Assembly (NCBI GenBank): GCA_049999805.1
Contig: JBNGIO010005744.1
Location: 32,804 to 81,790 of the forward strand
Length of the DNA stretch: 48,987 nucleotides
DNA from: Folioceros fuciformis
Lineage: Eukaryota
Direction: 5' to 3'
The notes beneath the pieces were generated by a model that was not told the origin of the DNA, searched no databases, and was given only the letters and a program-made list of their open reading frames with translations. Made by a program: the position numbers and the translations under genes. Below are positions 1 through 48,987 of this stretch, piece after piece (within the stretch, counting starts at the first letter, position 1; every line of letters begins with the position of its first letter).

Positions 1-32
1 AGTACATTACGTTACTCTCCTGAGCTGCTGCG

Positions 33-52
33 CTGAGCTGAGCTGAGCTGAG
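33..52. repeat. (CTGAG)4 simple repeat in the GC-rich region upstream of the GRAS gene
   Basis: Read directly. Other SSRs nearby: (TGT)5 at ~424-438 and (CTG)6 at 696-713. Confidence 0.8.
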
Positions 53-1419
53 GTGCGTTGCCCGGCCCTGACCTCACCCGATGATTGGCAGGCACTGTGG
101 CAGGGTGCCGAGTCCGGGTGCCCCGCCAAGGGGAGAAACGACAATGTTCTGGAGGTGGGTTTTGGCACAGGCTGTAAACGCGGGGCAAGAGGAGGAGAGC
201 AAACGCACTGGGTCTCTCTCTTGGACGAGGCTGGCGGCCTGGGTGTGTCCGGACCCCGGCCTGTCCGTCTGCCTCGGTTCCGGACTCTGCCGTTGCTTTT
301 GCTTTGTTGGACAGGCGGCAGAAGAAGCAGCGGGGTGAGGTGACTTGCAGGGCGGTGGGATCCAGTCGACCGGGTGCAGAGCTGCCGACAGCACCAACCT
401 CTGCCTCCTGCTGTTGCTTCCGCTGTTGTTGTTGTTGTGGAGGCTTTTGCCTTGCACTTTCCAGGCCGTCTCCTCCTCTTCCTTCTGTACCGCTCCCGAG
501 AGAGAGCTCGCAGCTCGCGCCCCCAAACCGGTGCCTGCGCGCCCGCCCACCCGCGTTCATCTGAAAGCACCAAGAGAGAGACTGGAGCTCACGAACCTCT
601 CTGGCCCTGGGCTGGGCTGGCCTGGCCTGGCCTGCGTGAGTGAGCGAGCGAGCTTGTTTGACTCGCCTCTGTTTCTGTTCCTGCTCCCTCTCCCGCTGCT
701 GCTGCTGCTGCTGCCGCCTCTGCCCCACGAAGCTCCCCCTGCTCCTCCCCTCCCGCGCGGGCCCTTTTTATCTCCTTCGGTCGGCAGGGATTGCGGCTAA
801 GCTGCAGTTCAGTGCTGGGCTGTCTGGGGGAGCGGAGGCCCGCGGGCGGGAAGAAGGTTATACATAGCCTTGTGGGCAGGAGGAAAGCTTGTAGCAAGGA
901 AGGCATTTGAGTAAGCATGCTGGGATTCGGAGCTGCATGTGACGTGGTTGCGGGTGTTGAGTGATTGGACCTGCATGTGTGGGTGTTGTGACGGTACTGG
1001 GTGGTGCGAGCAGTACTTGCAAAACACACAATGCAGGCTCCACCTACTGCGAGGGCGGAGGTTGGTGGGAAGTGTCGAGCTGTCTTGCTTATGGAAAGTC
1101 AGCCCGAGTCTTCCTCACCTGCCTGTCTAGCATATTCCGTACCCAGATAGTGTTATGCTTTGGATTACCTTCTCTCCCGAGCCCCCACCCCTGCCCTCTG
1201 ATTTGGCTCCCCCCTCCTCTTTGACTGCCTCCTGCCATGGCCTGCACCTTCTGACCACCTTGCTTTAAAAGACTTCCTGCATACTGCTGGCCTCCGGTCC
1301 CTTGCGTCTCTTTGTCTTTTCTTCTCGTCTGTGTCGGCAGTGTCCGTGACTCCATCTCGCTTGCTTTCTGTCTGTGGTGCAGGTAGTTGTGGCGATCTGC
1401 TCTCCGTTTCCGGTTGTGG

Positions 1420-1757
1420 ATGCAAGGGAACGGCTGTGGTGTCGCCGGTAGATGAGCTCTGAGCTGACGCGGTGCTGGTGTAATAGGAGGAGTTAGGATC
1501 GCCCTTCGTCCTTTTTCTGGCTCGGACGTGCTGCTCGACTCACGGTTGATGGCAGTGCTGGAAAGACGGAGGACGGAGTGGGTGGGGGCTTTGCAGACCC
1601 TGTAATGAGTGCCATCCTGGGCTCGGCGCTAGAAGAAGTTTCTTGGGGCCTCTCCTTCTGCTGCTTCTTCGACGCCGCCTGCGGCCCTGTCCTCCTTGAA
1701 GAGGAGAGTTGCCTGGGCACAAAGCCACAGGCGTGTGAAATCGAGGGAAGCTGGTGA
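1420..1757 (+). promoter_or_regulatory. Four candidate uORFs in the presumed GRAS 5' leader, arranged as two start/stop-overlapping pairs
   Basis: 1420-1455 (11 aa) overlaps 1452-1496 (14 aa) via ATGA. 1549-1605 (18 aa) overlaps 1605-1757 (50 aa) via TAATG. All lie after a pyrimidine-rich TGCAG acceptor candidate at 1382. Confidence 0.45.
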
Positions 1758-1759
1758 AC

Positions 1760-3796
1760 ATGAGTGTGCAGTACCGGCCGGAGCTTGGAAGCATTAGCCT
1801 TATGCCCTGTTTTCCCTCGGACTCCATTTTCAACTCGGTGCGCCCATCGTCTTTCGCCGACTCTGGTGATAGTCACCAAGGCTCTTCTAGTGGAGGGCAG
1901 TCCAACTTTGGGGTTATGAAGTTTAGAACTCAGGGCTCACCTATATCTCCGCTTTCTCCTCAAGAATTATCCGAGATCTCCGATGCTGTGTGCCCAGGCA
2001 GATATAGCTCGCCATCTCTTGCTAGCAATATGTCAGGAAGAAGAGATCACAGGTACCTACAGGTGCCTTTCCTGCACCATGGTGATGTTGGGTACCATGG
2101 GAGCACGTCTGTTAACGGGGAAATGTCTGCGTACAGCACACCAGTCCACAGTTCCATGACGGTGGATAGTCATGTGGCGTATGGTAATCAGAGTCCCAGC
2201 CCCTACGGTACAATGCAGCTGGCTCAGGAGCACGCGAATCAGCGCTCTGCAAGCGTGGCGCAGATGTTGCAGAAGCTTGAGAGTGCATTGCTTGATGATG
2301 ATGACACTGGCTTCTCAGGTTCCATCTGTGAGGGTCAGGGATCTATTGTAGACCACACCCTTGCCTTCGACATCGACGAGATTCTCTACAGGGACTCCCC
2401 TCCTTCTCAGACCAACGTGGATGTTCCCGATGGCGGCTTTCTGTACAGGGGCTCTCCTCCTTCTGAGAACAATGTGGAAGCCTCTGATGGCAGCAGTGGA
2501 GGTGTAGTGCAGTATGCGCAGGAGCAGACCCCCCGCCCGGTTTCCAACAGCAATGTGGCAGCCACCACTCCTTCCAGCTCCGATGTCAGGCAGGCAGTTG
2601 CAGAGGACAATACAGCCGGTGTGGCTAAATCTCATGCTATGGGGGAGCTGCTGCCAAGCAAGGCTTTCTTCGGAAGAAACAAGCTGGAAGAACTGCTGGT
2701 GCAATGTGCTGAGGCTGTCTCTAACCATGATCTGGACGTGGCTCAGGACTTGATGAGCCAGCTCCATCAATCCGTCTCCATATATGGGGACCCCACGCAG
2801 CGGCTGGCAGCCTACATGATGGAAGGTCTGGTAGCTCGGTTGGCATCTTCGGGGAGGCGGTTCTACCACATTCTCAAGTGCAAAGAACCGCCCAGCTTGG
2901 ACATGCTCTCTGCCATGCAGATCATGTACGAAGTCTGCCCGTACTTCAAGTTTGGCTACATGGCAGCCAATGGGGCTATAGCGGAAGCTTTCAAGGATGA
3001 GAAGAAGGTGCATATCATAGACTTCCAGATCACCCAGGGAGTGCAGTGGTACACCCTCATCCAAGCTCTTGCGGGTAGGCCAGGGGGCCCTCCCCATGTT
3101 CGTCTCACTGGGGTGGATGATCCTCAGAGTCAGTACTCATCTGGCGCTCTTGAGAAGTTGGGGGAAAAGCTGGGCAGGCTTGCGAAGCTTGTTGGGGTTC
3201 CTTTCGAGTTCCATCCCATCGCAAAGCAGGTCCAAGACGTGCAGGCTTGGATGCTGGATCTAAGAGAAGGTGAGGCAATAGCCTGCAATTTTACCCTGGA
3301 GCTGCACCATGTGCCCGACGAGAGTGTGTGCACCACGAATCCTCGTGATAGGCTGCTGCGGATGGTGAAGAGCTTGAACCCCAAGGTGGTCACTGTGGTG
3401 GAGCAGGAACTCAACACCAACACTGCTCCTTTCTTCCCTCGCTTTCTCGAAGCTCTGAGCTACTACACAGCCATTTTCGAGTCCTTGGATGTGACCCTTC
3501 CTCGAGAAAGTAAAGATCGGGTCAGTGTGGAACAGCAATGCCTTGCCCGGGACATCGTAAATGTCATAGCCTGTGAAGGCTCTGAGCGGATAGAAAGACA
3601 CGAGGTGATCTGGAAATGGAGAGCAAGAATGACCATGGCAGGTTTCAAGCCTTACCCTTTGAGCTCCTATGTAAATAGTAACATTAAATCCTTGCTGGAG
3701 TCTTACTGTGACAAGTATCGATTGAAAGAAGAAGGTGGAGCTCTGTACTTGGGATGGTTGAACCGTGCCCTGATAACTGCTTCTGCCTGGCATTAG
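1760..3796 (+). CDS. GRAS transcription factor, PAT1/SCL1 subfamily, intronless CDS
   Basis: LHRI (LEELLVQCAEAVS), EVCPYFKFGYMAANGAIAEA, VHIIDFQI, PFYRE-like PFFPRFLEALSYY, C-terminal ASAWH. First ATG at 1760. Confidence 0.95.
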   Translation: MSVQYRPELGSISLMPCFPSDSIFNSVRPSSFADSGDSHQGSSSGGQSNFGVMKFRTQGSPISPLSPQELSEISDAVCPGRYSSPSLASNMSGRRDHRYLQVPFLHHGDVGYHGSTSVNGEMSAYSTPVHSSMTVDSHVAYGNQSPSPYGTMQLAQEHANQRSASVAQMLQKLESALLDDDDTGFSGSICEGQGSIVDHTLAFDIDEILYRDSPPSQTNVDVPDGGFLYRGSPPSENNVEASDGSSGGVVQYAQEQTPRPVSNSNVAATTPSSSDVRQAVAEDNTAGVAKSHAMGELLPSKAFFGRNKLEELLVQCAEAVSNHDLDVAQDLMSQLHQSVSIYGDPTQRLAAYMMEGLVARLASSGRRFYHILKCKEPPSLDMLSAMQIMYEVCPYFKFGYMAANGAIAEAFKDEKKVHIIDFQITQGVQWYTLIQALAGRPGGPPHVRLTGVDDPQSQYSSGALEKLGEKLGRLAKLVGVPFEFHPIAKQVQDVQAWMLDLREGEAIACNFTLELHHVPDESVCTTNPRDRLLRMVKSLNPKVVTVVEQELNTNTAPFFPRFLEALSYYTAIFESLDVTLPRESKDRVSVEQQCLARDIVNVIACEGSERIERHEVIWKWRARMTMAGFKPYPLSSYVNSNIKSLLESYCDKYRLKEEGGALYLGWLNRALITASAWH

Positions 3797-4183
3797 CACT
3801 TCAGCATTGTTCGCAGGTGAGATGCGTCCACACTCGAACGGGTCTAGTGGCCAAGTTGGAGTTCACTCGTGCTGCAACTTCTCGATTGAGATACCTGGCC
3901 TGGAGATGTGTAAACCTCTGAGTGTAAATGACATAGATAAGTGTTTCAAGGCCTGTAGGAAAGACAGATAGACGCTGTAGGGTGGGTCACTCCAGTACGG
4001 TAATCTGGCCTATGCTGTCTACCCACGGCCACAGATCACTTCTGCTCTTTACTTGCTTGATAGTCTCCTCGCTATCTGATAGTCGACGGAGTCGGAGAAA
4101 ACATGTCTCATATATGCAAGTATATTTAAATCAAAAGCTTGTTCCCACGGTCTGGGCACAAACAGCTCTTCAGTGGACCACTT

Positions 4184-6612
4184 TCAGGATTTCACGGCAG
4201 TCCTATGTCTTTGAGGACTAACATCAGACCGTTGCAATGGCGACTTCGCAAACCTCACGCGCTGCTGGACTCGCTGCTTGATGGCGGGAGACCGCAAGGC
4301 ACCTTCAGCTGTCGAACACATTACATACCGTATCAGGTCTCTTTGTATGCGGTGGGTGGACCTACCGTAACGACAATATAAGGCTAGCGAGCGGGTGGGG
4401 ATACCTTGCCACTCCCAGACAGTTCTGGACTCCCCTTTAATCAGCTTTGGATACTGATCGATACGGGAGTCTTCGTTCACCAAGCGCTCAACCTTTTACA
4501 AAAATCAGAGTACGACATGAGAAGTAAAGTACACAAGCCTGGGAGAAGGGAGTTTGCGTGTAGGAAACTGGGCCACAACTCGTACCTCACTCCACAGACG
4601 ACGATTCTTCCTCTCTTTGACCGACAATAAATGATCTCGGAGTCGAGATGCTACCACCCATGGCACATTTTCTCTACCATCTGCATTCAATGCCTTGTCC
4701 TCCAGCTCCTCACATACCTGGTCAATATAGATGGCAAGCTTGGTTCACACGCCCCACATCCTCCTGAACACAATTGATGAGCTCTGATGACTCACCTGAA
4801 CGTAGACTGCTAATGCCCGCGATGCAGTTCGCCGCCTCCGGATCAACTTCACGGTGATGGAGGAGCCCAAGGCAACCTAGGACGAATCACAAGAAAAAAT
4901 ACTTCCTGTATCAGCTCCCGCAGGTCACCAAGTGTTAGGCGTCAGAAAACCGTAAGAAGGCACACACCACCCTCTAAGTGACTGAATAAGTTGGCAACTA
5001 AGCTCAAACTCAACTGGACTCACCAACGGAGAAAGAGCTATGAGGTAAAGAATATTGCGCCAAATCCACTCCCTCAGCCAACAGTCAAAAGGTTTGTATC
5101 CCTCCACCAAGTCACTGGGACACTGGAGTTGCTCTACCCTGAGATAAAAGCATGGTTATGGAAAACATGATCAGACGTGACTGTATATCAAGGGGTTTCC
5201 TGCCAAAAGCATATAGTCTGTTCAGCTAGACACGAACGGGTTGCAGCCAAGGGTAATGATCACTTCTCCCAGCCGCGAAACCTGCTCCAAGAACAATACT
5301 AACCCAGACTTGGTTCGTGTGATCAGCACGTTCTTCATCTCATTGAAAGCTCGACTTTGGACTAGTGACAAGCTCTTCTCGTCCAGATCCATCTCCTGCT
5401 TCGTTATCTCTAACAGCTCATCTCTTGGAATCTGCACAACTACGGCTGTCACATTAGCATTGAAATCTTTCGAGCAGGAGGCTGGTTGGCTGTGTGGTGT
5501 AGGTGCTGCTATACTAGGCCCTCACTCACGTCTCCAGGCAACTATCGTCTCACACATATCCTGCATTTGGCTAACCTATTTGAAGGGAAGTCTTGCCTGT
5601 CCAAAGGATCACAATGCAACAATCAAGGGTCCAGTGTGGAGCCACACCCATGCGCTCCCAAATCCATCACAAAGGGCCTGGGCGTGCTGCTTGCAGACAA
5701 AGTCTTGAATGAAACCGACCTGCAGGCATGGTACACATGCTGCCAATAAGTCCTCTAACAGAACACAGTGAGCCATCGAGAGGTTCTTCAGCTCACAACC
5801 AAAGACTAACTACGAAAACTACGGTTGGAGAAGCAATCTACCAGCTTCTGAGCATTCCGGTCAATCTGAGAATCAGGAACACACAGCCTGCCCTGTCTCC
5901 TGTATCCTGGCAGACACTGCAGCTTTTGTTCTGAGCAAACGCCATACTCTGGGCACGGAATACATTCACCTGCATACATCAAATGTCAGAACCGCACGAC
6001 GAAAAGTTGGAGCGGATGAGCTGATCCATCATACCACCTTCAGTCAGCCGAAAACCTACCCCTCTCGTATGGAGTGCAGAAAGGCTTGAAAAAATCAGAG
6101 ATCCAGCCGATGACGGTAAACCCAACGGTCGCAACCGCTGCTGCAATCACTAGAATAGCCACAATCTGCAGAATCTGCTCCTTCAAAGGAAGAGCCTCAT
6201 CCCCCGAATTGATGCGACCATGGCTCTGTTGCTGCTTCTTCTGACGGCCTGACGGGGTCTCTTCCCTGTCTAGCATCCCTCGGCGTCTGCGTGAATGTGT
6301 GATTGGAGCTGGCGAACCACCCCGCAGCGCACCCTTCGCTGGAGTGGCACCGAGAATGGAAACAGATGAAATGTTAGATTTACGGCCTTCGCCCTTCAGC
6401 TTGTCTGGAGGCGGAGACAAACGTTTCTCGACGGGCTCGATTGCTCTGAACCTACGGCCCCTGCGGGTCAGGCCTGAAGTCCAGACAGCGTTTGCAGGAT
6501 CAAATCCGAGAATAGAGTGGGAATTTTTGCTTCTGCTTCGACTTGGTATGGATCTTGCCTGTCTGGTCATCTGGTAGCTAGAAATAGAATCTCCCACAAA
6601 CTTCTTTTTCAT
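4184..6612 (-). CDS. Inner nuclear membrane protein, MAN1/Src1-like (multi-exon)
   Basis: TM segment then KPFC; spliced Cys-rich lumenal ECIPCPEYGVCSEQKLQCLPGY; C-terminal VERLVNEDSRIDQYPKLIKGESRTVWEWQ; stop at 4184. Start is 6612 or 6570. Confidence 0.85.
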
Positions 6613-6906
6613 TGGAAGGTTGTTCACAACTGTACTGACAACTTATAGCACAGTTCAAATCGTTCTCGTACGGACGGGCGTGTATGATCTGTGCTGCTTC
6701 TCTATGGTCTGAGACGCTTTACAGAGAGCCTCTCTTACACCGTGGATTTCACGATTTGCTATCGCTGCAACGTCGCACGGGGTAGGTTTTAGGTCATCTG
6801 CACGGACGTTTAGGTCAGAGAGGAGCTCGACGTAGTCTGAGAAGTTGAGAACTTGATTTGCTCGAAACAGAAGAAGCTTTGATCCTGCCCGTAGTTCATC
6901 TTTGCA

Positions 6907-9219
6907 ATGGCGCGTACGAGAAGAGTAGGCTCCGAATTCTGCTTCCTGAGCTTGTCAATTCTTCCACAGTTCCAGCTCCCCTGGTGTGGTATATAGAGCG
7001 ATCCCCTCGCTACTGAACTACCGTATTCTGAGTCGGTATGTCGATCCTGCTGTGCAGAAAAAGAAGCGCACCCAGGACCCGCTTCGGAACACACAGGCTC
7101 CAAATCCGACTGACAAGACGGTCCCCAAAAGTTTTGTGTTGGCAAGGGGGAAGATTCCGCACCTTCTGAGGCAGCTGCGTCAGGACCTTCGGAAATTGAT
7201 GATGCCCAACACTGCATTGAACCTTAAAGTCCGTCGTCCTCTTTCTGACTCTCGTGTTGGATGGATGGTGTGCTGTACGACACCGCGTTGTGACACTTCG
7301 AATTTGACTGTCGTTACGGGTGGTTGCAGGAGTCAAACAAGAACAACTTGAAGGATTTTGTGCATGTGGCCGGTCCTCTAGGAGTGTCTCATTTTATGAT
7401 ACTGTCATGCACCAAAGAGGCACCGTATCTGCGGGTGGCAAGAGCTCCACATGGTCCCACGCTGACCTTCAAGATTCTTTCCTACTCGTTGGCTGCGGAT
7501 GTTGCAAAGGTTCAAATCAGGCCCAGGGCCCCTCCTGCCATTTTCAAGACCACGCCTCTGGTATGTGTCTCTTGGAATGAGGGTCGTTGCTGGAGTGTTG
7601 CCGATGTTGGTGGTGACGGAAGTATTATGTTGGAATCGGAAGACATAGTTTGCCTCCATGCTCAACTGTTGAGGTGGCCTACTCTTGTAGGTAGTGCTTA
7701 ATGGCTTTAAGTCGGAAGTGGAGCAGTTGAAGCTTGTTACCATCATGTTCCAGAACCTCTTCCCGCCTATTGATATTCGAACTGTAAACTCTCTGACCAA
7801 CACTGTATCAGAATCTTACAGAAGCTCTAAGGGTTTGTATTTGAACCCCTTTCTTACTAGATATTGGATGCAGGTCAAACTGGCAACCTGCCAGAGAGTG
7901 TTGCTTCTGAACTACGATGAGGAAAGGAGATGCATAGATTTCCGACACTATTCCATATCGGCTCAACCTGTGGGGGTGACTCGCACTGTCCGGAAACTTG
8001 TGCAGAGGAAATCTATTCCCAATCTGAGCGGGATGAGTGACATCAGTGAGTTTCTCACCAAGTAAGCTGTCTTTCTTTCCTCCTCTTGATGATTGTCCCC
8101 ATAGAGGATGGTGTCCCATGTGGTAACAGAACTGCACTCGGAGGTAGCTTCCAAGAAACTTGTCCTTTTGGGTCAGGGATTGAAGTATTATGGGGAGCAC
8201 AGTGATCGCGTTCTTTTAGTGTCACAAAGAGTACAATGCTCTTTTAGTGTCATGAAGAGTACAACGTCGTGGTTTATCGTAGAATAGTTGAAACCTGTGC
8301 AGGCCAGGATACGGCTCTGAGAGTGAGGCAGAAGATGAAGGAGCAAAAGTAATTCTCTCTGATCACTATGGAAAGGGAAATGTTCCTTCCAACAAAAGTG
8401 CAGTGAAGCTCCATGAGATTGGTCCTCGGATGACCCTTCAACTAGTCAAGGTGGAAGAGGGTCTTTGTGCAGGAGCAGTTATGTTTCATGAATATGGTAA
8501 GCCTCTTTCTCCTGCTGTGATGCACATGCTTGCCCCGGCATGACTGACTAATTTTGGTCCTGTATATTTTTTGTACACAGTCAAAAAGACTGCCGAAGAA
8601 ATCGCTGCACTCAGGGATGCTGTGGAGAAAAGGGAAGCTCTTCGCAAGCAGCGGAAGGCAGAGCAAGAGGCAAATGTGAAGCGAAAGGAGTAAGTTTCTC
8701 ATCTTTTTCGCTTGCTTCTGAAAATGTCGTGGAGCAAATGGTTGCGATCATGATGTGGCTGAACCATTTCACCTCAACACACAGATTGGAGAGGCAAAAG
8801 CGCAAAAGGAAGAAGCCAGAATATGACGAGACAGAAGAGAAGGATGCGGAGGAGGTTGATTCTCAAAACGAGGCCCAGAAAGTGGACGACGAGGAAGATG
8901 ACGATGCAGAATGGTACCGCAAGGAAGTTGGGAAGGAACCAGATGAAGGTAATCTGCAGCTTTCTGATGTGGGTTCTTGTCTTGACAAGTCGGGTCTGCT
9001 TGTTTTGATAGTTTTCACTTGTGCGCAGGTTTCATGGCTGGTGCAAGGCCAAGAGGAACCTTCTCAAATCGGTTCGGTACGAGAGGTAGGGGTGGGAGGG
9101 GTAGAGCTGGAAAGGATAGAGGTGGAAAGGATAGAGGTGGAAAGGGCAGGGAACTTGGAAGGGATGGCGACCGTAAGCGTCGAAGAGCTGATGATGGGCG
9201 GAAACGAACCACGCAGTAG
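6907..9219 (+). CDS. PPAN: Peter Pan-like (Ssf1/PPAN) Brix-domain ribosome biogenesis protein, multi-exon, RGG-rich tail
   Basis: VPKSFVLARGK, DLRKLMMPNTALNLK, NNLKDFVHVAGPLGVSHF, TIMFQNLFPPID, IDFRHYSI, LHEIGPRMTLQLVKVEEGL. GT-AG introns. Last exon RGRGGRGR..DRGGKDRGG. Confidence 0.92.
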
Positions 9220-9541
9220 GTAGATCTTTTTCAGTTTGTGATGAAGACCCGATCGGTATGCTTATTGGTTGTCGGTAACTAATTGTTGTATCATATTCGA
9301 GCAGTTTCATTTTTGTGCAATCACTTCGGAAAGGATCCAGCGTCGATCGTCCGTTCATTCGTTCAGACGTGACGAAACGAAAGTCTGTCCGCGAGAGACC
9401 ACGAAGTCTACATTTGCGATTCAAACAAGAAAAACGAAATGATTTGTTATCACTTGACCAAATAACATGTGGCCATTCCTAGTTTAATGTTCCCACACAT
9501 CTGCCAAAATTTCATCCAGCAACTGGAACTCCCTGCACCAA

Positions 9542-10415
<874 letters not shown>

Positions 10416-10522
10416 CTTGTCTTGGGCCTGCCAGGGACGCGAAGCCGCTGGAGATCTGGGGATGCACCGCACTACGCAGCTAAGAGCAGCAGAAAAGGAA
10501 TTCGACATATAGAGAGACGGCG

Positions 10523-10544
10523 TATATATAAGGAGAAACCCTAA
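10523..10544 (-). promoter_or_regulatory. RPS18-A promoter: TATA-like element and telo-box
   Basis: AAACCCTAA at 10536-10544 and TATATA at ~10523-10530. Telo-boxes are typical of plant ribosomal protein promoters. Confidence 0.65.
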
Positions 10545-11080
10545 CGGAGAGCAGCTGGCCCGTTAAGGGATAACCAACTTACACCCTCCTAATTCTGATT
10601 TAATAGGAGTGCCCCTCTAGCTGCCCATTATGTTCGAATTAGTTTTTTCTCTACTTTGAGGGTCCTTATAAGATTTCGTACATATTTTAAAAATCAGTTA
10701 AGTAAATAAGTAAATTTTAAATCGTACACATTTAAAAAATCAGCTAAATAAATAAGTAAATTTCAAATTGAATTTATTTATCATTATGCTTTTGCTATAT
10801 CGATTCGCCTAACTATATTTATTACCATCATAGGGCTTTGTGGGATTTTCTATCTTTTTTGGTAGATAATCGATCGTATTTTGTCTACACAGTGATTTTT
10901 CTTTTCTTAATCTTCTTTTTTTTAAACCTACATTTGATCGTATATAAGAAATCGGGATGCCATGAGAAGTTGCCGATGCTATGCCCTTTTCCACGCAATA
11001 AAAAAAAAAAAGCCTTCCTTTTACTTTGAGAAAAGGACTCACCCAAAGTCTATCTCCTTCTATAAATTCTACCGGATAAT

Positions 11081-12850
11081 GAACTATATGTGTGCTGCTC
11101 CGCGGCGTAAGCAAAGATCAGCTCTACCCTGAACAAAAAACAAAGTGATCTAAATGTAAGAGTCAGCAGCGATATTTTCATCAATCCGTTTTTTGGATCT
11201 GCGGTTTACTCTGCACTGGTGTATATCGAGTCTACTTTGAAATGGTAATAATGGAATTATATTTGCCTGACATTTCCGATTCCTTGTATGTGGGTCCACT
11301 CCTCGTTGCGGTCAGCCTCTCTTTCTATAAATACTACTATCTCAGCTAGTTTTACCAAGGTGTCTTGGCTGTTTGCAAGATGATTCAGGAATTCCCAAAG
11401 GTAAGTTCTATTTGGCGCAGGCAATTAGGGTAGGTGTCTAAACTAAAGGGCGTAGACCGCAAAAGTAGTTTTGCATGTAGCTGTAGGCATATGAAATAAA
11501 TTGGAAGATTAGTCTCTATTAGAGTAAGATTTAGCCCCTTTTCAAGTAGCAGCTTTCATAAAAGGAATAGGATATCTAGTCATTGCGCCTTTTGAGCACG
11601 GCTCTAGCTGGATGTAGTTCTGCCTGGGGTGATCTAAAGAGGTAGGTCATTTTACATGCTTAGGGCAAGCATGAAAGGATAAAGAGCCTAGCCCTCGCTG
11701 CTTTGGCACATCTATCATCTCCCACCAAATCTCAGCGTCCCTTGTATTGTCATGAAGTTGTTTGACAAGGTGCTCAGCCCTTGTGGAAGACTCTTCGCTT
11801 CATTTTCCGAACAGATAAGAAGCACTACAGAATCGTCGACGTAATGGACATAATCCATTTTGCGAAACGATGATCAAGAAAGTCATTGCTCAGTACACTT
11901 AGCGACCAGATCATAGTTGGTTGCATGTTTCCATTAAACCCCCCCTCCACCCACAGCTGCCGTTTGGATTTGATTGGTTAGCCACCTCTAACATGCAGGC
12001 ACGACCTGGCCTTTTGATCCTCCTCTGAAAGGATTGCTTCCTACTTCCAATTCATGGGTCTGTTTTGCATAAGTAAAAGTTAGACTTTAGGGCTTAGTTT
12101 TCGTGGCCTTGGGGTACTTTTAGCTAGGATTACCAAAGCGAAATTAGATTATCTTGCCCTTTGGATTAGACGGATCAAGTGCCGGTCCCTGCATTGCGGC
12201 TACTTGCTAATAAGTTCGATGAGCTTCCGATGGTAGATAGAGTCAAAGCACTTAGTTAGAGATGTTTATGGCCTAATTTGTTGAGTTGCTTTGCTTCTTT
12301 AGCGTTCTAAGGGCATTATGGCCATCTAGGTCAAACGCTAGCAGTCAAGAAAGATTGGTTCATAGATAGCTCGTAATAAAAGTCTCGTTGTCACACTATT
12401 TTGTCTCTGGGATCACATAAATAAGCTCTTTGCTACAACCTTAGGAAGGTGCACCTTACGTCTAGGTTTAAATTGGAGGGATTCAAGTCGACTCATGATA
12501 AGCTGTATGAAATCTAAGGATATCCTGCCGAGGCTGCCTCTTTTGAGGGAGTGAGTCCTATTTTCGTTCGAGGTTGGATTCTATCATCCATATGCCATGA
12601 TTAACCGTTTATCCGATAACAACAATCAATAAAGGTTAGAATGGATTCGGTTCCTGTTATCTTGATTTTCCTCAAACAATTAGTCAAGGTTTTTTGGTTT
12701 AGTGGCCTCAGTTCGAGGGGTGCAATACCCACATGTACTGAGTGCGCGTTGACCACAGAACTCTAGCCCTTTTCGTTGCTGACACAGTTTTATAAGGGCC
12801 TCTTAAACTGGAACCCTTTGATGGGTACTACGGCCATCATTACCTTAGCA
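11081..12850 (-). pseudogene. Decayed group II intron with RT/maturase ORF remnant (organelle-type, probable NUMT)
   Basis: Motifs in the correct order across frameshifts: RLIMAY (12607-12590), LGRISLDFIQ..QFKPRRKVHLPK (12532-12440), PRDKIV (12411), LLRAIYEPIFLDC (12379-12341), LTKCFDSIYHRKLIELISK (~12259-12203), VPQG..LSP..SNFYL (12117-12070), FRKMDYVHYVDD (YVDD 11843-11832). Possible domain V remnant at 11124-11081. Confidence 0.85.
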
Positions 12851-13549
12851 TGACCACTGCTATTCAGAAAGGTATCTAGATTGGGATCCTTAAGGGTCTG
12901 TCCTAACCCATAGCTTCAGTGAGCTACCGAGTGTCGTTCACTTGCATTTCCTAATTGAACGGTGATTTCCAAAAGACTATAAAATATTTTAAGTAGGAAA
13001 AAAATTATTTACGGATTTCCTGGTCACTATAATTCGTCTAGGATTTATTGATGGGCTACCTTGATCTAGTGAGGCCCACCACTTAATCTCTCCCTCTCCG
13101 TTGCCAACAACGAAGGGGAGAGAGACTGATGGTATGTGGCGCCCAGGGGCTGATGCCATGCCTCATGTCTATGAAAACATTGTCGTGCATGAATTAATCC
13201 ACAAGCATGCACACAAAAAGAGTTAGTTATTCAAGAGCAAGGTTCGCTATACATATTCTCTTAGGCACAAGCAGTTGTAACTGCTATGATAAACCTAACT
13301 ACCTAAGGTACAACCCTAAGAGTATAGGCAATGTACTAACAACTAGTATTTACTTGGTTAACAATCTATGAGCACGAGCTCATAACCTGCATGTCAGAAA
13401 TTGTAGAGGTGAAATAATCTTAAAATATGTTTTTATTTGAAATAGAAAGTAAGCATTATTTTTTGTGGGTTCACTAACAATGAACTCGATTAAGAAATAC
13501 CTTCATGTACTCAATTAGGCACTACCTTTATGTTCTAAACACCGAATTA

Positions 13550-13660
13550 TGACTTGCAATGGCAACTAAGATGGATATTGAAGATCTTCCCTAAGATTGG
13601 GAGGTGCAAGAGCCACTAGGTGGCTTGTTCGACACGAAACATCTAAAGTTTTCCACCCAC
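13550..13660 (+). mobile_element. Possible decayed hAT transposase fragment
   Basis: Frameshifted AMATKMDIEDLP..ARATRWLVRHET resembles the hAT TRW motif region. AT-rich, stop-ridden context. Confidence 0.3.
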
Positions 13661-13983
13661 TAGGTATGAGGTCGCTTCTAAGGATTGTGTGTCAGCCATC
13701 TTTAGATTTACTAGTATTTCATGCAACAAGGTGTCTGGCTTGAGGTTAGGAGAAGGCAAGAATGCACAAATCGCCACATACTTTGGGAAGGACATGAATA
13801 AGAAGCAAGTTACCGCTAACAACAACCTTAAAACTAATGTTTGGGCTTATTTGTACGATACGAAATGCTAGTGTGTATTTGGAAAAGCTTATCTTCATGA
13901 TGATAATGCAATAAAGCAGTTTTCAAGCAATGTAAGAAAATAGAGAACTAAGACTTTGAGAGGTTAGAGTATCAAACATGGTT

Positions 13984-14331
13984 GTCAATACCACTTTGGT
14001 ATGAAGTAGCTTGTTATCTGATCAAGGGGTATTTTCTATGATTGAAAAAGAGATAGAAAGTCCCATCTACTCCAAAGATTGGAGGAACAACCCCATTAGG
14101 ACCAAAGGCAAAAGGAGGTACTCTCCCCTACGAATATCATTTTCAAAAACTACCTACTACTCCCAAAATGCCATGATGTGGAATAACAAAAGGCCTACCT
14201 ACCACCTGTGCCGTTATCTAATCAATACCGCTTTGATATGAAGCAACTTGTTATTCGATCAATACCAGTTTGATATGAAGTAGCTTGTTATTTGATCAAT
14301 ACCACTTTGATATGAAGCAGCTTATTATCCA
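13984..14331. repeat. 37-bp repeat: one copy at 13984-14020 and three tandem copies at 14221-14331
   Basis: Unit ATCAATACCACTTTGATATGAAGYARCTTGTTATYYG. The intervening ~200 bp is homologous to 21365-21525. Confidence 0.85.
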
Positions 14332-15176
14332 ACCACAACTTGCAGTTGTACTTTGTGAGATGATGGTGCGGCTCCATAAGCTACAAGAACTGAGAAGACA
14401 CCTACACACCACACTACAAGTGTGGGTGTAAGTCTTCTCGAAGTCTCGCTAGCTGATGTGCAAAACCCCAATTACAATTGTGTAGATAACTATGCTTAAC
14501 ACAATTTATTGTGCGTAGAGACATGAAGTAGCTGAAAGCATTCGAAATAGCGCTTCGGAGAAATGCATGTTGCATGGAAGAGAAGACACGGAATGTAGCA
14601 AAACGTGGTAGGCACAAGTAATGTGGATGACCAAGCTAAAGTAGTCTAGTACCAGGTTTTAGAAGCGATGGGGAAGCCTGGTGCATAGAACTCCTATGGT
14701 AAGTGAAGACCCTAAGTGCCGCAAAGGCCTCTACGCATATCATTCTATTTCATATACACTAATTTTATTCTATCATCAATCATGATTGGATCATACTATG
14801 TTTTGAATCAACTAATGGGAAGGAACACTTGTCACTTCGGCTAATTTACTGGCCACATTATTGCTTCTCTTGTCAACGCTGTCATCCTGTATATGGCATT
14901 AGTCAACGCTCGTTGTAGAGCAATGGAAACCATGTGCTGCAAAAAGTAGAGCAATATAAACCCTCTGTTGAAAAAACGGTACAATATACAAAAGAGGAAG
15001 ACCAAGCCCATTTTTCCGGTTATAAACCACCTTGACCCAAAACGTCAAAAACTTGAAAAATGCGTTGCACATGGCCCGGAGGGCTCAATGGTAAAAGGTG
15101 CGTCCAGCCTGTAGAGGGGTGTACTTGTGAACCTTGGCCGATGCACTCCCCTCCGTCGCCCAACACGGGGATTTGA

Positions 15177-15429
15177 GGACAACATGTTCATAGACTGAAA
15201 CTCGGGACAACATGCTCATAGACCGCAACTCGTGTAGGATCAATTATGACCCGATTAGCAATAAAAACTTTTTGGTCTTCCCAGATGAGGAAGCAAGGGC
15301 TTCTTCTTCGTAAGGATCTGCACTAAGCTTTCGAAAGGAAGGTAATAGGCAAAGCCGACATCATAGAATCCTTTGCACTAAGCTTTCGAAAGGAAGGTAA
15401 TAAGCAAAGCCGACAGTCATAGAATCCTT
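15177..15429. repeat. Two local tandem duplications (~27 bp x2 at 15177-15231; 55 bp x2 at 15319-15429)
   Basis: GGACAACATGYTCATAGAC.. occurs twice; TGCACTAAGCTTTCGAAAGGAAGGTAATARGCAAAGCCGACA.. occurs twice. Confidence 0.85.
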
Positions 15430-15846
15430 GGCAAACGGCAGTCTTGGAGGGTGCGCCTCATACAAGGCGAGGAGGTGCATAACCGGAAGGGTTCCTCATA
15501 CTCTAAATTCCTCATTCATGAGCACTTCTGGCAGTCGTGGAACCCGACCTTCCCTCTCGACCCCTCGGGTGGGGATTTATTAAGACGTTCGAGGCGAGCT
15601 CGATTCCGATTCGTCGGATATTCATTTGTAGAGGGAGCCGGCGTCGATCAACTAAAATTTCAACTCGAGACAGCAAACGAGGGCTTGCCCTACGTCCACA
15701 CGACTCAGCCTTCCATTGCAGTTTATTCAAGAGTATGAAACAACGGATTAGCTATCCCATGTTCAAATAACATGAGGCCGTTCCTAGTTAATTGTTCCCA
15801 CAAATCTGCCAAAATTTCATCCAGCAAGTGGAATCCCCTACACCCT

Positions 15847-16698
<852 letters not shown>

Positions 16699-16935
16699 CT
16701 TGTCTTGTTGCTGCCACGAACTCGGAGCCGCTGCAGATTTGAGAACGCACCGGGCACCGTAGCTAGAAGCAGCATAAATTGTAGCTGAAAGAAGCCTAAA
16801 TATATACGAGACAACCCTACCGGCGAGGGACTTGCTCTTCTGGGATAACCAAGGTATGCCAAAAGGGGGGGAAATATTAGCTTCACACCTAAAGACATAT
16901 TTAGCAGTACCGACGACTTTTTTCTCGATCTTCTA

Positions 16936-16974
16936 TTAGGGTTTGTGAAGTTCGGCCTCGTCTCATTAGGGTTT
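16936..16974. promoter_or_regulatory. Two telo-boxes in the divergent RPS18-B/SCAI intergenic region
   Basis: TTAGGGTTT at 16936-16944 and 16966-16974, within the 356 bp between the two start codons. Confidence 0.6.
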
Positions 16975-17054
16975 CCAAAACACCAGAGTTTCTATTGTTG
17001 TCAGAAACAAGACGAAGGTATAGTAACGATTTGGAAGGTCAGTCGAGTGAGGAT

Positions 17055-18980
17055 ATGGCGTATCCTGCGGGAGCTTCTGGCATCACACCAATAGAGGAGT
17101 ACCGCGCCCTCGTGGACAAGGCCTATAACAAGTTCTCTCGGCTGCGGGAGTTTCCTCCTTATGGGAGGAACAAATGGGAGTTCTATTTTCACAAGGCCTT
17201 TCAAATCTACTCCAGGCTATGGAGATTCCAGCAAGAGAACCGGCAGAAGCTGGTGGACTCTGGGTTGAAGAGGTGGGAGATAGGCGAGATTGCTTCTCGG
17301 ATCGGGCAGCTTTACCACAGCTATTATTTGCGGACTAGCGAATCTACTTTCCTGTCCGAGTCCTACATCTTTTACGAGGCTATTTTACATCGAGAGTACT
17401 TCAAGGAGACCGGGAAAGATGTGACATTGGCCAACAAGCAGCTGCGTTATTATGCCCGCTTCATCGTCATATGCTTGTTGTTGAACAAGCGGGATGTTGT
17501 GCAGAATCTGGTGAAGCAGCTGCGCAGTCTGGTGGAGGAGTACTCTACCGCCTTTCAGGGTAGCGAGAGTAAGGAGTGGAAGATCGTGTATCAGGAGATT
17601 GCCAGGTTTTTGAAGGCCGATGCTCCGTGTGAGAATACTCGGCCTTTGCGGTATAGTTTGTTGCTGGACCCGCACCCAAGCTCGTGGCCGTTGCCTGTGA
17701 GCTTGGAAGGTGTGGAGCCGTTGAAGTTGCAGGATGCCGTTCTTGCTAGCTATTATCATAATGAGGTGAGGTTCAGTGAGCTGACGCTGGATACCTTCAG
17801 GATGCTACAGGCCATAGAATGGGAGCCGAGTGGCGCGTTCTATCGGATGAAGAACTTGGACGTGGTTAATGCTGCAGCTGCGAATGGGGCGTTGCCTCCT
17901 CCACACAGGGTGGATGACATAATTGATCCCAGCGTGCCTGCCAATCCGCACAAGTATATTCTCTACCGTCCGACTGTACCACAGCTACTCATTGTACTAG
18001 CAACAGCTGTGGAGGAGCTCTCGTCCAATTCTATCCTCCTCCTCTACTTGTCGGCTTCTGGAAAGGCAGCGAAAGGGTCTGCTTCGCACCAGGTCTCTTT
18101 TTCGAACTCTTCAAGTAGCTTGAGTAATTTATCACAAGATATTGTTGCTGAGGAGGTTGTGGTTGAGCGGAAGGAAGTGGTTGAGAACAGGGATTGCCAC
18201 GTGAAGGGAGCTGCTGCGGGCGGTTTGGTTGACGGGATATGGTTGGGATCACGTAGAAATCCTTCCCTGAACTATCTGTACCCCAGTGATATTCTCCCCT
18301 TCACAAGGAGGCCCCTGTTTATCATCATCGACAGTGATAACAGTTCTGCTTTTGAGAAAATCATCGGCTCGGAGAGGGGAGAGCCGGCCTTGCTACTACT
18401 GTCTCCTACCATCCAACCTTCTGATGATAGAGGATCATTAGCATCGTCACTTGGGAGCGGGAGTCTGTTCACCTTCTTCCTCTCTGCACCTCTGCTCGCG
18501 TTCTTACGGCTTCTTGGCGTCTCTGTCAGTCAATTGTCACAGGCCACATACGAACAATTGGAGAAGACTATGCAATCTGTGTTTGCAGAGTGGGGAGAGA
18601 TTCTTGCAACGTCGACAAGCATCAATATCCTGTGGGCTCGTGTCCTGCCAGACCCTTTCCTCAGGCAACTTGTTCTCAGGTTTGTCTTCTGTCGGGCTTG
18701 TTTTTCCCTGCATTCTAGTTCTCGGGACGGACCTGAATACGGTCCTCGATGCCTGCCACCATTGCCGGAGGAGTTGATACCTCGGTCGAATGCTGTGGAA
18801 GCTGGCTTGTTGGAACTATCCCAGAGTCTTGGTATGGCAGAGCAATTCATTTTTTCTGCGGCCACAGAGGCAGATCCAGTACCGGGCCAAGCTGTAACAA
18901 GCAATGGAAGTGTGGCAGAGGACCAGATGATTGATACCAAGTTTTCTGATCTTGGAGTAAGCGGGAAGGACGAAAGATAG
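17055..18980 (+). CDS. SCAI-like protein (641 aa), uninterrupted ORF
   Basis: LWRFQQENRQKL, GLKRWEIGEIASRIGQLYHSYYLRTSE, KQLRYYARF, FSELTLDTFRMLQAIEWEP, NPHKYILYRPT, LPFTRRPLFIIIDSDNS. First ATG at 17055. Confidence 0.92.
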   Translation: MAYPAGASGITPIEEYRALVDKAYNKFSRLREFPPYGRNKWEFYFHKAFQIYSRLWRFQQENRQKLVDSGLKRWEIGEIASRIGQLYHSYYLRTSESTFLSESYIFYEAILHREYFKETGKDVTLANKQLRYYARFIVICLLLNKRDVVQNLVKQLRSLVEEYSTAFQGSESKEWKIVYQEIARFLKADAPCENTRPLRYSLLLDPHPSSWPLPVSLEGVEPLKLQDAVLASYYHNEVRFSELTLDTFRMLQAIEWEPSGAFYRMKNLDVVNAAAANGALPPPHRVDDIIDPSVPANPHKYILYRPTVPQLLIVLATAVEELSSNSILLLYLSASGKAAKGSASHQVSFSNSSSSLSNLSQDIVAEEVVVERKEVVENRDCHVKGAAAGGLVDGIWLGSRRNPSLNYLYPSDILPFTRRPLFIIIDSDNSSAFEKIIGSERGEPALLLLSPTIQPSDDRGSLASSLGSGSLFTFFLSAPLLAFLRLLGVSVSQLSQATYEQLEKTMQSVFAEWGEILATSTSINILWARVLPDPFLRQLVLRFVFCRACFSLHSSSRDGPEYGPRCLPPLPEELIPRSNAVEAGLLELSQSLGMAEQFIFSAATEADPVPGQAVTSNGSVAEDQMIDTKFSDLGVSGKDER

Positions 18981-19754
18981 CAATGCTGCCTCCGGCCTTT
19001 CTCGTAACTCGAATTACCATCCATTGTCAAGATATCTCAGATTCGCGGGGCCTCTAGGACAGCTGTGCTTGAGATAGTGATAAGCGCATTATCCTCTACT
19101 GGACTGCACAAGCGCACGACTCTGTTGATTTCAAGCAAGGCAGCAAGTTTCCGGGAGGTGTGATATGGGTTGTCCATGCTGGATTGGTCGCCCGTGGGTT
19201 TGGTAAAGCCACTCTTGGGTTTGTCCTAGTTCACTCTGTAAGGCTGGGCAGAATATGAAGCGAAACAAGGCTGGAGCTCTAGTTCCGGAATATATGTTTC
19301 ATAACCAGGCGGAGCCACGCATAGATTTGGATGTGGTGAACACCCTCGTCCCTTACAACTGGTACCATATCATTTTCAGCAGGATTGCTAGCTGTAGGCC
19401 GGCAACACAATTGTTTGGACACAATGTAACAAAATTATTGACAGGTAGGGCGAAATTTATAGCTACTAGGCACCAGGACAGTCTGCAAACCTCTCCACAT
19501 GAAAACACTTAAGCTATTTTTATATATGTACTTAATAATATAATTATATATTTTATTATTCTTTGAATCTATAAATTTATAACTTAATCTATTAAACTTA
19601 AATTATCCCATAATGAATCTGATTGTGGAATTGAATCTTATGTTATGAATTGAGGACTGTAAACCTTTAATCCTATAATGTCATCATAAGAATTGAGGAC
19701 CATGATATTATGAGAAGAAGAAGTATGATATTATGAGAAGGAACCTCATCAACC

Positions 19755-20045
19755 CTAAACCTGAGGATTATAAGCTCATCAAACAAGGAACTGAAAGCCA
19801 TAACCTAATTAGAACATGGAATAGAAGACTATAACCTCATCCAAAGAAGAAAGCAAGACTAAAACCTTGTCGAAAGAAGGAACTAAGGACTAAAACTACA
19901 TCAAACAAAGGAACTAAGGACTATAACTGCATGAAACGAAAGAACTAAGGACTATAACTGCATCACACAAAGGAACTAAGGACTATAAGTCTCTAACCTC
20001 TTCAAAAGAAGGAACCAAGGACTAAAACCTCATCTGAAGAACTAA
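19755..20045. repeat. Degenerate ~31-bp tandem minisatellite (about 9 copies)
   Basis: GGAACTAAGGACTATAACTRCATCAAACAAA-like units start at 19879, 19910, 19941 and 19972, with more diverged copies on both sides. Confidence 0.8.
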
Positions 20046-20386
20046 AAAAGGATTTCCACTATCTTAAGAGGAACAACTTTCTTTCAATATGTTGAGGATG
20101 GATTTCCATAGTGACATTCATGGGTTACCCAGAGGCTATTGTGACCCATTGCTACCATGTAGAGCTATTATAAATCTCATTTAGCGTCATCTAGGGTTTA
20201 GGGCGTCTACACCCTAAGACGTTTACACCCTAAGACGACTTTCATGTAGGGCTATTGTTGTTCTATAAACCTCAGATAAGAAACATGCAATCCACCACAA
20301 TAGCCTCAAGACCTGTAAACTGATTCACACCATGTTGTCCGGAATGGCCCTTGGCCTGTGTCAGAGACAAGGATTCAAAATCAATA

Positions 20387-20665
20387 GGTCACTATAACAC
20401 TTGATGTAAGATGCAAGCACCTTAAAGGCAGACTATATCTTCTTTCTAGTTCGCTACTCCAATCTAGAAAGAGAAAAGAACATAAGAAACCCTACTCAAT
20501 TGATAAACTCTTTGTTAGAGACGAGAATTCACAAGCAACTGGTCACTATTACACTATGATGTAAGATGCAAGCACCTTAAAAGCACGCATATCTTATTTT
20601 TAGCTTGCTACTACATTCTAAGTAAGATAACAGAACCTAAGAAATCCTACCCAATTGAGAAACTT
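20387..20665. repeat. Diverged direct duplication, 154-bp period
   Basis: GGTCACTAT..GATGTAAGATGCAAGCACCTTAAA..CAATTGA.AAACT at 20387 and 20541. Confidence 0.8.
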
Positions 20666-20926
20666 CATACTAGCAAAAACTCAAGCTTCATGGGCTAGCC
20701 CTGTGGAGCAGTCATCACTCGTGCAAATCAAGATTTTTTATCATGGTATTGTGATGAGATATTTCTCAATCTTGTAGATGAATTGTATGATGAAATTGCA
20801 CGAAAGATATATTATTCCTACTACAGTAAGATGTTATTTAAAGCAAACAAATTAGACCATCAAAACTACATCCCACTACATTATTCACCATTTCCCTAAT
20901 CTTGGACTATCATGATCTTGGGCTCA

Positions 20927-21224
20927 ATGAATTGCATTGAAAGCATGTTTGTTCATAGAATTGGACTTGATGTTTCATGTGTCATTGCACTATTTACAGC
21001 GACTTTTCTTCCCATATTGCCCGCAAAATTTTACACCAAACTATTTTAGTCTTAACATCGTATTAAATCCTTGAATACTTTTCTGGATATGACTCCTGCC
21101 ACTTCTCCGATTGTTAAGTTGTGTTTGCTTTAGCTTCCTTATTTTTAAAGTCCTCCACATTCTCTGACACTTCATCTGTAGGCCTCTTTCCAAGCCACTC
21201 ATAAAGACTTGATTGCTTAGACAT
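20927..21224 (-). mobile_element. Decayed hAT-like transposase N-terminus (TTF-type zinc finger remnant)
   Basis: MSKQSSLYEWLGKRP.., EKWQESYPEKYSRI*YDVKTKIVWCKI/CGQY (frameshift), NIKSNSMNKHAFNAIH: a W..Y....CxxC...H....H layout. Confidence 0.55.
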
Positions 21225-21463
21225 CCGTATAATCGACGGATTTGGCAGCTACTCACATGTAGCAACCTAAGATGAAATGTAGCACACATGGGAAGCAGAA
21301 AGCATGTAGACACACATACTTGAACTTGTAATCTTAATCTACATCTATAGAATTATTTTCCATTATTGAAAAAGAAATGGTCCTATCTACTCCAAAGATT
21401 GGAGGAACACCCTGAGCATGGCCAAAGTCAAAAAAGGTACTAGTCTCTTTTGAACATCATTCT

Positions 21464-21803
21464 CAAAAATTACTTACTACTCCTAAAGTGTCATGATGTG
21501 GAATGATAAGAGGCCTACCTATTGGTACCAAAAATTACTTACTACTCCTAAAGTGTCATGATGTGGAATGATAAGAAGCCTACCTATTGGTACCAAAAAT
21601 TACTTACTACTCCTAAAGTGTCATGATGTGGAATGATAAGAGGCCTAAGAAGCCTACCTATTGGTACCAAAAATTACTTACTACTCCTAAAGTGTCATGA
21701 TGTGGAATGATAAGAAGCCTACCTATTGGTACCAAAAATTACTTACTACTCCTAAAGTGTCATGATGTGGAATGATAAGAGGCCTACCTATTGGTACCAA
21801 AAA
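21464..21803. repeat. 65-bp tandem repeat, five nearly identical copies
   Basis: Units start at 21464, 21529, 21594 (74 bp), 21668 and 21733. Confidence 0.95.
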
Positions 21804-22945
21804 GAGTTGCTTAACCTGCACTTATTGTTGTTATAAAAGTCGTGTTGGCCAATGCTTTTTGCAAAGCAATAGATATGCATGTTTGTTTACCTTGCACTGG
21901 TGGAAGATCCTAACCCGTGCTAATATAATTATTTTAATAATCATCAATAATAGATAACCATTCGAACCACTCTATTCTAAAAATCTTCTGTACCTTCTAT
22001 GTGGGGTTCACCTCTTTCCCCGGATGGACTTTTCCATCCTATTTTTCTCAAGATACAAAGATATAATAAAAATAAAAAAATAAAAGTGAAGAAGTTAGAC
22101 ATGGCTGAAGTAGGGTCAACCAGCTGAAGGACGACAAGCGATAAAACTATTTAGGGACACGGGATGCTACATGTACCTCATATTAGAAATTTGATAGTTA
22201 TGCGACATACCCAGGGGAGACAGATTTTTGAAACTCGCCGAGTCGGTATGGCGGTAGAAGGAAGGGAGGCTGCGTGCAGCAGCAACTCAATTGGCCCTTC
22301 CTCCGACCCCACATCCCTTGGAAGCATTCCGGCCTCACTTTTCTTGGCTTGGGTGGAAAGGTGAGGGCATCGTGTGGCGCAGCAGGTTTGCCCTAATCAG
22401 CCCGCCGGTGCACAGCCCTTCAGTCATTTGTCCGCTGACGACAGTTGTGGATTCCAGGTGAGCTACAACGCTCAGTAAACGATCTCCACATCCACTGAGG
22501 AACACAGGCTCGTGTCTGTGCAACCTGCCGAGCACTTCCACAATGTTACCTTTCCTGCAAGAAAGAATCCATAACAATCGGTGACGTTAGACTGATGACA
22601 ATCTTTAAGGCCACAGCGATGAAAAAATTGACAAGAAATCTTGAAGGCAGCAGCGATGAATGCTCAGTGGTCCAAAACCTGAAGTTAGGATCACTTGTCT
22701 CATGGCAGGTTACTCCAGCTTGACGGATCGCATGGGGTTCACTGTCCATCCAGCTTGGTCCTGGACGAGTGGCATGTTGCACGCCATAGTAAACTGTGGT
22801 CCGTAGAAGGAAATGGACAGGGCATGTTAGGGTTCGGAACAGGTGGCACGGCGGGACGTTTGGTACGAGGCGGAACTGTAAGGGCGAGTAAGTGCAGAAA
22901 GCGTACCCGTTCTGTTGAATCAGATTGAGATGGGTTGGTTTGGTA

Positions 22946-25900
22946 TCAGGGTGATGCTGTCTCCCTCATTTCGTATAGTCGATCCAAAACAGCACCATAG
23001 ACAGCTTGGTTTGGTGACCTGTCATTGGACCTGAGCTCGTCCAGGAGCTTGCAAGCATCCCCTACACGCCTCGACTTCATCAAGGCATCCAAAATTATGT
23101 TGTATGTGATGACGTTAGGAGCTACACCCTGGAGTTTCATGTCTGTAAACAATCGACATGCTTCGTCGATTTCACCTGCTTTGCTCAAACAGTCCACTAA
23201 AGCACTGTATGTGACAACGTTCAGATTCACCTCGTTGTCCTTCATCTCGGCAACAATATCCCGAATTGCATCAATCCGATTTGCTTTACCCAGGCTGTCC
23301 ACAAGACTGCTGTATGTCACGACGTTGGGAACAAGTCCTTGGGTCTTCAGCTCCTCAAATGCCACATATGCACTATCCACTAGACCTGCCTTTCCCAGTC
23401 CGTCGATGAGTGTGCTGTAGCTTACCACGTTGAGTTGCAGCCCCCTGCTCTTCATCTGTTCCCACAGATTCAGTGCCTGCAGAATAGCCCCTTCTTTCAC
23501 AAGCCGGTCGAGGACCACAGTATATGTGACTACATTCGGGGCGATCCCACTTTCAACCATTTCCTTGAGCAACCGACAGGCCTCGAGGACATCACCTGCC
23601 TTCACAAGACCATCGACAGCAGCTGTATAGGTGACCACGTTTGGCGGTGTCCCAGTTTTCTTGAGATCTTCAAGCAGCCTTTTCGCATCGACAATGGAAC
23701 CTGCCTTGATGCTGGCAGCTATGAGGGCTGTGTATGGCACAACATCTGGAGTCAACCCTTTTTCAGACATTTCATCGAAAACCTTGTTAGCTTCCTCCAG
23801 TTTCCCATTCCTTCCAAGCCCATCAATGAGGCAGCTGTAGGTGTGCACGTCAGGAACCAGCCCTTCCTCTTGCATCTCTGTGAAAAGCTTGCAAGCTTCA
23901 CCAGTTTGGCCCACCTTACCCAAGCCATTCATCAGCGCGTTGTACGTGGCTACGGAAGGTGCAACGTTCTGTTCTTTCATTTGGTTGAACAGCTTCCAGG
24001 ATTCACCCATCTGACCCGCACGCCATAGGCCATCAATCATGCTGGTGTACGTATGGGCATCGGCGGTGATGCCTTCTTTTTGCATCTCGTCCAGAAACCT
24101 GACCGCCAGATCCATTTGGCCAGCTTTGCTCAGTGCTTCTACCAGACATGCGTACATTGTTCGGGTTGGTTTAACACCTAAATCACACATTTCTACAAAA
24201 ACCTTGCATGCTTCATCAATCCGCCCGATCTTCCCGAAATTATCAATGAGGCTGGTGAAAGTCTGTACGTCGGGGACCAGCCCATTTTCTTTCATTTCAC
24301 AGAACATCAGGTATGCATCATGTGTTCGACCAGCTTTTCCCAGTCCATCGATCACAGCATTGTAAGTGACAGCGGACGGAGATATCCGTTGCCCCTTCAT
24401 CTCCTCCAAAACCTTCAGTGACTCATCCACCTTACCTACTCGTCTGAAGCCATCAATCAAAGTTGTATAGGTAAAGGCATCTGGCACAAAGCCACTGGCT
24501 TTTAGATCCTGGAAGAGCTTACACGCCTCGTCTACCCGACCTGCCTTTCCCAATCCATCCATGAGGGAGACATAGGTCACCAGATTGGGTTCATTTGGGG
24601 TGCCCCTCATACCTTCGAACAACCGGCATGCTTCATCTACTCTACCAGCTTTGCCAAGAACGTTGATGAGCGTGTTGTACGTAATGACTGAGGGCGAAAT
24701 CGCAGAGACTTGCATCTCCTTGAACAGCTGGGTGGCCTGATCCACCTGGCCAGCCTTTCCGTACCCATTGATGAGGCAACTATACGTCACCACATTGGGA
24801 CTCACCCCTTTCGCCTTCATGCTCTCAAACATCTTCAAAGCCTCGCTCATACGACCCATCTTGCACAACCCATGCATGAGACTAGAGTACGTCCTGACGG
24901 AGGGGCAATATCCATCTCCCTCCATGTCTTCAAACAGCTTCAGAGCTCTATCAACCTCACCAGCTTTGCCAAACCCATCTATCAAGATATTATACATGAC
25001 TAAATTAAATGCCATCCCTTCCTCTCTCATCTCTTCTGCAAGCTTGAAGCTCTCATCAAACTTGCCAGCTTTGACATACCCATTCACCAGTGAACCATAA
25101 GTCCGAATATCTGGCTTCAAACCCCTCTCCTTCATCTCCTCAAACAAGCTGCGAGCCACATTTGCCTTCCCAAGCTTAAACTGACTGTATATCAGCCGAT
25201 TGTACGTAGGCACGTCCAGTTCACACCTCGTCTCCACTGCTTCCAGATAGAACTTGTACGCACTGGGGTAGTCACCAGCCTTCACAAGCGCAGTGATGAG
25301 AGAATTATACGTCAACGAACGCGGCTGACACCCATAGCTCTTCATCTGCTGGAAGATTCTGACAGCTTGAGCTGGAGCACCAGCCTTGCTGTAAGCTGCA
25401 ATCACACACACGAAAGCCTCACTCAGCTCACATCCCTCCAATCTCATCATCTCCAGCACCCTGTGCACGGCGGCAAACCTGAGAGCATCGCCTAACTTTT
25501 TCAGCATACACAAGTACACAGGGCTCTTGTGCCTGTAGCCCTGTTGCGTCCCTGCCCACAAAAAGAACTCCAGAGCCAAGTCTACATCCGCCATGCCCTT
25601 CAAAACTGCCATCACCAGAGCTGCCTCGGCCCTGAATCCCAGCTGCTCCAGCACTGCCTCGGTCTTGACACTCCATTGCAACTGACCCAGTATATCCAGA
25701 ATGCACTGCACCTCCATGTCCATCACTGTAGTAATCTCCACAGGCGGGCCAGATTGCACCCTCACTGGCCTCCCCCTCTGCTCCCGCAGCCTGATGGTAA
25801 TGCCCAACAGCCTCCCCCTCTGCTCCCGCAGCCTGCGCGCTTGAATCTCCTTCCTCCTCAACAGCAACCGCCCGAATCTCAACCGAACCTTCACCTCCAC

Positions 25901-25978
25901 CCCAGCTCTGCCCTTGCCAGGCCCTCCGAATCCAGCAGCCACAACGGGAGACTTGACAGGAAACAGCCTGAGCGCCAT
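22946..25978 (-). CDS. P-class pentatricopeptide repeat protein (~1010 aa, >20 repeats), probable organelle targeting
   Basis: Tandem 35-aa motifs (e.g. VTYSCLINGYGKAGQVDQATQLFKEMQVSAISPSV). Arg-rich N-terminus; no E/DYW tail. First ATG at 25978. Confidence 0.95.
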   Translation of the reverse strand: MALRLFPVKSPVVAAGFGGPGKGRAGVEVKVRLRFGRLLLRRKEIQARRLREQRGRLLGITIRLREQRGRPVRVQSGPPVEITTVMDMEVQCILDILGQLQWSVKTEAVLEQLGFRAEAALVMAVLKGMADVDLALEFFLWAGTQQGYRHKSPVYLCMLKKLGDALRFAAVHRVLEMMRLEGCELSEAFVCVIAAYSKAGAPAQAVRIFQQMKSYGCQPRSLTYNSLITALVKAGDYPSAYKFYLEAVETRCELDVPTYNRLIYSQFKLGKANVARSLFEEMKERGLKPDIRTYGSLVNGYVKAGKFDESFKLAEEMREEGMAFNLVMYNILIDGFGKAGEVDRALKLFEDMEGDGYCPSVRTYSSLMHGLCKMGRMSEALKMFESMKAKGVSPNVVTYSCLINGYGKAGQVDQATQLFKEMQVSAISPSVITYNTLINVLGKAGRVDEACRLFEGMRGTPNEPNLVTYVSLMDGLGKAGRVDEACKLFQDLKASGFVPDAFTYTTLIDGFRRVGKVDESLKVLEEMKGQRISPSAVTYNAVIDGLGKAGRTHDAYLMFCEMKENGLVPDVQTFTSLIDNFGKIGRIDEACKVFVEMCDLGVKPTRTMYACLVEALSKAGQMDLAVRFLDEMQKEGITADAHTYTSMIDGLWRAGQMGESWKLFNQMKEQNVAPSVATYNALMNGLGKVGQTGEACKLFTEMQEEGLVPDVHTYSCLIDGLGRNGKLEEANKVFDEMSEKGLTPDVVPYTALIAASIKAGSIVDAKRLLEDLKKTGTPPNVVTYTAAVDGLVKAGDVLEACRLLKEMVESGIAPNVVTYTVVLDRLVKEGAILQALNLWEQMKSRGLQLNVVSYSTLIDGLGKAGLVDSAYVAFEELKTQGLVPNVVTYSSLVDSLGKANRIDAIRDIVAEMKDNEVNLNVVTYSALVDCLSKAGEIDEACRLFTDMKLQGVAPNVITYNIILDALMKSRRVGDACKLLDELRSNDRSPNQAVYGAVLDRLYEMRETASP

Positions 25979-26482
25979 CCCCACCAGCTCCTGCTGATGG
26001 GCTGCTTCCAGAAAAGCAGAATCGCCCGCCTACCACGGGCTACTCAGGGATGCACACATTCATACATCCCGATTCAGACAAATCCAGACTCCACATATCT
26101 ACCGCCAAAACCGATTCAAGGGACATGGCGGCTTGGGACAGGAAAGTCCTTTCCGTAGCCTGCGGCTGACCCGTGGCTATGACACCGGTTACTTAACCAC
26201 ACAAAGTGTCAATCTCTTCGGACCGGCGAGGCAGCCAGGTGGTGTTAACGAGCGCATACCAACGGCGTGCACCGCATTGCAAGTCCCCGCCCGGCGCTAG
26301 GGGGAATCGGCGCTCGCGGCACGGTACTAGGGGCCTGCTGCCCGATGTTGAATCCGAGGACTCGACGACGGATCGCAAGGGAGAGATGGGCATTTGCAGA
26401 ATGAGGTGGCTGAGGCAGTCGGGCCGAATGCTCACCAAAAATCAGACAGAGACCTCATGATTGAAGGAAGCTGACATTTCTT

Positions 26483-28162
<1,680 letters not shown>

Positions 28163-28694
28163 CGTCGCTAAAGCTTGTCTCTCATTCGCATTGTTCTGTT
28201 GGGGGAGCTTTCGGTGTCTTCGGAATCGCTGTTTAAACTCCTTGACGCGGGAAGACAAATACTTCGTTTCGCTTCGGACCCTGATTTTGCTTTGTTTTCC
28301 GGATTAGGGCGGATTGCCTGAAGACATGTGGCAGTTCAGGGCAAGCAAATCGAGCGCTTGACTGTACCAGCGTTGGGATTGCATCGCGGGGAGAGGTTAT
28401 GGGCAGCTCGGTTGGTTCGGGTTGGGTTGGGTGATTGTGTCTGGTTGGAGTTGGATAGTTTCGCTGAGGAACTGGACTGGGCGGAGAAAGCGTGGGGTGC
28501 CGTGCCTGCTCGCCAGGTCATGTGGAGGGTTCGTTAGCAGGGCAGGAGAGCAGAGAGGTGCAAGCATGCGGCAGCTGCGGCTGCCTGTGCTGCACAATTC
28601 TCTGCAATGCGTGCCCGCTCTGGAGCTGTTGCTGTTACATATTCACGGGACATGGTCGGTGCATCTATGTCCCGAATAGTGAATGCAGGCCATC

Positions 28695-31600
28695 ATGTGG
28701 TTCTTCAAAATTAGGGACCGCTTCTCCTTGGAAGAACTGAAGTACGCACGATTCTTGCCTCATCACAGTTCAGAGCAGATCTTGGTGCAGAGAATTGAAG
28801 CGGAGGTGCTGTTGGTGCAGGTACTTAACGGAACAGCTGCAAAAAGCGGCAGCCGTGAATGAAGCGAATAAGGTGGGACAAATTCATTCAGGCTACTGGT
28901 CTTAAATTTGATGCCAATTCTAGAGTGTTGGACGTCCAATTGTTGCCACGTCATCATGTGGTGATACTCTTATGCAGGACTATGTGGTGGAGACACTGCG
29001 TTCGATTGCTGAGCTTCTCATTTGGGGAGATCAAAACGACAATCCTGCATTATTCGAGTACTAACAAGTCTTAACATCCTGAAGGTTTCATGTTTTTTGT
29101 TTTTTGCAACAGTTTACTGTGATGCTCAGTGAGTTCGGGTTCTTGTGGATGGCAGCTTTTTTATGGAGAAGCAGGTTATGTCTGACTTCATACAGATTCT
29201 GAAGAACACCAGTGATAGTAGCAATACCATTGCTGTCCAGTTGCTTCAAACACTAAGTCTTTTGATCCAGAATATCCGAAGTGAGCAGGCAATATGTAAG
29301 TCGCTTCTTAATCTTGCCTTCCACTTTGAAGTAAGGTGGCATTCTTTGCGGAACTGGTGTAGCTGGCTCTTGGGAAGTATCCTGAAAGTTTTCACCTCTC
29401 ATAGATTACCTTTTCAGCAATGAGTATATCAACAAACTCATCACCTATCCTTTTGACTTTCGACATGAGGAGCTTCTTGCCTACTACATTTCTTTTTTAA
29501 GGTGCGTCTATGCCTCAGGGCCTAGACTTTAGACAGATTGTTGGGAGTGTTTACGTCACGATTTTTCTTACCTGGCTTCAGGTGACATGCTTCATTATGA
29601 TGTACAGTCAAGACCATTAGTCTTTTGATTCGTGGATTGAGTGACATGAGATTCATTTGGGCACTGGTGTTTGAACTTGCTTCAGAACCATCAGCATGAA
29701 GCTGGACAAGAATACAATTTCATTCTTTATCAAAACAGAAGATGTATGTGACTCTTGTAATCCTTGACAACGTATAAACTTTTTCAGCTTTAAATCTTGT
29801 TCTTCAGAGTGGTCATTTAGAGACGTCTCATGCTCTCTGTGTAGGATGAGATTGTGTCGTTTCCCTTGTACACTGAGGCCATCAAGTTCTTCCATCATGA
29901 GGAAAGCATGGTGCGAATAGCTGTTCGCACGCTCACTCTTAGTGTCTATCATGGTCAGTTGTTCCTGCTCAATCCCTCTATTCGGTTTATTCCTTTTGAT
30001 GCCAAACCTTGAATCAAAGGGTAAGGATAATTATGGTTGCAGCTGGGTTCAAAGTAATGTACTGTCTTCCTTGCTTGTTCAGTGGACGATGATGGGATAC
30101 GAAAGTTTGTCACTAGCTCACATGCTGTGCGCTACTTTTCCGATGTAGTCGAATTTGTCCGGCAGCAGAGTTTTGCTCTGGATGGCTTAGTAGCAGAGGC
30201 GGCAAAGTGAGTTTTCAGTTCTTGTCATTTGTTTCGTTTCCTTCCATGTTAGAGCCTTAAGTAGCCATACCTGAAACGTTCTAATGTACTGTCCAGATCA
30301 CCTGATTCTGCACATACAACCGGAAGGCTGGAAGCCGCAATTGCAGAGACTGGGGACTTGCTGTATTACTGCAATGACATTATTGGTGGCAGTGTCCCTG
30401 GGTTGGCTGAAATAATGACGGAGCATATCTTGCGGTTGCTCGTGGTACCTGTATTAATCCCTTCAATCTATGGCGTGCAGAAGATCCAAACTTCTGACCT
30501 GGTAAGAAATTTGAAGCGACGGACTTTTACTTTTGTTTGTAGAAACATTGCACTACGTCCAAGGACTGACTGCAACCAAGGACGTTCTAGACTTTGATAC
30601 ATAATACATGTTCAGTTGCAGGTCAGTGCTCTGTCTGCCATGTACCTTCTCTCACGTCTGTTGCATGTGGTAAGACACAAAGCATTGGTGAATAGGATTG
30701 CTGCGGCCCTTGTGCGACCTTTTGTTGGTCTGGAACCTGCACTTCTGGAGGATGGGAAGGTGGACGCCAGATCAACAAAAGATGAGGATGTTATCACCGA
30801 GGCTGATAAAGAGCAAGGCAGCAGTTTGATGGATGAAAACTGCCGTGATGATGGAAATCTGTTAGGAGAGGTGAAAATAAATCCTAGGTAAATCACGTTG
30901 TTGCTTTGGTTCAATTTGCAAGTGTTTGCAGCAGGGATGCAGACAGTGCTACTGGTGCCTGTAGCTCTTGAGTTGGAATTCCAAACTGGTCTTGTGACAT
31001 GCAGAGAAGCTTTGATCTCGAATCTCCTCAGTGGCGATGATAAGCTTGTCCTGGCAGCAATTTGTGTTTTTGTCTCGTTGTTACGGAATGAAGGTACGAA
31101 GCTGCTATCCAGTTTGTTCATTGCCATCATTGTGGCATTATGGAAGAAACCTGTCATGCAACAGGATGGATCATGATTTAATGTTTTGCAGCCCTAGATG
31201 AATCGCTTCTGGATGCCCTTGGTCTGTTGTCTCAACGCAAGCGACACAGAAAGCGCCTGTTGGTATGAACTGCTTGCTTCATTTTCCTTGCACAAGTCTA
31301 CCTCCTTCTCGTTAAGATGCACTAACGGTGTACTGGCATACTTTCCTGCTGGTTCTTGTTGGGTCCGTGAAATGCAGCAAGCTCTGATGGGAACAAAACC
31401 CGATGAAGAGCTTGGCCAGCTATTTGATCGCACTGAGGATGATCTATCTTTGGAGCTTCAGACTCTGAAGGTGTCAGCCGCTGAAGATGTTGTGGTATGC
31501 TGTGTGATCTGTGTTTGCAGGAATGCACACTTTTGGATACGGGTTTCGGTTGCATCCACATTATCTAGCTAGACAAACAGTTTATGATAAAAGGTTCGGC

Positions 31601-33227
31601 ACATGTGTTCCAGGTGGTGGATTCCCTTATGCAAGTTCATTGTCGGAGGCCTCCACCATGTGTTGAAGCCCTATGGCATACCGGGTGGTTGATTCGCCAG
31701 TTAGTGCCGCACCATGACCACAAACTGAGTGATGCTCGAAAACTCATGTTGGAGGTGTGTCACTGAGCACGTGGAACACATACTTCGAGTCTGACGGTGC
31801 CGGTGGACTGTTCTTAGAAGTGGTATAATGAATTGCAGAATGCTTGTGATGGAGCGTGTGAAGATCTTTTGAAAGAGTTAAAGGGATGCTGGTGTGATAT
31901 CATTCCTACACTTTTGAAGGATGAGTGGGTTGTGGCGAAGAAAGGTACGTGCCCTTCCTCTGGCTACCAACGTAGTGCCGTCTTAATTTTCATGGGCAGC
32001 CATCAGCTGACTATGTCTGACCTCTCAACAGCTCTGGAAACTCCTTCCCTTGAAAGAGACTCTTCTTTTGTGCTAATGCCTCACTCCCAGGGGTCACCTG
32101 TTGATGGTAATAAATAGCGGACTCTGCTCTACTTGGTTCAAAGTGCAGTGCTGAGGTTGTGTGTCTACCATCCGTAACCACTAGAACGTCTTGAAAAGAA
32201 GGGCTGATTTTTGTGGCAGATGATCAATCATCCTCGGCACTCGGAGAACGAATGCGAGCCAACCTCAAGGTTGACTTCAACCTTAGGTGTCTGGACTGTT
32301 CTCTGAAGTATGTGACAGCCCATTTCTGATGTTGGCCTTTTTCATGAACAGGTTTTTGTTGTCCTACATCAGATGCGTTCTATACTTCTCAATGGCCGAG
32401 TGGAGGATCAGCCTATGCTGGGTGAGGTAGACAACCTATCTCGGGGGCCTCGCCCGTATAATTCCAGCGTTGTCCCTCAACTAGTCAAATCTGGCAACGA
32501 ACTAGAACTCAGTAAGATGCCCTTTATTCTGTCAGTGCTTTTTTGTTCTCCTCGCGCAGGCTATTCCTGCGTTTGTCACTGCGCCAATCTCACCCTGAAT
32601 GGGATGAGAAAGAGTGAGACAGCTGACCAATTACTCGTCTTGCCAGTATCATGGAACGCTATGCCTTGTCGAGTTTCTTTTGAGAAAGGGAAAGAACGCA
32701 ATGTCTATCTGCTAGCACTTTCGCACGGTGTGTCTGGGTGGCTCATTCTTGCGGAGGACGTTCCCTCTAAGCCTCGCATAGGCATCATCCGGGTGATCGC
32801 ACCTCTTGCAGGCTGCGCGGTAAGGCGATGTGATATAGCTCTCAATGCATGCTGGTATGATCACCATCGAGCCTCCAGAACTCGGTGCTGTTGTTCACAA
32901 TCTATTCCTGTTGCTGTGCAGCCAAGGATCGACAAAGAGCATCCTCGATGGTTGCATCTCCGAATACGGTCTCCAAACCACCCATCTGCCGAGGCCGGCA
33001 AGCTTGGCACACTGGTGGGAGGGTCTGCGCAGATGAAACGCCTAGTAGATGGCAGATGGACTCTCGCCTTCTCTGATGAAGCCAGTTGCAGAAAAGCCTT
33101 GCAGGTTGTAACGGAGGAATTGGCATTCCAGAAACATGCAGTGGACCAAGTAGTAAGGCCTTTGCTTAGTAACCAATCTCCAAGTCCTCCCCCTGAAGCG
33201 ACGCTGATAGCATCAGCGTCTGGGTAG
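28695..33227 (+). CDS. TT9: TRANSPARENT TESTA 9 / GFS9 (CLEC16A/FPL-domain) homolog, many exons
   Basis: [73 protein letters not shown]-terminal [26 protein letters not shown]. Confidence 0.92.
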
Positions 33228-33940
33228 ATATTTCCTGACCATGGGTGGTGGGTTGTTAGAAATCTAATTGGGGATGGTATGTACTTTTAAGTCCAACGTA
33301 ATCTTTGGCATTATGCATCCCCCATGTATTATTTATTGGTTACACTGAGCGTGGGTCCTGAGGCGCCCCCTTCGTCCAGATCCACCGCGTCCTGTTGATT
33401 AATTCTAAGGCTCTCACGGGAAGGCTCAAAGTGAAAGATCTGGTAGGAAGGCTTTGTACATACAAGGCCACGTGTTCCTGGGTCCCTCGATAGGCTGGAA
33501 ATCTGAACACAAGGCTCTCAAGGACAGCGTCCGCTATGCCGATAACCCCAGAACGTCACGTGGACTGACTGGTTCCGTCTACCCAGCAACCTTTCAAGTC
33601 ACACTTTTGCGTGCATGGATCTGGTAATTAGTAACGTCTGACATCGATTGCGACTCGGAAGCTCCCTGCCAAACGCCAGATATGTATGCACTAGCAGAGG
33701 AATGGCTGAACGCTATCCGCAGTGACAGATTTGTAGGTGCTGCAATCTGAGTCAAGGATTTGCGCCAACGCGGGGAATTTGTTTCCAGGGATTGCCTTGC
33801 GTCAGTGACTTGCAGATTCAAAACCAGGGCTTCGGCTTGTCTGAACTGAACTTACCGAGACCCGAGATTTATAAGTTTATGTGCTGCCAGCCTTCTTCTC
33901 GGATTCGAAGGTTCAGGTTCAGGATCTCACTGTCTGCAAG

Positions 33941-36900
33941 ATGGCAATTGAGCTTGCTGGTGTCCAAGAATCGTTAATTCCGAGATTCTCGATACATGGC
34001 CTGTTGGGTGGATCGTCACCTGAGAGAAGGACTTGGAGGAATGTACAGTCTGGCTCTACCTGTGGCTTTAGGCCAGTCATTGCCGGCCTTGCGGGACAAA
34101 GACCCGTGCCTCGAGCGTTGGGACTGCGAGCGTCAGCTGCTCAGACGGATGGCACACGGTCGCCAAGGACCAGTACACCCGTAAGTTTGGGGCAGGACAG
34201 TGGACTTGTGGCCTGCCAGACAGTTGGTAAATTGCAGATGATCAATCACAAGCTTCTCTTAGTGGTCAGTGCAGCCTGACCAAGGCTTTGTGGCATCCTA
34301 CGAGGTAGAGCGTCAAGCTGGGAGCTGACGGAAGTGGTGGCAAAAGTTTTGCTGACATGCTTGGAGATTGGTCTGAAGGCTGGCCTGGAGGAGAAACAGG
34401 TCTCTATAGTTGGGTATGTCTTTATGGTTCTGGAGTTGGAGGGTCCAAGCGCTTTTCTTGGTGGGTTTCTCAATCCAGCGGTCAGGCTACTGATGGCTTC
34501 CTCTGGATTTGCTAGGTGGACATGCTGGAGCTGAAGGCATCTAATGCTCGAGAATTTGCCATAAGGTCTGTTCTCGCCCACCTACTCAGTCGGAAGTGTT
34601 CTTCATCTTGTCTGAATAAGTCAAAATCGATACTAATTTGGTGGTCTCGGCAGTTACAATCCAGAAAAGCTAGCAGAGGTTATGAGCAAGCGACCTGAGG
34701 ATATATGTGCCCGGGCTTTTGACATATTAACGAAGCTTGGAGGATTTGCTGCAGCCTTGTTGCTTGAAAGACGGGTACGATATCTTCATGTGAACAATAT
34801 CATGCCGGCAAGAAAGAAACCCACGGTTGCTGCATTGTGTACCGTGATTGCCAGGTTGTGTCAAAAATAAATCATATCCGCGGGAAATGATGGCTTGACT
34901 CCCCTAGTGCTGTGTTGTAGACTGGAAATGCAAACAACACGCAGCGGGCCAGAGATCTTCGACGCATACTGATCCGGCTTGGTCCATCTTTTGTGAAGGT
35001 ATTGAAGTTTTTAGTGGTTACTGCTTATTTTCTGCAAGTGTTACTTCATGTTGCGTCTGTTGTAGAGCTACAATGTGTTGTGGTCGTCTCATATGCACTC
35101 GGCCTACAGGTGGGGCAGTCATTGTCAGTGAGACCAGATCTTTGTCCATCGGAGTACTTGGAAGAACTATCAGAGCTGCAGGTTGGCCTCCTAACATCTT
35201 GATGAATCTGACCATTGGGAAAAGAGAGGTCTACGTTCCCCCCTCCGTTCTGAGTCCTGCTTCTTGGCTGATGGTTGTGCCAGGATCGTATACCCCCTTT
35301 TGCAACTTCCTTGGCATACGCACTGATAGAAGAAGAGCTTGGAGCACCTGTACGTGTCGACCTTCAATTGGATTCAGGGTTCTTCCGATGCCTATGGAGG
35401 GCTAAGTTTCTAAGGTGGTCATTGCTTTTGACCAAGTTTGAGTATGCATGTAGGTGGAAGAGTTGTTCTTGGAGTTGTCACCTGCGCCAGTTGCGGCTGC
35501 CAGCTTGGGTCAGGTGAGTCTCCAGCAATATTCCTGTTGATCGAGTTTTAGGTGAAACACGAAGACAATGAATTGTAATAAGCATGTATCCTGCAGGTCT
35601 ATCGAGGGCGGCTGAAGTCTACTGGAGAGTGGGTAGCTGTTAAGGTACGGTTGGCAGTGTTATTGCCGGTGACAAATGCCTTCTCAGCTCCTCCTGTGTG
35701 GTTTATTCTATTTCAAAACAGCTTTTTTTAAACAAGTTCGTGACTTGTGGCAGGTGCAGAGACCAGGGATTGGCGACAGCATTGCCATGGACATGTTCTT
35801 AGGTGAGCCTGATTACCATATCATCTGAGTAGGATGAAGTGATCAATACCATCTAAGGTCAACAGAACGTCTGGTGTCATTTCAGTGCGCAAGTTAGCGT
35901 CATGGATGGACAAGACCAAAAAAATGGGGACATCTTCTCTTGTGCCAGTTGTTGATGAATTTGCAAGTCGACTGTTTGGAGAATTGGACTACGTAAAGGT
36001 TAGGATCATGTCATAAGGAGCCATGACAGATTGCCACGCTTGCAGAGATGTTATCCTGAAAACAACTTGCCTGGAATGAACAGGAAGGCCAAAATTCCGA
36101 GCGGTTTCAGGAGCTGTATGGGTCACTTCCACACATTCGCGTTCCTAAAGTCTTCTGGAAGTACACGTAAGGATTTGAGAAATGCTGGTTGTCTGTGTTT
36201 CGTCTTGCATCCCATTGTTTCAGTTTTTAAGCTGATTTTGTCCACTATCACAGCACAAGGCGGGTTTTAACTATGGAGTGGATAGAGGGCGTGAAACTGA
36301 CTGACAGAGCAGGAATGCTAGCATATGGCCACCGGGTAGTTGATTTCGTAAATCTTGGTGTGGACTGTACCATGCATCAACTGCTTGGACATGGTGAGTG
36401 CCATCAGTGCTGGGTGATTTTCATCTGAATCTGGCAGTGGTACTGAATGTGTGTCCACGGATAGTTTTATGGGCTCCGATTAACGTTCCATACTTGTGTA
36501 GGTTACTTTCATGCCGATCCACATCCGGGGAACATCCTAGTCACAAGGTCAGGGGACCTTGTGTACCTAGACTTTGGGATGATGAGTGAGGCACCGCAGA
36601 CTGCAAGGTGAGGACAGCATGCATCGAAATGTGCAATGTTTTGGTTCCTAATTCCACAGAAGATGAGTCTTCGGGTTATCTTTTCTGCTGGTTTCCTTGC
36701 TGTCAGGTATGGCATCATGGAGCATCTTGTGCACTTGGTTAATCGAGAGTATGAAGCAATGGCCAAAGACTACTACAAACTGGGCTTCTTAACACCGGTG
36801 AGCTCAAAAGACTGGGTCTGTTCCACGTGTTGTTTCAATGGTCTCCTTCACTGGCCTCTTGACCGGCTGGCATGCTTATCTATCCTTGGTACCATAAACT

Positions 36901-38150
36901 TAGGCTGTCTGTTATGCCTTCTAGAGCACAGATGTGTCACGCCTTGTTCCAGAGCTGGCTCAATTTTTTGATGACGTCCTTTCTAAGACGGTCGCTGAAC
37001 TAAATTTCAAGGTAAACTGAGCTTGAGGGTCTGCCTTTAGTTTTCGAGTTCCTCGACAGATAACTTTGAGCAGTGACTGCAACTGTGTGGCGTTTATGTG
37101 AACAGTCAATAATTGACGGCCTCGGAGATGTTCTGTTCAAGTATCCGTTCCAAGTACCTCCTTACTATGCACTGATTGCTCGAACGTTAACTGTCCTTGA
37201 AGGGATTGCCATGAAGGCTGATCCGGACTACAGGGTATGTCATTGAACCAGGAGGTTGTAGATTAAAGACTGTCATGCTCGTTGTCAGGATCTAACCCAT
37301 ACTTACATGCTACAGCTTATTGCCAAGGCATACCCGTATGTGGCAAAGAGGTTGTTAACAGACGATGCTAGCGAGTTGAGATCATCTCTTCAAGAGCTCT
37401 TGATCAAAGACGGATCCTTCAGGTGTAGCCACATTCCGCTACAGTCATGTGTTGCGATCTCTTATCTGCGCCATTCATGGTGGCTCACTTTTGATGCTTC
37501 GTCTTTGCGAAGTCTCCTCTCACTTGTGTGTGCCAACTCTTACGGCTGGCAGGTGGAACCGACTTGACGATCTGGTTCAGCAAGGAGAAAAACAACAAGG
37601 CGGTATCAAGCAAGAGCAGCTTTGGACTCTGTTGCACTGGACTGTGTCTGAAACACAGGCTCATGGATTGCGGAATGCCTTGGTGAACGACCTCGTGCGC
37701 ATAATAGATGCGATGGGTGTGAACGCAGCTCGTGCAGCTGCCTCCTCCATTGCGACCTCTTTGTCCGCATCACAGAAAGATGTGGAAAGCATGCTGGACA
37801 AGGCTTTACCTGTGAGGATAGCAGATCGGCAGGCCCTAGAGCAGTTGTCGTTGCTGAGGAAGACTGTGATAAAACCTTCGGAGCAGAGTACTCTCGAAAA
37901 TCAGCAGCGTTGGAAGGCTCCCTGGGAAGTGGCTTCAGAAGTTATCACGTCGGTAAATTCCACCGTCGACAACATGAGGTATCAGGTGGATAAGGTGGTC
38001 CCAGAGATTCAGCGGTTGACAGATTCTCCAGGTTTCTCACAAATGGCTACAGAAATTGGGCAGGGTTTGCTCAGCAGGATGGGGGCTCGTGCTCTTCGAA
38101 TCTTGTTGCGGGAAGTCGATGTTACTTCAGACAAAAAGAAAGACGGCTAA
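33941..38150 (+). CDS. ABC1/UbiB atypical kinase, ABC1K3-like, probable plastid transit peptide, many exons
   Basis: [84 protein letters not shown]. Confidence 0.9.
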
Positions 38151-38790
38151 CCTTCGTACCAGTGTGATACAGCTTGTGAACAGCCTCTGCTAGTACATGG
38201 CGGGATCCTGGCTTTCGCTTTATGAGAGCAGAACAGGGAAAGAAGGGCTACTTCAGAAAAGCTTTACCAACTGTACTATAGATCATTGCTCATGGCAATT
38301 TTTGGACGCGCCCAAAGATAATTACACGTAACAGCTCCGTCAGCCACATTGGCTTGACAAAGTAATAGCAGAGCTTTTTCATTGAGTCAAAAGCTCGTGT
38401 CAACTGCCAACTTCCTATTATACATGTAAAAACCTGTCAAATAATAAATCCTGTACTCATGCATCACATAGACCCTGCTGTCCATACGCCGACTCCCCAC
38501 AATCCTCCGCAATTCCCCCGTGTTTCGATGTATACGGAGGTGGATGCAAACACCATTCTGTACAACCTGATTACATATCCATCGGCCTGTCCGAATATGA
38601 CCATCTGTTGCGCAGGTGGCCTCAATAATGATCAGACCATAACACATAAGAGTTGAACAACCGAGAGACTCCAAGGTCTATGTAGTGCAAGACCTCCACT
38701 TCAAATATGACCAAGCTCATCATCCGTTGCCCGTCCCGAAAAGCAACACTCATTAGCAAGCCCAGACACATACTTTACTCTCCATCTCGG

Positions 38791-39325
38791 TCATTCAACT
38801 TCCTGGTCTGGTTGCAAGGCCTTTATCCTCACGACAATTTTCTTAGTAGCCGAGGCTGGATTTTTCTTATCCGCAGAGCCTGCAAAAGTCTCATAACAAT
38901 GACCGATAACGGCATCGCATTGTCCACAAAGAAGTTTAGTCCTCACTCTGTTGATGCCCCAGGACCCCTTGCCATCATAAAAAGGACCACATTTGACCTC
39001 TTCAACTTGCTTGAAGCGAGTTTCATCAATTGCCACAAATACAATGTTCTCCTTCTTACTGCTGCCCAAAAATTTTGATCCAACGTGCAGCGTCGTGCGT
39101 AGGGACGAGTTCAGCTTCAGAGGATATCCACAAGACCCGCAGCTGCGAAAATTGAAACAGTCAATGCAAGGGGCACAGACAAAGACCCAACGACGCTCAA
39201 ACTTTTAGCGGTGGATCCCTAAAACACACAAGAGGTCAACAAGAAGCAGGGACAAATCCAGCTGAGGTTCACAAACAGCTCCACGAGTAGGATAAACACC
39301 TGTAGAAGACTTCCCTGGTCGACAT
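38791..39325 (-). CDS. Small CxxC-CxxC protein, At4g08330-like (Yippee/Mis18-like by inference); exons 39325-39300 and 39142-38791 (125 aa)
   Basis: MSTREVFYS|CGSCGYPLKLNSS...IDETRF...RTKLLCGQCDAVIGHCY...RIKALQP. Confidence 0.82.
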
Positions 39326-39960
39326 GATAGGACGGACGTGCCCAAACTAGAGAACAAGATCCGGTGCTGGCAGCCACCTGCGTCACCCATACGAACCGAC
39401 ATAATTAAATCATACGTAGCAACTCGAAATAATCTGAGGCGTCCTGCGACCCTCAGATCATAGTACGCACCCCCTTCTACAGCAAATACAACCCCGCTAT
39501 TACCCCAAAGGATGCACCGAACGAGAAAAACGTCCACCCCACAAGGGGACAGTCTCCGTACGTAAGGACGAGAGAACCCTACACATTCGAAAGACTGTGA
39601 CGACCTCTGCGCCAAAGATCTACGTTTTACCTACTATCCTGAGATTCCGAGGTCATGACAGCTCATAGTAAAACCTAAGTCACTGGGAACGGCATTGGCC
39701 ATGACGCCTTTCAATCAGGTCAGATGAAATTTGCTGCGATCAATCACAGCTGAAGATCTCAGTGCTTCGTTGAGGAGGCAAATTCCAGTTACAACATGTC
39801 CATGTGCGTACTCAGCATAACCGAGGCCGTGTCTTCCACACGTTCGTTCGTGCAATCGTGCATTGCTAGCTTAACGATCCCACAGTCCTTCACCGGATCC
39901 AAATGCAGGCAAGAAAAACAGGACTCAGTAAACCGGTTGCACAGTGTCCTTCGCACGACG

Positions 39961-40098
39961 GTACAACACCGTCGATTGAACTTCCTGTCAAAGGGTTTTA
40001 CCTACAAAGGTTCACCAGCGACAATTGATGCCGTACTCTACCCCGGGCGGACGACACTAAGTCATTTCCATCATCAGACTCTGCTTAAAGCTCAGGAT
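39961..40098 (-). pseudogene. Diverged copy of the SNORA21/snR10-type H/ACA snoRNA (ACA box lost)
   Basis: Collinear with 46151-46292: CCTGAGCT..AAGCAGAG.CTGATGA..TCGTC..GGTAGAG..GCATCAATT..TGGTGAACCT..TGACAG..AGTTCAATC. H box AGAGTA; GTA in place of ACA. Confidence 0.7.
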
Positions 40099-40143
40099 AC
40101 TAAGATCCTGGTCACTGCAGATCAGGAAATCAATCCCCAAGGC

Positions 40144-40235
40144 AGACCTCCATACAGCTGCAACCAGCAGAGCCAAATGCAACCCTTGCTAAGCTCCGGA
40201 AAATGGCATTACACAGCACGTGGAATCATCGGTCT
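40144..40235 (-). pseudogene. Diverged copy of the SNORD2/snR39b-type C/D snoRNA
   Basis: Terminal stem AGACC/GGTCT, C-like ATGATTC, D-like ATGG. Guide GCCATTTTCCGGA has 4 changes versus ACCATCTTTCGGG. Confidence 0.6.
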
Positions 40236-40976
40236 TAAAGCCCTGCACACCTGACACCAACGACTCCATCCAGGCTGACAAGCGGTAAGAAGAACTCTGT
40301 ATGCGCCTACCTGTGTAATCGTAAAGGCTACAAGAACTTTGTTCCGCTTGGAACCTCAGTTCAGTCATCCACCTCAGCTGGTCAGTAGCTCCAATGCGCC
40401 TACTTGAACGACAAGAAGCGAGTGGACAGGCAGATATCTGCTTGCAAGCAAGCCACAGACAGAGCGGCAACACAGCAGCAGCGGACGCAGGACTTCATCC
40501 CTGGCGACAAAGGTATGGCGTGTGCTCTGCGGAGGACAGCTTACATGAAGAGCAAGAAATGCCTTATCTACCTGGCATGTTCTTCGCACACACAAACCAC
40601 ACGCGAGGAGGCAACCGCCTCGACATGGAGGGGGCCGGCGGTGCACCGTCGTGAAGACTTCTCGACAGTGCCGGGAAGGAATACCCTAGGCGTTCTAGCC
40701 AGTTATAGCATGTCGTGTCCAACCTAACGGGAACCTGTCCCCACATTTCCCCAATTTTCAATCGAAAGTCTAGTTGTTACAAATGGCCTTCACATCAGCC
40801 CCCAGCAATATACAAGATGTTTTCATTAAGGGAAGGAAAAAGAAGATAATTATGTACGTGTGCACATACAAGCCAAGGTAACGAAACCTGAGCAGTAGGT
40901 AGTTAGTTAGCCATTGTTCTTAACATCTCCCGTCCAGCAAAAGTAGCCACAAAGGCCCTGGAGGCAGAACAGAACA

Positions 40977-41591
40977 TCAGCCCCTACTCTTCAATTCAGC
41001 CAGCCTCCGGCTCAAGTCATCCTCAGAGACGGATGCAGTCTCCTTGGCCGGGACAGCATGTGAGGCAGCTTGAGGAAGACCAACGGAAACCTCCAGGCCA
41101 TAGTCATCTGCCACCTGTTGCATGAGCGAGTTCACCTCATCCTCTGGAGTAGAGAGGCTGGTGCTTCCAGCCATGGCCGTCTCCACGAACTCCGATTGCA
41201 CCTCCATGTTCACAAAAGTCTTCTCAAACTGGTCCATGGTCTGAGATATTTTTTGCATGTTCCCAACCGCCAGGGCACTGTCCAGTGCTTTCACAATCCC
41301 CGACATGCTCTTGCTGATGGTCTGCATCTTACTCTGCGTGCCTAACCGGGCCACGACAGCGTCCAACCTGGAGGAAAGCCGCAAGTAATTGAGCTGCTCG
41401 TTATGCTTCCTGATAGCGTTCTGAGCGTAGATTCGTGCGCCATCCATGTTGCCTTTCTCGATCGCCTTCTTCACCTTCAGCTTTTCCCCCTTCTCCTCCT
41501 TCTCGCATTTCTTAGCCTGCCTTACCAGACTCTTGGAGGTATACTTCAGTTGGAAAATCTGATCCAGCAGCTTCTCTTGGCTCCCCCCCAT
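40977..41591 (-). CDS. CHMP1: ESCRT-III protein CHMP1/VPS46 (Snf7 family, 204 aa)
   Basis: [41 protein letters not shown]-terminal [14 protein letters not shown]. Confidence 0.96.
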
Positions 41592-42392
41592 GCCTACCTA
41601 CACGGCCCCCGTGCCCTTCCTCCAGCTGCTAGCCACACCAACTCCAGCCAATTGCACCTCCTCAAGAACTAATTGGTCACTAGCCGACGTGCATCACCTG
41701 GCCTCCTAGCGCAGCGCTCACAGAGCAAGCGGAACAGACACACAGTCTGCCCTAATGCAGCTTCAAAAATACTATGCGTGTCGTGGTCGACCTAAACGGA
41801 AGCTTCCTCCACTGAAACGGACGCGTGGAGTTGGCACCAAGGATGTACTCTGGATGGTCGGGGCCTACTGCTTTCGAGTCCTCGGGCATATGTAGAGACC
41901 TACATCGAAATGCGGTGAGACCGAGTTCGAACTTTCCAAGATATCAAGCCCGGTACTTTAAAAGACAATACATTCAGAATCTCCTGAAAGCTTTTACTGA
42001 TAAAATATTTTAAAAACCAGATTCACATAATCTAAACTTATTTTACCTGAACCCTTTATCGCAAAGCGCCAGGAACGGGACTCTTGGATGCCAACGTGCT
42101 GGCGCGTCCTGTTTTAGGTCATTTTTATGATTTGTTTTTAATACTATTAATCCTACAAAAACTGAACCCCGTTACATTTCTATCAGACACGACGGTATTA
42201 GTCTCACTTCAGGTCTCCAGCCTCGGATGGCAACAGCGCATCCAGCCTTTCCCACAAGAGATTGCAGAGAATGATTTTGAGACGAGATTGTACAGTCGAT
42301 TCATTCCATTCATTTGATGTGCACTCAGCAGGACTTGGTATGCCTACACAGAGCCCACAATCTGCACTCCAGCTTCTTGACCACGTTGATAT

Positions 42393-45105
42393 CTACAGGG
42401 CAGCTAGGGACTGCATGACATCATTGTAGATGTCGTCGTAGTCCTCAATTCCACAACTGAATCTTACCAAGTTGTCTTTGATACCCAGCATGGCCCTCTC
42501 CGATGGGCTTTGATCCCTGCACCACAGCAGCAAAGAGAGAGTTTGAGTGACGGAAAGCAGAGCTTGAGTCAGGAAGAAGGATGTGGAGCAGGTGGCAGGC
42601 AGGCATACCAGTAAGAGCCGATTGCAGACTGCTCAACGAGAGACTCACATCCGCCGAAGGATGGAGCAATGTAAGGAATGCGAAGGCCGTCGATGAATTT
42701 CGAGGTAAATTCTAGGTCTCCATTCAGCTGCATCAGTGAAGTGAGGAGGAAGTGGGCAAGGCATGATAATGTGTGTTACCAGCCCCTGCGTTTCTTCAAT
42801 TGCAGGAAGTGTTTCAACCTTACCTCAAAACTTACGACCCCACCAAATCCAGACATCTGGCGTTTGGCGATGTGGTGCTCTGGATGACTTTCCAGGCCAG
42901 GATAATGTACACGGAGAACCTGAACAGTGAAGGAAGGAGGGAATCAGGGACAAGGTATGGAGACATGCTTATACTGAGGAGAGCACGGGAGGAGCAAAGA
43001 TGACACCTTGGCGTGGGCTTCCAAAGCGTGGGCGAGCTTCATGGCAGTTTGGTTTTGCTGCTTGACACGCAGATCTAGCGTTTTCATGCCTCGGATGGTG
43101 AGGTAGGAAACATGCTGGGTGGGATGTAGACCAAGGAAATTAGACTTATGAACATGCGTCAAAGACTTATAACAAAGAGGAAGAAAAACATTTGTGACAT
43201 ACAGGATCGACAACACCACCCAGCATGTTGTGCAAGTTTCGCACATTGTGCACAAGTTTCTTCGACCCGCTAATACTCCCAGCCAGCACCTGCAGATAGA
43301 TGTGAGATGATGCGGGCCTTGAGCTGAAATTGATGAATTAGTAACAAGTTCAAGCCTGCTCAAAAAGGACTCACCAGTCACTCATCAGGGTGAGAGAACT
43401 TACGTCGTGATGACCAGCTAAGTATTTGGTTGCAGAGTGCAGGACAAGGTCTGCTCCAAGGGCAAGAGCCTTCTGGTTCACAGCTGTTGCAAAAGTGCCA
43501 TCAATGCAGACTAATGCACCCTTGCTGTGGCAGATCTCCGAGATGAGAGGAATATCAATACACCGCATAAGAGGATTTGTTGGGGACTCCGAAAAGAACA
43601 GAGACACCTACGTCACGACGGAATACCTTCGTTAAGTGAAGACACATTGTGTACATGATAACCATGTAAGGACTTCAATGGCAAATCTACCAAACACACA
43701 TGGTATCCCTCCAACACAGTCTTCAGAGACTGAATATCAGCGGGGTCAATGACAGTGACCTGCAGCAGGAAGGTCAGGAGTGTAAGAAACGATATCAGCA
43801 AGACCCATCCGAAAAAGCAAGATTCAGAAACTTACAATGACATGCCTTAATCCCCATCTTGGGAAGAACTGTATGAATGAATTGTCGGGTTTTCATGTAG
43901 CAATCTGTGGTGGTGACAATATGTCCGCCCGCAGGAACAAGGGCCAACAGCATAGTTGTTGCAGCACACATACCAGATGATGACAGCAAGGTTGTCTCAG
44001 CCCCTTCAAGAGCACTGGACCCAACAAAAGGTGAAATTTCAACAGATCTGTACCTCCTCGTTGAATGCAGCAAGAAATCTGCAAGAAAAGTGTGAGTGGA
44101 CAAGGCAAGGGGGTGCCACACCTGATCTTCTCCTCGGCTGCATGAGTTGTGGGATTGCCATTTCGTCCGTATTCAAAGCTCGCGTAAGTCCCATTCTGTC
44201 CCCAGACAGAGGGAACAAATGACCACAAGGATCTGAGTATAACCTGCAAACCTGCAGGATAGCTGCACACCCAGTACTGTGCAAGCAAACAACAGACCTG
44301 GAAGGCAATCAGCTCGGCAGTGTTCCTGAATCTGTAAGTGGATGTCTGCACAATCGGTGTTGTGAGAGAATCGGACACATTAGGTCGTTCTTCTCGTTCA
44401 CCTTCAAATCACAAAGGCACGAAGAAAGCTGAGACAAATCTTTGGTAGATCAAATAGTCCCAAAAACTTCGAGCAATCCTAAACAAGCAAAGCAACCACA
44501 GTCACACACTCACATCACCATGGACAGCCATCTAACAACTCCATCTCCCTACTATGGTGAACACGTCTTACAGACTTCCTTGCCACCAGAGTCTGCAAGA
44601 AAAGTCACACAATTGCCTCTAGACCATGAATTGCCACCTGTAAAACGGACGGTTTACTCCACAGCCTGAACTCCTGAGCTGCACACTTACACGTACCGAC
44701 AAGGGACGCAAGAAAAAACAAGTTATGCCAAGACCCACAGGAGCATCCAGCAAGAACACAAGGACTGGAATGAACCCTTCACTCATCCCTACAGGCATCA
44801 GCACAACGTGCTTGTTGGGCGGTACAGATCTAAAAACTAAATCAAGATGAAGCAAATCATCAAGCCCAGCCCAGCCCAGCCAACGCATCCAACCTATTCC
44901 AAATCCCGACCGAGCCTAAGGAGAGGAAGGCACAGCCAAGAATTCCAGCACAGAAACGACCCACCAGACCCAGAGCAGACGACAGACCTCCATGAACAGC
45001 TATGGTGCCCAACTTGGGCCTGCTACTAGCATCAGGCCCCATGACTTTGGCCTCCGGCAAATCCAGTGCCGCCATCTTCGCCACACCAATGCTGCTCCCC
45101 ACCAT
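42393..45105 (-). CDS. Cystathionine gamma-synthase-like PLP enzyme, copy A (11 exons, ~420 aa, short N-terminus)
   Basis: [78 protein letters not shown]. Exon 1 is 45105-44988. Confidence 0.9.
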
Positions 45106-45483
45106 GCCTAGCTAGCTACACATTCGTGACCCTCCTTCAGCGGCTCTGGCCATCACAAGCTCGAACCAACTGCAAACCTTCAGCAAACCCCACAGCACAG
45201 CCCAGAACCGGCTGCCGGTCTACTAACCACATACATTGGTTTGCCGCCTGGTCAGATGGCACAGAGCTTGGGGAGCAGGAGCTAGTAGGAACAGCCAAGT
45301 GGCTAGCTGTGGGGCCCACTGACAATTCTGCACCGGGGCCGCAGCCATCTCGTCTGTCCGCGTCCATGTCCATACAGTCACGATATCCTTTGTGCATATA
45401 CAGTACATGGACATGTAGATTTGTGGGCCTCTCCATTACAAATTATAAAAGTAGAGATGGAAACCATCTAATGATCTACCCTA

Positions 45484-45589
45484 AATGAAAGGGGACCAAC
45501 AGTAATGAAATGGAACCAACCCAGTAATGAAAGGGGACCAACAGTAATGAAATGGAACCAACCCAGTAATGAAAGGGGACCAACCCAGT
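45484..45589. repeat. Minisatellite of alternating 20/22-bp units (5 units)
   Basis: AATGAAAGGGGACCAACAGT / AATGAAATGGAACCAACCCAGT starting at 45484, 45504, 45526, 45546 and 45568. Confidence 0.9.
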
Positions 45590-45631
45590 GAAGGCACTAA
45601 AACCAGCGGACTAGCTGTGCTCCCGTCTGCA

Positions 45632-45671
45632 TTTAGGGTTTAGGGTTTAGGGCTTAGCCTTCCTATAAATA
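45632..45671 (+). promoter_or_regulatory. (TTTAGGG)3 telo-box array plus TATA box; candidate promoter of the snoRNA transcript
   Basis: TTTAGGG x3 at 45632-45652 and CCTATAAATA at 45662-45671, upstream of two snoRNAs on the same strand. Confidence 0.65.
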
Positions 45672-46010
45672 GTTTCATCCCGCATCCTTGATTGATGTAG
45701 GTTTTGGTTTCGCTGCAGTCGCTCCCTCTTTTGCTGGCTGCCCTCTCTGCTCCTCTCGTGGGAGCGACTACCTGCACGCCATCATGCTCGCCGTGTAGTC
45801 GTGGAGTTGTGTTACTGCGTAGAGTGTCTGCAGGCGTCTGAGATTGAGGCAGCCGGATCTGTTGCCTGTAGCCCAGGAAGGTTACCACATCTTGGCATCG
45901 TCGCTTCTCTGCATGTGGTCCGATGCGTTTATGGTTGTGTGTGATGGTGCTGTGTCCAGCCGTATGGCTTCTTGTGTGATCCGGACTTGTAATGTCTCGC
46001 CGTCCCGTCG

Positions 46011-46099
46011 GGCCGATGATTAGAACTTGCATATCAAAATACCATCTTTCGGGACGTAGCAACCTTCTGGTTGTGCCGATGCTGAAGAATATGACGGCC
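46011..46099 (+). ncRNA. Box C/D snoRNA, SNORD2/snR39b-type (plant snoR39BY-like); predicted to methylate the LSU rRNA G in CCC-G-AAAGAUGGU
   Basis: Terminal stem GGCCG/CGGCC. C box ATGATTA with compensatory D box ATGA. 13-nt guide ACCATCTTTCGGG (46041-46053); the D'+5 rule points to the yeast Gm805 equivalent (recalled numbering). Confidence 0.8.
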
Positions 46100-46150
46100 T
46101 CTAACTGGAGTTCTGTCTTCCTGGTTCTGTGTGACAGTAGTGTGTCTTGT

Positions 46151-46292
46151 TTCCTGAGCTAAAAGCAGAGGCTGATGACTTACGATGAGTTGGTCTCTCG
46201 TCTGCTCGAGGTAGAGCTAGCATCAATTTTAGGTGGTGAACCTCTGGAGGTGAAAGCCTGTGACAGTGAGTTCAATCCATGATGCAACATGC
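46151..46292 (+). ncRNA. Box H/ACA snoRNA, SNORA21/snR10-type, two LSU rRNA pseudouridylation pockets
   Basis: Hairpin 1 pockets AAAAGC/CGTC fit GACG-U-U-GCUUUU. Hairpin 2 pockets GGTG/CAATCCA fit UGGAUUG-U-U-CACC. Both 3' pockets start 14 nt before the H-like box (AGAGCTA, 46213) or ACA (46287). Confidence 0.85.
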
Positions 46293-46668
46293 CGTAGTGT
46301 CTTTTGGTCAGTTTTGTGTTGTGCCTAGTCGGGGTTTAGTGTAAGCAGGATTTGCCAGGTTTATGTGTTAGCATCCGGTCCAAAGAACTGTAAAGACTCA
46401 AATTGCCAGTCTCTCATGAAAGATGTCTTCTAAATCGATATGTAAATGGAAATAATTCCTTCCCACAAGGACGAGAAGAGGGTGTATTGCGATGTATATC
46501 GATTTAACTTGATCATTGCAGTTAAGTTCCGTCAATACTTAGGACTTCAGATCCAAAGACTTGCAGTTTTGCAAATCCATTACACGGGATAACTCGTATA
46601 CTACACTCAGCAGCAGATGACACCATCCTACACAAACCCTGAATGCTGCTATCAACTAGCCAACCCGC

Positions 46669-48696
46669 CTACAGGGCAGCGAGAGACTGCATCACATCCT
46701 TGTAAATGTCGTCGTAATGCTCAATTCCACAGCTGAAACGTACCAAGTTGTCTTTTATTCCCAACTTGGCCCTGTCTGCCTCGGATTGATCCCTGCCACA
46801 TACCAACACCACTCTGTTCACAAATTTGGCCTAATGAACCAAGAGACCAAAGCAGACTTGAGGAGGAACGACATGCCTCTCACGCACTCTTACCAGTACG
46901 AGATTATTGTAGGCTGCTCTACGAGAGACTCACATCCTCCGAGGGAAGGAGCAATGTACGGAATTCGAAGGCCATCAATGAATCTTGAAGTATCTTTCAG
47001 GTCTCCCTTTAGCTGCATGAGTGAAGGAGAAGAGAAGGGCGTGGTCAGAGGCTTGACTGCTAGCATCACCTGTCCCTGAGGTTCTTCCACTGCCGGGTGC
47101 ACGAAAAATCTTACCTCAAAACTTACAACACCACCGAAGCCAGCCATCTGGTGCTTGGCGATGTGGTGCTCTGGATGACTTTCCAGGCCGGGATAATGTA
47201 CACGAAGGACCTGGAACGATGAAGAAACCCAAGATAAGCCATCAGGACATGCACACCTGGAGGGGTACCATCACTGGGGAAGGAAGGAGTAGAGATGATG
47301 AAACCTTGGGGTGGGTCTCCAAGGCATGGGCAAGCTTCATCGCAGTTTGATTCTGCTTCTCGACACGCACATGAAGTGTTTTCATACCTCTGAGAATAAG
47401 GTAGGCAGCATGCTGCACACGCAGGCCACCAGAGGAAGTCAGGCTCTGAAATTATTCAAGACGAAGAGCAGTGAGCCAAGAGGGGTGAAACATACAGGGT
47501 CAACGACACCGCCCAGCATGTTGTGCAAGTTTCGCACTTCCTTGACAAGTTTCTTCGACCCGCTGATACTCCCAGCCAGTACCTGCACATAGCACACATG
47601 AGCTCATGCAGGCACTGACCAGGGAATGATGAAAAGCTGCACATTAGGAACCATCACGACATACATCGTTGTGACCAGCCAAGTATTTGGTTGCGGAATG
47701 CAGAACAAGGTCTGCCCCAAGGGAAAGAGCCTTCTGATTGACTGGCGTTGCAAAGGTGGCATCAATGCAGACTAAAGCACCCTTGCTATGACAGAGCTCA
47801 GAAACAAGAGGGATGTCAATACACCGCAGGTACGGATTTGTTGGTGACTCTGAAAAGAATAGAGACACCTACATAGCAACAGAATACCTCCGTTAAGTGC
47901 AGTGAAATTTGTAGATGAAATCCACGTCAAGCCCTCCTATTCCAAATACACCAAACGCACCTGATCTCCCTCCAAGGCCGTCTTCAAGGAATTCAGGCCA
48001 ACCGGGGAATTCAGGCCAGCTGGGTCAAGAACAGTGACCTACAGCAGCAGGGGACAAATGTCAAAATTCCATCTCAAACAAGCACATCCAGAAAGGTGAC
48101 ACAAACACGAAAAAATTGGTACACAGAAAACGACGTGCCTTAATTCCCATCTTGGGAAGAAACGTCTGGATAAATTGCCGAGTTCTCCTGTAGCAATCTG
48201 TGGTGGTAACAATGCGCCCACCGACAGGAACAAGCGCCAGCAGCATGGTTGTTGCAGCGCACATACCAGATGCTAACAGCAACGTTGTCTCAGCCCCTTC
48301 GAGAGCACTGGACCCAACATAGAATACATATTTCGATACATCAAGAAACTCCCGATCCAATGCAGCAAAACAAGGAACTGAGATCGAGGTGGACATGGAA
48401 AAGAGGTGGCATACGTGATCTTCTCTTCAGCTGTATGAGTTGTGGGATTGCCGTATCGTCCATACTCAAAGCTCTGGTGCATTCCATCCTGTCTCCAAAA
48501 CAACATGAAAACAATCACCACAACCTCTCTAGTACAGCCCTGAAATGTGCAAAGGACCTGTATAATCACGACTGCGCAAGTAGACAACAAACCTGAAAAG
48601 CAATGAGCTCCTCAGTGTTTCTGAATGTGTAAGTGGACGTCTGTACAATCGGTGTTGTGAGAGAGTCCGACACTTTAGGTCGCCCTTCTCTTTCAC
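46669..48696 (-). CDS. CGS: Cystathionine gamma-synthase, copy B (5'-partial; exon 1 outside window)
   Basis: [82 protein letters not shown]. Same intron positions as copy A. Confidence 0.9.
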
Positions 48697-48987
48697 CTTC
48701 GAATCACAACAGAAAACGAGAGAGGAACTGCTGTCAGACAAAGCATCACGGCCACCCATCCGACGACCCGGTCTATGAACTATGATCGACCATTGTTTCA
48801 GACTTTCTCGCCGGAAGTCTCACAACAACACCGCTGAATCACCACTAAAGAATGGAAACCCACTCGTGACACTGAGAAATTCTACATGCCCACTCCACAT
48901 CCCAAATTCCCATTCCACACCCAAATCCTGCACCCAAAGAAAGTGGTGACACAGGAACAGGGGGGGGGAGGGGGGGGGGGCGCAGGA

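Follow-up and report, generated by a model that had tools for sequence, protein, structure and literature searches.

Degenerate reverse transcriptase (RT) motifs in plant nuclear DNA may mark a fossil intron, a dead maturase gene, a retrotransposon or a fragment of organellar DNA, and the question raised by the locus described here is which of these it is. The original prediction, made from sequence alone, was a hidden fossil group II intron that had arrived either as an old insertion of mitochondrial DNA (NUMT) or by retro-insertion, and that possibly preserved an intron since lost from the mitochondrial genome. The reading preferred here, at a probability of roughly 0.88, is that ~11,003-12,977 is a NUMT derived from the plant's own mitochondrial DNA, with a maturase that was already broken and with two pieces joined past RT5. 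Positions are those of the window, the whole 48,987-nt stretch of DNA that was analyzed, and the features discussed are collected in Table 1.

Table 1 Position, strand and basis of the features in and around the insert. Names of sequencing runs are as in the text.
Feature	Position	Strand	Basis or remark
RPS18 copy 1 (duplicated block)	9,441-10,495	minus	uS13/S18-like exons
High summed depth across three runs	10,734-11,001		A/T-rich, borders 13-nt A run
Piece B, includes candidate domain V	11,003-11,770	minus	X4 contig 17; X1 depth 9,300-15,000 to ~11,003
Internal join of pieces A and B, ~25 codons past YVDD	11,737-11,770		Loose ends at 11,736 (X1, X4) and 11,754 (X4, X10)
Piece A, putative group II intron interior: ~190 nt upstream of the frame plus RT0-RT5	11,754-12,977	minus	X4 contig 18; X1 contigs
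Degenerate RT/maturase reading frame	11,799-12,646	minus	Frameshift-aware alignments, profile HMM, tblastn
RT0	12,646-12,590	minus	Frameshift-aware alignment
RT1	12,502-12,394	minus	Frameshift-aware alignment
RT2/2a	12,391-12,264	minus	Frameshift-aware alignment
RT3	12,265-12,203	minus	Frameshift-aware alignment
RT4	12,118-12,070	minus	Frameshift-aware alignment
RT5	11,867-11,799	minus	YVHYVDD at 11,850-11,830 (YADD-type catalytic box)
RPS18 copy 2	15,746-16,778	minus	uS13/S18-like exons; pairs with copy 1

Genomic setting of the remnant

The window belongs to the nuclear genome of a land plant, and its genes include a GRAS gene with one exon, a large PPR gene and ribosomal protein genes with introns. 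Both the nuclear setting claimed for the RT remnant and its position amid two RPS18 copies were correct. The two copies are 85% identical across 1,059 nt, and the maturase-bearing insert lies in the spacer between them, upstream of copy 1 and outside the duplicated block. Among named relatives, the GRAS protein comes nearest to those of mosses (Ceratodon, Sphagnum) and of a lycophyte (Diphasiastrum), with 49-72% identity, and its top relative overall is a transcriptome protein, 72% identical across the full length. The plant is accordingly regarded as a land plant outside the seed plants.

Reverse transcriptase motifs and protein similarity

A long open reading frame was sought in the stretch and none was found, as had been predicted; no continuous reading frame is present. 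Every predicted RT0-RT5 peptide was recovered from the minus strand; the peptides are distributed among its three frames and follow the expected order. RLIMAY, QFKPRRKVHLPK, LRAIYEPIFLDC and KCFDSIYHRKL are read in the first frame, PRDKIV and VPQG..SNFYL in the second and DYVHYVDD in the third, giving RT motifs 0 to 5 in order together with a YADD-type catalytic box.

Frameshift-aware alignment of RT0-RT5 to reference maturases showed 31-37% identity. Scores were 198-219 for five references and reached 242 among all 175 references, far above the 35-52 obtained with shuffled proteins. A tblastn search with 120 maturases returned 116 HSPs at E ≤ 0.01, all of them at this locus (bins 11,500-12,499; best E 4e-13), and a profile HMM built from 120 mitochondrial-type maturases matched at 12,787-12,155 (i-E 4.2e-20) and at 11,915-11,772 (i-E 1.1e-3). 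Pfam searches of 14 stop-to-stop pieces gave just one chance DUF match (E 0.07), and Pfam searches of all three minus-strand frames, with stops replaced by X, gave no family, a weak blank given that the method missed the RT itself.

Relatives of the remnant

A word-indexed search with the best frame yielded one significant protein (P0001, E 5.7e-7) out of 108 candidates, with RVT_1, Intron_maturas2 and AI2M-like HNH domains. This protein and 119 listed relatives formed the set of 120 reference maturases. RVT_1 and Intron_maturas2 were found in all 120 proteins listed, many of them fusions with exon domains of cob, cox2, cox3, nad or atp6, and the named members among the listed relatives are from mitochondria of fungi, red algae and a sponge.

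An exhaustive phmmer search of the same frame against 1.84 billion representatives retrieved 47 proteins at E ≤ 1e-3, with a best E of 2.4e-8 and 27-36% identity; no protein among these representatives reached 1e-10 or better. Twenty of the 47 matches were scanned for domains. RVT_1 was present in 19 of the 20, Intron_maturas2 in 11 of the 11 that were at least 577 aa long, HNH in four, and cytochrome b or COX1 exon pieces in two. The names of the ten best representatives were generic ("group II intron reverse transcriptase/maturase"), with one cyanobacterial MAG and Vibrio/Idiomarina among them, and do not resolve the plant intron family. A scan of metagenomes with a degenerate 48-letter probe gave no matches, and a related-locus search of metagenomes with the read-through frame gave 58 loci, all at 22-37% identity, with no mitochondrial counterpart. 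Judged by these protein relatives and their mitochondrial exon fusions, the predicted identity of the remnant as a group II intron reverse transcriptase/maturase of mitochondrial lineage is supported.

A high-copy counterpart in sequencing reads

In a word index of public sequencing runs, two DNA runs of organism A contained 0.37-0.38 of the words, and many runs of other organisms 0.06-0.08. Four runs were compared with the window over 10,600-14,600 at 85% likeness: X1 and X4 from organism A, and X10 and X6 from two other organisms. X4 carries the same organism label as X1, and its RNA nature is a guess.

Single X1 contigs inside 11,451-12,961 had depths of 5,216, 6,656, 6,825 and 7,085, and differed from the window at 16 of 293 (94.5% identity), 17 of 209 (91.9%), 18 of 277 (93.5%) and 12 of 165 positions (92.7%), respectively. 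The flanking X1 contigs, at depths of 7.25, 9.83, 13.8 and 16.6, showed no differences from the window. Two of these span the insert ends (10,600-11,063 at depth 7.25 and 12,941-13,299 at depth 9.83), and the junctions are thus covered by reads of nuclear depth with no differences, X1 being possibly the assembly's own sample and in that case not independent. The same organism therefore holds a high-copy sequence that matches the insert at 92-94.5%, as a single sequence variant at ~400-700 times nuclear depth, with flanks at depth 7-17. Contigs of X4 matched as well: contig 18 (2,829 nt) matched 11,754-12,977 with 82 other letters and two gaps, and contig 17 (2,290 nt) matched 11,305-11,736 with 26 other letters and one gap.

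Both X10 and X6 covered 10,734-13,011 at very high depth and at least 85% likeness. Past 13,011 there was no cover in X6 and low depth in three bins in X10 (13,146-13,413 and 13,682-13,815), with 13,414-13,681 and 13,816-14,600 covered by neither run; these gaps, like those in X4, are not taken as absence. The X10 and X6 contigs are short (75-89 nt) and heterogeneous, and could represent several intron paralogues.

The depth of the high-copy replicon, its conservation across species, its gene content and its mutation spectrum point to the mitochondrion. A plastid source would also fit the depth ratio of ~400-700; land-plant plastids are not known to carry an RT0-RT5 maturase.

Direction and age of the transfer

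The window and X1 differed at 146 places. The window carried A for a read G 54 times and T for a read C 34 times, and the reverse changes were seen nine times each, such that G>A and C>T changes into the window copy made up 88 of 106 transitions (p 3e-12). Context was evaluated at 40 listed places, a subset picked by the software, and 28 of these were C>T-type changes (8 in CG, 13 in CHG and 7 in CHH). CG and CHG contexts accordingly held 21 of the 28 listed changes, compared with 31% of the cytosines (p 2.4e-6), the cytosine background of the stretch being 14.6% CG, 16.6% CHG and 68.8% CHH. The nuclear copy therefore displays C>T/G>A decay at methylatable sites. In PMC7037861, the decay of plant NUMTs and NUPTs is described as a C>T/G>A bias and ascribed to methylation and deamination. 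The window copy is read as the derived, nuclear one because the direction and context of the changes fit NUMT decay.

The window copy has diverged from its high-copy counterpart by ~6-7%, at odds with the "old" NUMT that had been proposed. The transfer was probably comparatively recent; one-sided divergence of this size would correspond, as an order of magnitude only, to millions of years if the rates usually given for plant nuclear DNA are applied. These rates are not calibrated for this lineage, and methylation speeds up the decay.

Architecture of the insert

Homology between the insert and its counterpart is interrupted at one internal point. Contig 17 diverged from the window for 1,853 nt past 11,736 and contig 18 for 1,568 nt past 11,754, and the loose ends in X1 and X10 agreed with those in X4 at 11,736/11,754. 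Judged by eye, the contig matching piece B remained similar to the window to ~11,770, and the overlap of pieces A and B is a short imperfect match, TTG..TGACA. According to PMC7037861, mosaic NUMTs joined at microhomology are the norm and later deletion is also usual. Over 30 nt read by hand in the RT5 frame, the continuation of the piece-A contig is roughly like the L-x-L-S-x-x-K/R-T that follows RT5, a weak likeness from one loose end.

The upper end of the insert, at 12,977, was marked by loose ends in X1 and X4, with contig 18 continuing for 37 unlike nt, and the lower end, at ~11,003, by a loose end in X1. No protein family, RNA family or maturase tail was detectable in piece B by Pfam, Rfam, tail alignment or fold. 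The adjoining stretch at 10,734-11,001, which is covered exactly by an X1 contig of nuclear depth (7.25), could represent either a third piece of organellar DNA or an artefact of low complexity.

Breakage of the maturase frame

Alignment of six references over 11,754-12,977 required 15-20 frame changes in the window at the default penalty. At a raised penalty, 6-11 frame changes remained with five of the six references and three with the sixth, for which just 176 residues were aligned. In-path stops in the maturase alignment numbered 2-10, and at least five frame changes recurred across three penalty settings, near 12,341, 12,264, 12,089, 12,020 and 11,873.

The high-copy version does not support a reading of these frameshifts as nuclear decay. 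Over 1,224 nt, the alignment of contig 18 with the window has two gaps of 1 nt each, +G at 12,015 and -1 at 12,028. Since just two 1-nt gaps separate the window from its source, nearly all of the frame breaks were already in the organellar copy, and the maturase must already have been broken in the mitochondrion before transfer. According to PMC10012718, plant mitogenomes commonly carry intron-borne maturases that have degenerated.

The explanation originally preferred was an ancient NUMT that keeps an intron lost from the mitogenome and whose frameshifts arose by long nuclear decay. Such an origin would account for the 15-20 frame changes that the heavily broken frame requires at the default penalty and for protein identity of ~30-37% at most to known maturases. 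It is nevertheless highly improbable, as the high-copy sequence in the same organism has its breakage in common with the window. The claim of loss from the mitogenome fails on the match at organelle-like depth in that organism and on the sequences of at least 85% likeness in the two others; the organellar copy still exists, so the insert is not the relic of a lost intron.

The runs of the other organisms differ from those of organism A at two of the frame-affecting positions. Compared with X1 and X4, X10 and X6 have 4 nt fewer at 12,252 and an additional C at 12,390. The high-copy sequence of organism A and the NUMT thus have in common two frame-breaking indels, 4 extra nt at 12,252 and a missing nt at 12,390, that are absent from most of the X10 and X6 depth. 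In silico removal of both indels raised the maturase score by 12-22 with six of six references, and the other frame changes stayed. This gives a weak hint that the relatives' maturase is somewhat less broken. If the relatives keep a working or less broken maturase, the NUMT would show that the maturase of this lineage was lost at least ~6-7% of nuclear divergence ago, a minimum age, and would capture the state of the intron at that time. That the NUMT and the reads together date the death of the intron maturase in this lineage is a tentative proposal and, on balance, a doubtful one.

Searches for ribozyme parts and a maturase tail

Rfam searches found no group II family, D1-D4 included, over 9,500-15,000 at E ≤ 1, and nothing of group II type over 10,600-11,700 at E ≤ 10. 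The group IIA domain III-like hairpin that had been proposed upstream of the frame accordingly has no Rfam D1-D4 match. The domain V proposed at 11,124-11,081 was likewise not borne out: Rfam was silent there, and the segment folded at -10.4 kcal/mol (z 0.02; 94 of 200 shuffles as good) into a helix other than the one proposed. Neither a group II domain V/VI nor domains I-IV with defined 5' and 3' ends were found.

The RT6/7, X and En tails of 40 references, aligned to 10,300-11,790, scored like shuffled tails (z -1.5 to 3.0), and the sole z of 3.0 came from low-complexity sequence rich in lysine; downstream of RT5, neither RT6/7 nor maturase domain X nor the optional En was thus detected. Extensions past RT5 with single references were mutually inconsistent. 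A resemblance of FISYAYSYMQNY to a ..NYYSF..N motif at 11,500-11,465 was dropped, as tail matches were not above chance and the references disagreed. Pfam searches of nine frames of 10,400-15,600 gave no family and no flanking mitochondrial exon, a weak result given that the same approach missed the RT. The prediction of a whole hidden intron is not upheld, with ribozyme parts undetectable and homology to the source stopping at 12,977 and ~11,003, inside the intron.

These results bear on nuclear retro-insertion of a group II intron, in which reverse-spliced or reverse-transcribed RNA would leave an element with precise intron ends. The element is indeed intron-derived, and an A13 run at 10,999-11,011 adjoins its lower end; on the sense strand it reads as T. 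Homology ends at 12,977, where the source contig goes on with unlike letters, just ~190 nt before RT0 and with no GUGYG-like 5' start. The undetectable domains V/VI and D1-D4 also speak against this origin, as does the composition of the element from two joined pieces; the internal join has the appearance of a deletion or of the mosaic structure known from NUMTs. Retro-insertion is accordingly given only a very slight chance. Between the two routes offered by the original prediction, the NUMT was the right one, as indicated by the high-copy counterpart, the nuclear-depth junctions and the C>T/G>A bias.

Nuclear maturase genes and retrotransposons as sources

A pseudogene of an nMAT-type nuclear maturase, formed by duplication of a nuclear gene that had once moved from the mitochondrion, would belong to the same protein family (RVT_1 and Intron_maturas2) and would explain the nuclear location; nuclear maturase genes of mitochondrial origin are present in land plants, as PMC10012718 reports. 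A nuclear gene would be expected at a depth of 7-17, whereas the counterpart is a single variant at ~400-700 times nuclear depth that is found in other organisms too. The source copy moreover has the same frameshifts and so is not a working gene. With a broken frame and a high-copy counterpart in place of an intact, single-copy nuclear gene, this origin is very improbable. A LINE or LTR retrotransposon remnant, suggested by generic RT motifs alone, can be given practically no weight, because the remnant's significant relatives are all group II intron maturases rather than retrotransposon enzymes, with Intron_maturas2 in every full-length match scanned.

Proposed history of the insert

Under the preferred reading as a NUMT, piece A would be an internal part of a group II intron of the mitochondrion, carrying RT0-RT5 of the intron's maturase gene, which would have been riddled with frameshifts there prior to transfer. 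Piece A may have been joined to piece B through ligation of fragments during insertion, or an internal deletion may have brought the two together afterwards, and either route would leave RT6/7, X and En absent from the nuclear copy. After insertion, the copy would have accumulated ~6-7% substitutions, mainly G>A/C>T at CG and CHG sites, through cytosine methylation and deamination. The insert is presumably without function, having neither ribozyme nor protein activity.

Comparison with known systems

The insert is an ordinary NUMT, the product of a common kind of event. Once labeled as such, the stretch should not be confused with a group II intron of the nucleus, with a gene of the nMAT type or with a retrotransposon. 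Mapping of organellar reads and assembly of this plant's mitogenome should also take the insert into account. It would provide at best a dated snapshot of a mitochondrial intron with an already decayed maturase, and it has little import beyond annotation.

In domain architecture, the best relatives of the insert are of the yeast aI1/aI2 type (RVT_1, Intron_maturas2 and AI2M-like HNH), some of them as fusions with exons of cob, cox1, cox3 or nad. The order and wording of RT0-RT5 in the aI1/aI2-type proteins are as observed here, whereas the insert is without an intact frame, RT6/7, X and En, and shares ~31-37% identity. The nMAT1-4 proteins of land plants resemble the insert in protein family and nuclear location; they are intact, expressed and single-copy, in contrast to the insert, which is a broken copy of a sequence still present in a high-copy replicon.

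Closer parallels are found in plant mitochondria and in other transfers from them. The degenerate maturase frames atp9i87g2, cox1i150g2 and nad1i669g2, as presented in PMC10012718, have recognizable RT motifs in a broken organellar frame, as here; the window differs from them in holding a nuclear copy of the RT0-RT5 part only. Plant NUMTs, as described in PMC7037861, are like the insert in being organelle-derived, in having single-copy nuclear flanks, in their C>T/G>A bias at CG and CHG sites and in the joining of several organellar pieces at a short match, and they are likewise taken as non-functional. Between these and the insert there is no difference in kind; the insert differs in containing intron rather than exon sequence and in that its source was seen through read depth.

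Indels in the maturase remnant and neighboring repeats

Two indels in the maturase remnant, the degenerate group II intron reading frame carried within the organellar insert, distinguish organism A from most of the depth observed in two other organism labels. At both positions, the state found in organism A is the same in the organellar copy and in the nuclear copy. Coordinates of these and the other features are collected in the table below.

Features of the window
Feature	Positions	Details
Indels	12,252; 12,390	each at a frame change of the maturase remnant
A/T-rich stretch	10,734-11,001	adjoins an A13 run
Short tandem repeats	13,976-14,335; 21,354-21,803	units of ~37 and ~65 nt; family common to both sites
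RPS18 (uS13) tandem duplication	9,441-10,495; 15,746-16,778	copies 85% identical over 1,059 nt
Direct repeats	15,319-15,415	2 x 42 nt, 98% identical, 55 nt apart
Second tandem duplication	42,393-44,414; 46,669-48,709	72% identity over about 2.1 kb
GRAS (PAT1/SCL-like) ORF	1,739-3,796	single exon
PPR ORF	22,946-26,029	1,027 codons

The short tandem-repeat family displayed high summed depth in X1, a public DNA run of organism A, and this depth was distributed over many contigs, each at depth 10-23, with back-and-forth joints. No depth was detected for the family in X10 or X6, runs of two other organism labels. The family looks like a lineage-specific nuclear repeat. Summed depth over the A/T-rich stretch was high in three runs from three organism labels, which could reflect either a third piece of organellar origin or a low-complexity artefact.

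Duplications and genes in the window

The duplicated RPS18 block is separated from the organellar insert by a gap of about 240-500 nt. The pair of direct repeats lies just downstream of RPS18 copy 2. Exons are included in the second tandem duplication, and their translations suggest a putative PLP-dependent enzyme of Cys/Met metabolism. The closest named relatives of the GRAS protein are from mosses and a lycophyte.
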